A stretch of DNA of 64,000 nt from Acidimicrobiaceae bacterium. GTDB taxonomy: Bacteria; Actinomycetota; Acidimicrobiia; Actinomarinales; Actinomarinaceae. The notes under the pieces are model-generated. The model did not search any database. It was given only the letters and a program-made list of their open reading frames with translations, and was not told the origin of the DNA. Made by a program: the position numbers and the translations under genes. Shown one piece after another: positions 1 to 64,000 of the stretch; positions within the stretch are counted from its first letter, which is position 1; the number at the start of each line of letters is the position of its first letter. Location of the stretch: NCBI GenBank assembly GCA_028344675.1, contig JAOMBT010000003.1, positions 288 to 64,287 on the forward strand. Reading direction: 5' to 3'.

Positions 1-165
1 TTTTACTACAGTCATATCTATTTCATTATTTGACATTACTTCCACTAATTTATTGTCTATGTTTACAGATACATTTTCAACAGAATCGATAGTATTAATA
101 GCGGCTTCAATTGTTTCTTTACAATGTCCACAACTAATTTCAGGTACAGTAAATTTTGTTTTCAT
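1..165 (-). CDS. Heavy-metal-associated (HMA) domain protein, CopZ-like; C-terminus runs off the window
   Basis: Not in the ORF track because the window edge truncates it. Reverse-strand translation from the ATG at 165-163 gives MKTKFTVPEISCGHCKETIEAAINTIDSVENVSVNIDNKLVEVMSNNEIDMTVVK. This carries the CxxC metal-binding loop (SCGHC) typical of HMA/CopZ domains. Confidence 0.7.
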   Translation of the reverse strand, partial: MKTKFTVPEISCGHCKETIEAAINTIDSVENVSVNIDNKLVEVMSNNEIDMTVVK

Positions 166-198
166 GACTTTATAGTAATATTGGTAAATTTATAAAAT

Positions 199-220
199 AA
201 GCCCCTATAAATAGGGGCTT
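199..220 (-). terminator. Rho-independent terminator downstream of the 266..460 gene
   Basis: Perfect hairpin AAGCCCCTAT-AA-ATAGGGGCTT. On the minus strand it is followed by a T-rich tract (ATTTTAT). It lies between the stop of the 64-aa gene and the start of the HMA gene. Confidence 0.75.
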
Positions 221-265
221 ATAGGAAACCTCTTGGGGGAGATTTCATTAGGGGGGTATTAAAAC

Positions 266-460
266 TTATGCAGTTTCTTGTAAAATTCTTCCTCTTACTC
301 TTGGATATTTCACAGGAGCGTGGTTGAAGCAGTGATCTCTCTTATTATAAATACTTAATTTAGTGCTACAAGATTCGTCCTTGCACACTCTTCCTTGGTC
401 AAAACTTTTAGAAGGCCTAATGCCACCTTTAATTTGACTTGCTTTTAGTCCGTCTGTCAT
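266..460 (-). CDS. Small (64 aa) Cys-x4-Cys...Cys-x2-His putative zinc-binding protein, uncharacterised; paralog of 25041..25241
   Basis: ORF track. Motifs GRVCKDESC and HCFNHAPVKYPRVRG are shared nearly position-for-position with the 66-aa ORF at 25041..25241. An AAGGA Shine-Dalgarno lies just upstream of the ATG. Confidence 0.7.
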   Translation of the reverse strand: MTDGLKASQIKGGIRPSKSFDQGRVCKDESCSTKLSIYNKRDHCFNHAPVKYPRVRGRILQETA

Positions 461-478
461 TTTATTCCTTTATATACT

Positions 479-496
479 TTGTGAATATATTCACAA
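479..496. promoter_or_regulatory. Perfect 18-bp palindrome TTGTGAATATATTCACAA, a CRP/FNR(GlxR)-type TGTGA-N6-TCACA site
   Basis: Read directly from the sequence. It is centred about 27 bp upstream of the ATG at 460, inside the only intergenic space available for that gene's promoter. Confidence 0.55.
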
Positions 497-560
497 GCTT
501 AGCATCTTCATTTAAGATAGCAAATTTAATTTATTAAGTTTTCTATTTTAGATAGTAGAT

Positions 561-2459
561 TCAATTTATCAAGTTTTTTTGAAATAAAAATGCTTCATCA
601 TTCCACCCTCTGCCTAAGAAGTTTTTTACCATTAACTCAGCAGAGATAGTACCACCTGGCTTCAATATTTTATTTTTATACTCAACCCCAACAGAATTAG
701 ACAAAACACCTTCATTTTCAAATCTACTAAACATATCATCACCAATAATTTCAGCCCACAAGTAACCGTAGTATGCAGCATCATACCCACCTAGCAGATG
801 TCCAAATGCTGGAAGATGATTTGTGTCATTTGGATAATTAATATTTGTTACTTCCTGTGATATTCTTTCAATATCATTCAGAGAGTCATTAAAATCTTCT
901 CCATGCAAGTGTTGGTCAGCTAAACCAAAAGACACCTGTCGTAAGGCAAGAAGGCTAGCACCAATATTTTTTGAACTGTTCAGCTTTTCACAGATATCTT
1001 CTGACAAGGCTTTACCCGTTTCAATATGTCGTGAAATTTTCTTTAAGCATGCAACTTTCCAAACCCAGTGTTCCATAATTTGGCTAGGTGCCTCTACAAA
1101 ATCCCATTCACAGTTAGCACCAACAAATCTTGTATATTTAGATTTTCCAATCCCATTGTGTAAAACATGGCCGAATTCATGAAATAAAGTTTCTACTTCA
1201 TCAAATGTCATCAGTCCGTCTCCTGTATTAGGATTTGGAAAATTTGCAACCATGGAACAAACTGGCAACTCTTGTCTTACAGATCCCCCTGAAGATATAT
1301 CGAACACTGCTGCATGTGTATACTTACCTTCTCTTGGATATAGATCTAGGTAAAAATATGCTAATTGTTCACCACCCTTCTCCCATAAAGACCATAGTTC
1401 TACGTCTTCATGCCAGGCAGATTCACTTGACTCAGGTTTAATTTCTAAATCAAAAACTTCTTCACAAACTTTAAACATTTCAATTTTTACATCGTGTATG
1501 AAAAAATATTTTTTTAGTTCGCTGTTTTCAATATTGCTGACTTTACTTCGTTCAGAGGAAATAAAATACCTAATATCCCATGGTGCAATTTCTTCTATCG
1601 CAATATCATCAATAACGAGTTCCTTCTTTTCTAATTCAGCAGCTTTGTGTAGTTTAGGAATTAAGTCGTCATACATAGCTTTAACATTTTTTGGAGATTT
1701 AGCCATTCTATTCTGTAGTCTGTAATCTGCCCATGTCTTAAATCCAAATAAGCCAGCCTTCTCATTTCTTAATACAACAGCTTCTTTAAGAATCCGACTA
1801 TTTTCATTAACAGCCCTATTGTTAAATGCTTTCCATGTAGTTTCTCTAGTTTTTCTTACAGTACAGTTTTCTGTTACTGCATTTATATCTGGATAAGCCA
1901 TTGTTATAACAAATTTTTCACCACTTTTACTTAAGTTCGTGAGTTCATTTTTACTTAGCCCCCTCAGTTCATCTTTAGAAAATTGAAGCTCTGTCTTATC
2001 TTTAGCGATATTTTCTGAAAACAATATCCCTAGCTCTATTAGTTTTTTATCAATTTCTGATAATCTATTTTTCTTATCATGTTCAAGACCATGACCGGCA
2101 TCATTAAAATCTATTTCAAGATCTTTACGAAATTCAACTTCCTCAATGTCTGAAATATCAATTTTTATTTCATTAAATTTTTTATAAATATCTAAATCAT
2201 TAAAAATCTGTAATGCATAATTTTGTATTTCGGCATCTGCTATATTTCCAAATTCCCTAATTTTTTCATCTGGGTGAACATCTCCAAGAAAAGCTATCCT
2301 TCCAGAAAGGTCATATACAGCACTTTCTAATTCATTAAAATGACTCAAACTGACATTTTTTAAAGTCTTAATATTATCAACTAGTGAATTACATTCATTG
2401 ATACTTAGCTCTAAATCCTTTTTTAGGTTTTCTAGATTTACATTTGAATAGTTAAACAT
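561..2459 (-). CDS. M3 family zinc oligopeptidase (thimet oligopeptidase / Dcp-like)
   Basis: 632-aa ORF with the HExxH zinc motif in TLFHEFGHVLH. Length and C-terminal region are typical of peptidase family M3. Confidence 0.85.
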   Translation of the reverse strand: MFNYSNVNLENLKKDLELSINECNSLVDNIKTLKNVSLSHFNELESAVYDLSGRIAFLGDVHPDEKIREFGNIADAEIQNYALQIFNDLDIYKKFNEIKIDISDIEEVEFRKDLEIDFNDAGHGLEHDKKNRLSEIDKKLIELGILFSENIAKDKTELQFSKDELRGLSKNELTNLSKSGEKFVITMAYPDINAVTENCTVRKTRETTWKAFNNRAVNENSRILKEAVVLRNEKAGLFGFKTWADYRLQNRMAKSPKNVKAMYDDLIPKLHKAAELEKKELVIDDIAIEEIAPWDIRYFISSERSKVSNIENSELKKYFFIHDVKIEMFKVCEEVFDLEIKPESSESAWHEDVELWSLWEKGGEQLAYFYLDLYPREGKYTHAAVFDISSGGSVRQELPVCSMVANFPNPNTGDGLMTFDEVETLFHEFGHVLHNGIGKSKYTRFVGANCEWDFVEAPSQIMEHWVWKVACLKKISRHIETGKALSEDICEKLNSSKNIGASLLALRQVSFGLADQHLHGEDFNDSLNDIERISQEVTNINYPNDTNHLPAFGHLLGGYDAAYYGYLWAEIIGDDMFSRFENEGVLSNSVGVEYKNKILKPGGTISAELMVKNFLGRGWNDEAFLFQKNLIN

Positions 2460-2496
2460 CCAACTCCTTTAACTTTTTATATGATACTATTTAGAT

Positions 2497-2733
2497 ATGG
2501 ATATCAAACTTGAATTTTGTGTAGTTTGAAACTACACCCCTCGTGCAGTTAGTACGATTGAAGATATTTTAGAAAAATATGGAAACACGGTTGAATCAAT
2601 TAATTTGATTCCAAGTGGTGGTGGAGTATTTGAATTTCAATTAAATGGAAAATTACTTTTTTCAAAAAAAGAATTAGGAAGACACTCTGAAGATGGAGAA
2701 ATTCTAAAGTTAATTGAAGAATCACTTAGTTGA
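2497..2733 (+). CDS. SelW/SelT/SelH (Rdx) family selenoprotein with a CxxU redox motif; in-frame UGA (Sec) at 2527..2529
   Basis: Absent from the ORF track because of the in-frame TGA. Manual translation: MDIKLEFCVV-U-NYTPRAVSTIEDILEKYGNTVESINLIPSGGGVFEFQLNGKLLFSKKELGRHSEDGEILKLIEESLS. This matches the Rdx-fold pattern: CxxU near the N-terminus, P-x-GGG-x-FE, and S-K-x3-GR-x-P/S-E. Confidence 0.85.
2519..2537 (+). promoter_or_regulatory. Perfect 8-bp hairpin GTGTAGTT-TGA-AACTACAC with the Sec UGA codon in the loop (candidate recoding/SECIS-related structure)
   Basis: The inverted repeat was read directly. An alternative overlapping downstream hairpin (ACTACAC...GTG...TAGT, about 2531..2553) is also possible. 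Confidence 0.5.
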
Positions 2734-3464
2734 CCTTTCCATTTGAGTTAACTTTATTTGAAGTAATTTTTATTGCTTCACTACTATTCATTAGCTCCGC
2801 AGTACAAGGTGTTCTTGGATTTGGCTTTGCGGTAATTGCTTCTCCCATAATTGTTCAAATTGAACCTAGCTTGGTTCCTCAATTGTTATCTTTACTAGGT
2901 TTTCCATTAGCAATCAGAGTATTTTATCGGGAGAAGGAAGAAGTTGACCTTTCTAAAGTAAAACCACTTATTATTGGCAGGTTAGTTGGTGGACCAATTG
3001 GGCTTTTTTTACTTTTAAATCTATCAGAAAAGTACTTGTCAATCGCAGTGGGATTTATAGTTTTCATAGCTGGTATAGGTTCTTTTTTTGGTTGGGTTAT
3101 AAACAGAAATATCTTCAATTCCTTTCTTGCAGGAACTTTTTCAGGTGTATTTGGAATGGTTGCAGCAATTGGTGGCCCTCCTGTTGCATTGCTGTACAGG
3201 AACACTAAATCTCAAGAATTTCGTCCATCTCTAAATAGTGTTTTCAGTATAGGTATTGTTATAACCCTCTTGCTTTTATTATTCAGCGGTAATTTACTAA
3301 GGGACCATTTTTTACTTTTTATTATTTTTCTTCCATTTGTCTTAATTGGACTTAGGGTTTCTAGCACCCTTTTCTCTAAAGTTTCTGATAAATTCATATC
3401 TCATGCAGTAACTTATTTCTCATTACTATCTGGACTATATGTAATTTTGAGAAACATAAATTAG
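2730..3464 (+). CDS. TSUP family (TauE/SafE-like) anion exporter membrane protein
   Basis: 244-aa polytopic membrane ORF with the two-repeat architecture and Gly-rich helices typical of TauE/SafE. Its TTG start overlaps the TGA stop of the Rdx gene (TTGA). Confidence 0.7.
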   Translation: MTFPFELTLFEVIFIASLLFISSAVQGVLGFGFAVIASPIIVQIEPSLVPQLLSLLGFPLAIRVFYREKEEVDLSKVKPLIIGRLVGGPIGLFLLLNLSEKYLSIAVGFIVFIAGIGSFFGWVINRNIFNSFLAGTFSGVFGMVAAIGGPPVALLYRNTKSQEFRPSLNSVFSIGIVITLLLLLFSGNLLRDHFLLFIIFLPFVLIGLRVSSTLFSKVSDKFISHAVTYFSLLSGLYVILRNIN

Positions 3465-3501
3465 TTTATTTCAATAAAAGGAATTATTAACATATAAGCA
3501 T

Positions 3502-5013
3502 ATGTTTATAAACGCCACTATTGCGGGCTTACTTTATTTCTTAAGCTTCCCTCCATATGATTTATGGTATTTAATTTTTCCAGCACTTTATTTTTTTTAT
3601 TATGCATTGCTATCAAAAGAAAAATCTTTTCTAACAGGATTTATCTTTGGGTGTATTGCATATGGTGTAATTTTATTAGGAATTCAATCAATAGGATTTG
3701 AAGCTTGGATTCCACTTACAATTTTAATGGGATTTATGTACGGATTATTCGCAAAACTATTTTCCTATTTAAATTCAAAATCTGAAAACAATTTCTATGT
3801 TTCATTATCAGTTATTGCAATTTTTGATTTACTAAGAGCATATTTTCCATTTGGCGGCTTCCCTTGGGGTTTCCCCTCAACAGTTTTATTAACCAACCCT
3901 GTAGACAGTTTTATTATGACAAATGCTCGTTTATCTTTCGAAGGTTTTGGGCCAACGGGATCTTCTCTTTTATTACAATCCCTTCCTCTAATAATTGCAC
4001 TTAGGGTTTTTTCAAAAAACAAAGAAAAAAATTATTTTAAAAATTATATAATATTTTCATTAGTAGTTTTTTTAATATACGTTTTTAGTCTTGTAATCAT
4101 TGATTTTAATTATCAGGATGTGAAAACAGAAACATCAGAACTAAACATTGCAATCGTTCAAGGAAATAGTCCATGTCCTGGTGCAAAAAACAGATGCAGC
4201 AATGAAAGACAAAAAATCTACGATAGCCACTTAACCAAAACACAATCTCTTGAAGGAAATTTTGATTTAGTAGTTTGGCCTGAGAGCTCAACAGGATTTA
4301 ACAACGATCCTGGAATACATAGTAGAGTTCAAAACGATATTTCTACTGAAGCTTTGAGATTAGATTCCTATTTTTTAATCGGTGGAGACAGACCTATACA
4401 AAAAGAATATTTTGAAAATTATGGAATCTTTATTAACAAAAACGGTGAAATTGTAGATCAATATTTAAAACAGCATCCCGTTCCCTTTGGTGAGTATATT
4501 CCATTTAGAAAATTTTTAGATTGGATTCCTCCATTAGCATTAGTTCCACGCGACATGATTAGGGGAGATGGTCAAAAAATATTTATGGTAAACAATACAA
4601 AAATTTCAACTGTAATTTCATTTGAAGGATCGTTCCAAAGATACATCAGAAACAGTGTTCAGGATGGTGCAGAATTAGTTGTAATACTTACTAACCAAGC
4701 AAGTTATGGAGAAAGCGGTATGTCAGATCAATTTATATTAATGTCCAGGGCAAATGCAATTTCAAATGGAAGACCAATCGTACATGCAGCAATAACTGGT
4801 AAATCAGCATTTATTGATCACAATGGAAAAGTGATTTCCAAAACTGAATTATTTGAAACACAAATACTGACTGAAAAACTTGAGATGAAACAGACAGAAA
4901 CCCCATACAGTAAATATGGTAACTATTTAAATTATATTTTTATAGTATTTGGAGCTGTCACTCTTTTGTGGCCAAAGAATATGTTTAAGAATTTTAGAAA
5001 AACTTATCTGTAA
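3502..5013 (+). CDS. lnt: Apolipoprotein N-acyltransferase (Lnt) homolog; the catalytic Cys position is Ser
   Basis: 503 aa with an N-terminal multi-TM domain and a C-terminal CN-hydrolase domain. The Glu motif (VVWPESS) and Lys motif (YLKQHPVPFGEYIP) are conserved. The xICxE nucleophile motif reads VISFE (TCA codon at 4618..4620). Confidence 0.75.
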   Translation: MFINATIAGLLYFLSFPPYDLWYLIFPALYFFYYALLSKEKSFLTGFIFGCIAYGVILLGIQSIGFEAWIPLTILMGFMYGLFAKLFSYLNSKSENNFYVSLSVIAIFDLLRAYFPFGGFPWGFPSTVLLTNPVDSFIMTNARLSFEGFGPTGSSLLLQSLPLIIALRVFSKNKEKNYFKNYIIFSLVVFLIYVFSLVIIDFNYQDVKTETSELNIAIVQGNSPCPGAKNRCSNERQKIYDSHLTKTQSLEGNFDLVVWPESSTGFNNDPGIHSRVQNDISTEALRLDSYFLIGGDRPIQKEYFENYGIFINKNGEIVDQYLKQHPVPFGEYIPFRKFLDWIPPLALVPRDMIRGDGQKIFMVNNTKISTVISFEGSFQRYIRNSVQDGAELVVILTNQASYGESGMSDQFILMSRANAISNGRPIVHAAITGKSAFIDHNGKVISKTELFETQILTEKLEMKQTETPYSKYGNYLNYIFIVFGAVTLLWPKNMFKNFRKTYL

Positions 5014-5039
5014 AATCTATGAAACTTTTAGGAATTAAT

Positions 5040-6251
5040 TTATATTTCTGAATTAATTATTGGTAAGCCTCTTGCAGCAGCAGCCTCCACTGTACCGTCT
5101 TGAAATGCTCTTAGTCCAAACTTTGGTAACACTGCAAATATATGGTCAAATATATCAGATTGTATACCTTCGTATTCAACCCAATCAATTGTATTTGTAA
5201 AGGTATATAACTCTATAGGAACTCCTGTGGCAGTTGGTGAAAGTTGCCTTACCAATAAAGTCATGGTTTCTGTATTGAGACCATCATGATTTTGTAAATA
5301 CTTAACTAGATATGCTCTAAAAGTTCCAAGGTTCGTGAGTTTTCTTTCCTCTTTTTCTTCATCAACAGAAGTGTTAAATTTTTCAATATCTTTTATTTTT
5401 TCGGAGAGATATTTATTTACAGTTGGGATTTCCATTAGCTTGTCAATATCTTTTTGCTCCATAAATCTTACACTTGATATATCTATAGAGATAGATCTTT
5501 TAATTCTCCTACCTCCATACTCTGACATTCCTCTCCAGTTTTTTACTGATGTGGTTACGATCTTTGATGTAGGAATTGTTGTGATAGTCTTATCCCAGTT
5601 TTGCACCTTAACCGTGTGTAAGGCAATATCTATAACATCACCATCAGCACCATATTCTGGTACCTCTATCCAGTCTCCATTATTAATAATGTTATTCTGG
5701 CCAATTTGTACGGATGCTATAAATGACAAGATTGTGTCCTGGAAAACCAACAATAGAACTGCTGTAAGGGCACCTAGACCACTTATGTAATAACTAACCG
5801 GTTGCCCAGTCATTATTGCAAAAATAATTATGAATATGAAAGAGTTTACAACAATTTTAATAATCTGAACGTAGCCCTTAATTGGCTTACTTTTTAGTGA
5901 TTTGATATTTTCTGAAACCTTATTTAACACATTCAACATTTCAAGAAGAGTAAGGCCAACGAATAAGGTTAAAAGCGCACTAGAAACTCTTTTAGAAATT
6001 TCTGTATTAAATATTTCTAAATTGAACTGGGGGGTCGCAATTAAAAAATTAAATAAAACAAGAACGAATACATAAGAAACTCTATTTAAAAATTTTTTAT
6101 CTAAAAACAGGTCGTCTATGTATGTACTTGTTTTACTAGCACCACGTTTAATTATTGGAAAAACTACTGATCGTATTATTAGGTAGGAAGCAATAAGAAT
6201 TCCCACTAAATAGGCGACTATAAGTAAGTCTGATGCTGTTAAATTATTCAT
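5040..6251 (-). CDS. Mechanosensitive ion channel (MscS family)
   Basis: 403 aa with N-terminal TM helices followed by an MscS beta-domain-like region (GDWIEV...GDVIDIALHTVKVQNWDKTITTIPTSK). Confidence 0.8.
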   Translation of the reverse strand: MNNLTASDLLIVAYLVGILIASYLIIRSVVFPIIKRGASKTSTYIDDLFLDKKFLNRVSYVFVLVLFNFLIATPQFNLEIFNTEISKRVSSALLTLFVGLTLLEMLNVLNKVSENIKSLKSKPIKGYVQIIKIVVNSFIFIIIFAIMTGQPVSYYISGLGALTAVLLLVFQDTILSFIASVQIGQNNIINNGDWIEVPEYGADGDVIDIALHTVKVQNWDKTITTIPTSKIVTTSVKNWRGMSEYGGRRIKRSISIDISSVRFMEQKDIDKLMEIPTVNKYLSEKIKDIEKFNTSVDEEKEERKLTNLGTFRAYLVKYLQNHDGLNTETMTLLVRQLSPTATGVPIELYTFTNTIDWVEYEGIQSDIFDHIFAVLPKFGLRAFQDGTVEAAAARGLPIINSEI

Positions 6252-6265
6252 ACATTAATCCTACT

Positions 6266-7006
6266 CTAAAAACCTTTTTGTTGACTTGTCCATGGGGCTG
6301 GTATGTCATTTATAAACTCATTAACACTTGGACCACTCAAAGACTGAAGTTTATTTTGTCCAATGATATAAGTAATGACTAATAAAATTAATGTAGTCTG
6401 ATTTGAGGATAAAAGTTTAATTGTTACAAGTATTTCAGGGGAATTGAAAAAGATTATTTGCAGACCACCTTTTATAAATAAATATAAAGTCCAAATTATT
6501 GCAACTCTTGTATACGCTGGACGAACAAGTTCATGCAGGTACCATTCCTGGGGCCATTTTCTAATTGCTTTAGAACTATAAATAGTAAATGGTTTCTTAA
6601 TTATTATTGAAACAAAACCAACAACAGCAATTGAAATATCCCTAACGATTCCAGGAATAAAAAAACCCGACGCACTTCCTTGAACTCTTGCCAGAAGAAG
6701 AGCTACTAATGTTCCTACTAATCCGTAGAATACAAATTTTAAATCTTGCTTTCTTAGAAGACGATAAAGAAATAAAAGTAGTAACAAAATACCCGTATAT
6801 AAAATTGCCTGATTAAGAGTTGTAAAATTATTGGTTACTACGAAAAAGATTGGGGCAACTACAGAATCAAAAATTCCTTCTTGATTAAAATTTAATTCTT
6901 TTAATTCTTCTTTGATTTCTAAATATTTTGTATAAAATTTTCTCAATTTATTTGAACTTATTATTAAAGGATTCTTCATCATTTGAGAGCGAAGTTTCTT
7001 CTTCAA
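6266..7006 (-). CDS. Integral membrane protein, DUF3159-like
   Basis: 246-aa ORF with several TM helices and a GSASGFFIPGI segment resembling actinobacterial DUF3159 proteins. The annotated start overlaps the purB 3' end by 59 nt, so the true start is uncertain. Confidence 0.5.
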   Translation of the reverse strand: MKKKLRSQMMKNPLIISSNKLRKFYTKYLEIKEELKELNFNQEGIFDSVVAPIFFVVTNNFTTLNQAILYTGILLLLLFLYRLLRKQDLKFVFYGLVGTLVALLLARVQGSASGFFIPGIVRDISIAVVGFVSIIIKKPFTIYSSKAIRKWPQEWYLHELVRPAYTRVAIIWTLYLFIKGGLQIIFFNSPEILVTIKLLSSNQTTLILLVITYIIGQNKLQSLSGPSVNEFINDIPAPWTSQQKGF

Positions 7007-8228
7007 TAAAATCTATAATTAAACTTGAATCAATCTTAAATTTTTTAGAGAGTTTTGTCACAATCTCTTTAGTTGAAAAATTTTCAAATGTTAGATCCTG
7101 AACCGACCTATATGCTTCATCTCTATCAATATCATTTTTTACTAAGGCTGAAAGAATTTTCTGACTGTTTAATTTATCTGCTGCATGACTTAGGTTTTTT
7201 TCTATAGCTTTGTAGTTTATATGAAGACCATCAAAAATTGATATTAAATCTTTAGTCATAAAACAAATTAAGTTAAAAGTATCTGGAAGGATAATTCTTT
7301 CAACGGAGGAATTAGAGATATCTCTTTCATGCCAGAGAACTATATTTTCCATACTGCTTAACGCATAACCCCTAACAACCCTTGCTAATCCCGTAATTCT
7401 TTCACTTGCTATGGGATTCTTTTTATGAGGCATAGCTGATGAACCTTTTTGTCCTTCTTTGAAAGGTTCACTTAGTTCTGAAATCTCAGATCGTTGGTAA
7501 CCCCTAATATTTGTCGCAACTCTTTCAAAACTACTAGCAAGAATTGCAAGACTTGTGATAATTTCTGCATATCTATCTCTTGCTACGACTTGGCTTGCGA
7601 AGATTTCAGCTTCTAGTCCAAGTTTATTAAGAGTTGTTTTCTCAATATCTTCATCTACTACAGTATGGTTTCCAACTGGTCCACTAAGTTTTCCAATAGA
7701 AATAGTTTTTATACCCTCTTCTAAGCGCTCCTTGTTTCTTTTTATTTCTTGGTGCCAGTTACCAAAAATATTTCCCAAAAAAGTTGTTTCGGCAAAAACG
7801 CCATGAGTTCTGCCAACTATAGGTGTGTTCATCTCCTGTTTAGCCTTGGCCTCAATCTGTATTAAAAGTTCATCTAGTAGTTCAATGGTTATAGATAAGG
7901 ACTGTTTAATTAATAAGCTATTTGCTGTGTCAACTACATCTGAGCTTGTAAGACCATAGTGGATCCAATTTGAATTGTCACCAATTTTGGATTGAAGTAC
8001 ATCTACAAATGAAGCTAAATCATGATTGGTGATTTTCTCTCTTTTATATACTTCATCCTTTAAAACCTCCGTTTGTTCAACGGCCTCAGCTATTCCACTT
8101 GGTGAAATATTACTTTCTTCCAATGTTTCAAGGTATTTTTGTTCTACAAGTTTCCAGGTATCAAATTTATTTTGATCATTCCAAATTTTTTCTATTTCTG
8201 GGTACTGGTATCTTTCAATCATAATCAA
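6948..8228 (-). CDS. purB: Adenylosuccinate lyase
   Basis: 426 aa with the fumarate-lyase signature GSSAMPHKKNP. Adjacent to purA. Confidence 0.9.
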   Translation of the reverse strand: MIMIERYQYPEIEKIWNDQNKFDTWKLVEQKYLETLEESNISPSGIAEAVEQTEVLKDEVYKREKITNHDLASFVDVLQSKIGDNSNWIHYGLTSSDVVDTANSLLIKQSLSITIELLDELLIQIEAKAKQEMNTPIVGRTHGVFAETTFLGNIFGNWHQEIKRNKERLEEGIKTISIGKLSGPVGNHTVVDEDIEKTTLNKLGLEAEIFASQVVARDRYAEIITSLAILASSFERVATNIRGYQRSEISELSEPFKEGQKGSSAMPHKKNPIASERITGLARVVRGYALSSMENIVLWHERDISNSSVERIILPDTFNLICFMTKDLISIFDGLHINYKAIEKNLSHAADKLNSQKILSALVKNDIDRDEAYRSVQDLTFENFSTKEIVTKLSKKFKIDSSLIIDFIEEETSLSNDEESFNNKFK

Positions 8229-9495
8229 TAACTATATTTTGGTTCCTTTCGGGTCCCACAGATATAAAAGTTATTGGAATTTTAATATAGTCTGCAATAG
8301 CATTTATATACTTTTTGGCATTTTCAGGCAAATCATCAAATTTTTTAACAGAAGTGATGTCTTCAGTCCACCCTTTATAAGTTTCATAAACTGGTTTAGC
8401 ATTGTAAAGTATATTCTGTTCATAAGGATAGTCGTTTATTACTTCTTGACCATTTTGATAACCAATACAAAGCTTTATCTCCTCAAGACCTGAAAGGACA
8501 TCAAGTTTTGTAATGAATAATTCGCTCAGAGAATTAACTCTTACAGAATATTTAAGAGAAATTAAATCCAGCCAGCCACACCTTCTTCTTCTACCTGTAA
8601 CAACCCCAAACTCTGCACCCTTTTCAATTAGGTAGTTTCCAATTTCATTATCTTGCTCTGTAATAAAAGGCCCACTCCCGACACGAGAAATATATGCTTT
8701 AGTAACACCAACAATTTTATCTAAATTTAACGGTCCAACACCAGAGCCAATAGCTGCATTACCAGATGAGGTATTAGAACTGGTTACAAAAGGGTATGTT
8801 CCATGATCAATATCAAGTAAAGTTCCCTGTGCACCTTCAAATAATACATTTTTATTTTCTTTTATTGCATTAGAGATTATTAAAGAAGTATCTTTTATAT
8901 GGTTGGTAATAAGATTTTTATATGATTTAAATTCTTTGATAATTTCTTCTGGACTCAAGGGATCTTTATTGTAAATTTTAGTTAGTAATTGATTCTTGTC
9001 TTCAACATTTTGTTTGACTTTTTTTTCAAAAATTTTATCATCAAGTAAATCTTGTATCCTAATCCCATTTCTCTGAATTTTATCTACATAACAAGGACCA
9101 ATACCTTTTTTGGTTGTACCAATTTTATTTTCTCCCAAGCTTTCTTCAATTAGCTCATCAAGTAATTTGTGATAAGGCATAACCACATGGGCATTTGAAG
9201 AAATTGCTAATTTTGTTGTGTTAATATCTTTTGAATTTAGCATTTCGATTTCTTTTTCTAAAAAGCCGATATCTATTACACAACCTGATCCAATTACAGG
9301 TATACAGCTAGGATATAGTACACCAGAAGGTATTAAAGATAACGCAATTTTTTCATCTTCGACGACAATAGTATGACCAGCATTGTTGCCACCTTGAAAC
9401 CTAACTACATAATCAGCTGAAGATGCAAAAAAATCTGTAACTTTACCCTTACCTTCATCACCCCACTGGGCCCCAAGAACTACGGTAGTGGACAA
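8215..9495 (-). CDS. purA: Adenylosuccinate synthetase
   Basis: 426 aa with the N-terminal P-loop QWGDEGKGK and the GTTKKGIGP motif. Confidence 0.95.
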   Translation of the reverse strand: MSTTVVLGAQWGDEGKGKVTDFFASSADYVVRFQGGNNAGHTIVVEDEKIALSLIPSGVLYPSCIPVIGSGCVIDIGFLEKEIEMLNSKDINTTKLAISSNAHVVMPYHKLLDELIEESLGENKIGTTKKGIGPCYVDKIQRNGIRIQDLLDDKIFEKKVKQNVEDKNQLLTKIYNKDPLSPEEIIKEFKSYKNLITNHIKDTSLIISNAIKENKNVLFEGAQGTLLDIDHGTYPFVTSSNTSSGNAAIGSGVGPLNLDKIVGVTKAYISRVGSGPFITEQDNEIGNYLIEKGAEFGVVTGRRRRCGWLDLISLKYSVRVNSLSELFITKLDVLSGLEEIKLCIGYQNGQEVINDYPYEQNILYNAKPVYETYKGWTEDITSVKKFDDLPENAKKYINAIADYIKIPITFISVGPERNQNIVIDYD

Positions 9496-9696
9496 ATTTT
9501 CTCCTTAGATACAACATAAGATAATAATGTCTATTTCTATTAAACAGAACATATTTCTTAGTCAATTTGGAAAATTATGCAAATAGTTTAAATTTTAAAG
9601 GTTTATTTAATTGAATCATAACCATTACCGTATTAAATTAATAATTAGTCGGCTTCTAAATGAAGCTGTCTACTTTTAATTAAAAGGAGATAAACA

Positions 9697-10776
9697 TTGA
9701 ATAAAAAAGCAATAGTTTTTCTTTTAGTATTTGCAATGGTAATTGTCGCTTGTGGAGACACAACTGATGACGCTGCTGTTGAAGCTACTGAAGAAGAACA
9801 TGACCACGAAGGGGAATCAACTCTTGAACAAGTTCAAGAAAGAGGATTCCTTAAGTGCGGTGTTAGCACCGGTGCAACTGGATTCACTGAAGTAGGGGAC
9901 GACGGTTCTTACTCAGGATTTGACGTTGACTACTGTTACGCAGTTGCTGCTGCTATCTTTGGTGATTACAGTAAAGTTGAATTTAAACAACTTACTTCAG
10001 CTGAAAGATTTACAGCACTTAGCGCTGGCGAAATTGACGTGTTAATAAGAAATACAACTTGGACTCAAAGTCGTGATACTGAATTAGGTAACGATTTTGG
10101 ACCAACAACTTATTATGATGGTCAACAATTAATGGGTAGAGTAGCTGATGGTTTGTCAAACAGCTCAACTGTCGCAGATATTGACGGTTTAAGAGTATGT
10201 ACAAACGCTGGAACAACAACTGAGAAAAATATTACTGAGCGTGTTGGTCTTGCAGGCGGAACAATTCAGCTTATTACAGTAGAAGCATTCTCTGAAGCAA
10301 TTGATAAATTTATTGCTGGTGAGTGTGACATTGTAACAACTGACGGTTCTGGACTTGTTGGCAGAAGAGCGGTAAATGATGCTCTTAATGATTGGGTAAT
10401 TTTCCCAACATCACCAATTTCCAAGGAACCACTTGGTCCTACATATAGATCAAATGATAGCCAGTGGGCAGACATCATTAACTGGACTGTATATGCAACA
10501 ATTATCGCTGACGAATATGGCGTTACTGCTGCAAATGTAGATTCAGCTGATCTTGAAGCTAACCCAGAATTAGGAAGACTCTTTGGTGCAAACGATGGAG
10601 AACTTCAAACTAAGATGGGTCTTAGTGCAGATGCTTACTATAACGTTATTAAGCAAGTCGGAAACTATGATGAAATCTTTTCAAGAAACCTAAATCCATT
10701 AGGTCTCTTTAGAGAAGGTGGAGATAACGACCGATGGGTAGATGGCGGATTAATTTACGCACCTCCTGCAAGGTAA
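9697..10776 (+). CDS. Amino-acid ABC transporter substrate-binding lipoprotein (general L-amino-acid AapJ/BztA-like)
   Basis: 359 aa with a signal peptide and lipobox (IVAC). It resembles family-3 solute-binding proteins. TTG start preceded by AAAAGGAG. Codon usage is visibly different from its neighbours (GGT/GCT/ACT/GAC-rich), consistent with high expression. Confidence 0.8.
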   Translation: MNKKAIVFLLVFAMVIVACGDTTDDAAVEATEEEHDHEGESTLEQVQERGFLKCGVSTGATGFTEVGDDGSYSGFDVDYCYAVAAAIFGDYSKVEFKQLTSAERFTALSAGEIDVLIRNTTWTQSRDTELGNDFGPTTYYDGQQLMGRVADGLSNSSTVADIDGLRVCTNAGTTTEKNITERVGLAGGTIQLITVEAFSEAIDKFIAGECDIVTTDGSGLVGRRAVNDALNDWVIFPTSPISKEPLGPTYRSNDSQWADIINWTVYATIIADEYGVTAANVDSADLEANPELGRLFGANDGELQTKMGLSADAYYNVIKQVGNYDEIFSRNLNPLGLFREGGDNDRWVDGGLIYAPPAR

Positions 10777-10796
10777 TTGTTAACAAAATTATTGCG

Positions 10797-10825
10797 AAAA
10801 GAGCCTCCGGGCTCTTTTTGCTTTT
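10797..10825 (+). terminator. Intrinsic terminator/attenuator between the binding-protein gene and the permease genes
   Basis: 9-bp stem AAAAGAGCC-TCCG-GGCTCTTTT followed by TGCTTTT. Confidence 0.8.
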
Positions 10826-10873
10826 GTAGGAATTTGAGTTTCATTTAAGAGTTCAATCAAGTACTATTTTTCT

Positions 10874-12424
10874 ATGGTGAAATTGCTAAGTAAAATAGGA
10901 GCATTTTTTAGAAATGTTGTTGTTTTAAAGTGGGCAGTACAATTTATTTTTCTCGGTGGTCTTATTGCTCTTATTTTTAATTATTTAAATATTGCTGTTG
11001 GTAATTTAGCTAATACAAATATTGCTTTCTCATGGGGATTTTTAGGAGAAACACCGGGAGTTTCAATTGCTGAAGGACTTTATACACTTCCTAAATCTGG
11101 TCTTCAAATGCTACAGACTGGAATGCTCAATATGTTACGTATCACAGTAACTGGGATAGTGGCTGCGACATTTTTTGGTACGATTCTTGGTATTGCAAGA
11201 TTATCTAATAACTATATTGTAGAAAAGACTGCTACTTCTCTCTTAGAGGTTGTCAGAAATGTTCCTTTATTAGTTCAAATTTTATTTTTCCAGGCTTTAA
11301 TTCTTTCACTACCAAGACTAGAAGTTTATGATGTTGGATCTGTACTGTTCCATGCTAGTTCAAAAGGAGTAGCCCTATCCTGGCCAAACAGACAAGATGG
11401 AGCATGGATGTTTATGCTTTATTTTTTAATAACCATTTACATCAGTAATCGTGTTTATAAACAAAGAGTTAAATTATTAGAAGAAGAAGGAAGAGAGACA
11501 AAACCGTTTCTTTGGTCTTTTTCAGCTTTAATTATATTATTAGCTGCTGGCTGGTTTGGGGGCTATAGGATTGTTGGAATAATTGGATTTGTCTCTGGTT
11601 TTATTTCACAAGGCCTTGAGCTACTTCCAGGTCTTTTTTATCAAGCTTTATTATCTATTTTAGCAGGTTATTTTTCATTCAGATCAGTAAGAAAACAGAT
11701 TCAAAGTAAAAGATCTGGAGAACTACAGGGTAAATATAGTGATGATGACTACTTTAAAATGATTATTACTATTGTTATCGCTCTAATATTTATCGCATTA
11801 ATGTTTGCTCCTGTAGGTCAAGGTATTGCTAAATTCTTAGTTGGAGACGAACCAACCTTTAAATCTGACTGGGGACTACCACAATTTTTTGGTGGAATTT
11901 CAAATGCACTTGATTGGTCTATTACAGGTACTCCTTATGAGTTAAATATGGCTGAAATTCAACAAGTTGGAACAACAAAATTTAAAAGATATTCTAATGA
12001 AGTTGGAAAAAGTTTAACTGTTGGGTATTTTGCTACCTGGATGGGTGTTGTTATTTATACAGCAATATTTATTTCTGAAATAGTTAGAGCTGGAATTATG
12101 GCAGTTTCTAAAGGTCAATCCGAAGCTGGCTTATCTCTTGGTTTAAGAAGAAGTGCACTCTTGAGGCTAATTGTTCTTCCACAAGCGGTAAGAATAATGC
12201 TCCCCCCAATGGGAAATCAATATCTTAATTTAGCAAAAAACACATCTCTAGGAATTGCTGTTGGGTTTCCAGAGGTAGTTGCTGTTGGACAAACACTATA
12301 TAATCAAGAAGGTCAAACCCTACCAGTTTTTCTTATTTGGATGATATTTTTTAGTACAGTGAGTTTAACCCTTTCAAGTATTGTCAATTATTACAATCGA
12401 AAACTAAAGATAGTAGAAAGATGA
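10874..12424 (+). CDS. Amino-acid ABC transporter permease (AapQ-like, enlarged)
   Basis: 516-aa polytopic ORF whose C-terminal part carries the EAA-type permease loop (SKGQSEAGLSLGLRRSALLRLIVLPQAVRIMLPPMGNQ). Confidence 0.8.
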   Translation: MVKLLSKIGAFFRNVVVLKWAVQFIFLGGLIALIFNYLNIAVGNLANTNIAFSWGFLGETPGVSIAEGLYTLPKSGLQMLQTGMLNMLRITVTGIVAATFFGTILGIARLSNNYIVEKTATSLLEVVRNVPLLVQILFFQALILSLPRLEVYDVGSVLFHASSKGVALSWPNRQDGAWMFMLYFLITIYISNRVYKQRVKLLEEEGRETKPFLWSFSALIILLAAGWFGGYRIVGIIGFVSGFISQGLELLPGLFYQALLSILAGYFSFRSVRKQIQSKRSGELQGKYSDDDYFKMIITIVIALIFIALMFAPVGQGIAKFLVGDEPTFKSDWGLPQFFGGISNALDWSITGTPYELNMAEIQQVGTTKFKRYSNEVGKSLTVGYFATWMGVVIYTAIFISEIVRAGIMAVSKGQSEAGLSLGLRRSALLRLIVLPQAVRIMLPPMGNQYLNLAKNTSLGIAVGFPEVVAVGQTLYNQEGQTLPVFLIWMIFFSTVSLTLSSIVNYYNRKLKIVER

Positions 12425-14223
12425 TGAATATAGACTTAAAAAAACAAACTAGGGTCATAAAAGAAAATTTATTTTCTTCTCCTGTATCTACATTGTTAAC
12501 GTTTCTTACCAGCTACATAATGATAAGTTTTTTTAGGGGAATGTTTGGTTTTGCAACAGCTCCAGATAAAGATTGGTTGTCAGTATTAAACAACATGCAA
12601 CTTTATATGGTTCAAGCTTATCCAGAATCTGATTTTATAAGAATCTGGATTTGTGTAGGTTTAGGTTTTATATTTTCCGGTCTTTCTGTAGGACTCTGGG
12701 AAACTGGTGAAAAAACATCTCTCAGTAAATTGTGTTTAACATTTTCAAAAATAATTTTTGGCATTATTTTTCTTACCCTTATTGCTCCAACTACTTCTGT
12801 TATTGTAAGTACAGCTACTGGAATAAGAGAACAAGTAGATGTTTTTTCATACGCTGAAAGAATTCCTTTATTAAGTATATTATTGGGACTATTAGTAGTA
12901 TTTTTTCTACTCTCAAAAATTAACCTAAACTTTAATAAGTCATTTTTAGTATCAATATATTTATTTGTTCCGATAGTTTTTTTGTGGCTTATGAAAATTC
13001 CAACTATTAAATTAGATGCAGAAAATCAACGAGTATTTCCCGATCCATTAATGCCAATAGCAAATTCTACAAAAATACCATGGACTTTAATATGGATGTC
13101 TTTCGTAGCCGCTTATTTAATTGGTATATATTTTAAGAATAAAAAACAGTTTAAAACTGCAGTTTCTATTTCGTGGGTATTACTACCATTGTTAATTTTT
13201 TCATGGATTTTCAAAAAACCTCTTATTGACTTAAATGAACTTATTAGAAATGATATTCCAGTATTTATTGGATTTTTACTAGTAGGCGTATTAACTATAT
13301 ATTTTATTAATAATAAAATTGTTGAGAAGTTCTATGGTTATTACTTAGGACTTCTAGTGATCGTTACATTAGCTTCTCTGTTTTTAAAAGTTATCCTACT
13401 TGTAAAAGCCGGTCTATTATTACTTTTACTGTTTTCAGTTATTATTCCAGCAGTTTCTACTTCTGCAAAAGGTAAAAGAAGCTTGACTATTGTGTGGATA
13501 GTATCTTTAACAACAACTGCATTTTTACTTGAAGGAGGAACTTCGACTACTCAGATAGTAGTTCCTGGCTCAAGTATTTTTGGAGGATTTTCACTAACAT
13601 GGCTATTGGCAATATTTGGGACATATGTGTCTTTTCCCCTAGGAGTTCTATTAGCTCTAGGCAGAAACTCTTCTCTTCCAATTATTAAAGGTGTTTGCAC
13701 AGGAATAATTGAACTTGTTAGATCTGTCCCATACATTACCTGGCTATTTTTTGCCAGCGTAACGATGGCAGTATTTTTACCTGACGGTGTAGAGTTTAAT
13801 CTCATAGTTAGAGTCTTGATTGTTACAGCTTTTTTCAGTGGTGCTTATTTTGCAGAAAATATTAGAGGTGGCCTACAGTCAATACCCAAAGGACAATTCG
13901 AGGCTGCAGATGCAATTGGCATGAATACTGTGCAAAAGACGTCATTGATTGTGCTACCACAAGCTTTGAGGGCAATAGTTCCAACTCTAGTTAGCAGTAT
14001 CATTACTGGATTTAAGGATTCTAGCCTCGTAACAATTATTGGATTATTTGACTTTCTCACAATTGGCCGAATGGTTATCGGCAATCAATCAATCCCCATA
14101 AACTTTATTGGACATGATAGAGAAAACTTACTATTTATTGCGTTGGTTTATTGGATTTTTACATTTACATTATCTAGAAGGAGTATGAAGTTTGAAAAGC
14201 GATTAGGATTAGGTGAAAGGTAA
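12421..14223 (+). CDS. Amino-acid ABC transporter permease (AapM-like) with a roughly 380-aa extra N-terminal multi-TM region
   Basis: 600-aa ORF. Its C-terminal third has the permease loop [33 protein letters not shown]. It overlaps the upstream gene by 4 nt. Confidence 0.8.
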
Positions 14224-14227
14224 TTAT

Positions 14228-14956
14228 ATGAGCATTATTGAAGCTAAAGATGTAAAAAAATGGTTTGGAGACTTCCAGGCACTAAAAGGCATATCTATGG
14301 AGATACAAGAGGGAGAAGTACTTGTAGTTTGTGGTCCATCAGGTTCTGGAAAATCAACCTTCATTAGATGTATAAACAGATTAGAGCAACACCAAGAAGG
14401 GTCAATAATTGTTGACGGAATTGAATTGACTAATGATATTAAAAATATTGAAGCAATCAGATCTGAAGTAGGAATGGTTTTTCAGAGTTTCAACTTATTT
14501 CCACACCTTACAGTCTTACAAAACATAACTCTTGCTCCTATATGGGTTAGAAAAAAAAGTAAATCTGACTCTGAGGTCAAAGCAATGGAACTTTTAGAGC
14601 GTGTAGGTATTCCGGAGCAAGCACATAAATTTCCTGGACAACTCTCTGGTGGCCAGCAACAAAGAGTAGCAATAGCAAGAGCTCTTGCTATGGAACCTAA
14701 AATAATGCTTTTTGATGAACCAACGTCTGCTCTTGACCCAGAAATGATAAAAGAAGTACTTGATGTTATGAAAGAGCTCGCCAAATCTGGTATGACAATG
14801 ATTGTAGTTACACATGAAATGGGTTTTGCAAAGGAAGTCGCGGACAGGGTAATGTTGTTTGATGATGGTTTAATGGTTGAAGAAAATACTCCAAATGAAT
14901 TTTTTGATAATCCAAAAAATGATAGAACTAAGCTATTTCTTAGTCAGATACTCTAA
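14228..14956 (+). CDS. Amino-acid ABC transporter ATP-binding protein
   Basis: Walker [10 protein letters not shown], signature [15 protein letters not shown], Walker [13 protein letters not shown] prefer the ATG at 14228 (MSIIEAKD...) over the ORF-track start at 14213, because 14213 overlaps the upstream gene. Confidence 0.9.
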
Positions 14957-16095
14957 AGACTATTCCAAAGGTCTTGTTCAGCAAGATCAATTATTGAAGC
15001 ACCCATAGCAAAAGCACCATCATATATAGCCCTATGCCCACCTTCGGTCAATGTTGCTGCAGCATATTCAGGTTGATGATTTACTGCTTTTTTTTCGCCT
15101 ATTGAAAGCATTGGATGTATTGAAGGAAAAACTTGTGAAATGTTACCCATATCTGTAGAACCTAAACCAGGACGCGTAGCATTCTTTTGTAAAATCATTT
15201 CTCTTCCTACTTCCTTTGCATTCTGAGTGAATAATTTGTAAAGCTTTTCGTTATTGTTTATTTCTTCATATCTGTAATCAGGAGATGTAATTTTAACTTC
15301 ACATTTAGTAGACATTGCAGCAGCGTTAACAAAGTTATGAAAATTTTTTTCTAGCTCGTCTAATCCTGCTTTGTTTAATGATCTTAGATACCATTCGGAC
15401 TTAGTATATGAGGGAATAATATTGGGTTTAAAACCACCATCTCTAATAACCCCGTGCATTCTATTACTCTGAACCATTTGCTGTCTATAAGTTGATGCAT
15501 TTACAAATAATTGAATTTGAGCATCAAGAGCATTAATCCCTTGGTCTGGAGCTCCTGCAGCATGTGCATCTTTCCCAAAATATTCGATAGTGTATTGCTG
15601 TATTGTTGTAAAAGTTGGATTAACAACGTCTTCATAACCAGGATGAATCATCATAGAACATGAAGCATCCTCAAATGCTCCATTATCCAAGAGAATAATT
15701 TTTCCACCACCACCTTCTTCCGCCGGAGTTCCTAATAGCTTTACCCTTATCTCAAGGTCTTTAGCTAACTTACTTAATGCAAGGCCAGCTCCTATTGATG
15801 CAGTAGCGATAATATTATGACCACAAGCATGGCCAATTTCAGGTAATGCGTCATACTCAACACATATGACAGTTAAAGGACCTGAGTCACCATAAGTTAT
15901 ATCAAAAGCAGTGTCTAGATTGTGTGAAGGGTAATTAACTTTTTGTGAATGACCCTCTATGAAATCGACTAAATATTTAGATGTTTCATATTCTTCAAAG
16001 CCAAGTTCTGGATTATGGTACATCCAATCACTCACATCACATAAACCTTTATAAATACTATCTAAGGATTTTTTAAATTTGTCTTTATTATTCAT
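14953..16095 (-). CDS. M20 family amidohydrolase/peptidase (AbgB/AmhX-like)
   Basis: 380 aa with the metal-binding segment GHACGHN and overall M20D-like organisation. Confidence 0.75.
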
Positions 16096-17381
16096 GATTC
16101 AATTTTAGTAAAATATTCTACTTCATACTGGCTAGAATTGTTCCAAATAATCCAATCTAGATTTTTGTTTTCAGCTGCTTTTATGGTTATTTGTACATCT
16201 TCTGAATCATGCCAAAAGCCTTGTAGAAATGGTCTAATCTTTTCCTTTTCTATGCCTCTTTTAAGCCCATCGTTAAGTGCAGCAGAAACTACTTCATAAG
16301 GAAAATTATTTGGATACTGATATCCAAAAGATCCCTTTGAGTAATGTGATGGATAAACCATTGGAGATATAAAATCTACTGTTTCAACAATTGTTTCTAA
16401 ATGTTGACCTATACCGTTATCTGATTTATTTTGTAAAACATAACCAAATATGTCAGCTGAAACTAAACAACCCATTCCGTTTAAAACGTCTTTTGAAGAT
16501 ATTAAAAAAGAATTTATGTTTTCAACTCTATTTTTTGTTATATTTTCATCTTCATAAATTAATCCCTTAGTGTTCGTGTCTGGATATCGTATATAATCAA
16601 ATTGAATTTCGTCGAAACCCAATGAGCAGGCTTCAGCTGCAACATTAAGAACGTAATCCCTAGCTTTATCATCACCTGGATCTAAAAAGTATTGCCCATT
16701 CTGAGTAAAAGGAGAATTAGTTTCAGGATTTATAACAGATGAGTTTTCAAATTTTTTTGCAAAAGTAGGATCTTGAAATGCCACTACCCTACCTATTAAA
16801 TATATATTGAAGTCACTTTTAAATTTAAGTAGTACATCTTTGTCATACTTGACTCTTTTGTTGTTTAGTTCACTTACTTCTGGCAACCCGCTGTTGTATA
16901 AAAGATGACCGTTATCTGTTTTTACATCCAACACAACAGTGTTTACTTCAGTTTTTAAAAGAATATTGGTTATTGATTGTATCTTGTCTTTGTTTGTGAA
17001 ATCATAACCATTTAAATATATACCTTTGACCCCACCTTCTTTTTCTTTAAGTGAAAGCCACTTAAATTTTGCTAAGTATTTATTTATATTTTTGTTATTT
17101 GCAATACTTTCTTCAGCATAAGTAGCAAAAAAATATTCTGAATTCAAAGTTTCAGCTACTTTAAACTCTTCATATTTTTTATTAAATAATACTTTGTCTT
17201 CTTCACTGAAAACTAATTCACTTGGGCTAGTTATTTCTGTTTTTATTACGATTGAGATTATTTCATCCTTTAATTTCTTAACTATCTCTAAATAGCTAAA
17301 ACTTTCATCGTTTCCAAAATTTACAGAAAATGGAACACAAAGGAGAAGTATAAATGCTACAAAAAAAATTACCCTGTTCAT
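16092..17381 (-). CDS. Secreted putative glycoside-hydrolase-like protein (DUF4015/GHL-type TIM barrel)
   Basis: 429 aa with an N-terminal signal peptide. Motifs TVVLDVKTDNG and GFDEIQFDYIRYP resemble the putative glycosyl hydrolase-like family. Confidence 0.55.
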   Translation of the reverse strand: MNRVIFFVAFILLLCVPFSVNFGNDESFSYLEIVKKLKDEIISIVIKTEITSPSELVFSEEDKVLFNKKYEEFKVAETLNSEYFFATYAEESIANNKNINKYLAKFKWLSLKEKEGGVKGIYLNGYDFTNKDKIQSITNILLKTEVNTVVLDVKTDNGHLLYNSGLPEVSELNNKRVKYDKDVLLKFKSDFNIYLIGRVVAFQDPTFAKKFENSSVINPETNSPFTQNGQYFLDPGDDKARDYVLNVAAEACSLGFDEIQFDYIRYPDTNTKGLIYEDENITKNRVENINSFLISSKDVLNGMGCLVSADIFGYVLQNKSDNGIGQHLETIVETVDFISPMVYPSHYSKGSFGYQYPNNFPYEVVSAALNDGLKRGIEKEKIRPFLQGFWHDSEDVQITIKAAENKNLDWIIWNNSSQYEVEYFTKIES

Positions 17382-17438
17382 AAGCCTATTTTTAGAATAC
17401 TTAACAAATTCTTATTTTGCGAGTTTTATAATGCATGT

Positions 17439-18188
17439 ATGGAAAATCAGAGATATAAAAAAGCCGAAAAATTTTTTGAAGTACCAGTGATGATATCTGT
17501 ACTTATGCTTATACCGGTATTAATTATTGAATACTCTCAGCAAAATTTAAGCAGTATTGCTTATTATTTGAATTGGGGAATATGGTTTGTTTTCCTTTTG
17601 GAATATACCGTTTTATTGTATTTTGCAGAAAATAAATTTAAGTTTATTAAAACTCATAAAATCGAATTATTCATTGTAATCTTTTCTTTTCCTATTGTCC
17701 CTGAGGGTTTGCAGTCTTCTGGATTTTTAAGATTTGCAAGACTACCGAGGATTTTAAATGCATTTAGATTCTTTAGGCTCGCTGCCTTGCTAACAAGATT
17801 TTCTACAACGGTTAAATCTATATTTAATTCAAAAGGTCTTAGATTTATAGTTTACGCAACTATTGGTATTGTTTTGTTTTTCGGGTTTTTATTTTATATA
17901 TCTGAACCAGCTGTAAATACATATGGTGATGGTATTTGGTGGGCATTAGTCACAATTACTACAGTGGGTTACGGAGATATTACACCACTTACTAACCTTG
18001 GGAGAATTATTGCAAGCTCTTTAATGGTCATGGGCATTGGATTTATTGCCACAATAACCGCAGCAGTATCTTCCTACTTTATTACCAGCTTTAGCGATAA
18101 AGAGATAACTATTAATGAATTAGGTGACAAATTAGATAAACTTGAACAAGAGATTAAAAATTTAAAAAAGGACCTTAATGACAACTGA
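17439..18188 (+). CDS. Potassium channel (ion-transport family, voltage-sensor-like S4 plus pore)
   Basis: 249 aa with the K+ selectivity filter TTVGYGD and an Arg-repeat helix (RFARLPRILNAFRFFR). Confidence 0.85.
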   Translation: MENQRYKKAEKFFEVPVMISVLMLIPVLIIEYSQQNLSSIAYYLNWGIWFVFLLEYTVLLYFAENKFKFIKTHKIELFIVIFSFPIVPEGLQSSGFLRFARLPRILNAFRFFRLAALLTRFSTTVKSIFNSKGLRFIVYATIGIVLFFGFLFYISEPAVNTYGDGIWWALVTITTVGYGDITPLTNLGRIIASSLMVMGIGFIATITAAVSSYFITSFSDKEITINELGDKLDKLEQEIKNLKKDLNDN

Positions 18189-19869
18189 TTTACTTACACA
18201 ACTATCAAATGATTTTTTTCAAAACTCTCTAGATTCTTCACCCACATCTGCAATTATGCGCGGTCATAAAGCATATTTTGAGAAGCTAGAAGAACTCACG
18301 GATGAAACTTTTAATAAGGAAGCCGAGGTAGTCGATGAGTTTATTTCTAGGTTAGAAAATATTGACCAAAACACTTTATCACACAGAGAAAAAGTAACTT
18401 ATGGCATGCTCGAGTTTGCTTTAAGTTCAAATAAAGACTCACTATTAGACAAGAGTTGGGAATTTGGTGCAGGAGTGTCGGGCTTTACTGGATTTCTAAT
18501 TGATTACAACCAGCAAATGTTTGTTCCTGATATAGAGTCAGCCGACATGTTGCTGAAAAGACTAGAGCTGTATAAGAGATTGTTTAATCAAATAGCTTCT
18601 GTACAAAAAGTAGGACTAGCCAACAATAGAGTTGCTACAGAGAGAAACTTACTTAGAACAATTGATCAGCTAGAAAATTATCTTTCTTCAGAAATAGATA
18701 AAGACCCATTATTGCTTGTAAATTTTTCGCCAGAAATAGCTGAGTCTCTAATATCAGAATGGAAAGAAAAAGCTAAGAAAATTATTGAAATGAACGTTAG
18801 ACCAGCTGTACTGACTTATATGGAGCAGCTTAAATTAGAGCATCTTCCTAACGGGCGATTGGATGAAAAGTCAGGAATTATGTGGATTGACGGTGGAAAA
18901 GAAACATATCTTAGAGCTTTAAGAAAATACACAGGGCATAAAGACATAACAGTTCAAGAAGTTCATGAGGTAGGGCTTTCTGAAATTGAAAGATTAAAAA
19001 AGGAGTTTTTTGAGTTCGGAGAAAGTGTATTTCCCGGAGTCACTACTCCAGAAGAAGTCATTCATAAAATGCAGACAGAACCATCAATGAGGTATGAAAG
19101 TAAACAACAAATGCTTCAATTAGCAGTTGATACTATTGAAAGAGCTTATAAGCCACTTGGGGATTGGTTTACGGTATTTCCAAAATCACCTTGTAAAGTA
19201 TTACCTGTCCCTAAGGCATCTGAACAACATGCACCACCTGCATATTATTATCCACCACTTCCTGATGGATCAAGAGATGGAACATATTTCCTAAATACAT
19301 ATAAAGCAGAAACGAAGAGTATTTTTGAAGCAGAATCTGTTGCTTTTCATGAGGCGATACCAGGACATCATTTAGATAGAACTATTGCAGTCGAGCTTCA
19401 AGATGTACCGGACTTTCAAAAGTATGTTGCTTCCACAGCATTTGTTGAGGGGTGGGGACTTTATTCAGAACAATTAGCTAATGAAATGGGTCTTTATTCC
19501 AATGATATCCAACAGCTTGGAAGACTTGGAAATGATGCATGGAGAGCATGTCGGCTTGTTCTTGATACAGGAATGCATGGCATGGGTTGGTCTCGAGATA
19601 AAGCAATTGAATTTTTCAAAGCAAACTCTCCAATTGAGGAAATAAATGCAGAAATTGAGACTGACAGATACATTGCTTGGCCAGGTCAAGCATGTTCTTA
19701 CAAAATGGGTCAGTTAAAAATTGAAGAGCTACGTAGAAAAGCTGAAAATGAACTAGGAGATAAGTTCGATATTAGATACTTCCATGATGAAGTCTTATGT
19801 GATGGTGGAATAACGCTTCCAATTTTAGAAAATAAGATTGATACATTTATTGCAAAGCATAAAAGCTAA
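18178..19869 (+). CDS. DUF885 family protein (putative metallopeptidase-like)
   Basis: 563 aa with the HEAIPGHH motif and C-terminal region typical of DUF885. Confidence 0.7.
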   Translation: MTTDLLTQLSNDFFQNSLDSSPTSAIMRGHKAYFEKLEELTDETFNKEAEVVDEFISRLENIDQNTLSHREKVTYGMLEFALSSNKDSLLDKSWEFGAGVSGFTGFLIDYNQQMFVPDIESADMLLKRLELYKRLFNQIASVQKVGLANNRVATERNLLRTIDQLENYLSSEIDKDPLLLVNFSPEIAESLISEWKEKAKKIIEMNVRPAVLTYMEQLKLEHLPNGRLDEKSGIMWIDGGKETYLRALRKYTGHKDITVQEVHEVGLSEIERLKKEFFEFGESVFPGVTTPEEVIHKMQTEPSMRYESKQQMLQLAVDTIERAYKPLGDWFTVFPKSPCKVLPVPKASEQHAPPAYYYPPLPDGSRDGTYFLNTYKAETKSIFEAESVAFHEAIPGHHLDRTIAVELQDVPDFQKYVASTAFVEGWGLYSEQLANEMGLYSNDIQQLGRLGNDAWRACRLVLDTGMHGMGWSRDKAIEFFKANSPIEEINAEIETDRYIAWPGQACSYKMGQLKIEELRRKAENELGDKFDIRYFHDEVLCDGGITLPILENKIDTFIAKHKS

Positions 19870-21011
19870 ACAAAAAGATAAGTAAGTTTTCTCCAGAACC
19901 ATTCAAGCGGACCATATCTCCACTTATCTAAAATTGGTTTTGACCAGTATATTTGCAACCCCCAAATAATGACTATATACAGAACTAATTGAGACCTTGA
20001 AAAAGTTCCAATTTCAAACAAACCACCAAGCAAAAAAACTCCAAGCAATGTTTGAGTTATATAGTTTGTAAATGCCATCTTCCCGCATGCACGTAATCTA
20101 GTTACAATACTTTCTCTAATTTTTATATTCATGATTGTTAACAATCCAACATAACCAAGCACCATTGGAATTAATGAGAGAGATTGCCAGAACCGACTGG
20201 TAATTGCAATTGCAGCGCTATATTCAGACGAAATAGGTAAATAAATACTATAAATTGAAAAAGGCAAACCTATGGCAAATCCGTAAAACATCAGATTTTT
20301 ATAAAAACTGAGCCCCTTAGTCCCTTGAATTATATTTAGTTTGTATAGTAAAATTCCAACAACCATTAAAGTTATTGATCTTAAGATCTGGTCTAGAGCA
20401 AACAAAAGTATAAATATATTTCCAAACCCAGATTCCTCAGGAAACCAAAACTTTCCTAAATTTAAAGAACCACCCTCACTTGCAGCAACTACCCAGGCTG
20501 AATCTAAAATTAAATTTCCAGAATTATCATATAAAGAACCAACATAATTTATGAGCAAAAGGTCTATAAAAACTAAAAAAGTGATAAAAAATATTGTTAT
20601 TTTATTATTTTGAATTTGAGGAAATAAAACTATGCAAAAAGCGCACAAAGCATAAATTATGAGAACATCTCCTTCCCAAATTGATGTATGAGCAATGCCA
20701 AATAAAAGTAATAAAAAGTTTCTCCAAAAAGATAGTAATTTAGGTCTTTTAACTTTTTGCTTAGCATTATCAAGAAAAATCATGAGCCCAACACCAAAAA
20801 GCATTGAAAATAACCCCATCATTTTATATTCGAAAAATACGGAAGAGATAACGATAACAATCCAATCTAGTAAGTTTTCGGCCCCATAAGCGGAGTGATT
20901 GATCATAGCTGTAATAGGTAAACCAAATGATATTACATTTATTACAAGTATCCCAAGAACAGCAAAGCCCCTAATAAAGTCGAGGTTAGTAATTCTTTGA
21001 GAAGAGTTCAT
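19866..21011 (-). CDS. DUF418 (YeiB-like) membrane protein
   Basis: 381-aa polytopic ORF. The N-terminal RITNLDFIRGFAVLGILVINV is typical of the YeiB/DUF418 family. Confidence 0.65.
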   Translation of the reverse strand: MNSSQRITNLDFIRGFAVLGILVINVISFGLPITAMINHSAYGAENLLDWIVIVISSVFFEYKMMGLFSMLFGVGLMIFLDNAKQKVKRPKLLSFWRNFLLLLFGIAHTSIWEGDVLIIYALCAFCIVLFPQIQNNKITIFFITFLVFIDLLLINYVGSLYDNSGNLILDSAWVVAASEGGSLNLGKFWFPEESGFGNIFILLFALDQILRSITLMVVGILLYKLNIIQGTKGLSFYKNLMFYGFAIGLPFSIYSIYLPISSEYSAAIAITSRFWQSLSLIPMVLGYVGLLTIMNIKIRESIVTRLRACGKMAFTNYITQTLLGVFLLGGLFEIGTFSRSQLVLYIVIIWGLQIYWSKPILDKWRYGPLEWFWRKLTYLFV

Positions 21012-21015
21012 TTAA

Positions 21016-21231
21016 TTATTCTTCTTCGATATAACTTTTATTAAACATCCAAAGGATTGTGTAAGACAAAGCAAGGCCGAATATATAGAAATTAAAGTTT
21101 GGAAGTTCGTTAATTTCTAATCCAAAAATATCATCAACTATAGCTATTACAACTTTGAGAATAATTCCAGAACCAATTAATCTACCAAAACTAAATTTTT
21201 TTAAAAATGGAATTATATTTCCAGAATCCAT
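21016..21231 (-). CDS. Small membrane protein (71 aa), unknown function
   Basis: ORF track with two predicted hydrophobic helices. It lies 8 nt downstream of hspR on the same strand. Confidence 0.4.
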   Translation of the reverse strand: MDSGNIIPFLKKFSFGRLIGSGIILKVVIAIVDDIFGLEINELPNFNFYIFGLALSYTILWMFNKSYIEEE

Positions 21232-21239
21232 GATTCAAA

Positions 21240-21629
21240 TTATATATTCTTTCTAATATTTTTATTCGAATTTTTGACTATCTCATTCTTATAACTCTGA
21301 TGGATGTCTTTTTCTTGTTTGATATGTTGAATTTTTTCTTGGCTCACTTCTTCTTGTAAAGATAGTATCTTTTCTTGAAGTTCTTCTATCTTATCTCTCA
21401 TTTCATAAATAATTTTTATACCATCAAGGTTGATTCCTCTCTGGGATAACTCTTGTATTTGTATCAATTTATCTATATCATTTTGTGAATATCTTCGAGT
21501 ACCTCCGCCAGTTCTATAGGGTTTTATAAGCCCCTTTTCCTCATAAGATCTTATTGTTTGATGGTGGATTCCTGAAAGAGAGGATGCCACAGATATGAAG
21601 TATATTGAAGTTGAACTCTCTTTATTCAT
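21240..21629 (-). CDS. hspR: Heat-shock transcriptional repressor HspR (MerR family)
   Basis: 129 aa with a MerR-type HTH (YFISVASSLSGIHHQTIRSYEEKGLIKPYRTGGGTRRYSQNDI). It is the last gene of a dnaK-grpE-dnaJ-hspR arrangement and overlaps dnaJ by 8 nt. Confidence 0.85.
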   Translation of the reverse strand: MNKESSTSIYFISVASSLSGIHHQTIRSYEEKGLIKPYRTGGGTRRYSQNDIDKLIQIQELSQRGINLDGIKIIYEMRDKIEELQEKILSLQEEVSQEKIQHIKQEKDIHQSYKNEIVKNSNKNIRKNI

Positions 21630-22701
21630 ACAGATAATCTCTTGGTGTATCGCCTGATTCGAATTGATCTCTGTAACTTTCTAGGTGTTTTTTTGCAGAC
21701 CTTGAAAGATTTTGTGGTGGGTTTAAATACACCCTAATGTATAGGTCACCAGACCTTCTCCCCTGAGGTGAAATGCCTTCACCCTTCACTTTAAAGGTTT
21801 TACCACTAGGGGTACCAGCAGGAATTTTTAGAGAAATCTGTTTTTTAAGTGTAGGAATTCTAATTGTTGAGCCTAGTGCCGCTTCAGTAAACAACAATGG
21901 AACATCTAAAACTAAGTCACTACCATTTCTTTTGAAGTATTGGTGTGGCTCTACAGCTATCTGTACAAGAAGATCTCCATCTGGAGCCCCGCTATCACCA
22001 GGACCCCCGTAGCCTCGAAGTCTTATAACCGTTCCATTATCCACACCCGCTGGAATTTTTACTTTTACTGTTTCATTTTTTATGACCATACCTTGTGCTT
22101 TACAAGTTTTACATTGTTTATCTATAATACTCCCTTGACCTCTGCACGCTTGACATGGTTGTGCAAATGAAAAGAAGCCCTGGTTTGAAGCTGTTTGTCC
22201 GGAACCACTGCAAATATTACAAGTATGATAAGCAGTACCATTTTCCGATCCGTTGCCCCTACAATCGGCACAAGAAACTTCTTTTCGAAGTGGAACATTT
22301 GTTTCAAGACCAGATGCAGATTCTATGAATGAAATTGTTAAATTAGTTTGGTAGCTTTGACCCTTCCTTCTTCCACTTCCACCAAAACCACCAAAAATAT
22401 CACCTAAATTACCAAAAATATCTCCTAGGTCGTCAACATTAAAACCTCCTTGCCCACTAAATGCAGAGGCCCCCATGGCTCTAACCTGGTCATATTCTTG
22501 ACGTTTTTTTTGATCTGTTAAGACTGAGCTCGCTTCTGAGATATCTTTGAATCTTTTTTCAGCTTCAGAGTCTCCTGGATTTAAGTCTGGATGATTTTCT
22601 CTGGCTAACTTTTTATAACTTTTTTTAATATCATCGGTAGACGCATTTTGTGTAACGCCAAGAACTTTATAAAAATCTTTATCTAGCCAGTCTCTATTCA
22701 C
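21622..22701 (-). CDS. dnaJ: Molecular chaperone DnaJ
   Basis: J domain with HPD (ENHPDLNP), a G/F-rich linker and four CxxCxGxG zinc-finger repeats. Confidence 0.95.
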   Translation of the reverse strand: MNRDWLDKDFYKVLGVTQNASTDDIKKSYKKLARENHPDLNPGDSEAEKRFKDISEASSVLTDQKKRQEYDQVRAMGASAFSGQGGFNVDDLGDIFGNLGDIFGGFGGSGRRKGQSYQTNLTISFIESASGLETNVPLRKEVSCADCRGNGSENGTAYHTCNICSGSGQTASNQGFFSFAQPCQACRGQGSIIDKQCKTCKAQGMVIKNETVKVKIPAGVDNGTVIRLRGYGGPGDSGAPDGDLLVQIAVEPHQYFKRNGSDLVLDVPLLFTEAALGSTIRIPTLKKQISLKIPAGTPSGKTFKVKGEGISPQGRRSGDLYIRVYLNPPQNLSRSAKKHLESYRDQFESGDTPRDYLYE

Positions 22702-23209
22702 TATGGACTTTTACCATGGCTGGCCTGAGTAATCTACCGTCTATTTCATAACCTTTTCTATGGACTTCTCCAACCAGTTCTTCAGCACCCTCTCCAGATT
22801 TTTCTACAGCTTCATGAAAAGAGGGATTAAAAGGCTCTCCAACACCAGGAACCTCTTTTACATTAAAAGTATCTAAAAATGCTTGAGCCATTTTATATAG
22901 GGCATCAATCTCATTGGGAGAGTCTTCTCGATTAACAGCAATCTCAAAGTTATCTATCAAAGGAAGTAAAGAGGAGATAATCATAGAAAGAGACGTAACC
23001 AGACTCATACTTTTTTCTTTTTCAGCTCTTTTTTTAAAATTATCAAAATCAGCTGCAAGTCTCAAATAGTCATCTTTCATTTTTTCATACTGCTCTAAAG
23101 AAACACTATTTTCCTCAGGTGTCTCCTCAGGTGTCTCCTCAGGTGTCTCCTCAGGTGTCTCCTCAGGCTTATCTAAATCTTTGGAATGATTAGTGTCATC
23201 CTTACTCAT
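22694..23209 (-). CDS. grpE: Nucleotide exchange factor GrpE
   Basis: 171 aa with a GrpE C-terminal domain ([11 protein letters not shown] ... [16 protein letters not shown]). It sits between dnaK and dnaJ. Confidence 0.9.
23111..23167. repeat. 12-bp tandem repeat (TCCTCAGGTGTC x4 plus a partial copy) encoding (PEET)n in the GrpE N-terminus
   Basis: Read directly from the sequence. The protein shows [19 protein letters not shown]. Confidence 0.9.
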
Positions 23210-25016
23210 CTTCTACAACTTCGCCTTCGACTACATCATCATTTTCTACATCTTCAGACGAATTCTCTTGAGCCTCTTGTTGGGCTTCTGCATAAAGCTT
23301 TTCAGCAAATGACTGACTAGCCTTAGTTAATTCCTCTATAGAATTTTTAATCTCTTCTAAAGAAGCATCTTCATTCTCAAGAACTTTTGATACAGCTTCT
23401 TTACCCTCAGTTATAGAAGCAATTTCTTCTTCAGTTGCTTTATCTTTATTCTCATCAAGCATTTTTTCTGTAGAAGTAATCATTCCTTCAGCTAAGTTTC
23501 TTGTTTCTATGAGCTCTTTTTTTTGAGCATCTTCATTAGCGTGTGTCTCAGCATCTTTAATCATCCTCTCGATTTCATCATCTTCAAGAGCTGTTCCTCC
23601 CGTAATAGTAATATTTTGTTCTTTACCAGTACCAAGATCTTTTGCATTAACATTTACTATTCCATTTGCATCGATGTCAAAAGTTACCTCAATTTGGGGC
23701 GTCCCTTGTTTTGCTGTAGGAATTTCTGTAAGTTTAAATTTACCTAAAGATTTATTACCTGAAGCCATTTCTCGTTCACCCTGAAGTACATGAATTTCAA
23801 CCTCAGTTTGTCCATCTTCAGCTGTGGTAAATGTCTCGGATCTCTTGGTGGGGATGGTAGTATTCCTTTCAATCATTTTTGCAACAATCCCTCCCTTGGT
23901 TTCAACTCCTAAAGTTAAAGGAGTAACATCAAGAAGTAACACATCTTTTACATCACCTTTAAGAACGCCAGCCTGTATAGCTGCCCCAGAGGCTACCACT
24001 TCATCTGGATTAACACCTTTGTGCGGATTTTTACCAGTCATGCTTTTTACTAAAGCTTGGATTGATGGAATTCTTGTTGACCCACCGACTAGAATAATAT
24101 GATCAATATCAGAATATGATAGGCCAGCATCTTCAATAGCTTTTTCAACAGGTCTTTTTGTTCGTTCTACTAAGTCAGAAGTAATTTTTTCGAATTCACT
24201 TCTAGATAATTTCTCCAGTAAATGTTGCGGCCCGGCATCATTTGCAGTAATAAATGGTAAGTTTACTTCTGTTTCACTAGTTGAAGAAAGTTCAATTTTT
24301 GCTTTTTCTGCACCTTCTTTAATTCTTTGCATGGCCATATTATCAGTAGAGATATCGATACCAGTTGATGATTTAAATTTTTCAACTAGCCAATCCATTA
24401 CTTTTTGATCCCAATCATCTCCACCTAATTTTGAATCACCAGCTGTAGATTTAACTTCAAAAACACCTTCAGATATTTCTAGTACGGAAACATCAAATGT
24501 GCCCCCACCTAGATCATAAACTAATATTTTTTGATCTTCGCTATTTTCTAAACCATAAGCTAATGATGCTGCAGTCGGCTCATTAATAATTCTTAATACA
24601 TTAAGACCAGCAATCTTTCCCGCTTCTTTTGTTGCCTGACGTTCAGCATCATTAAAATATGCTGGAACTGTAATTACAGCTTCAGTTACATCTTCACCAA
24701 GATATGATTCGGCATCTCTTTTTAATTTTTGCAAAATTCTTGCTGATATTTCTTGAGGTGTGTATTCATTACCTTCAAATTTTTGTTTCCAAGACGTTCC
24801 TATCTCTCTTTTAATTGACCTTATTGTGTTATCAGGGTTTGTTATTGCTTGTCTTTTAGCAAGCTCTCCCACAAGAACTTCCTCACCCTTAAAGGCAACA
24901 ATAGAAGGAGTAGTTCTATTTCCTTCTGCATTTGCCACCACTGTCGGCTCGCCACCTTCTAATACTGCTACAACACTGTTTGTAGTTCCTAAGTCGATTC
25001 CAACGGCTTTTCCCAT
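23202..25016 (-). CDS. dnaK: Molecular chaperone DnaK (Hsp70)
   Basis: 604 aa with canonical Hsp70 motifs ([28 protein letters not shown]). Confidence 0.98.
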
Positions 25017-25040
25017 AATCTTTAATCCTTTCTTAAGTGT

Positions 25041-25241
25041 TTAATTAAGTTCTTGCTCTCTAGGTAGATGACCACGTACTCTTGGGTAGGAGACAGGCGC
25101 ATGAAGAAAGCAAAACTTCTTCTTGTTATACATACTTATAAAAGTTTCACAAGATTCAAATTCACAGACACGTCCAGAAGTATATTTTTTAGATCTTCTA
25201 ATGCCAGGCTTTACTTGTGATGCTGTTAGCGTACCACTCAT
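25041..25241 (-). CDS. Small (66 aa) Cys-x4-Cys...Cys-x2-His putative zinc-binding protein; first gene of the dnaK operon; paralog of 266..460
   Basis: ORF track. Motifs GRVCEFESC and FCFLHAPVSYPRVRG. AGGAG Shine-Dalgarno upstream. Only 24 nt separate its stop from the dnaK ATG. Confidence 0.7.
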   Translation of the reverse strand: MSGTLTASQVKPGIRRSKKYTSGRVCEFESCETFISMYNKKKFCFLHAPVSYPRVRGHLPREQELN

Positions 25242-25275
25242 TTATTCTCCTAATCTATATAATTCATTATATATA

Positions 25276-25297
25276 ATCTAAGTAAAATTACTTAGAT
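25276..25297. promoter_or_regulatory. 22-bp palindrome ATCTAAGTAA-AA-TTACTTAGAT, candidate HspR operator (HAIR-like) abutting a TATAAT-like -10 box
   Basis: 10-bp perfect arms read directly. On the minus strand it is immediately followed by TATATATAAT, about 35 nt upstream of the ATG at 25241. The half-site CTAAGT/ACTTAG resembles the actinobacterial HAIR CTTGAGT-N7-ACTCAAG, but the spacing differs by 1. Confidence 0.5.
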
Positions 25298-25400
25298 TTA
25301 ATAAAATATATCACATTTTGAAATTTATCCAAAATATTTTTACATAAATTTTAAATTTTCAATAATTAGTAACTTTTCACTCACCTGATAGTATTAACTA

Positions 25401-26201
25401 ATGGTAAAAACTGAAATTCATATAATTGGTCTTGGGAACCTTGGCTCTGCTTTTCTTGAAGGCTTTACGTCTTTTGATGAAAATTATTTAATAAAAGTTT
25501 ATGAATTAAACAATGATGTTTTAGAGATTTATAAAAACAAATACCCAGAATATAAATATCATACTAACTTAGACCAAGTTAAATCTGGTGTGTTAATTCT
25601 ATGTGTTAAGCCACAAACAATTAACAAAATATTTGATCAAATTAAATATACGATTCATGAAGATGTTTTAATTTGCTCACCTATTGCAGGTTTGGATATT
25701 GATCATATTTCAAAATTAATTAATAATAAAATTATAAGAATAATGCCAAATTTACTAATCAGAAATAACAAGGGTTTTATCCCGTATTCTAAAAATTATG
25801 ATGATGATTATCTAGACTTTATTCAACTAACTCTTAACAATCTTGGAGACACAAAAGAATTCTCTGAAAAATACTTTCCAGTCATAACAGCATTATCTGG
25901 TAGTGGACCTGCATGGTTCTTTGCGCTTTCGAATGAATTAGTGAAAGCTGGTAACAAATTAGGACTTTCGAATCAAGAATCAGAATTACTAGTTAATAAG
26001 ATTATTAATGGCCTTCCAGATCTTATAGCTTCCGGTGATAGATTTCCAGAACTTATCAAAAAAGTTAAGTCTCCAAAAGGAACAACTGAAGCCGGTCTCA
26101 ATTCGCTACAAAATGACTCATTTGATACAATAATCCTAGATGCTATTGAAAAAGCTACTCAAAGATCAATTGAATTGTCAAAAGAGTTAAAAAGTGAATA
26201 A
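25401..26201 (+). CDS. proC: Pyrroline-5-carboxylate reductase
   Basis: 266 aa with an N-terminal Rossmann motif (IIGLGNLGSA) and the C-terminal SPKGTTEAGL motif typical of ProC. Confidence 0.85.
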   Translation: MVKTEIHIIGLGNLGSAFLEGFTSFDENYLIKVYELNNDVLEIYKNKYPEYKYHTNLDQVKSGVLILCVKPQTINKIFDQIKYTIHEDVLICSPIAGLDIDHISKLINNKIIRIMPNLLIRNNKGFIPYSKNYDDDYLDFIQLTLNNLGDTKEFSEKYFPVITALSGSGPAWFFALSNELVKAGNKLGLSNQESELLVNKIINGLPDLIASGDRFPELIKKVKSPKGTTEAGLNSLQNDSFDTIILDAIEKATQRSIELSKELKSE

Positions 26202-28353
26202 AATATTCAAAAACTTTAAAGCAAATGATTATGTGCTCCTATTTTCTGCTGGGGCTTCTATTGGAACCCTCTTTTTATGGGGTGCAAGCTATATATTTCC
26301 AGAGGGAGAAATAGTTGGTGGTAGGAGAGTATTTGAAAATATTCCAAAAGTTCTTCAATATATTTTCTATGTTTTAAGTGCTGCAACAATTTTTATTTCT
26401 GGTTATTTATTTTCTTTAAGAGTTAAAAATTGGACTAGGGGCAAAGAAGAAAAAAGAAAAGTGAAACTCAGTGAACGAATATTAAGCCTTCTTGATGGCT
26501 TAACTATGAGAACTGTTTTAAGATTTAAGGCTGCTGGTTTAATGCATTCGTTAATATATATTGGCTTCCTTGGTTTATTTGCAGGAACTGTTACTTTAGA
26601 GGTTCATCACTTAATGCCACCATCTTTAAAGTTTTTACAAGGTACTACATATATTGTTTATTCATTTACATTAGAACTCGCAACTATTGCATACTTAACT
26701 GGTTTATTTTGGGCTCTTGTAAGAAGATTAAGAGGTGCTGAATACAGAATTCAAACAAAAACAACATCTGATGATTATTTAACACTCTCACTACTAATTT
26801 TTATAGGTATTTCTGGAATTACCACAGAAGCAGGTCGTATTGCTTTAGAAGGTTTTCCGGACTATGAAAGATGGTCGTTTATAGGCTATGCTTTTGCTGA
26901 TTTAATTAACCTAACAAATCCGAGCTTGTTTCACAGAATTTCATGGATATTACATGTTGTATCCTTCTTAGTATTTCTTATTGCAATTCCACTATCTAAA
27001 TTAAGACATATATTTACTTCTCCAATCAATATGTTTATGTCGCCAAAAGAAAGACATAAAGGTGCAATGAAAGATATTGGAAACTTACTGGAAGCAGAAG
27101 ATATTGATAATGTTGGGGCAGGAATAATTGATCACTTTACATGGAAACAATTAATGGATTTAGATGCATGTACAGTTTGTGGAAGGTGTACGTCTGTATG
27201 CCCCGCTAACCAGACTGGAAAGTCTCTTGATCCTAGAGAAATTATTTTAAAAGTTGGTCAAGTTATGTCAGAGTCTGGTGACCCAGCAGTGACAGCAACA
27301 GTTACTACACCTGGACCACTGAGAGTAAATTCTTCAAACGTTTTTGAGAGAATCACTTCTGAAGAAATATGGGCTTGTACTTCTTGCAGGGCTTGTGATG
27401 AAATATGTCCAGTCAATATTGAAATATTAGATAAGATTTTGGATATGAGAAGGCATTTAGCATTAATGGAATCAGATTTTCCTTCTGAATTAGGAAAAGC
27501 ATATGTAGCAATGGAAAACTCATCTAATCCATGGGGTGCTTCACAGAACGATAGACTTAAATGGACAGAAGATTTAGATTTTGAAGTCCCTATTTTGGAT
27601 GAAAAGAATCATGAAGAGTATGACTATTTGTATTGGGTAGGTTGTGCTGGTGCATTCGATGATAGAAACGTGCCCGTGACTAAGGCAGTTGCAAAGTTAT
27701 TAGATAGGGCCGGTGTGACCTATGCTGTTCTTGGCCCAAAAGAAGTTTGCACAGGAGATTCTGCTAGAAGAACAGGTAACGAATTTGTATTTCAACAATT
27801 AGCTATTCAAAATATTGAAAATATGAATAATTTAAAAGTTGAAAAAATTATAACTCAATGTCCACACTGCTTCAATACAATTTCAAATGAGTATCCACAA
27901 TTGGGAGGTAATTATGAAGTAATACACCATAGCCAATTGTTAACTGAGTTAGTTCAATCTGGAAGAATAGAAGTTGGTACAAGTGACAAGCCTTATAAAA
28001 TTACATACCACGATTCATGTTATCTAGGTAGGCATAATGATATCTACACTGCCCCTAGAGAGATTGTTGGATCTATAGGCGGAATTGAAATAAGAGAAAT
28101 GAAACGTCAAGGAACTAAAAGTTTTTGTTGTGGTGCTGGTGGAGGAAGAATGTGGATGGAAGAATCGACAGGCACAAAAGTCAATATTGAACGATCACAA
28201 GAAGCAATCGACACTGGTGCAGATGAAGTGGCAGTAGCTTGCCCATTTTGTTACATTATGATGGATGATGGAGTAAAAGAGCTTGGTTATGGGGATAATG
28301 TAAAAGTTCGTGACGTATCCCTGATATTATTAGATAATCTTAAAAAAGATTAA
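26194..28353 (+). CDS. Membrane-anchored Fe-S oxidoreductase (NarI-like TM domain fused to an HdrD/GlpC-like domain; Rv0338c-like)
   Basis: 719 aa. The N-terminal polytopic region is followed by two 4Fe-4S ferredoxin motifs (CTVCGRCTSVCP, CTSCRACDEICP) and two Cys-rich CCG-type domains (CPHC..., CCGAGGG..., CPFC). GTG start overlaps proC by 8 nt. Confidence 0.8.
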   Translation: MNKIFKNFKANDYVLLFSAGASIGTLFLWGASYIFPEGEIVGGRRVFENIPKVLQYIFYVLSAATIFISGYLFSLRVKNWTRGKEEKRKVKLSERILSLLDGLTMRTVLRFKAAGLMHSLIYIGFLGLFAGTVTLEVHHLMPPSLKFLQGTTYIVYSFTLELATIAYLTGLFWALVRRLRGAEYRIQTKTTSDDYLTLSLLIFIGISGITTEAGRIALEGFPDYERWSFIGYAFADLINLTNPSLFHRISWILHVVSFLVFLIAIPLSKLRHIFTSPINMFMSPKERHKGAMKDIGNLLEAEDIDNVGAGIIDHFTWKQLMDLDACTVCGRCTSVCPANQTGKSLDPREIILKVGQVMSESGDPAVTATVTTPGPLRVNSSNVFERITSEEIWACTSCRACDEICPVNIEILDKILDMRRHLALMESDFPSELGKAYVAMENSSNPWGASQNDRLKWTEDLDFEVPILDEKNHEEYDYLYWVGCAGAFDDRNVPVTKAVAKLLDRAGVTYAVLGPKEVCTGDSARRTGNEFVFQQLAIQNIENMNNLKVEKIITQCPHCFNTISNEYPQLGGNYEVIHHSQLLTELVQSGRIEVGTSDKPYKITYHDSCYLGRHNDIYTAPREIVGSIGGIEIREMKRQGTKSFCCGAGGGRMWMEESTGTKVNIERSQEAIDTGADEVAVACPFCYIMMDDGVKELGYGDNVKVRDVSLILLDNLKKD

Positions 28354-28667
28354 GAGTTTTTACCTAAGAAAAACTTTTTTATATCGCCTTTACTAGTTTT
28401 AAAACTATACAAAACATAAATCGCAGTTGTAAGATTTCCAAGAATCATTACAAAAAATATCCATATAATAGATTTATTTAATGGTTCTTTATAAAAAATC
28501 CAAATACTGAAAAGTGTAAAACCTGCATAGAGGTCAACAAGTGATACGACTCCCCATGGAAGTTTCGGAATGGGTGAGTCAAAAATAGACACTTGGCTTT
28601 GAGCCCATAAAATTACCCCAATCATAGATACAGTAATAATGTATGTAATTAACTTTGTTATAGTCAT
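28350..28667 (-). CDS. Small integral membrane protein (105 aa), unknown function
   Basis: ORF track with three predicted hydrophobic helices. No recognisable catalytic motif. Confidence 0.45.
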   Translation of the reverse strand: MTITKLITYIITVSMIGVILWAQSQVSIFDSPIPKLPWGVVSLVDLYAGFTLFSIWIFYKEPLNKSIIWIFFVMILGNLTTAIYVLYSFKTSKGDIKKFFLGKNS

Positions 28668-28698
28668 ACTGTAGATTTTAAATTAATCAAAAAGAAAA

Positions 28699-29313
28699 AT
28701 GAAAGATAGCAAAATTATTTCAAGAATTCTAAGACTTGATAAAAATATATATAATGAACTCCTTGTTCTAAAAGATTCTTTACAAAAATCTATTTTTATA
28801 TATTTAACTTCATCTATTTTGCTTACACTTGGAGTTTTTAGGTTTATTAATGGAGTTGTAGATTTTATAAATGAAAATTTAATGTCATTTCAGCAAGAGC
28901 TTTCTACTCAGGAATTTTCAATGATTAGATCTTTAATAGATGAACTTGAAGTAGCTTTTAACAGTGAGAATGCTTTTTCTAATATAACATCCTCAATTAC
29001 ATCTTCTGTAATTTCAAGTGGTTTAGGTCTTATTATTATTTTCTTTGTTCTCAAATATTTGCTTAGACAAGATCCAGAACCAAAGAATTTAGTAATTATA
29101 TATTTTTATTCAAATGTCCCAGCCTTGCTTATAACACCAACATTTGTAATCTCTTCAATTTTTGTGCAGGGGATTTTAGTAACATTTGTTGCTGTATTTT
29201 CTATTGTCACTTTTGGATCAGGATTGAAACAGGTCTACTCTCTAAGAAACATAGAAGTTATACTACTTCTTGTTTCATGGATGTTTGGTTCTACTATTCT
29301 TGGGTCAATTTGA
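28699..29313 (+). CDS. Integral membrane protein (204 aa), unknown function
   Basis: ORF track with multiple hydrophobic helices. No motif recognised. Confidence 0.45.
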   Translation: MKDSKIISRILRLDKNIYNELLVLKDSLQKSIFIYLTSSILLTLGVFRFINGVVDFINENLMSFQQELSTQEFSMIRSLIDELEVAFNSENAFSNITSSITSSVISSGLGLIIIFFVLKYLLRQDPEPKNLVIIYFYSNVPALLITPTFVISSIFVQGILVTFVAVFSIVTFGSGLKQVYSLRNIEVILLLVSWMFGSTILGSI

Positions 29314-29315
29314 TT

Positions 29316-29912
29316 ATGAATGCTGGAGTAATTCTTGCTGCTGGAGACTCTACTAGAATGGGTTTTTTAAAACAATTAGCTGAAATTAGAGATAAACCCA
29401 TTCTTGAGCTAATTGTTGAAAAAGTAAATAACTATTTTGAATTTTCATCAGTTGTTCTAGGATTTGAAAATGAAATTATAACTGAAAAAATAAATTTTTA
29501 TAATTCAAATATATTGATTAATGAAAATTGGAATGAAGGAATTCTTTCATCTATCAGAACAGCTTTATTTTTTTATCAAAACCAAAAAGAAGTTGATGGC
29601 ATTGTTTTCTTCTTAGGTGACCAACCTGATATTAAGAATGAAGTAATCCAAACAATGCAAAATAAGGACGTAGTTGACAGTAAAGTTTTAATCCCGCAAT
29701 ATAGATATAAATTAGGTTTTCCTATTTTTGTTCCAAGACAATTATGGCCAAAGCTTGAACTATTAACACAAGAAGATAGTCGAGAAATAGAACCTTCAGT
29801 TTATAAAGATTTTGATTTGGTTGATTATTTTATTTCTTCGGAAACAAAAGTTGAAAAGTTAAATTTTAATTTTTTAAGCCCTACTGATTATGATGAGGAA
29901 AAAGATTTTTGA
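29316..29912 (+). CDS. MobA-like NTP transferase domain protein (nucleotidyltransferase, MocA/MobA-like)
   Basis: The N-terminus MNAGVILAAGDSTRMG is the typical MobA/MocA nucleotide-binding loop. I prefer the ATG at 29316 over the ORF-track start at 29277, because 29277 overlaps the upstream gene. Confidence 0.65.
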   Translation: MNAGVILAAGDSTRMGFLKQLAEIRDKPILELIVEKVNNYFEFSSVVLGFENEIITEKINFYNSNILINENWNEGILSSIRTALFFYQNQKEVDGIVFFLGDQPDIKNEVIQTMQNKDVVDSKVLIPQYRYKLGFPIFVPRQLWPKLELLTQEDSREIEPSVYKDFDLVDYFISSETKVEKLNFNFLSPTDYDEEKDF

Positions 29913-29975
29913 GAGTGGGAAAATCTTATATAAAAAACCATTTGTTTATGTTGAAAATTTTGTAAAATTTAAAAC

Positions 29976-30380
29976 ATGAATTCAATTAATTCAATAAATG
30001 GCATGACTCACACTGAAGCAACAAAATTAAGAAGAGCAAGAGTCAGAACAACAACTACATTTTTACAAATAGCATCATCAAGATCAGGACGAGCATTACT
30101 AACTAAAGAAACTGGTATCAGCTCACCTAAGTTACTCCACTGGGCAAGAAGAGCTGAATTAATGAAAATCAAAAACTTAGGAAGAGACTATGCTGACCTT
30201 CTTGAAGCTGCCGGGGTAGAGAGTGTATCAGAATTAAGAAGAAGAAATCCTGAATCTCTTCACGAGTCTATGGATCATATAAATGTAAAAGCAAAAATAG
30301 TAGAAAGAATGCCTTCACTTAAAAGAGTTAATAAATGGATAGAGGATTCTAAAGATATAGAGATTAAGGTTTCTTCTTAA
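29976..30380 (+). CDS. DUF4332-like helix-hairpin-helix protein
   Basis: 134 aa. The segment IKNLGRDYADLLEAAGVESVSELRRRNPESL resembles DUF4332 proteins. Confidence 0.5.
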   Translation: MNSINSINGMTHTEATKLRRARVRTTTTFLQIASSRSGRALLTKETGISSPKLLHWARRAELMKIKNLGRDYADLLEAAGVESVSELRRRNPESLHESMDHINVKAKIVERMPSLKRVNKWIEDSKDIEIKVSS

Positions 30381-30406
30381 TAATTCGTACTATCTATTAT
30401 TAAGAT

Positions 30407-32113
30407 GTGAATAAAAAAACAGTTAGAATTACTGGAGCACAATGCTCATTTTCTGTTGGTGCAATTCAACAAAACAAGAATAAAATTCTTAAATGTTTTG
30501 AAAAAGCTGAATCAGTTCAGTCGGATATTATTATTTTCCCCGAACTTGCTATCACTGGATATCCACCAGAAGATTTACTCTTAAGAGAAAGTTTTATAGG
30601 AAAAAATTTTGCTGTTCTTGAAGAAATTGCAGAATTTTCATCCAAAACAAGCGGGATTATAGGTTTTGTAGATAGGAAACTAGATAACAATAGCTCAGAT
30701 AAAAATAGTAGACCTATCGCTAATGCTGCTGCAATTATTCAAAATGGTGACGTCAGGGGAATATATCATAAAACATTTTTACCGAATTATTCTGTATTCG
30801 ATGAAGCAAGGTATTTTTCTAAAGGTACGGAATCAAATCAATTGTTCTGGTATGAGGATGTAGCAATTGGAATTAATATTTGTGAGGATATTTGGATTGA
30901 AGATGGACCAGCCGAAGAGCAGGTTCAAAGTGGTGCTTCTTTAATTATTAATATTAATGCTTCTCCGTATGATATAAATAAAAGTGAATCAAGAAAAGAA
31001 ATTGTAAGAAATAAAGCTGCTAAGTTAAACGTCCCAATTATTTACTTGAATATGGTCGGTGGACAAGATGAACTTGTTTTTGATGGAGGGTCTTTTGTAG
31101 TTGACGAAACTGGAGAAGTTATTTATCAAGCAAGCCAGTTTGAGGAAGAAGTATTTCACTTAGATTTAGATCTACTTATTAAGAGGTCTACAGATAAACC
31201 AAACTTAGAGTTGAGAGAAAAATCAATAGAGTTAGACAGTATGGTTTTAACACCAACACTGACTCAGAGTGAATCTATTTATTCAGCATTAAAACTTGGT
31301 TTATTTGACTATGTTACAAAGAATAACTTTAAAAAAGTACTCATTGGGATCTCTGGAGGAATTGATTCTGCCTTGACTGCAGCTATATGCGTTGATGCTT
31401 TAGGGCCTGAAAACGTAACGGGTGTTGCAATGCCATCAAAATATAATTCAAATGAATCTTTAAATGATGCTATAGCTTTGTCAAAAAATTTAAATATGGA
31501 GTTAAAAGTAATTGAAATTGAGCCACTTGTAGAGACCTTCAGAAGTACTCTATCTTCAGCAGTAGCGAATAAATTATCCCAAGTTACAGATGAGAATATT
31601 CAATCTAGAGTTAGGGGGAATATTTTGATGGGCCTATCAAATCAGACAGGAGCTATGGTTGTTTCAACTGGAAATAAATCAGAAATGGCAGTTGGATACT
31701 CAACCTTATATGGCGATCTAGCTGGTGGATACGCATTACTTAAAGATCTTTACAAAACCAAGGTGTATGACTTATCTAATTTTAGAAACGGTATTTCTAA
31801 TGTAATACCAGAGAGTATAATTTTGAAAGAACCTAGCGCAGAACTAAGACCAAACCAACTCGATAAAGATTCCTTACCCGACTACAAGGTATTGGATACA
31901 ATACTTAATCTGTATATTGAAAACGATAGTTCATCAGAATCAATAATCCGAACAGGAATCGATGCTTCTCTAGTTTATGAAGTTTTAGAAAAAGTAGACA
32001 AAAATGAATATAAGAGAAAACAGGTAGCTCCAGGTGTTAAATTGACTGAAAAAGCATTCGGCAAAGATCGCAGAATGCCAATTACTAACACATACATAAG
32101 GCAAAGAGATTAA
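30407..32113 (+). CDS. nadE: Glutamine-dependent NAD+ synthetase
   Basis: 568 aa. N-terminal CN-hydrolase domain with Glu (IFPELAITGY), Lys (YHKTFLPNY) and Cys (INICEDIW). C-terminal NAD synthetase domain with the SGGIDS PP-loop. GTG start. Confidence 0.92.
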   Translation: MNKKTVRITGAQCSFSVGAIQQNKNKILKCFEKAESVQSDIIIFPELAITGYPPEDLLLRESFIGKNFAVLEEIAEFSSKTSGIIGFVDRKLDNNSSDKNSRPIANAAAIIQNGDVRGIYHKTFLPNYSVFDEARYFSKGTESNQLFWYEDVAIGINICEDIWIEDGPAEEQVQSGASLIININASPYDINKSESRKEIVRNKAAKLNVPIIYLNMVGGQDELVFDGGSFVVDETGEVIYQASQFEEEVFHLDLDLLIKRSTDKPNLELREKSIELDSMVLTPTLTQSESIYSALKLGLFDYVTKNNFKKVLIGISGGIDSALTAAICVDALGPENVTGVAMPSKYNSNESLNDAIALSKNLNMELKVIEIEPLVETFRSTLSSAVANKLSQVTDENIQSRVRGNILMGLSNQTGAMVVSTGNKSEMAVGYSTLYGDLAGGYALLKDLYKTKVYDLSNFRNGISNVIPESIILKEPSAELRPNQLDKDSLPDYKVLDTILNLYIENDSSSESIIRTGIDASLVYEVLEKVDKNEYKRKQVAPGVKLTEKAFGKDRRMPITNTYIRQRD

Positions 32114-32115
32114 CT

Positions 32116-32934
32116 GTGTATTTAATTAATAGTGTTCAAGTAGAAAAAAAAGATTTTATTATTCCTGTAGAAAACATGGGAGTTTGGAGAGGCGATGGGG
32201 TGTTTGAAGCTATTAAAATTCACAATGGATATCCATTTGCAATAGACCATCATATTGAAAGACTTTCAAAGTCTTGCTTAAAGGTATTTTTTGAAAATAT
32301 TGATTATAAAAAAATAAAAGAAGATATAATTTTTATCGCTAATAAGTATAAAGATGGTTATGTTCGTACATTAATTTTACGAAGTGAACAAAGTAGTCAT
32401 GATATATTTTGTTTTTATCAACCACCAATCTCAATTTCACATAAATTTTCATTACAAACACAAAAAGCCTTTTGGCAAAGTGGCGGAGACTATGATTTAA
32501 AATCAACATTTAATATCGGAACAAAATCAACTTCGTATGGAATGAATATAAGTCATACAAGGGCAGCAGAGCATGATGGCTTTACAGATGCACTTCTTGT
32601 GAACAAAGATGAAATTATTTTAGAAGGTCCTACATTTACGTTTGGCTGGATTAAGAATGATAAAATATATGTTCCAGATTTGAAACTTGGAATCCTAGAC
32701 TCAATCACAAGGCAGTATCTAATTAAATTTGGAGTTGAAAAAAAACTTACAGTTTTGGAAGATAGAATTAAAACAAGTGATTTGGATAAAATTGATGCTT
32801 GTTTTGTTTTATCAACTGCAAAACACGCAGTTCCTGTATTTAAAATAAATGATATTGAATACCCAGACCATAATTTAATTACAGAAATTCAGAATACTTT
32901 TACTGAGCAAATAAGGACAGAACGTACAAATTAA
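32116..32934 (+). CDS. Class IV (fold type IV) aminotransferase family protein (IlvE/PabC-like)
   Basis: 272 aa with N-terminal GDGVFEAIKI and overall class IV aminotransferase organisation. GTG start 2 nt after the nadE stop. Confidence 0.65.
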   Translation: MYLINSVQVEKKDFIIPVENMGVWRGDGVFEAIKIHNGYPFAIDHHIERLSKSCLKVFFENIDYKKIKEDIIFIANKYKDGYVRTLILRSEQSSHDIFCFYQPPISISHKFSLQTQKAFWQSGGDYDLKSTFNIGTKSTSYGMNISHTRAAEHDGFTDALLVNKDEIILEGPTFTFGWIKNDKIYVPDLKLGILDSITRQYLIKFGVEKKLTVLEDRIKTSDLDKIDACFVLSTAKHAVPVFKINDIEYPDHNLITEIQNTFTEQIRTERTN

Positions 32935-32945
32935 AAGGAGGTTAT

Positions 32946-33983
32946 ATGAGACTTACAGAGTATTCTCATGGTGCTGGTTGAGCATGTAAACTTTCTCAGA
33001 AAGAACTTGCTCAGGTACTGAAGCACTTTAAACAACAAAATAAATCAGACTCTCATAAAATACTTGTTGGTCTTGACACTCCTGATGATGGAGGGGTAAT
33101 TGAATTACAAAGTGGTGTTAAAATTATACAGACCGTTGATTTCTTTACACCCATATTAGATAATCCTTTTGATTGGGGAAGGGTCGCGGCAGCAAATGCC
33201 CTATCTGATATATATGCAATGGGAGGTAAACCATTATCAGCTTTACAGCTTGTTTCATGGCCAAGAGAAGACTTATCATTTGAGATACTTTCAGAAGTAC
33301 TAAATGGTGGTTTGCAAATAATGAATCAAGCCGGCTGTACTATTATTGGCGGACACAGCATAGATGACAAAGAACCCAAATATGGTTTTGCAGTTACTGG
33401 AATCATCGAAGATAATATTTACAGAAAGACAAATATAAAAGAAGGTGATAGCTTATATTTAACTAAACCTCTTGGATCAGGAATTATCTCATCAGCAATT
33501 AAAAAGAATATCGCAAGCAAAGATTGCATTAAAGAAGTAACGGATTTAATGACAACTCTGAATGACAAAGCTCTTCAGTTAGCATCTGAAATGAACGCTA
33601 ATGCAATTACGGATGTTACTGGTTTTGGTTTACTGGGGCATTTGATTGAAATGGTTGGTGAAAATGACTTGTCTGTTAACCTATTTTCAAATAAAATACC
33701 GTTTCTTGAATATGCAGAAAAATATCTAGAACAGGGGATTTATCCTTCTGGAAGCACTAGAAACTTAGAGTCTATTAGAGAACATATACATTTTGATAAA
33801 AGTGACGAATCAATAGTAAACCTAATGGCAGATGCACAAACCAGTGGAGGTTTACTGTTTTCATCTCCGAAAAAAACTTCTGAAAATATTGACTCTATTT
33901 GTCAAAAAATAGGAATTGAAATATGGGAAATAGGAAATATTGTTTCGAAATATAAAAATAAAGTCAATATTATTAAGTCTTAA
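32946..33983 (+). CDS. selD: Selenide, water dikinase (selenophosphate synthetase) SelD, selenocysteine-containing; in-frame UGA at 32979..32981
   Basis: The ORF track lists only 33219..33983. The same frame is open from the ATG at 32946 apart from one TGA. It translates to MRLTEYSHGAG-U-ACKLSQKELAQVLKHF...VGLDTPDDGGVIEL...QTVDFFTPILDNPFDWGRVAAANALSDIYAMGGKP. This matches the SelD N-terminus, with U at the catalytic Cys (E. coli GAGCGCK). Confidence 0.9.
32979..33013 (+). promoter_or_regulatory. Candidate SECIS-type hairpin starting at the selD UGA
   Basis: Outer stem TGAGCA (32979-32984) pairs with TGCTCA (33008-33013). Inner stem CTTTC (32991-32995) pairs with GAAAG (32999-33003). The UGA codon itself is base-paired at the foot of the structure. 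Confidence 0.5.
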
Positions 33984-34906
33984 TGATAAAAACAATCACA
34001 AAAATATTTGCATTTGTAACAATACTTAAAAATTTGCTTGAAACCAAGAAGGGTGATATCACAGGAACTACTCAAATTCATCCCAGTAAGTATCCAGGTA
34101 GAACAGTCTTTGTACGAGAAAAAGAATATTTCATAAGAGAGTCCTATATTGATGGCACACATCCAGTAGTTTTTCTACACAGCTGGGGTACTGATTCTTT
34201 GGGAAGTTGGTTTAAAGTTTTACCACAGATCAAAGGAAAAAAGTCTTTTATTGCTATTGATTTAAGAAACCATGGAAAATCTGATTCGAGTTGGAAAAGA
34301 TGGGATGTGGATGAAAATGCAGATATCGTGATAAGTATTTTAAAGCAATTAAATATTGAGTCATGTGATTTAATTGGGTGGTCTATGGGAAGTGCTGTGG
34401 GTATGTCTATTGCAAAAAAACAAAAAAATTTATTAAGAAAACTTATTCTTATTACTCCATTTAGTTGGCTTGGTGGAGCTGTTTACAACGAAAAAGTTGC
34501 ATTTAAAATTTTTGTCAGTTTTGTAAGAATTAGGGAAAGATTATTTCCAAATTTTAACCCACAGTCAAAGTATTCATTTCTTAAAAAATCAAATTCCATT
34601 GAAGATGAATATACAGAATGGGCATGGAACAACCTACATAAATCAAAAGATGATTTTATCTATGCAGACGGAGGAAGGTTTGTTGTTCCATATGATGCAA
34701 GGCCATGGATTAATCAAATTGAATGTCCAACACTTGTAATTACGGGTGGAAAGGATAAATTAGTTCCTGAAGAGACATCTAATGAAGTAATCAAAAATTT
34801 GATAAACGTAGAATCTAAAGTCATTGCAGATGCTGGACACTCAATCCCATGGACCCACTCTGATGAACTGATGAAAGAAGTAAATAACTTTCTAGATAAT
34901 GAATAA
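33983..34906 (+). CDS. Alpha/beta hydrolase fold protein
   Basis: 307 aa with the nucleophile elbow GWSMG and a C-terminal His motif (DAGHSIPW). Its ATG overlaps the selD stop (TAATG). Confidence 0.75.
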   Translation: MIKTITKIFAFVTILKNLLETKKGDITGTTQIHPSKYPGRTVFVREKEYFIRESYIDGTHPVVFLHSWGTDSLGSWFKVLPQIKGKKSFIAIDLRNHGKSDSSWKRWDVDENADIVISILKQLNIESCDLIGWSMGSAVGMSIAKKQKNLLRKLILITPFSWLGGAVYNEKVAFKIFVSFVRIRERLFPNFNPQSKYSFLKKSNSIEDEYTEWAWNNLHKSKDDFIYADGGRFVVPYDARPWINQIECPTLVITGGKDKLVPEETSNEVIKNLINVESKVIADAGHSIPWTHSDELMKEVNNFLDNE

Positions 34907-36029
34907 AGTACTTTTTGTCGCACCTACAAAATATAATTACCCAATTAAGGAAGATCTAAAAAGTAAATTTGTAATATTGTCAGAGATTTGCAAACCATTT
35001 GTATTTGCATTTAGTAATAAGAAAAAAACAACTGCAGTCGGAAATACAAATTTAATTCTTTATAAAAAATTAAATAGTAGATTTTTAAATTATCTCAAAA
35101 TAATTTATCTTTTTGGATTTATTGTACCTAAAAAAATAAAACAGAACCAGATTGATATTATTTGCCTTCAAGATCCTGTCACAAGTTATTTTGCTATAAA
35201 ATCTTTAAAACTAAGGAACTCTAAAGTAAAAATTGTACTTGAGACTCATGGAGATTTTATTGAAACGATTGCACTTGAAAAAGAACTGCTAATTCCAAGC
35301 ATCTATAAAAAATTATTTAAATTTTTTGCATCTTACTCTATTAAAAATGCTGACCTCATTAGAACTATCTCTTCATTTACTGAAGAACAAGTCAAAGTTT
35401 ATGGATATAAAGACAACTTTGTTAGATTTCCTGCGTGGATAAATCTTTCTAAGTTTTTAGAAGCAAAAACTATTAGAGATAAACATGACGATTTTAAGAT
35501 AATATTTGTTGGTAGCGTTACAGACAGAAAAAACCCTGACTTAATTGTTAAGGCAATTAGTGAATTAGATGATGAAATATCTTTAGAAATAATAGGCCCA
35601 ACTCCTAACAAGACTTACCTTAATGAATTAAAAAAATCTATATCTAATTCTCAACATAAAAAAAATATCTTGTTGACCCCCTTCATTGCTATTGATGAAC
35701 TTATAGAAAAATACTCAAATGCAGATCTATTTATATTGCCATCAAAATCAGAGGGCTTGGGTCGAGTAGTTATCGAAGCTCAAGCAACAGGATGTCCAGT
35801 CTTAGTTTCTAGTAATACAGGAGCAGTGGATTTAATCATTGATCATGAAACAGGTTATATTTTTGAAAATGATAACTTAGAGGATTTAAAAGACAAAATT
35901 AAAAATATAATTGATAATCAGCAGCACTCAGTTCAAGTCGGTTTAAATGGAAAAAGTTTTGTAACTCAAAACCATACAATTGAAAATTTTAAATTTGGAT
36001 ATAAGAAGCTATTTGATTTAGTTAACTAA
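34899..36029 (+). CDS. Glycosyltransferase, GT4 (GT-B fold) family
   Basis: 376 aa with the C-terminal E-x7-E region SEGLGRVVIEAQATGCPV. It overlaps the hydrolase gene by 8 nt. Confidence 0.8.
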   Translation: MNKVLFVAPTKYNYPIKEDLKSKFVILSEICKPFVFAFSNKKKTTAVGNTNLILYKKLNSRFLNYLKIIYLFGFIVPKKIKQNQIDIICLQDPVTSYFAIKSLKLRNSKVKIVLETHGDFIETIALEKELLIPSIYKKLFKFFASYSIKNADLIRTISSFTEEQVKVYGYKDNFVRFPAWINLSKFLEAKTIRDKHDDFKIIFVGSVTDRKNPDLIVKAISELDDEISLEIIGPTPNKTYLNELKKSISNSQHKKNILLTPFIAIDELIEKYSNADLFILPSKSEGLGRVVIEAQATGCPVLVSSNTGAVDLIIDHETGYIFENDNLEDLKDKIKNIIDNQQHSVQVGLNGKSFVTQNHTIENFKFGYKKLFDLVN

Positions 36030-36086
36030 AACTTATAAATCTAATAAGAAAATAAAATTGTCTATCCCTGTTGCTATTCTTTTAGT

Positions 36087-37109
36087 ATGGAAATTTTATT
36101 TTATGCTGTAGTTGTTCTACTTTTGGCTGCAAATTTATATTTTGTAACAAGAAAAGACAATAGTGATGAAAAAGAGGATGAATACTTAATAAAGGGAATT
36201 GTTAGTGAACTTATTGATAATGAAGAATCACAAATTCATAAACTTTTAAACAAATCAGATAAAACTGTGAGAGAATTATTAGAGAAAACGGGTGAAATTA
36301 AGAGTTCAATTACAGGTGTTGATCAGCAAACTAGGAACTTAATATCAGTACTTAATAACAATCAAAGTAGAGGTCAATGGGCTGAATTTCAAGTGGAAGA
36401 CTTACTTGGCATCATGGAATATAAAGACGGTATTCATTATGAGACTCAAAAAATTATGAGCAGTGGAAATAAGCCTGATTTTACTTTTTATCTTCCAGAT
36501 GATAAAACGATTAATATGGATTCTAAATTTCCTTTAACGATTTATATGGAAATATCAAAATTGAACAGAGATTTAGAAGACGACTCTTTAGATGAGATTT
36601 CCAGAAGAGACATCACAGATTTAATTAAAAACAAAAATAAAGAATTTCTAGATAGAGCAATAAAGAACAAAATTGACGAAACTTCAACAAGAGAAGGATA
36701 CATATCCCCAGAAGAAGACACTGTTGATTTTGTTTTGATGTATATACCCTTGGAAAATTTGTATCATTTCCTTCTTACATCAACCATAGGAGCAAAGAAT
36801 ACTCCAGTGATTCAATATGCATTTGCACAAAAAGTAATCCTTGTAAGCCCTCAAACTCTTATGGCATACCTTGAAACCATCAGGCATTCAATGAAATTAT
36901 TTAGTCTGCAGACTGATACAAAAAATATTTTATCCACTCATGAAAAAGTTAAGAACGAAATAAGAAAGTTTATAGATTCATTTGATGAAACTACAAAAAA
37001 ACTAGATCAAACTGTTAAAGCTTTTGATTCTTTAAAGTCAACTCGCGTAAACAAATTAGAAAAGTCATTCGAAGAGCTTGACGAGGTAAATAAGAAACTT
37101 AGTGACTAG
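36087..37109 (+). CDS. rmuC: DNA recombination protein RmuC
   Basis: 340 aa with an N-terminal TM helix, a coiled-coil region and an RmuC-like nuclease region (RGQWAEFQVEDLL ... KPDFTFYLPDDKTINMDSKFP). Confidence 0.75.
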   Translation: MEILFYAVVVLLLAANLYFVTRKDNSDEKEDEYLIKGIVSELIDNEESQIHKLLNKSDKTVRELLEKTGEIKSSITGVDQQTRNLISVLNNNQSRGQWAEFQVEDLLGIMEYKDGIHYETQKIMSSGNKPDFTFYLPDDKTINMDSKFPLTIYMEISKLNRDLEDDSLDEISRRDITDLIKNKNKEFLDRAIKNKIDETSTREGYISPEEDTVDFVLMYIPLENLYHFLLTSTIGAKNTPVIQYAFAQKVILVSPQTLMAYLETIRHSMKLFSLQTDTKNILSTHEKVKNEIRKFIDSFDETTKKLDQTVKAFDSLKSTRVNKLEKSFEELDEVNKKLSD

Positions 37110-37498
37110 TAGTTACTAGATAGCCTTGTAACTACCATTATGCATTTATCATCAATAAAATCTTTATCTTCTTGGGTTAACAGATTCGAGAGATTTTCAC
37201 TCTCGGCACCAGGTTGATACCAAAAATGATTATAACCTTCCTCAACTAATTCTTTTGTGATATTCAGGCCAACCTCTGGAGGGACAACAAAATTAATAAT
37301 CGAAGGACGAGAGGGCAGGTCTTGCACTTTTGAGTATGCTTTTAATCCAGCGATAGAATCTTCTTTATGATTGATAGGGACAACATTATAGTTTTTAGCC
37401 AATAGATCTAATAAAATTTTGTTTCCGTACTTATTTTTATCATTACTAGCACCAATTAAAGCAATTAAATTATCTTTATCTTTTAAGGAATCAATCAA
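37106..37498 (-). CDS. CoA-binding domain protein (YccU/YneT-like)
   Basis: 130 aa with a Rossmann-like N-terminus (IALIGASNDKNKYGNK). Size and pattern match small CoA-binding proteins. Confidence 0.65.
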   Translation of the reverse strand: MIDSLKDKDNLIALIGASNDKNKYGNKILLDLLAKNYNVVPINHKEDSIAGLKAYSKVQDLPSRPSIINFVVPPEVGLNITKELVEEGYNHFWYQPGAESENLSNLLTQEDKDFIDDKCIMVVTRLSSNY

Positions 37499-39286
37499 TT
37501 AAAAGTTTTCAGCCTTAATATTGTATAAGTCTTCTTTTCCTGCAGTAACTGCAGAAGCATAACCTGATGCAAGTGGTAAAAGTTGCTCTATATAAAACTT
37601 TGATAATGTAATTTTTTCAGCATAGTATTCATCGCCAGTTTCTTCATATTTTTTTGTAGCTAATAAAGCAGCTTTGCCCATATAGTATCCACCTAATACC
37701 TGTCCAAACATTTTTATATAAGGAGAAGCACCAGCGCTTGCATCAACAAGTTCACCTTCTAACATTTTTGATCCCAGCCAAAGGGTTACATCAGAGAGCT
37801 TATCTACTTCTACTTTTAGTTTTTCTGACATTGAAGAAAGGACGTCACCTGCTTGACTCATTTCATCAATAACACTATTCACATCTCCTAGGAGTCTTTG
37901 CATAGCCTGCCCACTATCTAGAGGAAGTTTTCTAAATATTAAATCTAATGCTTGGATGCCGTTTGTACCTTCATATATTGGAGCAATCCGAGCATCTCGA
38001 AGGTATTGAGCAACTCCAGTTTCTTCTACATAACCCATTCCACCATAAACTTGAATAGCAATTGATGACAACTCAACACCAAGGTCGGAAATCCATGCTT
38101 TGGTTATGGGTGTTAAGATTCCACACCTCTCTTCACCAAACTCTTTAAGTTCACCTTCTCCAAAGTACTCCAAATCTAACATTAGTTGATTGTCATACAT
38201 TAGATACCTCATTGCATCAACATAAGCTTTAATAGTTAAAAGCATTCTTCTTACGTCAGCATGGTCCATAATTGTAGAGCTTTTGGCATCTTCTTTTGAC
38301 ATTCCAACAGGTCTTCCCTGTACTCTATCGCGGGCATACTGAGCCGCACCTTGAAGCGCCCCAGAGGCACACGCCAAGCCTTGTCCACCAACCCACACCC
38401 TTGCTTCGTTCATCATTGTAAACATATAGGTTAAGCCTCTATTTTCTTCTCCAACTAAGTAACCAACAGATCCGTCATACTCCATTACACAAGTTGGACT
38501 TGCATGAATACCTAGTTTTTCCTCAATTGAGATGCACGAAACATTGTTATTTTCACCCAGACTTCCATCGTCATTAATAATAAATTTTGGAACAATAAAC
38601 ATAGATATTCCTTTTGTTCCCTCTGGCGATCCTGGAACTTTTGCTAAAACAAGGTGTACTATATTTTCTGTCATATTATGTTCACCAAAAGTTATCCAAA
38701 CCTTTGTACCTGTGACTTTATAAGTACCATCTTCTTGTGGTTCTGCTTTTGTAGTTATTGTGCCTAAGTCAGATCCTGATTGAGGTTCACTTAGATTCAT
38801 AGTTCCAGTCCATTCTCCAGAAACTAATTTAGGTAAAAATTTATCTTTCTGTTCTTGGCTTCCATGAAAATTGATTGCAGAAATTGCTCCTGCACTAAGC
38901 CCTGGAGCTAATCCAAAAGCTAAGTTAGCAGTACTTAAGATTTCTAAAGTCCCCCCAGATAAGGTGATTGGCATCCCTCCACCACCAATATCTTCAGGTA
39001 GTGAGATTGATGCCCATCCAGCATCAGAAAATTTCTTATATGCATTTACAAATTCTTCTGGCATGGTAACTACACCATTGTCGATTGTAGCTCCTTGTTG
39101 ATCACCAATAGCATTGATTGGAGCTAGAACTTCTTCAGAAAACTTTGCACACTCTTCCATAGTTGGTACGACAATATCTGCAGAAAAATCACTAAAGGCA
39201 GCTATTTTATTTAAAACATTGTATGAGTCAATTACCTCGTAACCGAAAACTATATCTTTAACGGGAGCTTTATATGCAACAGCCAT
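37499..39286 (-). CDS. Long-type acyl-CoA dehydrogenase (FadE-like with C-terminal extension)
   Basis: 595 aa with ACAD N, middle and C domains (GSDLGTITTKA, YEGTNGIQALDL) plus a C-terminal extension domain. Confidence 0.85.
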   Translation of the reverse strand: MAVAYKAPVKDIVFGYEVIDSYNVLNKIAAFSDFSADIVVPTMEECAKFSEEVLAPINAIGDQQGATIDNGVVTMPEEFVNAYKKFSDAGWASISLPEDIGGGGMPITLSGGTLEILSTANLAFGLAPGLSAGAISAINFHGSQEQKDKFLPKLVSGEWTGTMNLSEPQSGSDLGTITTKAEPQEDGTYKVTGTKVWITFGEHNMTENIVHLVLAKVPGSPEGTKGISMFIVPKFIINDDGSLGENNNVSCISIEEKLGIHASPTCVMEYDGSVGYLVGEENRGLTYMFTMMNEARVWVGGQGLACASGALQGAAQYARDRVQGRPVGMSKEDAKSSTIMDHADVRRMLLTIKAYVDAMRYLMYDNQLMLDLEYFGEGELKEFGEERCGILTPITKAWISDLGVELSSIAIQVYGGMGYVEETGVAQYLRDARIAPIYEGTNGIQALDLIFRKLPLDSGQAMQRLLGDVNSVIDEMSQAGDVLSSMSEKLKVEVDKLSDVTLWLGSKMLEGELVDASAGASPYIKMFGQVLGGYYMGKAALLATKKYEETGDEYYAEKITLSKFYIEQLLPLASGYASAVTAGKEDLYNIKAENF

Positions 39287-39327
39287 AAATATTATCTTAG
39301 TCTAAATATTTAAAAACACTAAATTGA

Positions 39328-40179
39328 TTATCTTGGGTTGATCTCAACTAATTTACTTATTTCATCTATCATTTTTAAACTTGGTTTGTCATTAGTTCCA
39401 GCTACTATTGCACCAGCTGCGCATGCTTTTTTTACAGAATCAACAACATCATCGATTCCAAATGCAGAGATATAAGCTGCAGTAGCATCACCGGCACCTG
39501 TTGCATTAATTGTTTGGAAGTCAGGAGGAACAATTTCTAGTACACCATCTGTGCTCAGTAGTCTTGCAGGTAAGTTAGAAGAGGTAAGTAATATCCATTT
39601 TGCCATTCCCTTTTCGAGTATTTCATTTGCTTCTTTTACTTCAATTTCATTTTTGCTAACTACTAAAAAATCAATTTTATAATCAATTTCTTCCTCATAG
39701 CCAGCTTGAGTCAGAAAAATATCATTATTCTTTTTAACTTTTTTTAGTTCTTCCTTCACATATTTAATCGAATATCTATCAATTAATAACGAGTCATAGT
39801 CTTGAATTGTATTTAAGCTACTCCAATTACTCTCCTCATATCCTGAAGAGATAATAGTTCTTTCTCCACTTCCATCTATATAAATTGAACAAGTTGGAGT
39901 TATAGTATTGTCTTTAGTAACATCTTTATGAACTATTTTTAAATTATTAAGGTGTTTAATTAGATAAGTTCCCAACTCATCATTACCAATACTGTTTCCC
40001 CTTACTGCAGTATTAATATTCCACATTGCAATATTTTCAGCACAGTTTATTGCAGTTCCTCCAGGCCGAATAAAGTATTTTTTACTTTGTATATCTCCAC
40101 CTGGGCTTGGAAGTTTGTCTATAAAGTAAACCAAGTCAGGGTTTAAAGATCCAAAACAAAGCACATTTTTAAATGACAT
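39328..40179 (-). CDS. PfkB family carbohydrate kinase (ribokinase-like)
   Basis: 283 aa with the N-terminal GSLNPDLVY and the C-terminal NATGAGDATAAY motif of PfkB kinases. Confidence 0.75.
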   Translation of the reverse strand: MSFKNVLCFGSLNPDLVYFIDKLPSPGGDIQSKKYFIRPGGTAINCAENIAMWNINTAVRGNSIGNDELGTYLIKHLNNLKIVHKDVTKDNTITPTCSIYIDGSGERTIISSGYEESNWSSLNTIQDYDSLLIDRYSIKYVKEELKKVKKNNDIFLTQAGYEEEIDYKIDFLVVSKNEIEVKEANEILEKGMAKWILLTSSNLPARLLSTDGVLEIVPPDFQTINATGAGDATAAYISAFGIDDVVDSVKKACAAGAIVAGTNDKPSLKMIDEISKLVEINPR

Positions 40180-40203
40180 TATTTATATTTTTAACTAAAA
40201 ATC

Positions 40204-42195
40204 TTAGACTAAGCCACTAATTATTGCACCAGCTACAAGAATTGCAATATAACTAAATAAACCGCCAATAATTGCTCCAAACTTCATAGCTCTAGATATA
40301 TTGCTTGGACCTGCAAGATGATACATTAAAACTCCAAAAAATGGAACTAAGTATACAATTGCAAGCCATACATATTTCATCCCACCTTTAACTTTGTCAT
40401 TAGTATCAATATCTTTGATTGCTAAAGCTGCCCATGCTGCATACAGCACAAATGGCATTAGGTATCCATATAGTTGAAATAACAACTGCCACAAGGTTGG
40501 ACTTGAAATGGGTACTCCGCTCATAATTATCTCCTTTTCTGCTTTGTAGTAATTTTCAAAATCTTTTTCTAATAAATTAAAAGGAATTTCTATTTCCTCA
40601 GTATTTGGAACATAAAATAAGTTTATTGCAGGTGAAGGTGCTGATATATTCTGAAACTCCATAGTTATCTGTTCTTTTGGCCAAGGATATTCTTTATATA
40701 AATTTTTATCGAGATTTGCTGTTTGAGCATCAGCAAAAAATCCAGCAAGCATCATTAATCCTGAAGGATCTCCTTGTAAAGGAAGTCTTGCTAGTAAATT
40801 CGAGGAGTTTAAATTACTACAATTATGAAGTTGTTCGAGCATTGGAGGAGTACTTGTTTGATAAACATTTTCTTCAAAACAATTACCAGGACCCCACGGA
40901 CCAGCTAGTGCTAAATCTGTATATCCAGAATCAAGGACTACATTATTTTTAACATGTACATGCTGCGAAAAATATAAATTGGTATCAAGCATAGGACTTG
41001 CAACAATTCCATACCTATCGTGATTAATTACAAGATTTTTTTCAATTACATCTCCCACTCTTCCAGGAACAACAATTCCCATGCCTTTAGCCACAAGTCC
41101 GAATCTATTTGTAGGAGCTTCATAGTTATTATTATCTATTACTAAGTTACCAACAATAGTTGTTTCACGACCAGGGGGGTTTAACTCTGAGTCAAGAGTA
41201 TTGGGAACTATGCCTGACATATTATCTCTCCAAATATTACTAAAGAGATATAAATGACCTCCTGCGTTTGTTCCAGAATATCCTAATGCATTACCCTCAA
41301 CTACGTTATCAAAGATAAGAGTATTACATGGATAACATTGTCCAATATAAATACCACTGTCTGGATGTCCAGATGCATATACATTATCAAATACACCATC
41401 AGTTGAGTCAAATGCATATACTCCGTAATCTCCGTTGTTGTAAACAGTAAGATAAGAACCTCTAAATCCTTTAGAGCCATTCCAGTAGACTCCATTTAAA
41501 GAAAAGTTTCTAACAGATAAGTTCTCAACAGTAACTCCATCGGTATCATAAATTTGTATTCCATTTTCTCTCATAAACTCACCGTCAATAATTACATTAT
41601 TTCTATTGGTTCCCCTGATAGTAAGATATGAAGTTGTAATAGTCACACTTTCGTTATAAACCCCTTCATCAATTAGAATTAAATCACCTTCTATAGCTGA
41701 GTCAACTGCGTCTTGAATATTTGAAAAATTTTTAGTTTCGCCAACCTCTAGGACATTTTTACTTAGCTCTACAATTATTTTTTCTGGTTCTACTGTGTAC
41801 TCTGCATCACCAACAATAATTGTTCCAACCATTCCCTTGTTGTTAGTCCCGTGATAAGGACAATAATATTCATAAATACCAGGTTCATTAAAAGTGTGTT
41901 CGTATTGATCGCCCTTTGTAATTATTCCATAATCAAAATAATCAGATGAAATAGCTTGCCAAGATCCGTCACTTGCAATTACATTATGATTGTTAGCGCC
42001 ACCAGATTCCCAAATTACAGTTGTTCCAGGCTCGACTCTTAGTACTTTTGGAGAAAATTCATCATCAACAACTCTGATCATTTGTGGGTCAAGGCTAGCT
42101 GCACTTTCAGAACTGCATGCAAATAGTAGTAAAGAAGAAGATAGAAGTACTAATTTAAGTAACTTACCCATACTGATTATAAAGCTTGAATCCAA
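40204..42195 (-). CDS. Lipoprotein with an N-terminal cupredoxin (plastocyanin-like) domain, a central right-handed parallel beta-helix (NosD/pectate-lyase-like) region and a C-terminal PLDc_N-like membrane anchor
   Basis: 663 aa with lipobox LLFAC. Type-1 copper ligand pattern NHNV ... YYCPYHGTNNKGM. Repeated beta-helix-like segments (NNVIIDG, GVTVENLSVRNF, NNGDYGVYA, GNALGYS, NLVIDNN). The C-terminal WAALAIKDI...KYVWLAIVYLVPFFGVLMYHL resembles the PLD-nuclease N-terminal TM module. Confidence 0.6.
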   Translation of the reverse strand: MDSSFIISMGKLLKLVLLSSSLLLFACSSESAASLDPQMIRVVDDEFSPKVLRVEPGTTVIWESGGANNHNVIASDGSWQAISSDYFDYGIITKGDQYEHTFNEPGIYEYYCPYHGTNNKGMVGTIIVGDAEYTVEPEKIIVELSKNVLEVGETKNFSNIQDAVDSAIEGDLILIDEGVYNESVTITTSYLTIRGTNRNNVIIDGEFMRENGIQIYDTDGVTVENLSVRNFSLNGVYWNGSKGFRGSYLTVYNNGDYGVYAFDSTDGVFDNVYASGHPDSGIYIGQCYPCNTLIFDNVVEGNALGYSGTNAGGHLYLFSNIWRDNMSGIVPNTLDSELNPPGRETTIVGNLVIDNNNYEAPTNRFGLVAKGMGIVVPGRVGDVIEKNLVINHDRYGIVASPMLDTNLYFSQHVHVKNNVVLDSGYTDLALAGPWGPGNCFEENVYQTSTPPMLEQLHNCSNLNSSNLLARLPLQGDPSGLMMLAGFFADAQTANLDKNLYKEYPWPKEQITMEFQNISAPSPAINLFYVPNTEEIEIPFNLLEKDFENYYKAEKEIIMSGVPISSPTLWQLLFQLYGYLMPFVLYAAWAALAIKDIDTNDKVKGGMKYVWLAIVYLVPFFGVLMYHLAGPSNISRAMKFGAIIGGLFSYIAILVAGAIISGLV

Positions 42196-42204
42196 TCTTC
42201 AGGA

Positions 42205-43029
42205 TTATCGTCTACAAAAAAAGTCTGAAACTAGTGTAGCGTCTGGATCGATGGCATACTTATCAAAATCTGTAACCCCTTCTTCTTCAAGAACATCTTG
42301 GTCTAAAAAGAAATTTCCAGTACAGGTTGAAGACTCTCTTTTTAATACTGCATAAGCAGCATCTGCATATATTGAAGGTTTTCGTGAACCTTTAATTAAT
42401 TCAGATCCTATTACATTTCTAACAGCTGCTGTATCAAGTGAAGTTCTTGGCCATAAACAATTAGAAGCAATATTATATTTTTGTAATTCTTCAGCCAGTC
42501 CATGAGCAACAAGAGACATTCCGTACTTTGCCGTAGTGTAAGCCAGAGTTAACCCAAACCACTTTCTATCAATATCAATTGGTGGAGATAGAGTTAAGAT
42601 ATGAGGATTGTTACCTTCTTTGAGATGGGGGATACATTTTTGGCTTAACATAAAGGTACCTCTTACATTGATATTATGCATTAAATCGTATCTTTTCATA
42701 GGGGTATTAATTGTATCCGTTAAGTGAATAGCACTTGCATTATTAATACATATATCTATTCCACCAAACTTTTCTACAGCTTGAGTAACAGCACTTTCTA
42801 CTTGTTCTTCGAACCTAATGTCACAAACAACCGGTAAAGCAGTACCACCGACTTTCTCTATTTCTTCAGCAGCAGTAAAAATCGTACCTGGAAGTGTTGG
42901 ATGAGGCTCAGTTGTTTTAGCAAGTATAACAATATTGGCTCCATCTTTTCCTAATGCTTTTGCAATTTCAAGACCCACACCTCTTGACCCACCACTCATA
43001 ATTATCGTTTTGTTTTTAAAATTTGTCAT
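42205..43029 (-). CDS. Short-chain dehydrogenase/reductase (SDR; HSDL2-like)
   Basis: 274 aa with cofactor loop SGGSRGVG and catalytic Y-x3-K (YTTAKYG). Confidence 0.8.
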   Translation of the reverse strand: MTNFKNKTIIMSGGSRGVGLEIAKALGKDGANIVILAKTTEPHPTLPGTIFTAAEEIEKVGGTALPVVCDIRFEEQVESAVTQAVEKFGGIDICINNASAIHLTDTINTPMKRYDLMHNINVRGTFMLSQKCIPHLKEGNNPHILTLSPPIDIDRKWFGLTLAYTTAKYGMSLVAHGLAEELQKYNIASNCLWPRTSLDTAAVRNVIGSELIKGSRKPSIYADAAYAVLKRESSTCTGNFFLDQDVLEEEGVTDFDKYAIDPDATLVSDFFCRR

Positions 43030-43041
43030 AAATATATTCTA

Positions 43042-44301
43042 TTAAAACTGATCAGATTCTGTAGAGTCTTTTGTTGAAAGTAGTTCAGATTCTTCACCTA
43101 AAAGAACCTCACCTATAGTTTCGTAGTAATTACTACCAACTTCTTGCTGATGCTTTATAGCTGTGTACCCTTCTTCTGATAGTTGTATTTCTTTTTCTTG
43201 AAGACTTACGATTGCGCTCATATCTCCGCCTTTGTAATCTTTTGCTAGTTCATACATTGAGCTGGCTAACGAGTGAAAACCAGCAAGTGAAACAAATTGG
43301 AGTTTGTAACCGAGTTCGAATAGGTTTTTTTGAAACTCTTTTATATCATTTTCATTAAATTTACCAACCCAGTTAAAAGAGGGAGAACAGTTATAGGCTA
43401 GTATTTTGTTTGGAAACACGTTCCTAATTTCATCAGCAAATTCTTTAGCAAACCCTAGATCTGGCGTATTTGTTTCACACCAAATAACATCAGCATATTC
43501 GGCATACCTTATAGCTTTTCTTACTGCTAAGCCATGGTTATCTTTAATGGTAAAATAGCCATCACTAGTTCTTTTATTACTTAAAAACTCCCTATCATCA
43601 TCATCAAAATCAGAAGTGATTAAAGAAGCATGTAGTGCATCTGTTCTCGCTACTAGTACAATTGGACTTCCCAGCACATCTGATGCAAGCCGAGAAGAAT
43701 TTAATTTTTTTATGTACTCATGTGTAGGAATTACTACCTTACCTCCCATGTGGCCACATTTTTTTTCAGAAGCAAGTTGATCTTCAAAATGTAAACCAGA
43801 CACTCCAGCTTTAATAAATTGTGAAGTCAAATTAAAAACACTGTAAACACCACCAAACCCTGATTCAGCATCAGCAAGAACAGGAGGCAGAGCACCTTTT
43901 TTATGTTCAGAAATTTTCCTAACTAGAGTGTTGTTGATTTTATTAACAAAATTAGGCGTCGAGTTAGATGGGTATAGTGAAAGATCAGGATAAGTATTCT
44001 CACCATTATTACTTTCTGCAGCAACTTGCCAGCCACTTATATAGATAATTTCGTAATTAAGATTAAACATCTGAACTGCCTGCTGTGTTGTAGCTGCACC
44101 TAAGCCTGAAACCCAACAGTCATCTCTCTGAAGCAAGTTTATTAAAGACTTAGACCCTTCTTCTGAAATAGTATTTACAATGTGGAAGGGGCTCCTTAAT
44201 GAACTAATACCCTTAGCGTCGTAGTCTCTTTTAATATTTTCCCATCTTGGATTAGAAAGGTAAGATTCTATACTTTCTAAGCTATCAAAATTATTACTCA
44301 T
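43042..44301 (-). CDS. aceA: Isocitrate lyase
   Basis: 419 aa with the isocitrate lyase signature KKCGHMGGK. Confidence 0.92.
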   Translation of the reverse strand: MSNNFDSLESIESYLSNPRWENIKRDYDAKGISSLRSPFHIVNTISEEGSKSLINLLQRDDCWVSGLGAATTQQAVQMFNLNYEIIYISGWQVAAESNNGENTYPDLSLYPSNSTPNFVNKINNTLVRKISEHKKGALPPVLADAESGFGGVYSVFNLTSQFIKAGVSGLHFEDQLASEKKCGHMGGKVVIPTHEYIKKLNSSRLASDVLGSPIVLVARTDALHASLITSDFDDDDREFLSNKRTSDGYFTIKDNHGLAVRKAIRYAEYADVIWCETNTPDLGFAKEFADEIRNVFPNKILAYNCSPSFNWVGKFNENDIKEFQKNLFELGYKLQFVSLAGFHSLASSMYELAKDYKGGDMSAIVSLQEKEIQLSEEGYTAIKHQQEVGSNYYETIGEVLLGEESELLSTKDSTESDQF

Positions 44302-44304
44302 TTA

Positions 44305-45438
44305 TTAAAGTTGGCTTGCTGCAACGCTTGCAATAATAATAATTAGCGTCAATACTCCAGCAGAAGCGATAAGAACTTCACTTCTAGTTATTTTAATTTT
44401 TGGAGCAGAACTCATAACACTCGCAAATAGCAAAATAGCTGCCGAAATTATTAGTGCAAAAAGAGGAGCATATTCATGAAATCTGAGAAAAATTTGAGCA
44501 ATAGCTACTGCAATAATACCTCCAACCACTATAGATCCAAGGGGTATAACAATTGACCCCACGATCCTGCTGCGTATCTTATTTGCCTCAAGATCTTCAT
44601 ATCTATCTAGTCCCTTAGGAACTCCAAGAAGCATTGAAATTATAGATACTAAAGCTTGGATAATGGCTGAAAGAATAATTATTCTCCATATTGCTCCACT
44701 GACACTTATTAGGTTAACAACAGGGTCTTCTGGAAGAATTCCCTCAATTCTTTGACCAATGCTATTTATAATATAGAACGAAATAGTAGAACCAAAAACT
44801 AGACCCAGCCCTGCTCCTGTGTAAATAGACTCTCTGTCTGTAGTCAGAACCCCAAATCCTTCAAAATTTGAGTCAAGTATCTTTTTCAGATTTAGTGAGT
44901 TTAAAATACTAAAAAATGCTGTAGAAAGTGATACGATTGCTACAAATGATACTGGACTATATTCAGCAATTAAGTTCTGTGTTTCAGCTTCAAGAATGAG
45001 CCCATCATATAAGTAAGAACTTGCTAACAGGCCTTGAATAAAACCTACAACAACTCCAAAACCTACACCGTATCTTAGAGATTTAATTATTTTTTGACTT
45101 ATAGTCACAGGAGCAGCTATATCTTCTTGTATCACTGCAACTGAGGAAGCTTTCTCATGATTTATATTTTCTTCAAATACGGGTTCTTCAAGTTGCTCTT
45201 CTATAGTTTCACCAGCAGTATTAGCATTATCGGATACTTCATTTGCAGCTTCTTCCACTACAATGACTTTTTCTTTAGAAACAGGAAGAGGATCAATAGC
45301 CCCACCACCAGACCAACTATTTAATATATCTGCTGGAGATACTCCAGAGGATTCAGCTCTTGCTTGAACTGATCTAGATAAAAGTTCTAAGGGTATTCCA
45401 CTCGAGCTACTTAATTGTTGTAATTGTTTTTTATCCAT
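44305..45438 (-). CDS. Polytopic membrane protein with an acidic soluble N-terminal region, unknown function
   Basis: 377-aa ORF. About 110 aa are hydrophilic, followed by roughly 7 hydrophobic helices. No motif recognised. It is packed between ctaG and aceA with gaps of 21 and 3 nt. Confidence 0.45.
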   Translation of the reverse strand: MDKKQLQQLSSSSGIPLELLSRSVQARAESSGVSPADILNSWSGGGAIDPLPVSKEKVIVVEEAANEVSDNANTAGETIEEQLEEPVFEENINHEKASSVAVIQEDIAAPVTISQKIIKSLRYGVGFGVVVGFIQGLLASSYLYDGLILEAETQNLIAEYSPVSFVAIVSLSTAFFSILNSLNLKKILDSNFEGFGVLTTDRESIYTGAGLGLVFGSTISFYIINSIGQRIEGILPEDPVVNLISVSGAIWRIIILSAIIQALVSIISMLLGVPKGLDRYEDLEANKIRSRIVGSIVIPLGSIVVGGIIAVAIAQIFLRFHEYAPLFALIISAAILLFASVMSSAPKIKITRSEVLIASAGVLTLIIIIASVAASQL

Positions 45439-45459
45439 TTTTTAAAAATCTATATAAGT

Positions 45460-46239
45460 CTAGTCAGATGTGTTATTTCTAACTACATCGTCAAATGTTT
45501 TTTCATCCTGATACCACTTCATCCAAATTATTAAAATAGAAATCCATAAAATAATTCCGCCACCAAGCTTTAATATCAATCCAGCTAGTGTTTGATCATT
45601 TATAACAGAAATATTAAAAATATTATCATTATTCAAGTAAGCCGTATATAAAGGTTCTGTTCCAAAAGCAAGAAAACTTGCAGGGATTGTTGGCAAGAGG
45701 GACTGGAGAAAGAGGTAACCTATTCTTGCAGCTGAATTTATTGGTTTTATTTCTTCATTAAATCCAATTACAGGAACCCACATATTTATAGAAACAAGAA
45801 GCATGATTGAATGTATAAAGAAATGAAAAATAGTATTTGTTACCATTAAATTTACAACGGAAGACCAATGCATTCCTACCATAACAAAATTAAATAAGAA
45901 AAATGCAACAACAGGCTTTGAAGTAATTTTTAAAACGAAAATGAAAGGTTTTATTGCTATTATTTTTTTCATTTCTTTATGCATTCCAAGCAATAGAAGA
46001 GGTGGAGAAACTAAGGCTAAAACAAGATGCTCGACTGAGTGGACAGAGAATAGATATTTTTCTCCGATATCGTGTAATGGATAATCAGTAAAAACCCAAA
46101 GAATAATTATTCCTGAGTACCACAATTTTCTCTTTTCACTTTTAGTAGATTTATTTTTTGTAGAAAATTCAAAAAATATTATAAGTGAGAAAATTAATGC
46201 CCATACATCGTAGTGTGGGTGCCATGGTAAGTTTTGCAT
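45460..46239 (-). CDS. ctaG: Cytochrome c oxidase assembly factor CtaG (caa3-type)
   Basis: 259-aa polytopic protein immediately downstream of the oxidase structural genes. Its His-rich helices (HSVEHLV, HWSS, HFFIHS) resemble the Bacillus-type CtaG family. Confidence 0.65.
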   Translation of the reverse strand: MQNLPWHPHYDVWALIFSLIIFFEFSTKNKSTKSEKRKLWYSGIIILWVFTDYPLHDIGEKYLFSVHSVEHLVLALVSPPLLLLGMHKEMKKIIAIKPFIFVLKITSKPVVAFFLFNFVMVGMHWSSVVNLMVTNTIFHFFIHSIMLLVSINMWVPVIGFNEEIKPINSAARIGYLFLQSLLPTIPASFLAFGTEPLYTAYLNNDNIFNISVINDQTLAGLILKLGGGIILWISILIIWMKWYQDEKTFDDVVRNNTSD

Positions 46240-46244
46240 TTATT

Positions 46245-46544
46245 CTATAAAAAATTCGCTGATGCTCGTTCAAACATAACAATGGCAAATAAGATTAATG
46301 CAAGTATCATCCCACCGGTAAAGAATCTATTAATAAGTTTATTTTCAAAACGTAAGTGCATAAACCAACCAACAACAATTACGAACTTACCAACAGCTAA
46401 AATTATTAATAAAGGATCTGTAAACACACCAACAATATCTTCTGTGTAGTAGAGGGCAATTTCGATGGCTGTAAGCACACCAAGAACAATAGCTATTTGG
46501 ACATATTTTTTCGGTGATGGGTGTTCTATGTGGTTCTCAGACAT
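46245..46544 (-). CDS. ctaF: Cytochrome c oxidase subunit IV (small prokaryotic type)
   Basis: 99 aa with three TM helices. The N-terminal HPSPKKYVQIAIVLGVLTAIE is typical of the prokaryotic subunit IV family. It follows ctaE. Confidence 0.7.
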   Translation of the reverse strand: MSENHIEHPSPKKYVQIAIVLGVLTAIEIALYYTEDIVGVFTDPLLIILAVGKFVIVVGWFMHLRFENKLINRFFTGGMILALILFAIVMFERASANFL

Positions 46545-46545
46545 A

Positions 46546-47130
46546 CTAAATTAAATAAACAACTGTAAACAACACTATCCACACTATATCTACAAAGTGC
46601 CAGTATAGAGCAACAAACTCTAGGTTCATTCCACCTTCTAGAGTCAAACCTTTTTGTCTTTGTCCAATACTCCATAAAGCTAAGAGAAGTACAACACCTA
46701 TGAAAACGTGTAGTCCATGAAAACCTGTTAAAACATAAAAAGTAGAACTAAAAATGTTAGTGCCTAATTCAAAGCCCTTATGATAAAACTCAGTAAATTC
46801 ATATATTTGACCAGCTAAAAAAACAGCTCCAAGCATTGCTGTTGCTAGTAGCCAAACTCTTGTTTTTTCCTGATCATTTGCTTCAAGGGCATTATGAGCA
46901 AGCACCATTGTTAAAGAACTCATCAGTAAGATAAAAGAGCTAATTGATGTAAAAGGAATGTCATAAACATCCGTCAGTTTCATTCCAGGAAAATCTCTTC
47001 CTTTAAATATCATAAATGTTGTAATAAGTGTTCCAAAAAATAAAATTTCAGTGGATAAAAACACCCACATGCCAAGTTTTCTAGTCTCTACACCGGTTGG
47101 TTCGTGAGGATATGTGTGAGAACTACTCAT
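46546..47130 (-). CDS. ctaE: Cytochrome c oxidase subunit III
   Basis: 194 aa with the subunit III pattern (FFGTLI..., YVLTGFHGLHVFIGV, YWHFVDIVWI). Confidence 0.9.
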   Translation of the reverse strand: MSSSHTYPHEPTGVETRKLGMWVFLSTEILFFGTLITTFMIFKGRDFPGMKLTDVYDIPFTSISSFILLMSSLTMVLAHNALEANDQEKTRVWLLATAMLGAVFLAGQIYEFTEFYHKGFELGTNIFSSTFYVLTGFHGLHVFIGVVLLLALWSIGQRQKGLTLEGGMNLEFVALYWHFVDIVWIVLFTVVYLI

Positions 47131-49081
47131 GTTCTAATTCTTCTATAGCCTCTTCTAATGGCTCGGTACCCCAACCAAAACCTCCGATTAATAATAGAAG
47201 TGTGCCGACAATTGCTAGAGGTACAGAATAATAAATAACTGCATAGCCTAAAAATGGCAATCCAGATGCCAATATAATCGGATAATAAGATGGATTAGGT
47301 AGTTCAATATCTTCGCTTGGATTAAGGCCTTCTTCTTCTAGTTCTTGAAGGAGCTGGTCAGCGCTGTCTCTTCTTACTGATCTTCCTTCGTCATCTTCGC
47401 CGTACTTTGCATGCCAAAAATCATCTAAAGATTTTACTACTGGTGCCTTTGAAAAATTCCATACAGGAGTTGGAGATGGAATTGTCCACTCAATTGTTCT
47501 CGCATCCCATGGATCGAAAGGTGCTTTTTCACCATTTCTTTTAGAAAAGATCCAATTTATCATAAATACAATAATTGATAACGCAATTATGAAAGCCCCC
47601 ACAGTAACAACAACATTCCAAAATGCTAAGTTTGTTTCTTCAGCATAGACCCATGTACGCCTTACTTGACCTTGTAGTCCTAGCCAATGCATAGGACCAA
47701 AGGTTAAGTTAAAACCAATTAACATTGTCCAAAAATGTATTTTTCCAAGTGTTTCGTTATACATTTTCCCCCACACTTTAGGAAACCAGTAATAAAGTCC
47801 AGAAAATATTCCAAATAGTGCACCACCAAATAATACATAATGAAAATGTGCGACCACATAATAAGTATCTGTTTGTTGTGTATCTGCTGGTACTACAGAG
47901 TGGGTGACTCCACTAAGACCCCCAATTACAAACATTCCTATAAACCCAAGAGAGAACAGCATAGGTGTATTCAACTTAAGTTTGCCTCCCCATATAGTGC
48001 CTAGCCAATTAAATATTTTTACACCCGTGGGTACCGCAATTACCATCGTTGACAAACCAAATCCAGCTTGTGCAACTGGACTAATTGCAGATGCAAACAT
48101 GTGATGTGCCCATACTCCAAAACCAATAAAAGCTATTCCAAAACCAGCAAATACTATTGCTGCATATCCAAATAGTGGTTTTCTTGAAAACGTTGGTAAG
48201 ACTTCAGAGACTATTCCGAATGCTGGAAGGATCAAAATATAAACTTCCGGATGTCCAAATAGCCAGAAAAGGTGCTGCCACAAAACTGGATCACCGCCAC
48301 CCTCAGTTAAAAAAAATGTAGTTCCAAATTTTCTATCAAATGTTACATAAAAAAGAGCAATAGCAATTATTGGTAATGAGAAAGCTAAAAGGAAAGAAAC
48401 AGCAAATGTCATCCATGTAAATACTGGCATCCTCATAAAACGCATGCCTTCTGTACGCATATTAATAATTGTAGTTATAAAGTTAAACGCAGAAATTAGA
48501 GAAGCTATACCAAGAATTTGAAGACCTATTGCCCAAAAATCCATTGCTGTTCCAGGAGAATACTTCATCCCTGCATTTGGTTGGTAGCCAAACCAACCAC
48601 CATTTGGAGCTGAGCCAAGCCAACCAACCTCCTCAGCCAAATATCCTCCCTCTGGGGCTCCAGCAGTACCAAAAATAAATGTTGAATAAAGAAAGGCACC
48701 ACCAAATATAAAAATCCAGAAAGATAATGCATTTAATCTTGGAAAAGCAACATCCCTTGCACCAATCTGGAGTGGAAGTAAGTAATTAAAGAAAGCAGCA
48801 CTAATAGGCATAATTGCAAGAAAAATCATCGTTGTACCGTGCATTGTAAACATGGCGTTATATTCAGCTGCTGTAAGAAAATTGTTATCTGGTTGTGAAA
48901 GTTGAATTCTAAGAACCAATGCTTCAAGCCCTCCTATTAGAAGAAAAAAGAATGCAGCATATCCATACATAATACCAATTCGTTTATGATCTACAGTTGT
49001 AATCCAACTCCAAATACCTGTTTCAGAAGATGGCCTTCGAAAAATATTACTCTGTTTTTTTGGTTCAATAATTTTTGTCAT
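47123..49081 (-). CDS. ctaD: Cytochrome c oxidase subunit I with a roughly 100-aa C-terminal two-helix extension
   Basis: 652 aa with heme-copper oxidase motifs (WFFGHPEVYILILP-like LFWLFGHPEVYILILP, HHMF, VAHFHYV). Confidence 0.95.
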   Translation of the reverse strand: MTKIIEPKKQSNIFRRPSSETGIWSWITTVDHKRIGIMYGYAAFFFLLIGGLEALVLRIQLSQPDNNFLTAAEYNAMFTMHGTTMIFLAIMPISAAFFNYLLPLQIGARDVAFPRLNALSFWIFIFGGAFLYSTFIFGTAGAPEGGYLAEEVGWLGSAPNGGWFGYQPNAGMKYSPGTAMDFWAIGLQILGIASLISAFNFITTIINMRTEGMRFMRMPVFTWMTFAVSFLLAFSLPIIAIALFYVTFDRKFGTTFFLTEGGGDPVLWQHLFWLFGHPEVYILILPAFGIVSEVLPTFSRKPLFGYAAIVFAGFGIAFIGFGVWAHHMFASAISPVAQAGFGLSTMVIAVPTGVKIFNWLGTIWGGKLKLNTPMLFSLGFIGMFVIGGLSGVTHSVVPADTQQTDTYYVVAHFHYVLFGGALFGIFSGLYYWFPKVWGKMYNETLGKIHFWTMLIGFNLTFGPMHWLGLQGQVRRTWVYAEETNLAFWNVVVTVGAFIIALSIIVFMINWIFSKRNGEKAPFDPWDARTIEWTIPSPTPVWNFSKAPVVKSLDDFWHAKYGEDDEGRSVRRDSADQLLQELEEEGLNPSEDIELPNPSYYPIILASGLPFLGYAVIYYSVPLAIVGTLLLLIGGFGWGTEPLEEAIEELEHE

Positions 49082-50097
49082 TTCAATGTCTCCAGATAAG
49101 CAATTAAAGCATTTATTTCTGATTCGGTCAATTCCAGGTTAGGCATAAATGTACCAGGTTTTATCTCTGCGGGATTAGCCAACCATCTAGTTAAATTTTC
49201 TCTATTGTTTTTTAACGCAGCACCAGCAAATACATTTCTAACTGCAAAATGTGTAAGGTTTGGTGCAATTCTATCTCCTTGAACATCCCAAACACCATTT
49301 ACAACGTGACACTGAGTACACCCAGCATTTAAATAAACCTGTTGTCCTTCAGCAGCTAAAGATATATCTTCATTACTGAACGCAATCGCGTTTTTTTGTT
49401 CATTTGCAACCCAGTTCTCAAAATCTTCTTGTGATAGTGATAAGACTCGACCTCGCATTTTTGAATGGCTTAAACCACAAAATTCTCCACACTGTGCCCA
49501 AAATTCATTGGGGGAATCAGCATGAAGATTCAAATAAGTTGTTTGTCCGGGTACAAGGTATCTCTTTCCATTTAGCTTTGGTACCCAATAATTGTGAAGA
49601 ACATCATTCGACCACATCTCTAACCTCACTGGTTTATCCGCAGGTATTACTAAAACATTTGCTGTTGTTATTCCATAATCTGGATATTTATATTCAAACC
49701 ACCACTGGTGGCCAATTACTTCTATTTTCAAAGCGTCTTCAGGTTCTCTTGCCAGATCAAAAATCGTTTGAACTGTTGGAACAGCAATTGCTGCCAGAAT
49801 TAAAACAGGGATTACAGTCCACACTATTTCTAATTTTGTATTTCCATGAATCTGCTTAGGTTCTGGACTTTCTGGCTTTTCTTTATAAACAAAAACAGAC
49901 AAAAGTAGTGCTCCTTGAACAATTACAAAAACACCAACAGCAATCCAGAAAGTTATCCAAAATAGTTCATCTATAGATCTTGCATACGGTCCTTCAGGAC
50001 TGAGAGAGTCTAATGGAGCGTTTTCTATACAAGCAGATAGAAGAATAAATGGAGCAAATTTCAGGTTTTTAATATTTAAAATTTTTTTCACAAACAT
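49078..50097 (-). CDS. ctaC: Cytochrome c oxidase subunit II fused to a cytochrome c domain (caa3-type)
   Basis: 339 aa with lipobox LSAC, CuA site CGEFCGLSHSKM and C-terminal heme c motif CTQCH. Confidence 0.92.
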   Translation of the reverse strand: MFVKKILNIKNLKFAPFILLSACIENAPLDSLSPEGPYARSIDELFWITFWIAVGVFVIVQGALLLSVFVYKEKPESPEPKQIHGNTKLEIVWTVIPVLILAAIAVPTVQTIFDLAREPEDALKIEVIGHQWWFEYKYPDYGITTANVLVIPADKPVRLEMWSNDVLHNYWVPKLNGKRYLVPGQTTYLNLHADSPNEFWAQCGEFCGLSHSKMRGRVLSLSQEDFENWVANEQKNAIAFSNEDISLAAEGQQVYLNAGCTQCHVVNGVWDVQGDRIAPNLTHFAVRNVFAGAALKNNRENLTRWLANPAEIKPGTFMPNLELTESEINALIAYLETLK

Positions 50098-50165
50098 ATT
50101 TTATTAACAATATTTAAGGATAGCGTTGAAACAATATATAGTGTAATTTTAAGTACTATGTCAGT

Positions 50166-51047
50166 ATGAAATCCGATAGTAAAAAAGTTGCAGCGAAGTA
50201 TCTTAAACTTTCCAAATTGCGCATAGTTGAATTATTACTAATAACCACAGTACCTTCTATGGTTGTCTCTATTTACGGATTCCCTCCTCTAGAACTTATA
50301 TTAGCTACTGTACTTGGGGGAACTTTACTTGCCGTAAGTGCAAATGTTTTAAATCAGATATTCGAAATCTCAACTGACAGCTTAATGGAAAGGACAGTAA
50401 ACAGGCCATTAGTAACTGGAGAAGTAAGTAAAAAAAATGCCTATATTTACTCAATTTCTCTTGGACTTATCGGATATTTGATCTTATATACTCAATCAAC
50501 AATTCTTGCAGCAAATATTGCACTATCTGCAAATATTTTTTACTCATTTATCTATACCTTAATTCTCAAACCAAGAACAAATCAGAATATTGTTATAGGA
50601 GGAGCAGCAGGTGCAGCCCCAGTATTAATTGGGTGGGCTGCAACTGGTTCTGAGCTTGAAATTGGTTCGTGGTTATTATTTTTACTGGTTTTTTTATGGA
50701 CACCGGCTCACTTTTGGGCTTTGTCGTTAGAAAACATAGATGATTATAAAGATGCTGACTTCCCAATGTTACCAACTCAAGAATCTAAAAAGAGAACAAC
50801 TATCTTTATTGGAGTTTACTCATGTGCAACAGTCATAACCTCAATACTTTTAGCACCAATTCTTCAATTAGGAATTACCTATCTTGTTCTTGCACTTATC
50901 TTTGGAGTATATTTAATGTATAAATCTTATGGACTTTATCTCGATAAAGTAAAACCTATATCCTACTTTATATTTTCAAATACTTACTTGGCCGCTATAT
51001 TCCTATCAATGGTTGGTGACATATTTATAACATTAGGTAGTATCTAA
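50166..51047 (+). CDS. ctaB: Protoheme IX farnesyltransferase (heme O synthase)
   Basis: 293-aa UbiA-family polytopic protein (NQIFEISTDSLMERTVNRPL ... WTPAHFWAL). It is divergent from the oxidase operon. Confidence 0.9.
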   Translation: MKSDSKKVAAKYLKLSKLRIVELLLITTVPSMVVSIYGFPPLELILATVLGGTLLAVSANVLNQIFEISTDSLMERTVNRPLVTGEVSKKNAYIYSISLGLIGYLILYTQSTILAANIALSANIFYSFIYTLILKPRTNQNIVIGGAAGAAPVLIGWAATGSELEIGSWLLFLLVFLWTPAHFWALSLENIDDYKDADFPMLPTQESKKRTTIFIGVYSCATVITSILLAPILQLGITYLVLALIFGVYLMYKSYGLYLDKVKPISYFIFSNTYLAAIFLSMVGDIFITLGSI

Positions 51048-51049
51048 AT

Positions 51050-51883
51050 ATGCAAGAAGTTTTGCTTTCAATAACTTATCCTCCAATTCCAATAACTCAA
51101 GTTGGGCCCGTATCCTTATCATTACATGGAGTGTTTGCGGCTATAGGTTTTTATATTGGGGCAAGTCATGCATTAAAACTATCTGATAAAGATGGTGCTG
51201 ACAGCATTTTGTTTTCTGATGCTCTTACCTGGGCAATTTTTGGTGCCATACTAGGTGCAAGATTCTTTACAATACCAGCTCAATTGTATAACAGTCCAAG
51301 TTATGGTTGGGGAGATATATTTACTCTCACTGGAAGCTATTCAATTATGGGAGGAATGGCTGGTGGGATAATAGCTGCTTACATTAAAATTAGTATTTTA
51401 AATAAAGAAGATTTTAAACAGTATGGTGATTACGCGGCTACTGGTCTTATATTGGGAACCGTTATAGGAAGAATTGGTGATTTAGCGATAGTAGAACACC
51501 TAGGTCGGCAAACAGACTTTTTTTTAGGATATGAAGTTAAACCTGGTTATGATTTAGCCCCACAGCATAATTCTTTGGAGTGTGCGGAACCTTTAATTAC
51601 TTGCGGATCTTTTCATCACGTAGCTATGTATGATTTATTTCTTGCATTAGGAGTATTTTTTATTTTTAGATATTTCCAACAAAAATTTATATTTGGCAAG
51701 GGTGCATGGATTGGCTTGTGGGCTTTCTGGTATGGAACCCAAAGGGCATTTCTTGACACACTAAGATTTGGAATGGGTGATGCAACCATAGGTACCCTTA
51801 CGTGGAACCAAGTTGGTGGAACACTTTTGGCACTCCTAGGAATAATATTTTTCTTTAAAAATAAAAATATTAGAACAAACTAA
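51050..51883 (+). CDS. lgt: Prolipoprotein diacylglyceryl transferase
   Basis: 277-aa polytopic protein with an Lgt-like pattern (HGVFAAIGF, GRIGD...EHLG, W..RAFLD..R). Confidence 0.7.
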   Translation: MQEVLLSITYPPIPITQVGPVSLSLHGVFAAIGFYIGASHALKLSDKDGADSILFSDALTWAIFGAILGARFFTIPAQLYNSPSYGWGDIFTLTGSYSIMGGMAGGIIAAYIKISILNKEDFKQYGDYAATGLILGTVIGRIGDLAIVEHLGRQTDFFLGYEVKPGYDLAPQHNSLECAEPLITCGSFHHVAMYDLFLALGVFFIFRYFQQKFIFGKGAWIGLWAFWYGTQRAFLDTLRFGMGDATIGTLTWNQVGGTLLALLGIIFFFKNKNIRTN

Positions 51884-52793
51884 TTAGAAACAATACGTAT
51901 AGGCTCATAAGTACATAACCTAAAATTGGATTTCTTTTGAGGGTATTTCTTGATAAAAATATTACTAAAAATGAAACGATATACATCAAAAATAACTGAT
52001 AGTCAACTTGTGTTTCAATCTCACCAGGACTTACTACTATTGCAACGCCACCAACTAATCCGATATTAAAAAGATTTGAACCGAATATATTGCCAAATAC
52101 AATATCTGGCTTCTTTAACTTTGCTGCAGCTATTGTCCCAGCAACCTCAGGAAGACTTGTTCCAATAGCAATAATAGTAGATCCAATAACTAGAGATGAA
52201 ACTCCAAATACTTCAGCAAGTTTGACTGCGTTGTCAACAACAAGCTGACTTCCATATAGAGTCGCAGCAAGAGATAGAAATCCTCTCAGCCATATATATT
52301 TTTTTTCATCAACAAACATTTCATCATCTTCAACACCTTCACTACTAACCATTTTGTATGTTACAAAAACTATGAGAATCAATAAAACAACACCTAATTC
52401 AAAAGGAAAATTTTTAGTAAAAATATTTGTTGAAACAAAAATAGTTGTTAATACAGTCATCCATAATGGACTTGTATGGTTAATTTTAATTTTTTTATTG
52501 AAGTCCTTTGGAATAGCTAAAAATAAAACAGCAATTACTAATAAAGAGTTGGCAATATTCGAGCCAACAATATTACCTATTGCAAGATCCAAATCACCGT
52601 TTAAGGCTGCTCCTGTACTTGCAAAGAGTTCAGGTGTAGAAGTACCAAACCCAATAAAGGTAGCTCCTATAATCGAATTAGGAATTTTAAACTTAACGGC
52701 AATTTGGACAGCTGAGCTGACCATTTCGTCAGCACCCTTAACAAGAAAAATTAATCCAAGCGCAAAACCAAATAAAAGAATCAATATGTCCAT
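51870..52793 (-). CDS. Calcium/sodium antiporter (YrbG/CaCA family)
   Basis: 307 aa with two alpha-repeats (GNIVGSNIANSLLV and GNIFGSNLFNIGLV). Confidence 0.85.
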   Translation of the reverse strand: MDILILLFGFALGLIFLVKGADEMVSSAVQIAVKFKIPNSIIGATFIGFGTSTPELFASTGAALNGDLDLAIGNIVGSNIANSLLVIAVLFLAIPKDFNKKIKINHTSPLWMTVLTTIFVSTNIFTKNFPFELGVVLLILIVFVTYKMVSSEGVEDDEMFVDEKKYIWLRGFLSLAATLYGSQLVVDNAVKLAEVFGVSSLVIGSTIIAIGTSLPEVAGTIAAAKLKKPDIVFGNIFGSNLFNIGLVGGVAIVVSPGEIETQVDYQLFLMYIVSFLVIFLSRNTLKRNPILGYVLMSLYVLFLISLF

Positions 52794-52803
52794 ATTTAGT
52801 AAT

Positions 52804-53622
52804 CTATTCTTTTGAGTCTCTCCAAGAAATCCATTCTTTAACTTTAGTTAAGTCATAGCCTGGTCCATTAACCGCAAGAGTAATCTCAGTGGCACCAGCT
52901 TCTAAAAGTTCATCTGCTAAGTCAATTCTATTTATGTCTATACCAATTGATCTTTGGATATCATGTGGATTCCTGCCAACTTCATCACACCACTTGTTTA
53001 ACACAGAGTTTTTGTGAGCAACTGTTTCAATCCCACTCCTGTCTTCTGTTTTTGTTGCAAACCCATGCCATATATCAGCGTATTGAGCTACTAGTCTCAG
53101 TGTGACTTTTTCCCCGCCTCCACCAATCAATATTGGGATTTTTCTTTTGGGTTGAGGATCTAATTTTTCTAACCTATTTACTATCCGTGCGAGGGACTTC
53201 TCAAGCTCTTTTAATCTCCAGATAGCTGTCCCAAACTCATATCCATATTCCTCGTAGTCTTGTTCAAACCACCCTGAGCCAATTCCTAAGATTAATCTAC
53301 CATCAGAAATATGGTCAACAGTTCTGGCCATATCAGCTAATAATTCTGGATTACGATAAGAATTGCAAGTAACAAGTGGTCCAATCTCAACTTCACTGGT
53401 AGCTTCTGCCCAGCTTGCAAGCATAGTCCAACATTCAAAATGTTTTCCTTCTCTTCTTTCACCTTCAGACCACTGAGTCCCATCTTCCTTATAAAGGGGG
53501 TAGAAATGATCCCAATTATAAATTACATCAGCTCCAATTTTCTCTGCCTCTAAAGCAGCAGATCTAATTTGGTCATATTCGGCATGTTGTGGTTGTAAAA
53601 ATGCGGCTATTCTTGGTTTCAT
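52804..53622 (-). CDS. Luciferase-like monooxygenase family (LLM class, probably F420-dependent) oxidoreductase
   Basis: 272 aa with an LLM TIM-barrel pattern (ISDGRLILGIGSGW, IPILIGGGGEK). Confidence 0.7.
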   Translation of the reverse strand: MKPRIAAFLQPQHAEYDQIRSAALEAEKIGADVIYNWDHFYPLYKEDGTQWSEGERREGKHFECWTMLASWAEATSEVEIGPLVTCNSYRNPELLADMARTVDHISDGRLILGIGSGWFEQDYEEYGYEFGTAIWRLKELEKSLARIVNRLEKLDPQPKRKIPILIGGGGEKVTLRLVAQYADIWHGFATKTEDRSGIETVAHKNSVLNKWCDEVGRNPHDIQRSIGIDINRIDLADELLEAGATEITLAVNGPGYDLTKVKEWISWRDSKE

Positions 53623-53634
53623 TTTTCTCCTCTA

Positions 53635-56144
53635 TTATTCAAATCTAGTCATTTTTAATGAATTAATAATTAAATTTTTAAATTTAATATTTGCTTTTAA
53701 GCGTTCAATTTTTTGTTTTGTAACTTTTTCAGCTGATGGAAGAGGATTTAACTCCACAAACTTCTCTATATCATTTCCAAGTAATTCGTTATAAATTGAC
53801 GGAAGACCATCAAGTATCCTTGAGGATGTCCATTCAGGCATAACTTTTAACAGGTCGTCCCAGTTCTCTTTTACAATCATCCAAGCAGCCTCTCCATTTT
53901 CTGTGTGGGAAATTAACCCAGAAATAATATATGGTGCATCTGCTCCTCTAATAGTGCCTTCTAAAATGGCATTTAAAACAGTTTTTGGAGTCTTTGGGTC
54001 ACTTAATCCCCATAACATTGACCTATATCTTCCTTCAATTTGTGGAGTCTCTGCTTCTATGAATTTATCAAGATATTTTGTAACAGACACTGATTGATCC
54101 ATTCCAGCTATTGAAAGGACAAGATTGTAGTAATTTCCATCATCGTATTCTTCATATTTATTAGACTCAAATAAATCTACAAAATAATTATTAAATTCTT
54201 TATCACTTGAATATTTTGCATACAGGCCACATACTATTGATCTGAGTTGAGACTCTTCTTGGCTTGAATTTTCATTGTATTCTTTACCTAACACATCCAG
54301 GCTTGGTTCACAAAATTTTCCAATAAATAACCCTAAGTTTTTATCAGGAAAAATTTTATACATTGTTGAAAATATTCCCGAGACAAGGGCCCAAATATTT
54401 TTATCTTTTTCATGTTTATATAGAGCTAATAATTCCATGAAGTCATCAAAAGATATTTGGTCGATTCTTAATGACATCCAGGAGTCTTCTAAAAGTCGAT
54501 ATTTTTCATTTATGTCAAGCTCTTTGAAATGGGAAGATATCTCCTGTAGAAGTTCACTGCTATACGCAGTATGAAAAAAAGCCCACCCTCCATTGTTAAT
54601 GTAAGGAACACTTCCTTTACTTTCAAAATTTTCAGATACACTTTCAAGCAATAATTTACTCTCACGTTTTGTATCTAAATATTTAATATTTATTGGTATG
54701 TGCCAAAGTGAGTCATCAGTACTTCCATCAATCAAAAATTTTCTTTGAGATAATTTCAAAGAAGAATCTTGGATTTCTACCGACACAATTGGATACCCCT
54801 CTTGCTTAATCCATGTTGGAAGTATTTTATTTAATTCGTACTCCGAAGCTTCAGTTAACTCATTCCAAAGATCTGTTGAGTGTGTGTTCTTAAACTGATA
54901 TTTTTTTAAATAATTCCTGACTCCAGATTTAAAATTATCTTCTCCAATAAACGTTTCAAACATCCTCAAAACAGTTGAGCCCTTTTGATAGGTTAAAACA
55001 TCAAACATCTCTTCAGCTTCTTCTGGTGTTGCTACTTCAAATTCAACAGGCCTAGATGATTTCAGTGAGTCTACATTAAAGCCTTGACTTCTTGCCAAAT
55101 TTAATTCATTCCATAACTTGAATTCTGGATATGTAGCTTCAGATGCTATGACTTCCATTAAACTTGCAAATGCTTCATTAAGCCAAATCCCATCCCACCA
55201 TTTCATTGTTACTAAATCACCAAACCACATATGTGCTAGTTCATGTGCAACTACCTCTACAGATCTTGAAAGCTCTGCTCTTGTAGCTTTTTCTACGTCA
55301 ATCAAGAGAAGGGTCTCTCGGAATGTAACTGCACCCACATTTTCCATAGCACCCATTGCAAAATCAGGAATTGCTATCAAGTCAAGTTTTGAACCAGGGT
55401 ATTTTATATCATAATAGTTTTCAAAAAAATCCAAAATTTTTATTGCAGCTTCTCCGGCAAATTTGGTTTGGTGACTGAATCCCGGTCTATGCACAACTCT
55501 GACATTAGTTGATCTAGATTTTCCAATTTCCGTAATCTCAAGAGGTCCTACAATAAAAGCTACTAAATAAGTGGACATTCGCATTGAATCAACAAACTTC
55601 GTAGTAGCTCTACCGTCTTTATTTGATTGACTTAACACAGCCTCATTACTAATTCTTATATCGCTTTCATTTGAAGTTAACGTAATAGAAAATACTGATT
55701 TAAATTCAGGTTCATCCCAACAAGGAAAGCCATTCTTGCAGCAGTTGGTTCAAACTGTGTTGTTGCAATCGACTTTTCTTCATCATTTTTGTCTATAAAC
55801 TTACTTCTATAAAAACCTCTTAAGTCATCAACAACATTTCCAGTAAAATCTATGTACAACTTCCAGTCGCCAGTCTCTATGCTATCTTCAAAGTTAAGAA
55901 GAATTTTCTCATCATCTTTGAGATAGTTTACTGATCCATCAATATGTGCTCCGTTGTCATTTTCAACAAAGCAGCTATTTACTGTTAACCCTACTGAATT
56001 AAGTTGTAATTCTGTTGTGTCCTCAACAACTTCAATAAAGATGGTTTCTGAACCATTGTATGTAAAATTTTCAAGGTCAATATCTAAATGGATTTCATAC
56101 CTATTTGGAATTGCTAATTTTGGAAGTAATATATTTTGATTCAT
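53635..56144 (-). pseudogene. pepN: Aminopeptidase N (M1 family) interrupted by a 1-nt frameshift near 55724-55725
   Basis: Two ORFs (55677..56144 and 53635..55638) sit in different frames. The N-terminal ORF ends ...TQFEPTAARMAF then goes out of frame. Shifting by one base restores PCWDEPEFKSVFSITL..., continuing into the second ORF, which carries GAMEN and HELAHMWFGD...WLNEAFA. Confidence 0.85.
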
Positions 56145-56169
56145 TTACAAATATTAGTTAATTTTGAAA

Positions 56170-57534
56170 TCAATCCCAGTTCAAGTGTAAAAATTCATTA
56201 CTTTCATGAAGCTGAACTCTATGAGCACCAAAGTAATCTCTTTGAGCTTGTATCAAAGATGATGGATTGAACTCTGAAGATGAAGTGATATACCAGTTAA
56301 GAGATGAGTACATAACAGGTGTAGGAATATTATTTTCAATACAACTTGATAATAAATTTTTTGTATTTTTGAGTCTTGAATCTAGGTTGTTTTGAATTTG
56401 TTTTGATTCAACTATAGATTTATTAGGAGGACTATCTTTTAAAAATGATTTGATTTCTTTTAATAGGTCTGAACGAATAATGCACCCCTCTAACCAATTT
56501 TGCATAACGTCCTCAATTTTAATTTCAAGATTTTCTTGTTTACTAAAGTACTCAATAAATAAGATACCTTGAGTTAGTGTTGAGAGGCGAGAAAAATAAA
56601 TAGCTTCTTTCAGTTCATTAGGATTAATTTTTATTTTTATATTCTTTGTAGTGATTGGCCAAATTTTTTGGTAATTGCTTTCCACCCTTGCGTTGAACGC
56701 TTCAAAAATACTTGGAAGCGGAAAACCATAATTTAAACTAGTTTCAACAGTAAGCTTGCCTGTTCCTTTATGGTTTGCATTAGGCTTAATTTTATCTATT
56801 AAAAATTCACCATCTTTTTGAGTTTTTAATATCTTAGATGTAATTTCAATCAAGTATGAAGACTGTTGTTCTTTTTTTAAGTTATTAAAAAATTCTGATG
56901 CAGCAATATTATTAAATCCTGCATTTCTTAATATGTTATATGCTTCAGCAAGTATTTGCATTTCAGCATATTCAATTCCATTATGAAGCATTTTAATAAA
57001 ATGCCCAGTACCGAATCCTTTATACAGCCCAACACATTCTCGACCGTCAGCTTTTGCTGCAACTTTACTAATCAAAGATATCAAATCTTCCGGAATTTCT
57101 TTTTCATAGCCAAGCATCAATGCAGGACCTGTCCTAGCACCTGTCTCGCCACCAGAAATACCCATTCCAATAAATTCTATTCCTTGTTCATTACACCTCT
57201 TCCCTAAATCGATACTATCTAGGTAATATGCATTACCCCCATCAATTAATGTGTCTTTTTCCTCTATAAAATTAAATAAATTTTCTACAACACTGTTTGT
57301 CGCTTCACCAGATGGAACAAGTATTAAAATTTTTCTAGGCTTTGGAATGCTTTTAACAAATTCGTCTAAATCTGTAAAACCAGAAATATTATTAGATGAG
57401 TCTTCTGAAATGAGTTGATTAATTTTGTTTTGAGATTTGTTATAAACACTCACATTTGCGCCATTGTCGGAAAAATTAAGAGCAATATTCCTGCCCATTA
57501 CTCCTATTCCAACAATTCCAATGTGGTTGTTCAT
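56170..57534 (-). CDS. gnd: 6-phosphogluconate dehydrogenase (decarboxylating)
   Basis: 454 aa with an N-terminal NADP-binding GIVGIGVMGRNIALN and the conserved GTGHFIKMLHNGIEY segment. Confidence 0.9.
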   Translation of the reverse strand: MNNHIGIVGIGVMGRNIALNFSDNGANVSVYNKSQNKINQLISEDSSNNISGFTDLDEFVKSIPKPRKILILVPSGEATNSVVENLFNFIEEKDTLIDGGNAYYLDSIDLGKRCNEQGIEFIGMGISGGETGARTGPALMLGYEKEIPEDLISLISKVAAKADGRECVGLYKGFGTGHFIKMLHNGIEYAEMQILAEAYNILRNAGFNNIAASEFFNNLKKEQQSSYLIEITSKILKTQKDGEFLIDKIKPNANHKGTGKLTVETSLNYGFPLPSIFEAFNARVESNYQKIWPITTKNIKIKINPNELKEAIYFSRLSTLTQGILFIEYFSKQENLEIKIEDVMQNWLEGCIIRSDLLKEIKSFLKDSPPNKSIVESKQIQNNLDSRLKNTKNLLSSCIENNIPTPVMYSSLNWYITSSSEFNPSSLIQAQRDYFGAHRVQLHESNEFLHLNWD

Positions 57535-58850
57535 GATAAGATTTTAACAACTTCTCTTTCAAGTAAATTGTTAAGATAGTAGTTTCTTATTTCAACATCA
57601 ACTTCAAGCTGATTCTCACTATTAATTACATTTTTAATTTTTGAGTACTTGTGAAGAGAGTCCAGATTTTTTGGAGAGGTTAAAAGTGTAACTGTTTGTA
57701 AATCTCCAAGAATTTGAAATGTAATTTCTGAAACCAATTTATCTAAATTCGTACCCTCTGTTGATGAAATAAAATATGCATCTTCATATTTTTCTTTTAA
57801 AAAATTTAAAGAAGCTGTATCAATTCTGTCTATTTTATTAAAAACTAGTATTTCTTGAACGTTAGATTCAATCTGATCTAATATTTCATGAACTGTATTT
57901 ATGTGCATTTGTGGGATTGCTGATGCGGCATCGACTACATGAATAAGTAAATTAGCATCTTTAACTACGGTGAGCGTGGACTTAAAAGATTCAATTAATG
58001 TAGTAGGTAGATTTTGAATAAAGCCAACTGTATCTGAGATAATAATAGGCTCGGTTATTTCATCTATCTTTAATTCCCTCTGCAGAGAATCAACAGTAGC
58101 AAACAACTCGTTTGCAACGTAGGTTTTTGAGGATGTAATCTTTTCAAGCAAAGTTGATTTTCCTGCATTTGTGTAACCTACAATTGATACAAGCGGTGTA
58201 TTATTTTTTCTTCTGAAACTAGATTGAACCTGTCTTTGTTTTGCAACTTTTTTAATTTCTCTTTTTAGTCTGTTAATTCTGTTGTCAATTAATCTACTAT
58301 CAGTTTCAAGCTTTGCTTCCCCAGGACCCCTTGTGCCAATTCCACCACCTTGTTGGTTTAGTGTTTTGCCCAAACCAGCCAAACGTGGTTTTAAATAAGT
58401 AGTTAAAGCCAATTCAACTTGCAAGGTTGCTTCTTTAGATTGGGCATGAAGTGCAAATATATCAAGAATTAAGCCTGTTCTATCTACAACATCGCATTGA
58501 AACAGGGTTCGTAATTCTTTTTGCTGATTGGGTGTTAGCTCACAATCAAATAAGACTACATCAATATCATTTGATTTTGATATATCAACTAATTCAGCAA
58601 TTGACCCTTTTCCAATAAATGTCTTTGGGTCAACTTTTTCTACTCGTTTTGTTTGTATGATAGTGGGACTAGATCCTGCGGTCTTGACTAAATTTACCAA
58701 TTCTTTTAAGGATTCTTCTTTGTCTGCTCTTGTTTCATTTTTAAGAATTATGCCAACTAACAAGGCTTTTTGAGTTGTTACAAATATATCTCTATCTGAT
58801 ACCGTAAGTAACTTTTTATCAGATTGATTTGGGTTATTTCTTTGATTCAA
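57531..58850 (-). CDS. hflX: GTPase HflX
   Basis: 439 aa with an HflX N-terminal domain, a coiled linker and a G domain (GYTNAGKST, DTVGF, NKID). Confidence 0.9.
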   Translation of the reverse strand: MNQRNNPNQSDKKLLTVSDRDIFVTTQKALLVGIILKNETRADKEESLKELVNLVKTAGSSPTIIQTKRVEKVDPKTFIGKGSIAELVDISKSNDIDVVLFDCELTPNQQKELRTLFQCDVVDRTGLILDIFALHAQSKEATLQVELALTTYLKPRLAGLGKTLNQQGGGIGTRGPGEAKLETDSRLIDNRINRLKREIKKVAKQRQVQSSFRRKNNTPLVSIVGYTNAGKSTLLEKITSSKTYVANELFATVDSLQRELKIDEITEPIIISDTVGFIQNLPTTLIESFKSTLTVVKDANLLIHVVDAASAIPQMHINTVHEILDQIESNVQEILVFNKIDRIDTASLNFLKEKYEDAYFISSTEGTNLDKLVSEITFQILGDLQTVTLLTSPKNLDSLHKYSKIKNVINSENQLEVDVEIRNYYLNNLLEREVVKILS

Positions 58851-59180
58851 TTATTTCATTATTGGTAGTTGACCATTATCAGATGTATTTGAAATCTCTT
58901 CTTCTGCAATAATTTGGGATTCTCTTACAGCTAAAACTACCTTCCCTGTTGGTGGCCATATAAATTTCCAAGCACCGCTTGCAACAGCCCAGAATTGCTT
59001 TTCAGTATCCACATCAATTAGTGGAAGAGCTTCTGAAGTTTTTTCACTTCCTGCAGGAACTAAAAGCCCCGACTTTGTAATCGTTTCTTCTCTTAAGTGT
59101 CCAACTCTCCAACCTGGAGAAACTTTAAAACCTGCCGGAGCAAACTGGATGTCTTCGAGTAAATCCTTATCTTCTATCAT
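58851..59180 (-). CDS. Hypothetical 109-aa protein with possible remote GroES/Cpn10-like similarity
   Basis: ORF track. The segment REETITKSGLLVPAGSEK and the C-terminal VVLAVRESQIIA loosely resemble the GroES mobile-loop and C-terminal strands. It abuts the hflX start with no gap. Confidence 0.35.
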   Translation of the reverse strand: MIEDKDLLEDIQFAPAGFKVSPGWRVGHLREETITKSGLLVPAGSEKTSEALPLIDVDTEKQFWAVASGAWKFIWPPTGKVVLAVRESQIIAEEEISNTSDNGQLPIMK

Positions 59181-59215
59181 TTTCTTATAATAAACATAAA
59201 AAAACTATAAATTAG

Positions 59216-59307
59216 CGGAGGTGGACAGGAATCGAACCCGCCAAAGACTTTTACACCTTTCAACAGTTTTGAAGACTGTGGAGCCCACCAGGCGCTCATT
59301 CACCTCC
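59216..59307 (-). tRNA. selC: tRNA-Sec (anticodon UCA), selC; no encoded CCA
   Basis: Reverse strand: GGAGGTGA-AT-GAGCGCC-TGGT-GGGCTC-C-ACAGT-CTTCAAA-ACTGT-[21-nt variable arm]-GCGGG-TTCGATT-CCTGT-CCACCTCC-G. The anticodon loop CTTCAAA matches my recollection of the E. coli selC loop. There are 13 nt between the T-loop and the discriminator (8+5 design). The D stem is long with a 4-nt loop. Total length is 92 nt. Confidence 0.85.
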
Positions 59308-59356
59308 ATTATTAAGACTAGTTATATAAAAAAATATTATTGGAATAGAATTAAGA

Positions 59357-59944
59357 ATGATGAGTAATTTTAAAAATACTTTTAATCAATTAAAAAAGGA
59401 AAGAGAGCTTAGTAATAAGCAGGTAGCTTCATTTACTGGTGTAAAGATTAAAGAAGTTAAGAAATGGGAGACAGGTACAAGTTTTCCTACAGACATCAAA
59501 GTTGTTAATGCTTTAGAGGGCATATTGGGAACCGAGATAACTAAGTCTCTTGAAGGTTTTAAGACTAAAGAGAATAGATCTTCTTCTTTAATTGGTTCAG
59601 AAGATGAGATATTTAAAGTTAATAATGAAAAGCTTGAGGTTTCTAATACAAGAATTGACAGACTTCGAAATATTTTTCAACGTGAAACTCAATCTAATAA
59701 CGACTTTAATTATGATTCAGACTTTGAAATCTCTTTTGACAATCAAGCGCTTCCAAAAAGAGCAATAGTCAATGAAGAAAACAATTCAGAACAACCGTAT
59801 TTGTACGATGATAAGCAACTTGGGTTTTATATATCTAGAAATATTAAAACTGTGGGTTTACTTTCTATTTTAGGTTTAGTAATTATTAGTTTTTTCAGAC
59901 TTTTTTGGGAATCATTCAATCTCTTCATTAACAATATATTGTGA
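59357..59944 (+). CDS. XRE-type helix-turn-helix protein with a C-terminal transmembrane anchor
   Basis: 195 aa with an N-terminal HTH (LKKERELSNKQVASFTGVKIKEVKKWETG) and a C-terminal hydrophobic helix (TVGLLSILGLVIISFF). Its stop overlaps the ctaA GTG start. Confidence 0.6.
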   Translation: MMSNFKNTFNQLKKERELSNKQVASFTGVKIKEVKKWETGTSFPTDIKVVNALEGILGTEITKSLEGFKTKENRSSSLIGSEDEIFKVNNEKLEVSNTRIDRLRNIFQRETQSNNDFNYDSDFEISFDNQALPKRAIVNEENNSEQPYLYDDKQLGFYISRNIKTVGLLSILGLVIISFFRLFWESFNLFINNIL

Positions 59945-60825
59945 AGTTAATTACCTATACAAAGCTTGGTATTGTCTTATCAATATTATCTATTTTGGCA
60001 GGAGCATTTGTTAGAGCCACTGGTTCGGGAGATGGCTGTGGTTCAACATGGCCTACATGTAAAGGAAAAATTATTCCCCAATTATCAGACACATCTGAAG
60101 TAATAGAATTTTCTCACCGATCAATTAGTGGAATCTTACTCATTGTTACACTCTTAATTTTTATTAAATCAAGAAAAATTAGTAAAGGAAGTATTGCCAG
60201 AAGAACTGTAAATTTTTTAACATTTTTTGTTGTCTTTGAGGCTGCTATAGGGGCAGTTATTGTTTTATATGAATGGGTTGGGTTAAATAGTTCTCTTCCT
60301 AGGATCATTGCTGTTCCAATACATTTAGTCAATACTTTTGGATTGCTTGCAAGTTACGCCATACTTTATAAAATTCTACTTAATAATTTTAAAAATATTA
60401 ACCAGCTTTGGGATAGACGATTTATTTTTGTAGCTTTTTTATTTTTACTTAGCGGGGCAACAGGTTCAATCACAGCTTTAGCAGATGTTTTATTTCCAAG
60501 TTCTTCATTCTACGAGGGACTTATGGAAGACTTCGATAGAACCTCGGAGCTTTTAACAAGATTAAGAATTCTTCACCCAGTAGTAGCATCTGGTTTATCA
60601 GCAGTGTTAATAATTGAATCAAGAAAAATTAAAAAAGATTACAAAATTGATGTTAAATTTTTACAATTACTCGTAATTATTGCCGTAACTCTTGGCATAA
60701 TGAATGTTTTGTTTAATATTGTACTTTTCTTGAGCATTTTCCATCTTGCAATCGCTGATTTATTGTGGATTACATATATATATGTAAGTATGGATAAGAT
60801 AAAAAATAAATCAGCGATTAATTAG
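59941..60825 (+). CDS. ctaA: Heme A synthase (COX15/CtaA family)
   Basis: 294-aa polytopic protein. The N-terminal VRATGSGDGCGSTWPTC motif and conserved His residues (EFSHR, PIHL, ILHP) are typical of CtaA. Confidence 0.8.
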   Translation: MKLITYTKLGIVLSILSILAGAFVRATGSGDGCGSTWPTCKGKIIPQLSDTSEVIEFSHRSISGILLIVTLLIFIKSRKISKGSIARRTVNFLTFFVVFEAAIGAVIVLYEWVGLNSSLPRIIAVPIHLVNTFGLLASYAILYKILLNNFKNINQLWDRRFIFVAFLFLLSGATGSITALADVLFPSSSFYEGLMEDFDRTSELLTRLRILHPVVASGLSAVLIIESRKIKKDYKIDVKFLQLLVIIAVTLGIMNVLFNIVLFLSIFHLAIADLLWITYIYVSMDKIKNKSAIN

Positions 60826-60894
60826 CTTTAATTACAGCACAGTTATAAACTTCATCTCTGTAACTAGATACAACTATGGGAAGTCAAAATAATA

Positions 60895-61950
60895 ATGGTA
60901 ACAAAAACAATACCTTCAAAGCCAAAGCCCAACACTAAAGAGGCTGACCTTTCTAATGAAGATACAACTTTAACTCCTGAACAGGAAAAAGCAGCAAGAG
61001 AAAAAGCTAAATCACTTACAAAAAAACTTGCAGATGATAAAGGAAAGCTAACAACTGACTTAGTAAGCCAATATTTAACAGCAATTGGAAACTTTGATCT
61101 TTTGACAGCTGAGCAAGAAGTTGAGTTGGCACAAAAAATTGAATCTGGAGAAAAAGCATCTATTAAGCTTGGAAAAAAACAATTCAAGGATAAAAAAGGT
61201 GAAATAAGATTAAAGAGAGATAGAAAAAAAGGCGCTGAAGCAAAAGATGCATTTCTTACAGCAAATCTGCGATTAGTTGTTGCAAATGCAAGACGATATG
61301 CAAACACCTCTGGTATTGACTTTCTTGACTTAATTCAAGAGGGAAACCTCGGTTTAATTCGAGCAGTTGAAAAATTTGACTGGCGTAAAGGATTTAAATT
61401 TTCGACTTACGCAACATGGTGGATAAGACAGGCAATTACAAGAGCAATAGCTGACAAATCTAGGACTGTAAGAATTCCAGTTCACCTTCATGACACAATG
61501 GCGGCTGTTCGAGCCGCACAAGCTCAACTAAAAGCAGAATTGGGTAGAGATCCAAAACCCCAAGAAATTGCAAAAGAAGCTGGTGTAGGTGTTGATAAAG
61601 TTGAACTAGCCTTGAGTGTTGCTGATACAGTTTCACTAGAACAGCCTGTTGGTGAAGATGGAGCACAACTTGGTGATTTTATTCAAGATGAAGATGCGAG
61701 TGATCCATCTTTAATTGTTCAAGACCTAGATGTAGCTGAGAGCCTAAGGGACAGTATTAGTAGACTTCCTGATAGGGAAGGCAGAATACTCGCTTTAAGA
61801 TATGGTTTTTATGATGGAGTACCAAGGACACTTGAAGAAATAGGTGAAGAGTTTGATTTAACCCGTGAAAGAATTAGACAGCTTGAAAAATTAGCTCTGT
61901 GTAGATTAAGACACCCTTCATTTGGAATCAGAGAACAAGACTTAGTCTAA
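60895..61950 (+). CDS. sigA: Principal-type RNA polymerase sigma-70 factor (HrdB/SigA-like)
   Basis: 351 aa with a Lys-rich N-terminus and regions 1.2 ([11 protein letters not shown]), 2 ([42 protein letters not shown]), 3 and 4 ([20 protein letters not shown]). Confidence 0.9.
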
Positions 61951-62006
61951 TTTTTATTATTTAATTTCATTTCATTACTTTTTGTTAAATTGTTAATCTA
62001 TATTAC

Positions 62007-63443
62007 ATGTTCGAATATCTCGATATCGCAATAGATTCAGCTATTGAAAGTGGTGCAAAATACTCTGACGCGCGAGTATTGATTTCAAAATCCAGAAGCA
62101 TTGCAGCAAAAAATGGAGAAATTGAAAACTTTAATGAAAATGAAAAAATAGGGATTGGAATTAGAGCATTAGTTGGTTCATCCTGGGGTTTTTATTCAAC
62201 TTATAACTTATCAAATGAATCATTAAAGCTTGCTGGTAAGAAATCGTACGAAATTGCTAAAGCATCAGCTATAGTTTCTGGTAAAGATATGCCTTTTGCT
62301 GATGTGCCTGTAATTCAAGATAGCTACACCACACCTCATAATGAAAATCCTTTTTCTGTGTCAAGTTCTGACCAAATCAATTTATTAATTGAATCTACTG
62401 AAAAAATGAAAAAGCTAGGTAGTTCGCGTGCGTTTGGAAGACTTGATTTTTGGGATACAGAAAAGTGGTTTGCATCAAGTCAGGGTCATAAAATTTATCA
62501 AAACATAATTGAATCAGGTGGTGGGATTTCTTCTCTATCAGTTGGTGATGGAGAAACTCAAATTAGATCTTATCCACAATCTTTTGGTGAATACAGAACT
62601 GGGGGTTGGGAGGTAGTAAAAAGTTTTGAATTCGAAAATCATATAGAAAGATTGGCTGAAGAGTCTCAAAGATTATTGGTTGCTCCACAATGTCCAGAAG
62701 GAACAATGGATTTAATTTTAGAAGGAAGTCAACTAGCTCTTCAAATACACGAGTCAGTTGGACATGCAATTGAACTCGATAGAATTTTAGGCTGGGAAGC
62801 TGCATATGCTGGGACTTCTCATTTAGAGTTAGAAAAATTAAATAAACACAGATATGGTTCTGATTTAATGAACATTGTTGCAGATGCAACTCTTCCAGGA
62901 GCATTAGCGACATTTAAGTATGATGATGAGGGAACCCCAGCTCAACGAGTAGACATTGTTAAAGAAGGAATATGGACTGGAGTGCTTTCAGGACGTGACA
63001 GTGCAGCTGTTGCAGGTGTAGATCCCGGAGGTATGGTTCGTGCAGATGGTTTTGGAAGATTACCAATGGTAAGAATGACAAACGTAGGACTACTTCCAGG
63101 AGATTCATCATTAGAAGAAATTATACAGGCAACTGATAATGGTATATATATGGAAACCAACCGATCTTGGTCTATTGATGACATAAGATTAAATTTTCAA
63201 TTTGGTTGTGAGGCTGGCTGGTTAGTAAAAAATGGAAAAATTATAGATATGGTAAAAAACCCAACATATACCGGAATTACTCCTGAATTTTGGGGAAATA
63301 TGGACATGCTATCAGGAGAAGATGAGTGGGTTTTTTGGGGAACTCCAAACTGTGGCAAAGGTCAGCCAAGCCAGATAGGACATACCGGACATCCTGCATC
63401 ACCCGCTAGATTTAAAAATACACGAATTGGAGTACGAGGATGA
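62007..63443 (+). CDS. tldD: TldD family metalloprotease
   Basis: 478 aa with the HExxxH motif (IHESVGHAIE) and a TldD-like C-terminal beta-rich region. Confidence 0.8.
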   Translation: MFEYLDIAIDSAIESGAKYSDARVLISKSRSIAAKNGEIENFNENEKIGIGIRALVGSSWGFYSTYNLSNESLKLAGKKSYEIAKASAIVSGKDMPFADVPVIQDSYTTPHNENPFSVSSSDQINLLIESTEKMKKLGSSRAFGRLDFWDTEKWFASSQGHKIYQNIIESGGGISSLSVGDGETQIRSYPQSFGEYRTGGWEVVKSFEFENHIERLAEESQRLLVAPQCPEGTMDLILEGSQLALQIHESVGHAIELDRILGWEAAYAGTSHLELEKLNKHRYGSDLMNIVADATLPGALATFKYDDEGTPAQRVDIVKEGIWTGVLSGRDSAAVAGVDPGGMVRADGFGRLPMVRMTNVGLLPGDSSLEEIIQATDNGIYMETNRSWSIDDIRLNFQFGCEAGWLVKNGKIIDMVKNPTYTGITPEFWGNMDMLSGEDEWVFWGTPNCGKGQPSQIGHTGHPASPARFKNTRIGVRG

Positions 63444-64000
63444 AAATTTGGGAGGACTTGCTGCAAGATATTGAAAAAAATATTCCATCTGGGGCAGAAT
63501 GTGAATTAAAAATGATGCACTCCAAAAGTGCCTTAACTAGGTTTGCTAATTCGCAAATTCATCAAAATGTAGATGAAGAATCTGCTGATGTGTTTTTGAC
63601 ACTACATAAGGACTCTAAAACTATAACTATTTCAACAAACTTAACTGCATTAAAAAATCCAAAGGATTTTGTTTCTAGAGCAATAGAATCACTAAATAAT
63701 AGCCCATTAGATAAAGGATGGGCTGGTCTTCCAAAGTCTTCGCAATCATTCAACGGTCTTTCCACCATTGATGAATCAACACCTGATGAGAGAGCCAATA
63801 AAGTTAATGATTTCGTTTCTCAAGGAAAGAAAATGAATGCAGCAGGATATTGTTCAAGTTATATAAATAATTATTTTGTTTGGAATACTAATGGTCTAAA
63901 TTCATCTGATTCCTCCAGTAGTGCATTTATTGATGGGATTTTTAGAACTGAATCATCAGCTGGTTCTTCCCACAGGGGAGGAATATTATTATCAGACATA
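63440..64000 (+). CDS. pmbA: TldE/PmbA family protein (partial; continues past the window end)
   Basis: Not in the ORF track because it is open at the window edge. The ATG overlaps the tldD stop (ATGA). Translation: MKIWEDLLQDIEKNIPSGAECELKMMHSKSALTRFANSQIHQNV..., the typical PmbA N-terminus and the usual partner of TldD. Confidence 0.7.
   Translation, partial: MKIWEDLLQDIEKNIPSGAECELKMMHSKSALTRFANSQIHQNVDEESADVFLTLHKDSKTITISTNLTALKNPKDFVSRAIESLNNSPLDKGWAGLPKSSQSFNGLSTIDESTPDERANKVNDFVSQGKKMNAAGYCSSYINNYFVWNTNGLNSSDSSSSAFIDGIFRTESSAGSSHRGGILLSDI

Follow-up and report, generated by a model that had tools for sequence, protein, structure and literature searches.

Background

The SelW-like proteins are the best-known family of marine selenoproteins, and the gene that we describe here is an ordinary, already familiar member of it. 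The bacterial members (Pfam PF10262, formerly PF05169; TIGR02174) have about 75-80 residues, a CxxU motif after the first beta-strand, a UGA-encoded selenocysteine (Sec), a SECIS immediately downstream of the UGA, and a marine origin, and our gene shares all of these features. In the classical layout of the E. coli fdhF type, the UGA stands at the base of a long hairpin that pairs with sequence downstream. A coding-region structure that acts beside a SECIS is known from eukaryotes: the SRE of SEPN1, a stem-loop by the Sec UGA, modulates readthrough alongside the SECIS. Its place is downstream of the UGA; it works from outside the ribosome, is phylogenetically conserved, and has been validated experimentally.

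The bSECISearch consensus for bacterial elements calls for an apical loop of 3-9 nt on an upper stem of 4-16 bp, a G within the first two loop positions, a distance of 16-37 nt from UGA to loop, and an MFE cut-off of -7.5 kcal/mol (PMC13188914). During decoding, the ribosome tunnel occludes about 11 nt of the mRNA, and the SECIS is unwound in its lower portion (PMC4513850). For the organism group of interest here, a preprint on complete Actinomarina genomes describes a universal Sec machinery, with a Sec-form SelD and a divergent selB in all of the genomes; the most widespread predicted selenoprotein of the genus is a deep-Sep family of 78 residues with a single Sec, which had no UniRef90 hit, is called "uncharacterized", and has no SECIS reported for it (bioRxiv 10.64898/2026.04.03.716425).

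A first-pass annotation of a 64-kb stretch of DNA (hereafter the window, meaning the whole stretch that was analysed) had proposed an unlisted gene of the SelW/Rdx family, with its Sec codon in the loop of a perfect hairpin that might itself be a recoding signal. We have followed up both the gene and the hairpin; the features discussed below are collected in Table 1.

Table 1. Features of the window discussed in the text, in order of position.
Feature	Coordinates	Strand	Basis and remarks
TACTAT, a -10-like TANNNT hexamer at -12..-7 from the ATG	2485..2490	+	conserved offset
SelW-like (Rdx family) selenoprotein gene (selW), 78 codons plus TGA stop, CxxU = C8-V-V-U11	2497..2733	+	translation; Pfam and TIGR profiles; PDB homologues
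UGA-centred hairpin, arms 2519-2526 and 2530-2537, UGA triloop	2519..2537	+	fold; Actinomarinales-specific, probably incidental to CVV-U-NYT coding
Putative Sec codon UGA, codon 11	2527..2529	+	in-frame TGA; aligned to the second Cys of PDB CxxC homologues
Predicted bacterial SECIS hairpin, stem 2541-2546/2552-2557 (UCGUGC/GUACGA), loop AGUUA 2547-2551	2541..2557	+	folds; covariation
TauE/SafE-family membrane protein gene	2730..3464	+	Pfam PF01925, E=3e-20; TTG start
selD (selenophosphate synthetase), Sec form, TGA 32979-32981, GAG-U-ACK	32946..33983	+	tblastn; translation; fold
tRNA-Sec (selC), anticodon UCA	59215..59307	-	Rfam RF01852, 73.6 bits; ARAGORN

The selW gene and its product

The translation reads MDIKLEFCVV, an internal stop (the TGA of codon 11), NYTPRAVSTIEDILEKYGNTVESINLIPSGGGVFEFQLNGKLLFSKKELGRHSEDGEILKLIEESLS, and the terminal stop. 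With the internal TGA taken as Sec, this agrees with the 78-residue protein that had been proposed: the product begins MDIKLEFCVV-Sec-NYTPRAV and ends in EESLS, and the three hallmark motifs of the Rdx family that had been named (CVVU, PSGGGVFEF and SKKELGRHSED) are all found in it. We searched profiles with a Cys substituted for the internal stop. Both Rdx/SelW/SelT/SelH models, against which the first-pass annotation had suggested a check, match above their curated cut-offs: PF10262 (Rdx) at E=8.3e-17 and 61.6 bits (cut-off 22.6), covering residues 3-74 of 78, and NCBIfam TIGR02174 (SelT/SelW/SelH, CXXU_selWTH) at 54.7 bits (cut-off 34.2) and E=9.4e-15. The equivalog model NF041051 (SelTWH_Campy) scores 83.5 bits, below its cut-off of 88; by its profile scores the product would belong to a subfamily related to this equivalog, not to the equivalog itself.

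Homologues of known structure include 2fa8 (Atu0228, E=3.7e-8) and 2p0g (described as "selenoprotein W-related protein"), both with a CxxC motif, as well as 2ojl, 3dex, and 2ljk. C8-V-V-U11 of the selW product aligns with C-T-Q-C of Atu0228 and of 2ojl, so that U11 corresponds to their second Cys, and homology to these solved Rdx-fold proteins makes a thioredoxin-like Rdx fold likely for the selW product as well. Related loci place the host in Candidatus Actinomarina (OCS155, Acidimicrobiia), a lineage of about 32% GC, the closest locus having 95% identity (L001). Profile matches, CxxC homologues and an in-frame TGA in 80 of 80 loci (below) thus bear out the proposal of an unlisted gene, which, judged by sequence homology, we identify as an unannotated SelW-like/Rdx selenoprotein gene of this genus.

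The gene is represented in a large protein collection solely by products of 84-92 residues, with W at the Sec position and the TGA stop read through. They stem from gene calling under genetic code 4 on contigs that are short and AT-rich.

Sec machinery and conservation of the Sec codon

The window carries two components of a Sec system of its own. The selD product, from its ATG at 32946, is 41% identical to E. coli SelD (tblastn, E=8e-80). As both a tRNA-Sec gene and this Sec-form selD occur on the same 64-kb stretch, the organism decodes UGA as Sec. We looked for further selenoprotein genes among the open reading frames of the window that are split by a single TGA and found none that was credible beyond selW and selD.

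We fetched 80 orthologous selW loci, 33 from Actinomarinales and 47 from outside that order, including Chloroflexota, Neomarinimicrobiota/Fidelibacterota, Nitrospinales, and Gemmatimonas. (In a metagenome pattern scan, about 35 of the 80 loci turned out to be unrelated GC-rich matches, which we discarded.) All 80 orthologous loci have an in-frame TGA at the CxxU position, and the CxxU motif is likewise present in all 80. The TGA is also invariant across the 58 Actinomarinales haplotypes, as it is in the 47 loci of other lineages.

Promoter and operon context

The -10-like hexamer upstream of selW has the form TANNNT at the same offset (-12..-7) in all 34 Actinomarinales selW loci, including those in which the upstream gene is a different one. 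Within the window, a TANNNT stands exactly at -12 in 14 of 57 genes, against a background of about two per offset. This motif at this offset is the actinobacterial signature of leaderless mRNAs, and it suggests that the selW transcript probably starts at its own AUG.

At the other end of the gene, the tetranucleotide TTGA (2730-2733) contains, as overlapping codons, both the TTG start of the TauE/SafE-family gene and the TGA stop of selW. The overlap and the selW-tauE adjacency are found in 34 of 34 Actinomarinales loci and are absent outside the order. Because of the overlap, the two genes probably form one operon with translational coupling of the transporter gene to selW.

A SECIS downstream of the UGA

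Eleven nucleotides past the UGA, a small hairpin begins, and its loop starts 17 nt past the UGA (2530-2546 lie between). In a same-register alignment of 31 sequences, from Actinomarinales, several Chloroflexota, and one other member of the Acidimicrobiia, 98.9% of the cells of the helix are paired. Three of the six base pairs show compensatory changes: the outermost pair (2541:2557) occurs as U-A, C-G, G-C and A-U, and the pair 2544:2554 as U-A and G-C. None of 500 shuffles reached the observed covariation score. The G at the second loop position is invariant in 31 of 31 of these sequences, as is the T in the next column. At the codon level, CGT16, GCA17, GTT18, and ACG20, which encode the element, show zero substitutions over the 58 Actinomarinales haplotypes, and the frozen CGT and ACG are both rare codons in this genome (6% each).

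Other lineages have an equivalent hairpin, either at the same register or with a downstream shift of 4 nt, in most cases with a loop of the NGUNN type. A single RNAalifold consensus over all 67 sequences was limited to 4 bp, since the SECIS of this family occurs in two registers that are offset by 4 nt; splitting the alignment by register solved the problem.

The selW hairpin meets the bSECIS consensus in its 5-nt loop, its 6-bp stem, the G at loop position 2, and its 17-nt distance from UGA to loop. Its fold, taken from the UGA to +33, reaches -6.6 kcal/mol, slightly weaker than the -7.5 kcal/mol of the model; the published rule may fold another stretch. Where relatives carry GGC as codon 19, as in L008-L013, for example, one stem pair is G-C in place of G-U, and their SECIS would be more stable. 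Rfam covariance models run against 2440-2640 gave no SECIS match even at E<=10, only noise; bacterial elements are poorly represented in the Rfam SECIS models (bioRxiv 10.64898/2026.04.03.716425).

We infer that 2541-2557 is a canonical bacterial SECIS and that SelB would bind there. Its spacing, with the stem starting 11 nt after the UGA, is that of the minimal E. coli SECIS. By analogy with E. coli, this spacing would set the SECIS stem just outside the entrance of the ribosomal mRNA tunnel while the UGA occupies the A site (PMC4513850). On the reading that we hold to be probable, then, selW follows the standard bacterial route: SelB with Sec-tRNA(Sec) would bind the small hairpin UCGUGC-AGUUA-GUACGA, the UGA would be read as Sec, and the hairpin centred on the UGA would be mainly a by-product of coding.

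The hairpin centred on the UGA

A check of the sequence confirms the exact inverted repeat that had been reported: GTGTAGTT (2519-2526) and AACTACAC (2530-2537) are exact reverse complements over 8 bp on either side of the TGA. The hairpin is part of the MFE fold, with -7.9 kcal/mol and a z of -5.2 against dinucleotide shuffles of the 27-mer. It had been suggested that the hairpin might compete with an alternative downstream fold at about 2531..2553. This did not hold up, as only a 4-bp ACUA/UAGU helix can form there, and in the partition function the UGA-centred hairpin and the SECIS hairpin both have pairing probabilities near 1.

The repeat had further been called very unlikely to arise by chance. 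Its arms, though, are codons: the reverse complement of UGU-GUA-GUU (Cys-Val-Val) reads AAC-UAC-ACN (Asn-Tyr-Thr). For a null at this level, we resampled the synonymous codons of CVV-U-NYT with the codon usage of the window itself. All eight pairs formed in 16% of the draws (P=0.16) and at least seven of eight in 60% (P=0.60), and across the 64-kb window there are 2 perfect 8/3/8 palindromes against 2.7 expected, so in its pairing the hairpin is not unusual. What is unusual is its stability, which just 3% of the synonymous resamples match, an effect of AAC and TAC, the unpreferred C-ending codons, at Asn12 and Tyr13. Asn12 is AAC in 51 of the 58 haplotypes and Tyr13 is TAC in 49 of 58, compared with genome usages of 28% and 27%.

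A perfect 8-3-8 palindrome of 19 bp could also be a site in DNA, bound by a dimeric regulator of selW-tauE or of the divergent M3 peptidase gene; it lies 23-41 bp past the putative transcription start and, as seen from the start codon of the M3 peptidase gene, 60-78 bp upstream. There is no second copy of the palindrome in the 64-kb window, however, where the best other match has 3 mismatches and is within chance. The palindrome is kept in loci that have a different gene upstream in place of the M3 peptidase gene (L019, L028-L031), degrades in abundant lineages, and is accounted for by the coding sequence. We consider a regulator site very unlikely.

Comparison among the loci separates the hairpin from the Sec codon. 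At the UGA-centred site, most Actinomarinales have 7-9 paired bp, while the 47 loci elsewhere, all of them with Sec, have 0-4 contiguous bp. The flanking repeat is therefore not conserved in these 47 orthologues, which retain the Sec codon, the outcome that the first-pass annotation had named as counting against its hairpin proposal. The N-Y that follows the Sec is conserved at the protein level in nearly all of the 80 loci.

Within the Actinomarinales, at least seven of eight pairs are present in 55 of the 58 haplotypes and all eight in 37 of 58, compared with 16% under the null; the haplotypes are related, and the high frequency may reflect inheritance. Synonymous variants that break pairs have at least eight origins: GTC at Val10 arose in about five events, TGC at Cys8 once, and GTT or ATT occurs at codon 9. 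Three weakening changes are combined in L017, L018, and the GOS contig L103, where the hairpin reaches only -1.6 to -2.7 kcal/mol. L103 is an Actinomarina selW locus on contig AACY020563717.1, and AACY is the accession prefix of Sargasso Sea entries cited in PMC1088965. The protein of these three loci (P0054) is the variant found on the most contigs (892).

At third positions, the six arm codons took a mean of 3.2 parsimony steps against 6.2 for the rest of the gene (p=0.006). Codons 2-7, outside the helix, took a mean of 2.3 (p=0.002 against the rest of the gene) and do not differ from the arms (p=0.57). The arms and codons 2-7 being equally constrained, the constraint spans the whole 5' end of the gene rather than the hairpin specifically, and we rejected a synonymous constraint specific to the hairpin.

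Could the hairpin nonetheless be a selected auxiliary RNA element of the Actinomarinales, complementing the SECIS and tuning a probably leaderless mRNA? It might slow the first ribosome for SelB loading, insulate the folding of the SECIS, or stabilise the 5' end of the mRNA. The excess of full pairing just described would be expected from such an element, as would the unpreferred AAC12 and TAC13, each of which converts a G-U pair into G-C. At third positions, Val9 changed only twice and Tyr13 once, compared with about 6-7 times elsewhere; Val9 is GTA in 48 of 49 haplotypes with Val, while the remaining Val codons of the gene change freely. There is also one compensatory double change, in which Val9 GTA became Ile ATA together with Tyr13 TAC to TAT (G-C to A-U), present in 9 of 9 haplotypes of one clade. 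The weak SECIS, with a folding energy slightly weaker than the published cut-off, leaves room for a helper element, and the UGA is only 10 codons from the probable leaderless 5' end. Early recruitment of SelB matters, moreover, in outcompeting RF2 (PMC4513850).

Several of these points have another side. The compensatory change is one event on one branch, the codons outside the helix are as constrained as those within it, and variants that retain hardly any of the hairpin are abundant. A preference for AAC after the UGA is seen, too, in lineages of low GC that have no such hairpin (8 of 10 loci below 48% GC). Ordinary unwinding of base pairs slows the ribosome only 2-3 fold, and stem-loops that cause pausing have about 11-12 bp (PMC8861025), so that an 8-bp AU-rich helix would be unlikely to pause a ribosome. 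We also considered that the hairpin might keep the 5' AUG single-stranded, and rejected this: removing the hairpin in silico leaves the accessibility of the 5' end unchanged, with a P(unpaired) for nt 1-18 of 0.52 in the native sequence and 0.51 +/- 0.02 with resampled arms.

Taking both sides together, we regard the selected auxiliary element as unlikely, and place the chance of any selected RNA-level role for this hairpin in the same low range. A narrower form, in which the UGA-straddling helix and the weak SECIS act as a two-hairpin module on a leaderless mRNA, specific to Actinomarinales, that improves Sec insertion, seems to us less likely again; such a module could delay the pioneer ribosome until SelB is loaded, or stop the spacer from disturbing the folding of the SECIS. 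Absence of function is the conclusion that the comparative pattern and the geometry considered next point to, and the hairpin is probably mainly a by-product of the CVV-U-NYT peptide and AT-biased codon usage.

The original suggestion was stronger, namely that the hairpin is a non-canonical recoding signal, with the UGA presented or occluded by the loop and out of reach of RF2. The UGA does coincide exactly with the triloop that a perfect 8-bp helix closes, and the UGA of selD is likewise base-paired in the predicted fold. With the UGA in the A site, though, the P and E sites would be taken up by the 5' arm and the tunnel by the 3' arm; both arms being inside the ribosome, the helix would be melted and the codon could not be hidden from RF2, as judged from the ribosome footprint and helicase geometry (PMC4513850). 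Outside the Actinomarinales, 47 loci decode the same UGA with no such hairpin, and a conserved, covarying SECIS of canonical type stands downstream. As to selD, its UGA is indeed within structure, at the base of a long hairpin with a downstream partner strand, but this is the ordinary fdhF-type layout, in which the SECIS lower stem has the UGA at its base, and not the lineage-specific theme that had been suspected. Of the readings considered here, shielding of the codon is the one to which we give the least credence. Under standard SECIS-driven decoding, the UGA-centred hairpin would be dispensable for recoding and would not exist at the moment of decoding.

Implications and comparison with known systems

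What is added here to a familiar family is the family assignment, the definition of the SECIS, and the operon and leaderless context of the Actinomarina selW. The 78-residue deep-Sep family shares with our gene the organism, the length, and the single Sec, and the Sec-form SelD with an MRLT prefix occurs both in the preprint's Actinomarina genomes and here. From length, organism and prevalence, the two are almost certainly the same gene. If so, the most widespread, "uncharacterized" selenoprotein of Actinomarina may be annotated as a SelW-like/Rdx thiol-selenol oxidoreductase, and the tauE operon partner gives a lead to its physiological role. Compared with the preprint's family, the gene here has a Rdx/SelW-like assignment and a defined SECIS.

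There is also a caution. The genetic code can by itself produce a perfect hairpin at a Sec codon, since Cys-Val-Val and Asn-Tyr-Thr have codons that are reverse complements of each other; such a hairpin calls for comparative testing before it is called a signal. Should the residual signal in the hairpin turn out to have a function, this would extend bacterial SECIS architecture modestly and would be no new mechanism.

Relative to the SEPN1 SRE, the selW hairpin differs in straddling the UGA and in being confined to one bacterial order, and any function for it is only hypothetical. The canonical bacterial SECIS of the E. coli fdhF type is the counterpart of the downstream element, which is likewise a hairpin immediately 3' of the UGA with an early G in its small apical loop. 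The selW element differs in being short and weak (6 bp) and in having no lower stem that pairs to the UGA region; in the Actinomarinales, that region pairs with upstream codons instead. From the bacterial SelW-like selenoproteins, finally, the gene shows no essential difference, the Actinomarinales orthologue being set apart by its TTGA overlap with tauE and its probably leaderless mRNA.

The TauE/SafE-family gene beside selW

The gene for the SelW-like (Rdx family) selenoprotein, selW, adjoins one for a TauE/SafE-family (TSUP) membrane protein, and the TTGA overlap between the two, the TTG start and the adjacency itself are kept in 34 of 34 Actinomarinales loci; all three are absent from the loci of other lineages. 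Codons 77-78 of selW are likewise invariant at their third positions. Together, the conserved arrangement and these invariant positions suggest that the two genes are translationally coupled and that the selenoprotein is functionally tied to a transporter of sulfur or selenium anions.

A preprint on predicted selenoproteins of complete Actinomarina genomes (bioRxiv 10.64898/2026.04.03.716425) lists a further, third group of "selenoproteins", which matches K07090 and covers 49 genomes. Should this group correspond to the TauE-family gene beside selW, the prediction may be a false positive. None of the 34 copies examined carries an in-frame TGA. The copy at one orthologous locus, L027, is broken by in-frame TAA/TAG stops.

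Features considered in this part (window positions)
Feature	Position	Strand	Remarks
TauE/SafE-family (TSUP) gene	2730-3464	+	TTG start overlaps selW TGA stop (TTGA, 2730-2733)
selD, Sec form	32946-33983	+	TGA at 32979-32981; N-terminus MRLTEYSHGAG-U-ACK
tRNA-Sec (selC)	59215-59307	-	flanked by two unassigned ORFs, a small one at 58851-59180 and another at 59357-59944
TANNNT at -12 to -7, selW	2485-2490		
TANNNT at -12 to -7	10862-10867		
TANNNT at -12 to -7	17427-17432		
TANNNT at -12 to -7	25389-25394		

Annotation and expression of selW

Public protein collections hold no correctly called selW selenoprotein, only read-through products and fragments (entries P0001-P0093). The read-through products are 84-92 aa long and have Trp at the Sec position, the TGA stop having been read through; they are genetic code 4 miscalls from short AT-rich contigs. 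The remaining entries are C-terminal fragments of 42-65 aa.

Fourteen of the 57 window genes have TANNNT exactly at -12 to -7 from the start codon, a sharp peak over a background of about 2 per offset. Such a peak at -12 implies leaderless mRNAs for about a quarter of the window genes, selW among them. Clear AGGAG Shine-Dalgarno sequences precede other genes, for example selD and the gene for the M3 peptidase.

Sec-related loci and the SECIS

In the RNA fold of selD a long hairpin is predicted (UGAGCA...UGCUCA), with the UGA at its base. Another candidate, the stem-loop GCUCAG-GUA-CUG(A)AGC about 33 nt downstream, could be the part that SelB binds. Neither selA nor selB was recognised among the selC-flanking ORFs scanned with Pfam (56170-63443).

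Besides the one in selW, the sole perfect 8/3/8 palindrome in the window is ATTTTATT-AAT-AATAAAAT (13301-13319), which is AT-only and lies within ORF 12421-14223.

Across the SelW-like family the SECIS occurs in two registers relative to the UGA (alignment columns 30-50, equivalent to window 2541-2561; loci L034-L080). The loop begins 17 nt past the UGA in the Actinomarinales and some Chloroflexota, and 21 nt past it in the second register, of the GCCGUC-AGUUU-GGCGGC type, where the Ser codon AGU contributes to the loop.

What the first reader, a model, noticed from the sequence alone, without database searches (positions are those of the whole stretch)
25041..25241. Two paralogous small Cys/His proteins, one of them the leader gene of the dnaK-grpE-dnaJ-hspR operon
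ORFs 25041..25241 (66 aa) and 266..460 (64 aa) share the pattern ASQ[IV]K-x-GIR-x-SK ... GRVC-x4-C-x-T-x2-S-x-YNK-x3-CF-x-HAPV-x-YPRVRG. This gives a C-x4-C-x16-C-x2-H putative zinc knuckle with a basic tail. I cannot assign them to a named family. One copy sits 24 nt upstream of dnaK behind a HAIR-like operator, so it would be co-induced with the chaperones. The other stands alone behind a CRP-type palindrome and ends in its own terminator. A heat-shock-controlled mini zinc protein is a candidate regulator or chaperone cofactor.
Basis: partly seen in the sequence, partly recalled or inferred. Interest (0 to 1): 0.6.

Follow-up and report, generated by a model that had tools for sequence, protein, structure and literature searches.

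The report
Stress-operon zinc-knuckle microprotein pair
Two real, strongly conserved 64-66-residue zinc-binding mini-proteins of an unnamed family occur in the tiny marine bacterium Candidatus Actinomarina, one inserted between the heat-shock operator and dnaK; relatives wire the same gene into the SigH stress regulon, but its biochemical job is still unknown.

Summary
Both ORFs lie on the minus strand and are 58% identical. The motif is C-x4-C-x12-C-x2-H, not x16.

Both are real genes, with dN/dS of 0.05 and 0.03 across Actinomarina species. They belong to an unnamed family with no Pfam, NCBIfam or PDB match. The family occurs in 63 of 151 Acidimicrobiia genomes, in other deep Actinomycetota and in phage contigs.

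The dnaK-leader position is specific to Actinomarina. There the gene sits between an HspR-type operator-promoter and dnaK.

In other families the gene takes one of two positions:
- the third cistron of sigH-rshA;
- an ancestral M3-peptidase / gene / copZ-copA position, which the second copy in this window keeps.

Many relatives carry an ECF (SigH-type) promoter directly upstream. Actinomarina lacks a SigH orthologue, so control by HspR looks like a rewiring that keeps the gene stress-inducible.

The "CRP" palindrome is perfectly conserved and unique in the genome, but I found no CRP-type regulator in the genus.

The molecular function is not resolved. My best guess is a zinc knuckle with basic tails that binds nucleic acid or RNA polymerase. 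A chaperone-cofactor role is disfavoured.

This scan already reported the same family on other Actinomarina genomes.

The parts
25041..25241 (-). CCCH zinc-knuckle microprotein, dnaK-linked paralogue (66 aa; ligands C26, C31, C44, H47)
   Evidence: Orthologues found in 35 Actinomarina loci, dN/dS 0.049. Family alignment invariants R24, C31, Y38, C44, H47.
25276..25297 (.). HAIR-like palindrome ATCTAAGT-N6-ACTTAGAT, probable HspR operator
   Evidence: The arms are conserved and the spacer varies in 35 species. It is the only such site in each of five genomes. It occupies the position that canonical-type HAIR (CTTGATA-N7-ACTCAAG) holds before dnaK in other Acidimicrobiia.
25266..25275 (-). TATATATAAT, probable -10 region directly after the palindrome; AGGAG ribosome-binding site at 25247-25251
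   Evidence: Read. The arrangement is conserved. Its role as a promoter is inferred.
25017..25040 (-). 24-nt spacer to dnaK holding only the dnaK ribosome-binding site (AAAGGA)
   Evidence: No terminator-like site was found. The spacer is 15-33 nt in 33 of the 35 orthologous loci; the script found no dnaK start in the other two.
21240..25016 (-). dnaK (23202-25016), grpE (22694-23209), dnaJ (21622-22701), hspR (MerR family, 21240-21629)
266..460 (-). CCCH zinc-knuckle microprotein, paralogue in the ancestral position (64 aa)
   Evidence: It is almost invariant in 13 species, dN/dS 0.028. The M3-peptidase / gene / copZ-copA synteny is shared with other families.
479..496 (.). Perfect 18-bp palindrome TTGTGAATATATTCACAA, starting at the last base of a conserved TTGCTA-16-TAAGCT promoter (518-523 and 496-501)
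   Evidence: It is 100% conserved in 13 species while the flanks vary. The exact 16-mer occurs once in each of five genomes of the genus. The binding factor is unknown.
197..222 (-). Intrinsic terminator (11-bp GC-rich stem followed by a U tract); a second hairpin lies at 225-246
   Evidence: It is present in only about half of the species compared.
1..165 (-). copZ-like heavy-metal chaperone gene, cut by the window edge; copA follows in relatives
561..2459 (-). M3 family oligopeptidase, conserved upstream neighbour of the ancestral-position copy

Best explanation
SHOWN
- Both ORFs are genuine genes under strong purifying selection.
- They belong to an undescribed family of about 65-residue proteins built around one invariant Cys3His site (C-x4-C-x12-C-x2-H).
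- The site is flanked by conserved basic N- and C-terminal tails (R15, R24, PRxRG).
- The organism is Candidatus Actinomarina (Acidimicrobiia).
- Copy 266-460 keeps the family's ancestral position: M3 peptidase / gene / copZ-copA.
- Copy 25041-25241 sits between the HspR-type operator-promoter and dnaK. That position is empty in other Acidimicrobiia, so here the gene is the first cistron of the dnaK-grpE-dnaJ-hspR operon.
- In at least six other Acidimicrobiia families the gene is the third cistron of a sigH-rshA operon.
- ECF (SigH-type) GGAA-N18-20-GTT motifs are sharply enriched just upstream of the gene in relatives.
- Actinomarina has no SigH orthologue.

INFERRED
- The conserved property is induction by proteotoxic stress (heat, thiol oxidation, perhaps copper).
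- In the streamlined Actinomarina genome, induction was preserved by placing a duplicate under HspR.

GUESSED MECHANISM (about 0.3)
- The zinc knuckle with its basic tails binds nucleic acid, or RNA polymerase or sigma, and tunes gene expression during stress.
- This would be comparable in role, not in sequence, to the small actinobacterial factors WhiB and RbpA.
- Phages of these hosts borrow it.
For: Real gene and family:
- Paralogy.
- Both genes conserved in 23 of 24 sampled genomes of the genus.
- dN/dS 0.049 and 0.028.
- 258 clusters at 50% identity.
- Invariant ligands.

Operon:
- 24-nt gap and no terminator.
- Palindrome conserved and unique in the genome.
- Other Acidimicrobiia carry HAIR plus promoter directly before dnaK.
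- The dnaK link is seen only in this genus.

Stress wiring elsewhere:
- sigH (TIGR02947, 262.9 bits against a cut-off of 251.55), an RsrA-like anti-sigma, then this gene.
- The ECF motif occurs in 12 of 40 upstream windows against 1.4% of random windows.
- Motif matches peak at -200..0: 21 in that bin, against 0-6 in bins away from the gene.
- Four more motifs lie at about -36 to -44.

No SigH orthologue in Actinomarina.

Phage copies lie among endolysin, exonuclease, replication-initiator, terminase and portal genes.

The AlphaFold core has a pLDDT of about 82, two short strands and tails that are not helical.
Against:
- There is no significant structural or sequence match that would indicate a function.
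- There are no informative domain fusions.
- GGAAC...GTT is a general ECF signature, not a SigH-specific one. No such motif precedes sigH itself in 16 loci.
- Relatedness among the loci inflates the enrichment statistic.
- Contexts of the third type (lnt, two-component systems, GGDEF) show no stress link.
- The tree cannot say whether the dnaK copy arose from the ancestral-position copy.
- Zinc binding and nucleic-acid binding are untested.
Confidence: 0.55

Rival explanations
1. Metal or redox protein. The Cys3His site would act as a zinc-thiolate switch, or as a zinc or copper buffer or donor. It would serve neighbouring metalloproteins such as RshA, DnaJ, M3 and Zincin peptidases, FtsH and CopZ/CopA during oxidative or copper stress.
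For: The gene recurrently lies next to zinc or copper proteins: the rshA ZAS anti-sigma, Zincin_2 and ftsH; the M3 peptidase and copZ-copA; and dnaJ in the same operon. SigH/SigR regulons respond to thiol oxidation (established knowledge).
Against: A single tetrahedral Cys3His site with invariant ligands looks structural. The equally invariant Arg, Tyr and Asn residues and the basic tails are not explained by metal handling. In family f15 the gene is inverted relative to copZ and the peptidase, so the synteny is not operonic.
Confidence: 0.15
2. Ribosome- or RNA-associated stress factor. It would be a small basic zinc protein that docks on rRNA or mRNA during stress, comparable to zinc-ribbon ribosomal proteins or hibernation factors.
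For: The size, the basic and disordered tails and the single zinc knuckle fit. The gene is regulated with the stress response.
Against: It shows no similarity to any ribosomal-protein family. It is never found in ribosomal gene clusters in the contexts I read. Its patchy, all-or-none distribution by family is unusual for a ribosome component.
Confidence: 0.12
3. Dedicated partner of the DnaK system or of HspR: a co-chaperone, or a modulator of HspR repression.
For: It is the first cistron of the dnaK operon in every Actinomarina species examined.
Against: Outside this genus the family gene is not adjacent to dnaK: where both lie on one contig they are 19 kb or more apart, and elsewhere they are on different contigs. 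Those genomes still have dnaK and HAIR. The paralogue with the better-conserved sequence is the copy that is not linked to dnaK.
Confidence: 0.08
4. Sequence-specific autoregulator. The proteins themselves would bind the unique palindromes in front of their genes. At least copy 266-460 would bind TTGTGAATATATTCACAA, and so also control copZ-copA where no terminator intervenes.
For: The palindrome is 100% conserved, occurs once per genome and overlaps the predicted transcription start. I found no CRP-type regulator in the genus. A GTGA-N6-TCAC site also precedes the orthologue in another family (L116 and L118). The MerR regulator found between this gene and copZ in family f2 is missing in Actinomarina.
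Against: A 64-residue single knuckle has no evident dimerisation surface. The palindrome could equally be a 5' RNA hairpin or the site of an unidentified factor. sigH-linked family members show no such palindrome. The assemblies searched are 71-94% complete.
Confidence: 0.1

Closest known systems
HspR/HAIR-controlled dnaK-grpE-dnaJ-hspR operon of Streptomyces and Mycobacterium
   Same: The gene order is the same and a MerR-type hspR is the last gene. An inverted repeat abuts the -10 region. Other Acidimicrobiia carry CTTGATA-N7-ACTCAAG at the same position.
   Different: An extra gene lies between the operator-promoter and dnaK. The operator is AT-shifted (CTAAGT-N6-ACTTAG) with different spacing.
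SigH-RshA / SigR-RsrA thiol and heat stress module of Actinomycetota, with its small zinc proteins (RsrA, and RbpA in Streptomyces)
   Same: In many relatives the gene is co-transcribed with sigH-rshA or preceded by a GGAA...GTT promoter. It is small and depends on Cys/His metal ligands.
   Different: It shows no sequence relationship to RsrA or RbpA. RbpA was not found in any of 151 Acidimicrobiia genomes. Actinomarina lacks a SigH orthologue.
First zinc site of the plant SBP (SQUAMOSA promoter-binding) domain, and the related EsV-1-7 and WRKY19 C-x4-C-x(n)-C-x2-H knuckles
   Same: The ligand order is Cys-Cys-Cys-His. The local pattern is R-x-C-x4-C-x3-L...Y-x-[RK]-x3-C-x2-H (alignment; weak Pfam hits).
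   Different: All matches fall below significance (E 0.08; Pfam E 0.006 or worse, under the cut-offs). The spacing is 12 rather than 16. There is no second zinc site. Foldseek gives no support.
WhiB-like (Wbl) proteins: small metal-cluster transcription factors of Actinomycetota, also carried by actinophages
   Same: Similar size class, a Cys-based metal site followed by a basic tail, links to stress regulons, and copies in phages. This is an analogy of role only.
   Different: The Whib Pfam family gives no match to these proteins. The ligand set is CCCH rather than four Cys for an Fe-S cluster. Genuine WhiB genes coexist in the same genomes.

Membership tests
HspR/HAIR regulon | hspR (MerR family) encoded in the same operon as dnaK-grpE-dnaJ | tested here: met
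   MerR_1 domain, E 1.3e-16, in the 129-aa last gene (21240-21629).
HspR/HAIR regulon | Inverted repeat CTTGAGT-N7-ACTCAAG overlapping the promoter | tested here: inconclusive
   The position and architecture match, and the repeat is conserved in 35 species. The sequence is CTAAGT-N6-ACTTAG, so it is not canonical.
HspR/HAIR regulon | HspR binding and heat induction | not testable with these tools
No experimental data exist for this uncultured genus.
SigH/SigR regulon (family members in relatives) | Linkage to a SigH orthologue with a ZAS anti-sigma | tested here: met
   TIGR02947 scores 262.9 bits against a cut-off of 251.55. The RsrA model scores 58.2 against 62.5. The order sigH-rshA-gene occurs in 10 of the 40 sampled loci, with sigH-rshA inverted beside the gene in an 11th; together they come from six families. 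The same order occurs in all three metagenome proteins looked up.
SigH/SigR regulon (this window) | A SigH orthologue in the genome and a GGAA-N18-20-GTT promoter upstream | tested here: not met
   The best ECF sigma in Actinomarina is 27-30% identical (31% over a 62-residue fragment in G000) and is paired with a membrane anti-sigma. Neither upstream region of the window carries the motif.
SBP-domain zinc finger | Two zinc sites (C-x4-C-x16-C-x2-H plus C-x2-C-x3-H-x11-C) and a significant profile match | tested here: not met
   Only one site is present, with x12 spacing. The PDB profile match has E 0.08.
RbpA | Match to PF13397, with the core domain plus the sigma-interaction helices | tested here: not met
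   No Pfam match. The model has no helices apart from three residues at the C-terminus.
WhiB-like | Match to PF02467 and four Cys ligands for an Fe-S cluster | tested here: not met
   No match. The ligand set is CCCH.
CRP/FNR-regulated promoter (copy 266-460) | TGTGA-N6-TCACA site | tested here: met
CRP/FNR-regulated promoter (copy 266-460) | A CRP/FNR-family regulator in the genome | tested here: not met
   PF00027 matched in 0 of 5 genomes. PF13545 gave only sub-threshold hits, and the one ORF I read (in G018) is a DtxR-like 236-aa protein. The genomes are 71-94% complete.
Structural zinc knuckle or ribbon (generic) | Four invariant Cys/His ligands in a compact core | tested here: met
   C26, C31, C44 and H47 are invariant in 77 sequences. 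The core pLDDT is about 82. Metal binding itself is untested.

The most novel reading that the evidence does not exclude
The family is a previously unrecognised stress-induced transcription factor of deep-branching Actinomycetota. It would be a zinc knuckle that binds RNA polymerase or sigma, or promoter DNA (perhaps its own unique palindrome). It would fill, in the RbpA-less Acidimicrobiia, a role like that of RbpA or WhiB, and their phages would use it to reprogramme the host.
Probability: 0.25. Interest if true: 0.75.

Novelty: new variant of a known kind. Interest (0 to 1): 0.58.

Why it matters
Candidatus Actinomarina is among the smallest and most abundant free-living marine bacteria and keeps very few regulators. 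It retains two copies of this microprotein, with dN/dS of 0.03-0.05. It placed one copy at the head of its only chaperone operon after losing SigH. Both facts argue for an important stress function.

The family is unannotated: it is labelled "hypothetical protein" or not called at all. It is spread over many uncultured Actinomycetota and occurs in their phages. Defining its target would add a new small component to actinobacterial stress regulation. It would also provide a case of regulon rewiring during genome streamlining.

Tried and rejected
- Pfam, NCBIfam and PADLOC-independent searches: no family for either protein. Across the family only weak sub-threshold hits appeared: CxC6, EsV-1-7 and WRKY19.
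- PDB by sequence and by profile: nothing significant; SBP at E 0.08.
- Foldseek against PDB and BFVD: nothing significant.
- Domain fusions: the long "ORFs" that contain the domain are spurious high-GC open frames with the small protein at their end. The C-terminal extensions of some members match no family.
- Complementary distribution with RbpA: rejected, because RbpA is missing from all 151 Acidimicrobiia genomes, with or without this gene.
- CsoR as the copper regulator: not found in Actinomarina.
- CRP as the binder of the 18-bp palindrome: no regulator found.
- SigH autoregulatory promoter before sigH, intended as a positive control: 0 of 16 loci. A conserved motif does lie before rshA, but inside coding sequence.
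- Tree to date the duplication: unresolved, with only 63 columns.
- GenBank phage records: no tblastn match, although IMG/VR contigs do match.
- Rfam on the 3' and 5' regions of copy 266-460: only chance-level hits.
- Literature: no paper on this family.

Full report
**Observation**

The window is AT-rich. Close relatives found with the protein are all titled Candidatus Actinomarina, Actinomarinales or OCS155. The assembly has 0.71 Mb and is 71% complete.

On the minus strand, 25041-25241 encodes a 66-aa protein and 266-460 a 64-aa protein. They are 58% identical, E 1e-26.

The first ORF ends 24 nt before dnaK (23202-25016). grpE, dnaJ and a MerR-family hspR follow.

**Are they genes?**

Both copies are present in 23 of 24 sampled genomes of the genus, about 22-24 kb apart.
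- Across 33 distinct orthologous sequences of the dnaK-linked copy, mean dN is 0.053 and mean dS 1.09, a ratio of 0.049.
- For 13 orthologues of the other copy the ratio is 0.028.

A full HMMER scan of 1.8 billion cluster representatives found 258 clusters with E < 1e-3, nearly all 60-80 aa long.

In a 63-sequence alignment R24, C31, Y38, C44 and H47 are invariant. C26, S36, N39, R56 and G57 are nearly so. In a second, 77-sequence alignment R15, R24, C26, C31, S36, Y38, N39, C44, H47, P53, R56 and G57 are invariant.

**Known families**

Neither Pfam nor NCBIfam matches. Across the family only sub-threshold hits appear, to eukaryotic and viral C-x4-C...C-x2-H knuckles: CxC6, EsV-1-7 and WRKY19.

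A family profile against PDB gives one weak hit, the first zinc site of a plant SBP domain (E 0.08). The local pattern is similar, R-x-C-x4-C...Y-x-[RK]...C-x2-H.

AlphaFold with 77 sequences gives a mean pLDDT of 72, about 82 in the core, two short strands and unstructured tails. Foldseek finds nothing significant in PDB or BFVD.

All names given by database sources are "hypothetical protein".

**Distribution**

Among 151 Acidimicrobiia genomes, 63 carry the family. Presence is all-or-none by family: for example 12/12, 18/18, 8/8, 7/7 and 6/6, against 0/9, 0/19 and 0/9. Genomes carry 1-3 copies each.

In a phylum-wide sample, 77 of 301 genomes carry it. Several other families are at or near full occupancy, and the largest families have none.

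IMG/VR contigs also encode members. Two of them are clearly phage:
- one has an endolysin, an exonuclease, an excisionase-like protein, a replication initiator and an HNH nuclease around the gene;
- the other has terminase and portal genes.

PHROG 10853, of unknown function, matches 60 of 77 family members weakly.

**Genomic context**

I compared the coordinates of family hits with those of dnaK in the same 151 genomes. Adjacency occurs only in Actinomarina. Elsewhere, where both lie on one contig, the genes are 19 kb or more apart; in other genomes they are on different contigs.

I fetched 40 loci from other families, compared them by tblastn and added three annotated metagenome contexts. Three arrangements emerged.

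- Type B, six families: sigH, rshA, this gene, a small membrane protein, Zincin_2, tilS, hpt, ftsH.
  - The sigma factor passes the SigH_actino model (262.9 bits against a cut-off of 251.55).
  - The anti-sigma is RsrA-like (58.2 bits against 62.5).
  - In families without this gene, rshA is followed directly by the small membrane protein.
- Type A: M3 peptidase, this gene, copZ-copA. This is the arrangement of copy 266-460.
  - In a single-contig Actinomarina genome the order is M3 peptidase, gene, copZ, copA.
  - In family f2 a MerR (CueR-like) regulator lies between the gene and copZ. That regulator is missing in Actinomarina.
  - In family f15 the gene is inverted relative to both neighbours, so the synteny is not an operon.
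- Type C: varied neighbours, such as lnt, an aminotransferase, GGDEF proteins and two-component systems.

**Regulatory signals in relatives**

The motif GGAA-N18-20-GTT occurs in the -130..-15 window of 12 of the 40 genes, against 1.4% of random windows from the same loci. Four more lie at about -36 to -44, which would fit leaderless transcripts.

On the coding strand, motif matches peak at -200..0, with 21 in that bin. The -400..-200 bin holds 11, and bins further from the gene hold 0-6.

In two f12 loci the motif is intergenic. The GGAAC and CGTT elements are conserved and the spacer differs, as expected of a promoter.

Caveats:
- This is the general ECF signature.
- The loci are related, which inflates the statistic.
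- No such motif precedes sigH itself in 16 loci.
- A conserved motif lies before rshA, but inside coding sequence.

**Regulatory signals in Actinomarina**

The genus has only one ECF sigma. It is about 30% identical to SigH and is paired with a membrane anti-sigma. Zincin_2 and CsoR were not found.

Before the dnaK-linked copy, the palindrome ATCTAAGT-N6-ACTTAGAT abuts TATATATAAT. The arms are conserved and the spacer varies in 35 species. dnaK starts 15-33 nt after the stop codon in 33 of these 35 loci; the script found no dnaK start in the other two.

With the 8-nt spacing used at the operon, the palindrome occurs only there in each of five genomes; two genomes hold one further match with a 9-nt spacing and different spacer sequence.

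Other Acidimicrobiia have CTTGATA-N7-ACTCAAG overlapping the promoter directly in front of dnaK. So the Actinomarina site is the local version of HAIR, and the small gene has been inserted between that site and dnaK.

Before copy 266-460, the palindrome TTGTGAATATATTCACAA is identical in 13 species although the flanks diverge. It starts at the last base of a conserved promoter, TTGC(A/T)N-16/17-TA(A/C)(G/C)CT. The exact 16-mer occurs once in each of five genomes of the genus.

Two f15 orthologues also have GTGA-N6-TCAC upstream.

I found no cNMP-binding protein in five genomes. The sub-threshold Crp-HTH hit that I read belongs to a DtxR-like protein. The factor that binds this site is therefore unknown.

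The terminator at 197-222 is real but is present in only about half of the species. In the rest, copZ begins 50-90 nt downstream.

**Interpretation**

The firm conclusions are these:
- The two ORFs belong to an undescribed zinc-knuckle microprotein family.
- The family is repeatedly placed under stress control: in the SigH operon, behind ECF promoters, or under HspR.
- The duplication and the dnaK-leader insertion are specific to Actinomarina.
- That lineage lacks SigH, which is consistent with a rewiring that preserves stress induction.

The molecular function is not established.
- I favour binding to nucleic acid or to RNA polymerase, at about 0.3. The reasons are the invariant basic and aromatic residues, the disordered basic tails, the phage copies near early or regulatory genes, and the orphan palindrome.
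- The rivals are a metal or redox role, a ribosome or RNA association, a DnaK/HspR partner and a pure autoregulator.
- The chaperone-partner idea is weakened because the dnaK link is confined to one genus.
- RbpA is absent from all 151 Acidimicrobiia genomes, so its distribution neither supports nor excludes an RbpA-like role.
- WhiB genes coexist with this family.

**Earlier notes of this scan**

Earlier notes describe the same family and the same operator on other Actinomarina genomes, with similar conclusions. I re-derived the main points independently.
- the genus-restricted dnaK link;
- the SigH_actino assignment;
- the positional enrichment of the ECF motif;
- the absence of a SigH orthologue and of CRP;
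- the loss of the MerR regulator at copZ;
- the comparison with HAIR in relatives.

**Limits**

The protein tree is unresolved. The genomes behind the genome-search hits are unnamed. The Actinomarina assemblies are 63-94% complete, so "not found" is not proof of absence.

Noticed in passing
window 479-496, and five Actinomarina genomes: A perfect TGTGA-N6-TCACA palindrome is conserved to the letter across the genus. No cNMP-binding or genuine Crp-type regulator was found in five genomes, and the sub-threshold Crp-HTH hit that was read belongs to a DtxR-like protein. It is an orphan operator, or possibly a 5' RNA hairpin.
   Followed up: partly
window 225-246 and 197-222; loci L059-L071: About half of the species have an inserted 3' element after the 64-aa gene: a C-rich run, the hairpin GAAATCTC...GAGGTTTC, and then the terminator. 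The other species lack it and run directly into copZ. It has no Rfam match.
   Followed up: partly
L094 4356-4790 compared with L146 7748-7833: In another Acidimicrobiia family a MerR (CueR-like) regulator lies between the small gene and copZ-copA. Actinomarina has lost it, and CsoR was not found either. Control of its copper-export genes is therefore unexplained.
   Followed up: partly
L134 1230-2381 (Actinomarina genome G009): The only ECF sigma factor of the genus lies between rpmG and secE-nusG. A 124-aa membrane-anchored anti-sigma follows it. It is about 30% identical to SigH of other Acidimicrobiia.
   Followed up: no
151 Acidimicrobiia genomes: RbpA (PF13397) gave no match in any of 151 Acidimicrobiia genomes, although the control in Corynebacterium glutamicum matched.
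   Followed up: no
L089 5282-5584; L148-L151 gaps: A small tail-anchored membrane protein (W..W...GYLK.V..PRYP motif) always follows rshA, or the zinc-knuckle gene, and precedes Zincin_2-tilS-hpt-ftsH. It has no family assignment.
   Followed up: no
L103, L106, L154, L155 (family f10); L152, L153, L156: Divergent subfamilies of the microprotein keep the CCCH core but replace the PRxRG tail, for example CWQHFQPVPRPARIP and CSVHRGWDRQV. Up to six copies occur per genome in some phylum-level families.
   Followed up: no
L101, L104, L111, L113, L123, L126, L130, L132 (about -306 to -446 from the gene): A conserved GGAAGAAA-N-GCGCTGCAG-N-GCGTT motif lies at the 3' end of sigH, just before rshA. It may be a SigH-dependent rshA promoter or merely conserved coding sequence.
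   Followed up: no

Follow-up and report, generated by a model that had tools for sequence, protein, structure and literature searches.

The question raised by this locus is whether an in-frame TGA interrupts a gene or encodes its catalytic residue. In the window, as the whole 64,000-nucleotide stretch of DNA is called here, a stop-to-stop list of open reading frames contains only a 254-aa piece of a selenide, water dikinase (SelD). The earlier note, made from the sequence alone, had claimed that the frame stays open back to an ATG at 32946 apart from one TGA, and these coordinates proved right: the frame runs from ATG 32946 to TAA 33981-33983 with a single in-frame TGA at 32979-32981. The conceptual N-terminus reads MRLTEYSHGAG, then the TGA, then ACKLSQKEL. 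The features of the gene are the following.

32946 to 33983, plus strand: selD (selenide, water dikinase), full-length, 345 codons including one selenocysteine (Sec) codon.
32935 to 32942, plus strand: Shine-Dalgarno sequence of selD, AAAGGAGG, read directly, 4 nt 5' of ATG 32946.
32979 to 32981, plus strand: predicted Sec codon UGA, codon 12 of selD, aligned with Cys17 of E. coli SelD in HGAGCGCK.
33219 to 33983, plus strand: the C-terminal 254-aa reading frame of the stop-to-stop list, a part of selD and not a separate gene.

The ATG at 32946 is a credible start because the Shine-Dalgarno sequence lies 4 nt upstream of it and the preceding gene, which encodes a class IV aminotransferase, ends at 32934. 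For the profile searches, selD was translated with Cys in place of the in-frame stop. The comparison with the SelD family that the earlier note had proposed gave an end-to-end match of the 345-aa protein: TIGR00476 gave 375.2 bits against a cut-off of 125, its positions 1-309 aligning with residues 2-310, and NF002098 scored 355 bits (cut-off 299). The AIRS domain (PF00586) covers residues 47-154 and the AIRS_C domain (PF02769) residues 165-340 of the full protein. Both the catalytic loop and about half or more of the AIRS N-terminal domain are missing from the 254-aa fragment.

Residues 1-334 match E. coli SelD (3u0o) with E = 2.4e-79, and this alignment places HGAG-U-ACK over HGAGCGCK, which puts residue 12 on Cys17 and K15 on Lys20. 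The claim that the UGA falls on the catalytic Cys of the SelD loop is thereby supported. The E. coli enzyme shares the catalytic loop but carries Cys (TGC) instead of Sec, which makes a recoding signal unnecessary there. The Aquifex chain 2yye was also deposited with Cys at the position of the selD UGA. The stretch from 32946 to 33983 is one gene, the selD of Candidatus Actinomarina, and the formation of selenophosphate from selenide and ATP is its predicted activity by family membership. Its catalytic residue 12 is very probably Sec, decoded by the Sec machinery; this degree of confidence covers the main claim and not the hairpin mechanism considered below.

Relatives of the gene carry the same codon. 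A search with one genome per species returned 11 selD loci (L001-L011), all from Candidatus Actinomarina / OCS155 and with 70-91% protein identity. In each of them codon 12 is TGA, the gene begins with ATG or GTG, and the ribosome-binding site is identical. The N-terminal 90 residues, whose absence from orthologs would have spoken against the earlier note, are not missing: start, first codons and TGA were found in the 11 loci. With two more loci added (L001-L013; 70-97% protein identity), the TGA at codon 12 and the Shine-Dalgarno sequence are both kept in 13 of 13 further Actinomarina genes, which brings the Actinomarina selD genes read as DNA to 14 of 14 with TGA, this window included. The 11 codons 5' of the UGA show no amino-acid change across the L001-L011 genomes, and with a value of 0.30 they vary synonymously about as much as the whole gene (0.34; 14 Actinomarina genes). 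Since the amino acids do not change while synonymous variation stays near the gene-wide value, these 11 codons are translated. In addition, a metagenome scan with the pattern Y-S-H-G-x-G-UGA-(A/G)-C-K yielded 120 selD loci carrying the TGA, all genuine selD N-termini and from very diverse lineages.

These data bear on the possibility that selD is broken, either as a pseudogene or through a sequencing error in a TGT or TGC codon, so that only the 254-aa fragment or nothing would be made. Assembly errors or decay do occur in this DNA, because the nearby aminopeptidase N gene is split by a frameshift in the window. Nevertheless, the identical TGA is present in independent single-cell, MAG and metagenome assemblies, the 11 upstream codons and the Shine-Dalgarno sequence are conserved by purifying selection, and the fragment would be deprived of the catalytic loop together with half of the AIRS N-terminal domain. 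A broken gene is therefore very improbable.

The decoding of UGA as Sec also requires its own machinery, and two further features of the window are related to it.

59215 to 59307, minus strand: tRNA-Sec (selC), anticodon UCA, found by ARAGORN and by Rfam RF01852 (73.6 bits, gathering threshold 47; E = 3.4e-13).
2497 to 2733, plus strand: putative second selenoprotein, of the SelW/SelT/SelH family, 78 aa, CVVU motif, Sec-UGA at 2527-2529 and stop TGA at 2731-2733.

Neither of these two genes had been mentioned in the earlier note. At gathering thresholds, the Rfam scan of the window detected nothing besides the tRNA-Sec. The reading frames adjoining the tRNA gene encode HflX, 6-phosphogluconate dehydrogenase, an HTH protein and CtaA. 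The 78-aa protein scored 54.7 bits with TIGR02174 (SelT/SelW/SelH; cut-off 34.2) and 83.5 bits with NF041051, which is below the cut-off of 88. Its gene presents a hairpin, UCGUGC-AGUUA-GUACGA, at 2541-2557, which starts 11 nt 3' of the UGA. No selA or selB was found with Pfam and NCBIfam among those reading frames of the 64-kb window that reach about 340 aa, and the presence of both genes consequently rests on the preprint 'Actinomarina, resolved' (bioRxiv 10.64898/2026.04.03.716425, April 2026). According to it, selC, selA and selD occur in 84 of 84 complete Actinomarina genomes, each of which also has a divergent selB, and YbbB is lacking. Concerning the neighbours of selD, a role in selenoneine or selenouridine synthesis was considered and rejected: the downstream GT4 glycosyltransferase scored only 43.7 bits against SenB (cut-off 300) and the gene after it encodes a generic alpha/beta hydrolase.

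TGA also works as a stop codon in this genome. It terminates 8 of the 32 long reading frames of the window, including the one that ends at 63441-63443, and the TGA at 2731-2733 is the stop of a gene with its own Sec-UGA at 2527. The statement that TGA is used here both as a stop and as a Sec codon agrees with these data. Among the best 120 database homologues of SelD (71-97% identity), 119 are N-terminally complete and all of these are written with 'W' at residue 12, while none of the 120 has Cys there despite the Cys in the query. These entries come from short contigs of 1-5 kb, and the DNA of two of them (L012 and L013) has TGA at this codon; the 'W' is hence a product of gene callers that choose genetic code 4 on short contigs. 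Reading the TGA as tryptophan under code 4, which the 119 'W' entries would favour, is scarcely credible, given that TGA ends a quarter of the long reading frames (8/32), that the anticodon-UCA tRNA of the window is a tRNA-Sec by two methods, that residue 12 is the catalytic Cys/Sec position of SelD, and that the 'W' calls derive from contigs on which a metagenome gene caller can switch code. For practical purposes, sequencing error, pseudogene and Trp decoding of the selD TGA are excluded.

As Rfam models gave no SECIS for this region, the hairpins 3' of the codon were analysed directly as candidates for the recoding signal. Positions are numbered with the U of the selD UGA as nt 1, and the predicted structures are listed below.

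32979 to 33013, plus strand: first hairpin (hp1), composite, with a lower stem of nt 1-6 and 30-35 (UGAGCA/UGCUCA).
32991 to 33003, plus strand: upper stem of hp1 (CUUUC/GAAAG), nt 13-17 with 21-25, loop UCA, as predicted by folding.
33008 to 33025, plus strand: second hairpin (hp2), U GCUCAG-GUA-CUG(A)AGC A, nt 30-47, a 7-bp stem with one bulge.

The hairpin described in the earlier note, of roughly 35 nt and with the UGA paired at its foot, corresponds to hp1 and is the minimum-free-energy fold. Its energy is -11.7 kcal/mol when 52 nt are folded and -12.3 kcal/mol for 41 nt (z = -2.55 relative to shuffles that keep the dinucleotides). Since a coding sequence can create complementarity by itself, the folds were compared with sequences in which the protein was kept fixed and the synonymous codons were resampled according to the codon usage of the window. 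Under this null, the fold of nt 1-48 (-11.7 kcal/mol) is more stable than 97% of the resampled sequences (-6.4 +/- 2.6; P = 0.027). An extended outer pairing around hp1 (GGUGCU/AGCACU, in a 71-nt fold) was discarded, as judged by eye, because it is broken in clade 3 of Actinomarina (L012).

The second hairpin was absent from the earlier description. Its loop, GUA (or GGUAC if taken as 5 nt), has its G-U 33 nt 3' of the UGA, and this GU is also the start of a conserved Val codon. Its stability is -2.9 kcal/mol alone (16 nt) and -5.2 kcal/mol in context; this weakness is set in an AT-rich genome. As hp2 shares GCUCA with the lower stem of hp1, the two hairpins are mutually exclusive in full. When nt 1-12 were held single-stranded, which mimics a ribosome with the UGA in the A site, the upper hairpin and hp2 folded together at -7.2 kcal/mol, against -2.5 +/- 1.9 kcal/mol for resampled sequences (P = 0.007; beating 99.3% of them).

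The comparative analysis was based on 96 distinct sequences of the U-A-C-K type from the metagenome pattern scan, aligned without gaps. About 74-76% of the cells are paired in both structures (whole hp1, or upper hp1 with hp2), versus 19-38% with slid partners. For 80 Sec-selD genes, synonymous codons were resampled in each gene by its own codon usage, and the resulting z-scores overstate significance because the sequences are phylogenetically related. With this reservation, the lower stem of hp1 is paired in 68.1% versus 67.3% resampled (z = 0.8), the upper-stem position in 79.7% versus 64.0% (z = 11.7) and hp2 in 74.2% versus 57.7% (z = 11.1). The complementarity of the outer stem, in which the UGA is paired, is thus a by-product of the peptide U-A...A-Q, since it equals that of the resampled sequences. 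Of the hairpin in the earlier note, then, the fold itself and the inner CTTTC/GAAAG position were upheld, the latter as a selected element, and the outer TGAGCA/TGCTCA stem showed no selection. The upper hp1 position and hp2 both appear to be selected as RNA beyond coding needs, and their contrast with the lower stem is clear despite the inflated z-scores.

Further evidence comes from the substitutions. The upper stem-loop occupies nt 13-25 here, and nt 11-29 in the majority of lineages. In clade 1 (this window, L001-L003 and L013) four synonymous changes have moved the upper stem by 2 nt while 5 bp are kept, which argues for selection on a hairpin at this place. In hp2, five of the six pairs present changes on both sides in the 96-sequence alignment. 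The pair nt 33-43 is GC in 44 sequences, UA in 13 and CG in 6, and the pair nt 36-40 is GC in 56, GU in 16 and AU in 4, the AU cases including CAA/TTG in marine sequences of low GC with a SelD N-terminus similar to that of Actinomarina. The codons of hp2 are also unusual in their constancy: CTG, the rarest Leu codon (3.9% of Leu), and CAG (25.6% of Gln codons) are invariant in the 14 Actinomarina selD genes. Hence the covariation that the earlier note had proposed to look for in related genomes has a mixed answer, with selection at the upper hp1 position, compensatory changes in hp2, and no selection in the lower stem of hp1.

A synonymous-site profile of the 14 Actinomarina genes was also considered and was set aside as evidence for the hairpins. 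It has a dip at selD codons 21-32 (0.07 versus 0.34 gene-wide), but an equally deep dip appears at the Lys/Asn-rich C-terminus. AT-biased two-fold codons confound such a profile, and it was therefore replaced by the resampling of synonymous codons.

Known models describe this signal only in part. A scan with a SECIS model had been suggested for the region near the UGA, and it gave no support: none of the Rfam SECIS families matched 32900-33120 even at E <= 10, where only chance miRNA and snoRNA matches appeared. In the preprint, Rfam models likewise gave no SECIS for Actinomarina (10.64898/2026.04.03.716425). The bacterial consensus SECIS of bSECISearch has an apical loop of 3-9 nt on an upper stem of 4-16 bp, a G among the first two loop nucleotides, mostly with G or U after it, a distance of 16-37 nt between UGA and apical loop, and a minimum free energy of -7.5 kcal/mol or lower (PMC13188914, Fig. 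2). Both hairpins lie within the size ranges (loop of 3 nt and upper stem of 5 bp in hp1; loop of 3 or 5 nt and stem of 7 bp in hp2). As for the loop G, the hp1 loops of the three Actinomarina clades (UCA, CACAAAA and CAA) have none, while the hp2 loops GUA and GUU comply. The spacing is 14 nt here and 13-15 nt across the clades for hp1, outside the range, and 33 nt for hp2, within it. The energy limit is reached by composite hp1 (-10.9 to -11.7 kcal/mol) and not by hp2 with the values given above. Consequently, hp1 fails two of the four consensus rules, by its loop without G and its short distance from the UGA. The signal resembles the consensus SECIS in being a stem-loop directly 3' of the UGA and within the coding sequence, and in the 3-5 nt loop of hp2 with G then U, but neither hairpin satisfies all four rules.

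How these elements could work may be outlined from the standard bacterial pathway. SelA would convert Ser-tRNA-Sec using selenophosphate, and as this compound is the product of SelD, the enzyme would be needed for its own synthesis. SelB would then bring the charged tRNA to the selD UGA by virtue of its binding to a hairpin that closely follows in the mRNA. The signal for recoding, within about 50 nt 3' of the UGA, would consist of two hairpin positions, both under RNA-level selection. In free mRNA the 35-nt composite hairpin would form. A ribosome with the UGA in the A site would have to melt nt 1-12, and this would free GCUCA for hp2, whose (G)GUA(C) loop would be the contact for SelB, with the upper stem-loop of hp1 remaining as a folded spacer between the ribosome and hp2. 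We tentatively prefer this model for the present genome, at somewhat less than even confidence. The preference for hp2 as the SelB contact is due to the Actinomarina hp1 loop without G and its stem of mostly about -2 kcal/mol, compared with the GU loop of hp2, which resembles the AGUUA loop of the hairpin in the SelW-like gene of the same genome.

The main alternative, to which we give a slightly lower probability, is that the SelB-binding SECIS is hp1 alone, or its upper stem-loop (nt 13-25), and that hp2 is an accessory or a by-product of the conserved A-Q-V-L peptide. As the universal element, the first hairpin might also be the site of SelB here: one folds at this place in all 96 U-A-C-K-type sequences, with -3 kcal/mol or better in 87 of them, whereas hp2 is stable in 69. 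In the other 27 a strong first hairpin is the only element, in some cases with a canonical GGA loop. The enrichment of the upper position over synonymous resampling, the register shift of clade 1 with its 5 bp kept and the composite hairpin as the most stable fold are all consistent with this alternative. Moreover, the start of its stem lies 9-11 nt from the UGA, which is also the case for the SECIS stem of E. coli fdhF. Against it stand the loops without G in all three Actinomarina clades, the 13-15 nt from the UGA and the two consensus rules failed, to which it must be added that the upper stem by itself, in the majority of the Actinomarina genes, reaches no more than -1.9 to -2.0 kcal/mol. 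Furthermore, the compensatory changes of hp2 are its own and are not explained by conservation of the peptide. Even with hp2 as the preferred SelB contact in Actinomarina, the contact may be either hairpin depending on the lineage, since a strong first hairpin is present in the 27 sequences where hp2 is not stable.

A bolder extension of this model, and an unlikely one in our estimation, is that the selD signal of the U-A-C-K-L...E-L-A-Q-V-L group is a two-state, ribosome-driven RNA switch and not a static SECIS. The free mRNA would hide the UGA at the foot of a long hairpin, the ribosome would melt this foot, and the released GCUCA would refold into the GU-looped hp2, which would recruit or position SelB. 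The group itself is found in many soil and marine lineages, Actinomarina included. If true, such a ribosome-driven switch would account for the many predicted SECIS elements of bacteria that do not fit the single-hairpin consensus.

Regarding what was known before, Sec-containing SelD is the second most widespread prokaryotic selenoprotein family (PMC13188914); the earlier note had stated that such enzymes exist in other bacteria. The original description was for Haemophilus influenzae (Guimaraes et al. 1996, cited in 10.64898/2026.04.03.716425). The present protein belongs to the same family and shares with the bacterial Sec-SelD proteins the N-terminal loop ...YSHGAG-U-xCK..., with Sec at the position of E. 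coli Cys17; there as here the enzyme makes the selenium donor for its own synthesis. In the Pasteurellaceae-type selD genes of our sample, a single hairpin (CCUAA-GGUG-UUAGG) lies 20 nt after the UGA, whereas the present gene is of the U-A-C-K-L...E-L-A-Q-V-L type, which has two adjacent hairpin positions.

The finding that selD encodes a selenoprotein was already known for the genus, because the preprint had predicted it for Actinomarina (10.64898/2026.04.03.716425). The likeness is close: same genus and gene, the MRLT prefix, 342-346 aa and the same conclusion. There are also differences. The preprint gives the Sec form in about half of the genomes and presumes Cys elsewhere, while TGA was read here in 14 of 14 genes. 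Its 78-aa family was called uncharacterized, and the gene at 2497-2733, which we take to be this family by its length and the lack of a prior assignment, matches the SelW/SelT/SelH model. In addition, the hairpins 3' of the selD UGA were located and tested in the present work. Sec-containing selD as a phenomenon is textbook matter, and the modest new part is the two-hairpin anatomy of its recoding signal, which is common to many lineages.

For annotation, the consequence is direct. As the catalytic residue is encoded by a Sec UGA, selD is truncated or mistranslated by gene callers, and the standard ones give either the 254-aa fragment or Trp at the catalytic residue. Owing to these fragment or 'W' calls, pathway reconstructions can miss or misread selD in a very abundant marine bacterium. 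In metagenomes of the ocean surface, no selenoproteins were more widespread than SelW-like proteins and SelD (PMC2398784), and part of these may belong to Actinomarina. With genomes of only about 1.1 Mb (10.64898/2026.04.03.716425), this small-genome genus keeps the whole Sec system, in which the selenium-activating enzyme itself depends on Sec.

A second selenoprotein gene was found in the window near the start of the stretch. Its Sec-UGA lies at 2527, and its stop codon is a TGA at 2731. The features considered here are the following:

2497-2733, + strand: selenoprotein gene; product of 78 aa, SelW/SelT/SelH family, CVVU motif (TIGR02174, above cut-off)
2519-2557, + strand: two hairpins at the Sec-UGA of the SelW-like gene (fold prediction)
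33983-36029, + strand: alpha/beta hydrolase gene, then a GT4 glycosyltransferase gene, 3' of selD
53635-56144, - strand: aminopeptidase N (peptidase M1), split between ORF 55677-56144 and ORF 53635-55638, whose frames differ
59215-59307, - strand: tRNA-Sec gene with anticodon UCA (73.6 bits in Rfam)

The selenoprotein family that is most abundant in a preprint on Actinomarina genomes has 78 aa and is called uncharacterized there (bioRxiv 10.64898/2026.04.03.716425); the gene at 2497-2733 looks like a member of it. In the predicted fold, the Sec-UGA lies at the tip of an 8-bp hairpin, in its 3-nt apical loop (GUGUAGUU-UGA-AACUACAC), and a downstream hairpin of near-canonical, SECIS-like form, UCGUGC-AGUUA-GUACGA (-6.6 kcal/mol), starts 11 nt 3' of the UGA. 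The 63-nt region has a folding z of -3.6.

Concerning selD in other lineages, the type of downstream hairpin varies among the diverse metagenomic Sec-selD loci (L015, L016, L028, L029, L033, L043 and L108; L031, L047, L054 and others like them). One group presents a GGUCC-GGA-GGACC hairpin at nt 16-28 (U of UGA = nt 1) and lacks the second hairpin, and the Pasteurellaceae-type selD (U-G-C-K-I-S-P-K-V-L) carries a CCUAA-GGUG-UUAGG hairpin within a long AU-rich outer stem.

The stop and start codons of selD and the genes after it overlap, and the selD-hydrolase order is also present in another Actinomarina locus, L013 (single contig checked). The GT4 glycosyltransferase scored far below the threshold for the selenoneine enzyme SenB (43.7 bits versus 300).

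The tRNA-Sec gene and selD lie within one 64-kb window. The tRNA-Sec gene is flanked by a 109-aa ORF with no family match and, on the other side, by a 195-aa HTH protein weakly matching the phage repressor RstR. Elsewhere, since the aminopeptidase N ORFs are in different frames, a frameshift must lie near 55640-55680, in an A/T-rich stretch; it could be an assembly indel or reflect a real pseudogene.

Regarding public protein collections, Actinomarina-type SelD is full-length there, with Trp at the catalytic position in 119 of the 120 best homologues. This Trp is a TGA codon read by code 4 on short contigs (the DNA, read for two homologues, has TGA). It is a systematic mis-annotation, by which homology-based surveys of selenoproteins or genetic codes could be misled.

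Follow-up and report, generated by a model that had tools for sequence, protein, structure and literature searches.

A probable functional selC gene of Candidatus Actinomarina with the eighth-position non-pairing and D-stem bulge typical of actinobacterial tRNA-Sec

The stretch of DNA analysed here, 64,000 nucleotides long and referred to as the window, carries a gene for a selenocysteine tRNA (selC) on its minus strand. ARAGORN returned a single gene in the whole 64-kb window, a tRNA-SeC (tca) at 59215–59307. A scan of both strands against 4227 Rfam families placed the tRNA-Sec family RF01852 at 59307 to 59217, scoring 73.6 bits (E=3.4e-13) where the gathering score is 47. This match was full-length (1–91 of 91), no other tRNA-clan family was kept at the selC site, and RF01852 was the single family above its gathering score anywhere in the window. 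selC is the only RNA gene detected in the window, as the initial annotation had also stated. That annotation had described a 92-nt tRNA-Sec with a UCA anticodon, a CTTCAAA anticodon loop, a TTCGATT T-loop, a 21-nt variable region and 13 nt between the T-loop and the discriminator, and all of these elements were reproduced. Covariance models preferred tRNA-Sec to tRNA-Ser and tRNA-Leu, the misassignments that it had considered.

Read on its own strand, the gene is GGAGGUGAAUGAGCGCCUGGUGGGCUCCACAGUCUUCAAAACUGUUGAAAGGUGUAAAAGUCUUUGGCGGGUUCGAUUCCUGUCCACCUCCG. The minus-strand location had gone unmentioned in the initial annotation. The anticodon UCA occupies 59270–59272 and is the same in all 49 Actinomarinales relatives; the discriminator is G, as in 71/71 sampled tRNA-Sec sequences. 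The anticodon stem is separated from the 5-bp T stem by 21 nt. CCA is absent from the gene, the bases after the discriminator being CUA. The structural pattern of selC found no match in any of 100 shuffled versions of the window. The identical 92 nt occur in four independent metagenome assemblies which are 99.2–99.7% identical to the window over 12 kb, so the bases at A8, C84 and the bulge are not sequencing or assembly errors.

Reference loci anchored on HflX place the organism in Candidatus Actinomarina (Acidimicrobiia, Actinomycetota). Downstream of selC, on the same strand, lie a 109-aa ORF, hflX, gnd and aminopeptidase N, and upstream, in divergent orientation, lie an XRE-like HTH gene, ctaA, rpoD and tldD. 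The tRNA-Sec gene sits directly upstream of hflX in 49 of 50 Actinomarinales loci, the exception being a truncated contig. The rpoD-ctaA-HTH / selC-hflX-gnd block is syntenic in ~49 species, which places selC in the conserved core genome rather than at an island junction. A simple promoter and terminator scan returned nothing on the selC strand. The aminopeptidase N gene is split in the window by a 1-nt deletion and is intact elsewhere; an in-frame UGA was considered as the cause of the split and rejected, since the stop is TAA and the two ORFs lie in different frames.

Two protein-coding genes in the window are the predicted clients of this tRNA-Sec: selD(U), encoding selenophosphate synthetase, and a gene for a 78-aa Rdx-family selenoprotein. 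Both had been proposed in the initial annotation and both were found by translation together with Pfam. The in-frame UGA (Sec) of selD lies at 32979–32981, at the catalytic position (MRLTEYSHGAG-U-ACK), and the gene matches the MRLT* selD selenoprotein family described in a recent preprint (10.64898/2026.04.03.716425). With U replaced by C, the Rdx product matches Pfam PF10262 (E=8.3e-17). Hairpins follow the UGA codons of both genes; they were not better than those of shuffled sequences (z −1.4 and −0.8), and being indistinguishable from shuffles they support no claim of SECIS elements.

The genes selA and selB were found nowhere in the window, in agreement with the initial annotation. Neither was among the ~55 window ORFs annotated with Pfam and NCBIfam, a search for the EF-Tu/SelB G1 motif in six frames of the window did not find selB, and neither gene was present in the 10 kb to the right of the window as represented in near-identical assemblies. 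The presence of selA and selB in the host rests on a report covering 84 complete Actinomarina genomes, all of which contain selC, selA and selD, and in which selB is divergent and falls below the KofamScan threshold (10.64898/2026.04.03.716425). The same preprint reports ~5 selenoproteins per Actinomarina genome, including the MRLT* selD(U). Actinomarina had thus already been reported to use selenocysteine, with selC and selD(U) among the genes described (10.64898/2026.04.03.716425).

Table 1 Features of the tRNA-Sec gene and of the selenocysteine-related protein genes in the window.
Feature	Positions	Strand	Basis or remark
selC, tRNA-Sec(UCA), 92 nt	59216–59307	−	G1 = 59307, discriminator G73 = 59216
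Acceptor stem, 5' strand GGAGGUG	59301–59307	−	Pairs with 59217–59223
A8 (standard position 7)	59300	−	Opposite C84; invariant in 49 Actinomarinales
D arm: 6-bp stem GAGC[G]CC/GGGCUC, 4-nt loop UGGU	59281–59297	−	Two-sided changes
Bulged G15 (standard position 13a), 5' strand of D stem	59293	−	Required for 6 bp
Anticodon arm: 5-bp stem ACAGU/ACUGU, loop CUUCAAA	59263–59279	−	ARAGORN anticodon at position 36
Long variable arm: stem AAAGG/UCUUU, 8-nt loop	59243–59261	−	MFE fold
G66 (standard G48)	59242	−	Invariant in every sequence examined
T arm: stem GCGGG/CCUGU, loop UUCGAUU	59225–59241	−	Stem 100% paired across class
C84 (standard position 66)	59224	−	Invariant in Actinomarinales; C in 30/35 class sequences
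Acceptor stem, 3' strand CACCUCC	59217–59223	−	Alignment pair counts
selD(U), selenophosphate synthetase	32946–33983	+	Translation; Pfam AIRS, AIRS_C
Rdx-family selenoprotein gene, 78 aa	2497–2733	+	CVVU motif; Sec codon 2527–2529

For comparison, GGAGG-type tRNA-Sec sequences were gathered from metagenomes with a structural pattern that excluded Actinomarina. They comprise a same-length class of 26 distinct sequences with 33 nt before the anticodon loop and a standard-length class of 45 sequences with 32 nt, the E. coli spacing; pairs were counted in 35 distinct sequences aligned in a fixed register (the class alignment). Named Actinomycetota examples of selC were drawn from a plasmid collection, in which the best matches of a class representative are Actinomycetota. 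A phage collection searched with the selC tRNA gave no match. The geometry of the window gene is common to Tsukamurella, Streptomyces, Nonomuraea and Embleya, and in Tsukamurella and Streptomyces the selC of this geometry adjoins annotated selD, selA and selB. The selC of Arthrobacter, which also adjoins selD, selA and selB, carries the same pattern at positions 8, 66 and 84 without the bulge. On these sequence comparisons, we assign the window tRNA to the Actinomycetota tRNA-Sec class.

Positions 1–28 of the tRNA and the 3' acceptor strand, including A8, G15 and C84, are invariant in 49 Actinomarinales, whereas the proteins neighbouring selC have diverged to 40–60% identity. Compensatory changes among the selC relatives fall in the T stem and the anticodon stem; the stem of the variable arm is invariant among Actinomarinales and its loop varies. 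Across the class, four of the five anticodon-stem pairs are changed on both sides, and a potential sixth pair, C28:U46, is never paired. With tertiary nucleotides mapped according to the Aquifex structure (PMC3711452), the window tRNA has the equivalents of U16, G18, G19, U20, U55, C56, U59, C15, G20a and G48.

The D arm forms six pairs around a UGGU loop only with one bulged G on its 5' strand, at 59293, as the initial annotation had described. In the class alignment, two-sided compensatory changes affect five of the six D-stem pairs; the sixth, the closing pair C17:G22, is invariant there and is equivalent to C15:G20a of a conserved base triple. That annotation had considered the bulge unusual, a view that the wider sample overturns: a single bulge on the 5' strand is required in 24 of the 26 same-length environmental sequences, as well as in Tsukamurella, Streptomyces, Nonomuraea and Embleya. 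In 33 of 35 aligned sequences, either position 14 or position 15 provides the partner of 24. The 45 sequences with E. coli spacing form their D stem without a bulge. One 5'-strand D-stem bulge is the rule in the structural class to which the window gene belongs. Frequent D-stem bulges in bacterial tRNA-Sec were remarked upon by the authors of the Aquifex structure (PMC3711452), and a Secmarker survey placed a D-stem bulge at 13a in Clostridiales (PMC5330540).

Each of the seven acceptor pairs is standard in 35/35 aligned sequences, and pair 6:86 changes on both sides (CG in 24, UA in 10, AU in 1). Two T-stem pairs are changed on both sides across the class, and T-stem pair 69:81 is A-U in ~24 relatives, G-C in ~25 and, as an intermediate between the two, G.U in the window. 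The 13 nt at 59217–59229 provide seven acceptor pairs, five T pairs and an additional layer to which C84 contributes, so that the helix has 13 layers whether it is divided into seven acceptor and six T-stem pairs (7/6) or eight and five (8/5). The initial annotation had proposed the 8/5 design; its count of 13 stands, and its specific allocation of eight acceptor and five T pairs is uncertain.

That allocation turns on the opposition of A8 to C84 (A59300 and C59224), which the initial annotation had recognized correctly and had regarded as unusual. In the class alignment, positions 8 and 84 are U:C in 19 sequences and A:C in 11, and just 2 of 35 have a standard pair there; an unpaired eighth position typifies the class. 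Position 8 holds U or A, and no sequence with C at 84 has G at 8. By comparison, 66 and 84 can pair in 32 of 35 sequences and cannot in three. The same-length class behaves similarly (66:84 pairable in 23/26, 8:84 in 2/26), and in the standard-length class 8:84 is standard in 10/45 and not standard in 35/45. An unpairable position 8 opposite C84 with G66-C84 complementarity is also found in Tsukamurella, Streptomyces, Nonomuraea, Embleya and Arthrobacter. Like the bulge, the A8/C84 non-pairing is a conserved class feature and not a defect. Two roles are open to each of the nucleotides concerned. A8 may be the 5' base of an A.C mismatch (8/5) or the first nucleotide of a 3-nt AAU linker between the acceptor and D stems (7/6); G66 may be a linker nucleotide engaged in the C15:G20a:G48 triple, or it may pair with C84 as the 5' base of a sixth T-stem pair.

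We consider it probable, from pair counts and predicted folding energies, that C84 pairs with G66 rather than with A8, giving a 7/6 fold. This fold is the MFE structure of the window tRNA in ViennaRNA, at −32.6 kcal/mol compared with −30.5 kcal/mol when A8 and C84 are left unpaired, a gain in stability of 2.1 kcal/mol. A fold of this kind, with a 7-bp acceptor stem and a 6-bp T stem (13 bp in total), was independently proposed in 2026 for mycobacterial tRNA-Sec (PMC13449736), which starts GGAGGCG (PMC13449736). Two-sided covariation of 66 and 84 is impossible because G66 (G48) never varies, and the C15:G20a:G48 triple explains this invariance without a 66:84 pair. The evidence for 7/6 is accordingly one of compatibility and not proof, and the G66:C84 complementarity could be coincidental. 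A conventional bacterial 8/5 tRNA-Sec, in which G66 stays in the triple and the A.C opposition (U.C in most relatives) is tolerated or perhaps functional, is possible though somewhat doubtful. In favour of 8/5, conservation of C15, G20a and G48 is complete in bacterial tRNA-Sec and the crystal shows them joined in a triple (PMC3711452), the equivalent bases are invariant in the class alignment, Rfam aligns the window tRNA in the 8/5 manner, and the 35 of 45 standard-length tRNA-Sec with a non-standard 8:84 indicate that a mismatched thirteenth layer is evidently tolerated. What weighs against 8/5, besides the energies and the mycobacterial proposal, is that C, complementary to G66, occupies position 84 in 30 of 35 sequences, together with the rarity of a standard 8:84 pair and the consistent avoidance of G at position 8 opposite C84. 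The 9/4 arrangement of archaea and eukaryotes would pair A9 with U83 and enclose A8.C84 as an internal mismatch. In its favour, Actinomarina could form A9-U83, and nine acceptor pairs were drawn by the Rfam model. Only 14 of 35 sequences allow 9:83 to pair, however, and most of these are non-independent Actinomarina rows; the competing 67:83 pair forms in 35 of 35 and includes a change from G.U to G-C. We rejected the 9/4 fold on these counts and regard it as very improbable.

With either division of the helix, the gene is very probably the single functional selC of a Candidatus Actinomarina genome, with A8/C84 and the bulge typical of its class, and nothing in the analysis contradicted its identity as selC. 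The single mismatch and the single bulge that set the gene apart from the E. coli model, and the lack of selA and selB nearby, might suggest a decaying or non-functional relic, or a type-2 tRNA resembling tRNA-Ser or tRNA-Leu miscalled as Sec. Such an explanation is barely credible given conservation in 49 species despite flanking proteins of 40–60% identity and the compensatory stem changes, which rule out a pseudogene. The same features also occur in selC genes that lie beside selA, selB and selD in cultured Actinomycetota, the window holds UGA-containing selD and Rdx genes, and two independent tRNA finders called Sec. A D arm of the tRNA-Ser kind, with a 4-bp stem and a 9-nt loop, was tried and rejected as 3.3 kcal/mol worse. 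Because selC is a classic integration site, we also considered whether the locus is an attachment site of a mobile element, with the XRE-like gene and the 109-aa ORF belonging to an island. A viral contig bearing a tRNA-Sec of the same class has a tyrosine integrase immediately 3' of it, and the 109-aa ORF is confined to one subclade. In the window, however, no integrase or other mobile-element gene was found in the selC flanks, and the HTH gene is syntenic in ~49 species along with ctaA, rpoD, hflX and gnd. A mobile-element junction is therefore highly unlikely here and was rejected on synteny.

Following the established bacterial pathway, the selC transcript would be trimmed, and CCA would be added post-transcriptionally because it is not encoded. 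Seryl-tRNA synthetase would then charge the tRNA with serine by way of G73 and the long variable arm, and SelA would convert serine to selenocysteine, reading the long D stem and the 4-nt D loop. Recognition by SelA is reported to be structural and not sequence-specific, with the fifth and sixth D-stem pairs being important (PMC7609411). SelB would bring the charged tRNA to in-frame UGA codons, among them those in the selD and Rdx genes; a 13-layer acceptor/T helix is required by SelB and rejected by EF-Tu (PMC7609411). The tRNA itself has seven canonical acceptor pairs, with C84 supplying the thirteenth layer, most likely through G66 in the 7/6 arrangement, a 6-bp D stem with one flipped-out nucleotide at 13a, a UGGU D loop and a 5-bp anticodon stem.

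The gene supports the decoding of UGA as selenocysteine in an abundant marine bacterium with a very small genome, and its importance beyond correct annotation is little. Precedent for both the bulge and the eighth-position feature has been published. Our additions are modest: the actinobacterial tRNA-Sec geometry extends to Actinomarinales, where it is strictly conserved, and the eighth-position "mismatch" is better termed a class-typical non-pairing that is compatible with 7/6. A 7/6-type geometry like that of mycobacteria, together with the D-stem bulge, seems to reach a distant, AT-rich branch of the same phylum. This geometry may be useful for models of SelA and SelB recognition and for tRNA-Sec covariance models, and it is a warning that what counts as a "mismatch" by the E. 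coli model may be the norm in a lineage. The 78-aa Rdx-family (SelW-like) CxxU protein may put a name to the uncharacterized family of the preprint. A broader reading is plausible but tentative: Actinomycetota tRNA-Sec could represent a third bacterial architecture, distinct and spread across the phylum, with Mycobacteriales and Streptomycetales at one end and the deep-branching, streamlined Actinomarinales at the other. It would combine a 7/6 helix in which G48, otherwise engaged in the triple, is drawn into a sixth T-stem pair, a 3-nt acceptor-D linker and an obligatory flipped-out 13a. If this were true, co-evolution with the divergent SelB of Actinomarina would be possible, and the order-wide conservation of A8, G15 and C84 would reflect recognition by SelA and SelB and not neutral tolerance.

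Among known systems, the closest likeness is to tRNA-Sec of the mycobacterial type in Actinomycetota (PMC13449736 and the named examples), which begins 5' GGAGG(U/C)G and has 33 nt before the anticodon loop. The named Actinomycetota tRNAs share with the window gene one bulged nucleotide on the 5' strand of the D stem, a UGGU D loop, a position 8 unable to pair with C84 and a G66 able to do so, a T arm of the form G-GCGGG-UUCGAUU-CCYGU-C, and the G73 discriminator. They differ from it in having U and not A at position 8; the variable and anticodon arms of the window tRNA are AU-rich and its CCA is not encoded, unlike theirs. The window gene lies in the conserved rpoD…hflX block and not next to selA, selB or selD. 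The hosts also differ, Actinomarina being a streamlined marine member of the Acidimicrobiia with a genome of ~1.1 Mb (10.64898/2026.04.03.716425) and 33% GC.

The E. coli selC used as reference (100% identity to the annotated tRNA-Sec) resembles the window gene in its CUUCAAA loop with UCA, 13-layer helix, 6-bp D stem, 4-nt D loop, long variable arm, G73, basal T-stem pairs G49.U65 and C50-G64, and conserved G48. Unlike the window gene, E. coli selC has a Watson-Crick C:G eighth pair and a G48 that stands opposite G and is unable to pair, lacks a D-stem bulge (32 nt before the anticodon loop), and has a sixth anticodon-stem pair (G.U) and an encoded CCA. The tRNA-Sec of Aquifex aeolicus (PMC3711452) likewise has a 6-bp D stem with a bulge, which is flipped out in the Aquifex crystal, and the nucleotides of its U16:U59, G18:U55, U20:G19:C56 and C15:G20a:G48 contacts are present in the window sequence. 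Its bulge is C11a, compared with 13a in the window, and, unlike the window tRNA, it has a true 8-bp acceptor stem and an anticodon-stem bulge, 43a (PMC3711452). The Clostridiales tRNA-Sec with a D-stem bulge share its location at 13a with the window tRNA, and have a 12-bp (7/5) helix in place of the 13 layers found here (PMC5330540).

The 109-aa ORF that separates selC from hflX in the window has zero matches in Pfam and NCBIfam, and is 80–98% identical within the window's subclade (loci L001–L023 and L060). A deeper Actinomarinales clade does without it, and hflX there directly adjoins selC. On the other side, the synteny of the divergent XRE-like HTH gene is kept in all relatives, yet the gene itself is fast-evolving (40–82% identity). 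The selC promoter must overlap the start region of this gene; a simple promoter scan gave no hit on the strand of the tRNA.

Coordinates of features in the window and on the viral contig L076
Feature	Position	Strand	Remarks
Rdx-family (SelW-like) selenoprotein gene	2497-2733	+	78 aa, CVVU motif, Pfam PF10262 E=8e-17
Candidate bacterial SECIS hairpin	32979-33013	+	35 nt; starts at selD UGA itself
Aminopeptidase N	53635-56144	-	Two ORFs (56144-55677, 55638-53635); 1-nt deletion
109-aa ORF between selC and hflX	58851-59180	-	
XRE-like HTH gene, divergent from selC	59357-59944	+	Start 49 nt from tRNA 5' end
tRNA-Sec + tyrosine integrase gene	L076 9616-10951		IMG/VR contig IMGVR_UViG_3300033168_000020

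The Rdx gene carries its Sec codon at 2527–2529 and ends on a stop that is likewise TGA (2731–2733). A preprint on complete Actinomarina genomes describes a "most abundant, uncharacterized 78-aa" selenoprotein family (10.64898/2026.04.03.716425). The Rdx protein has this same length, and neither Rdx nor SelW was found as a name in the preprint text (10.64898/2026.04.03.716425), so the window gene may supply the family assignment for that group. For the hairpin at the selD UGA, 62 nt were folded, giving −11.7 kcal/mol, which is no significant gain in stability relative to shuffled sequence (z=−1.4).

The stop that interrupts aminopeptidase N is TAA rather than a Sec codon. At the deletion the window reads GAATGGC-TTTCC versus GAATGGCATTTCC in close relatives, and four assemblies that share 99.2–99.7% identity with the window carry the gene unbroken, as an 836-aa ORF. 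The split thus reflects either an error in assembly or a pseudogene specific to this strain.

The tRNA itself also varies within the order. A 3' CCA is encoded at seven loci that are among the most distant in Actinomarinales (L029, L030, L032, L033, L034, L036, and L041) and not in the remaining ones, the window included; CCA encoding has thus been gained or lost inside Actinomarinales. Beyond the order, we considered 45 standard-length metagenomic tRNA-Sec of the GGAGG type, drawn from L077–L156, in which 32 nt precede the anticodon loop. In this sample, biased by the search pattern, the eighth acceptor position forms a standard pair in only 10 sequences, with A:A in 13 and C:A in nine, and G48 stands opposite A in 27. 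Given so few standard eighth pairs, a non-Watson–Crick 13th layer of the acceptor/T helix seems, from these pattern-biased sequences, to be common far outside Actinomycetota.

Although no integrase lies beside selC in the window, such an arrangement occurs on the high-GC viral contig L076, where a tyrosine integrase gene is located directly 3' of a tRNA-Sec of the same class as the window's, with a bulged D stem and U8/C84/G66. Elements integrated at selC classically show this arrangement.
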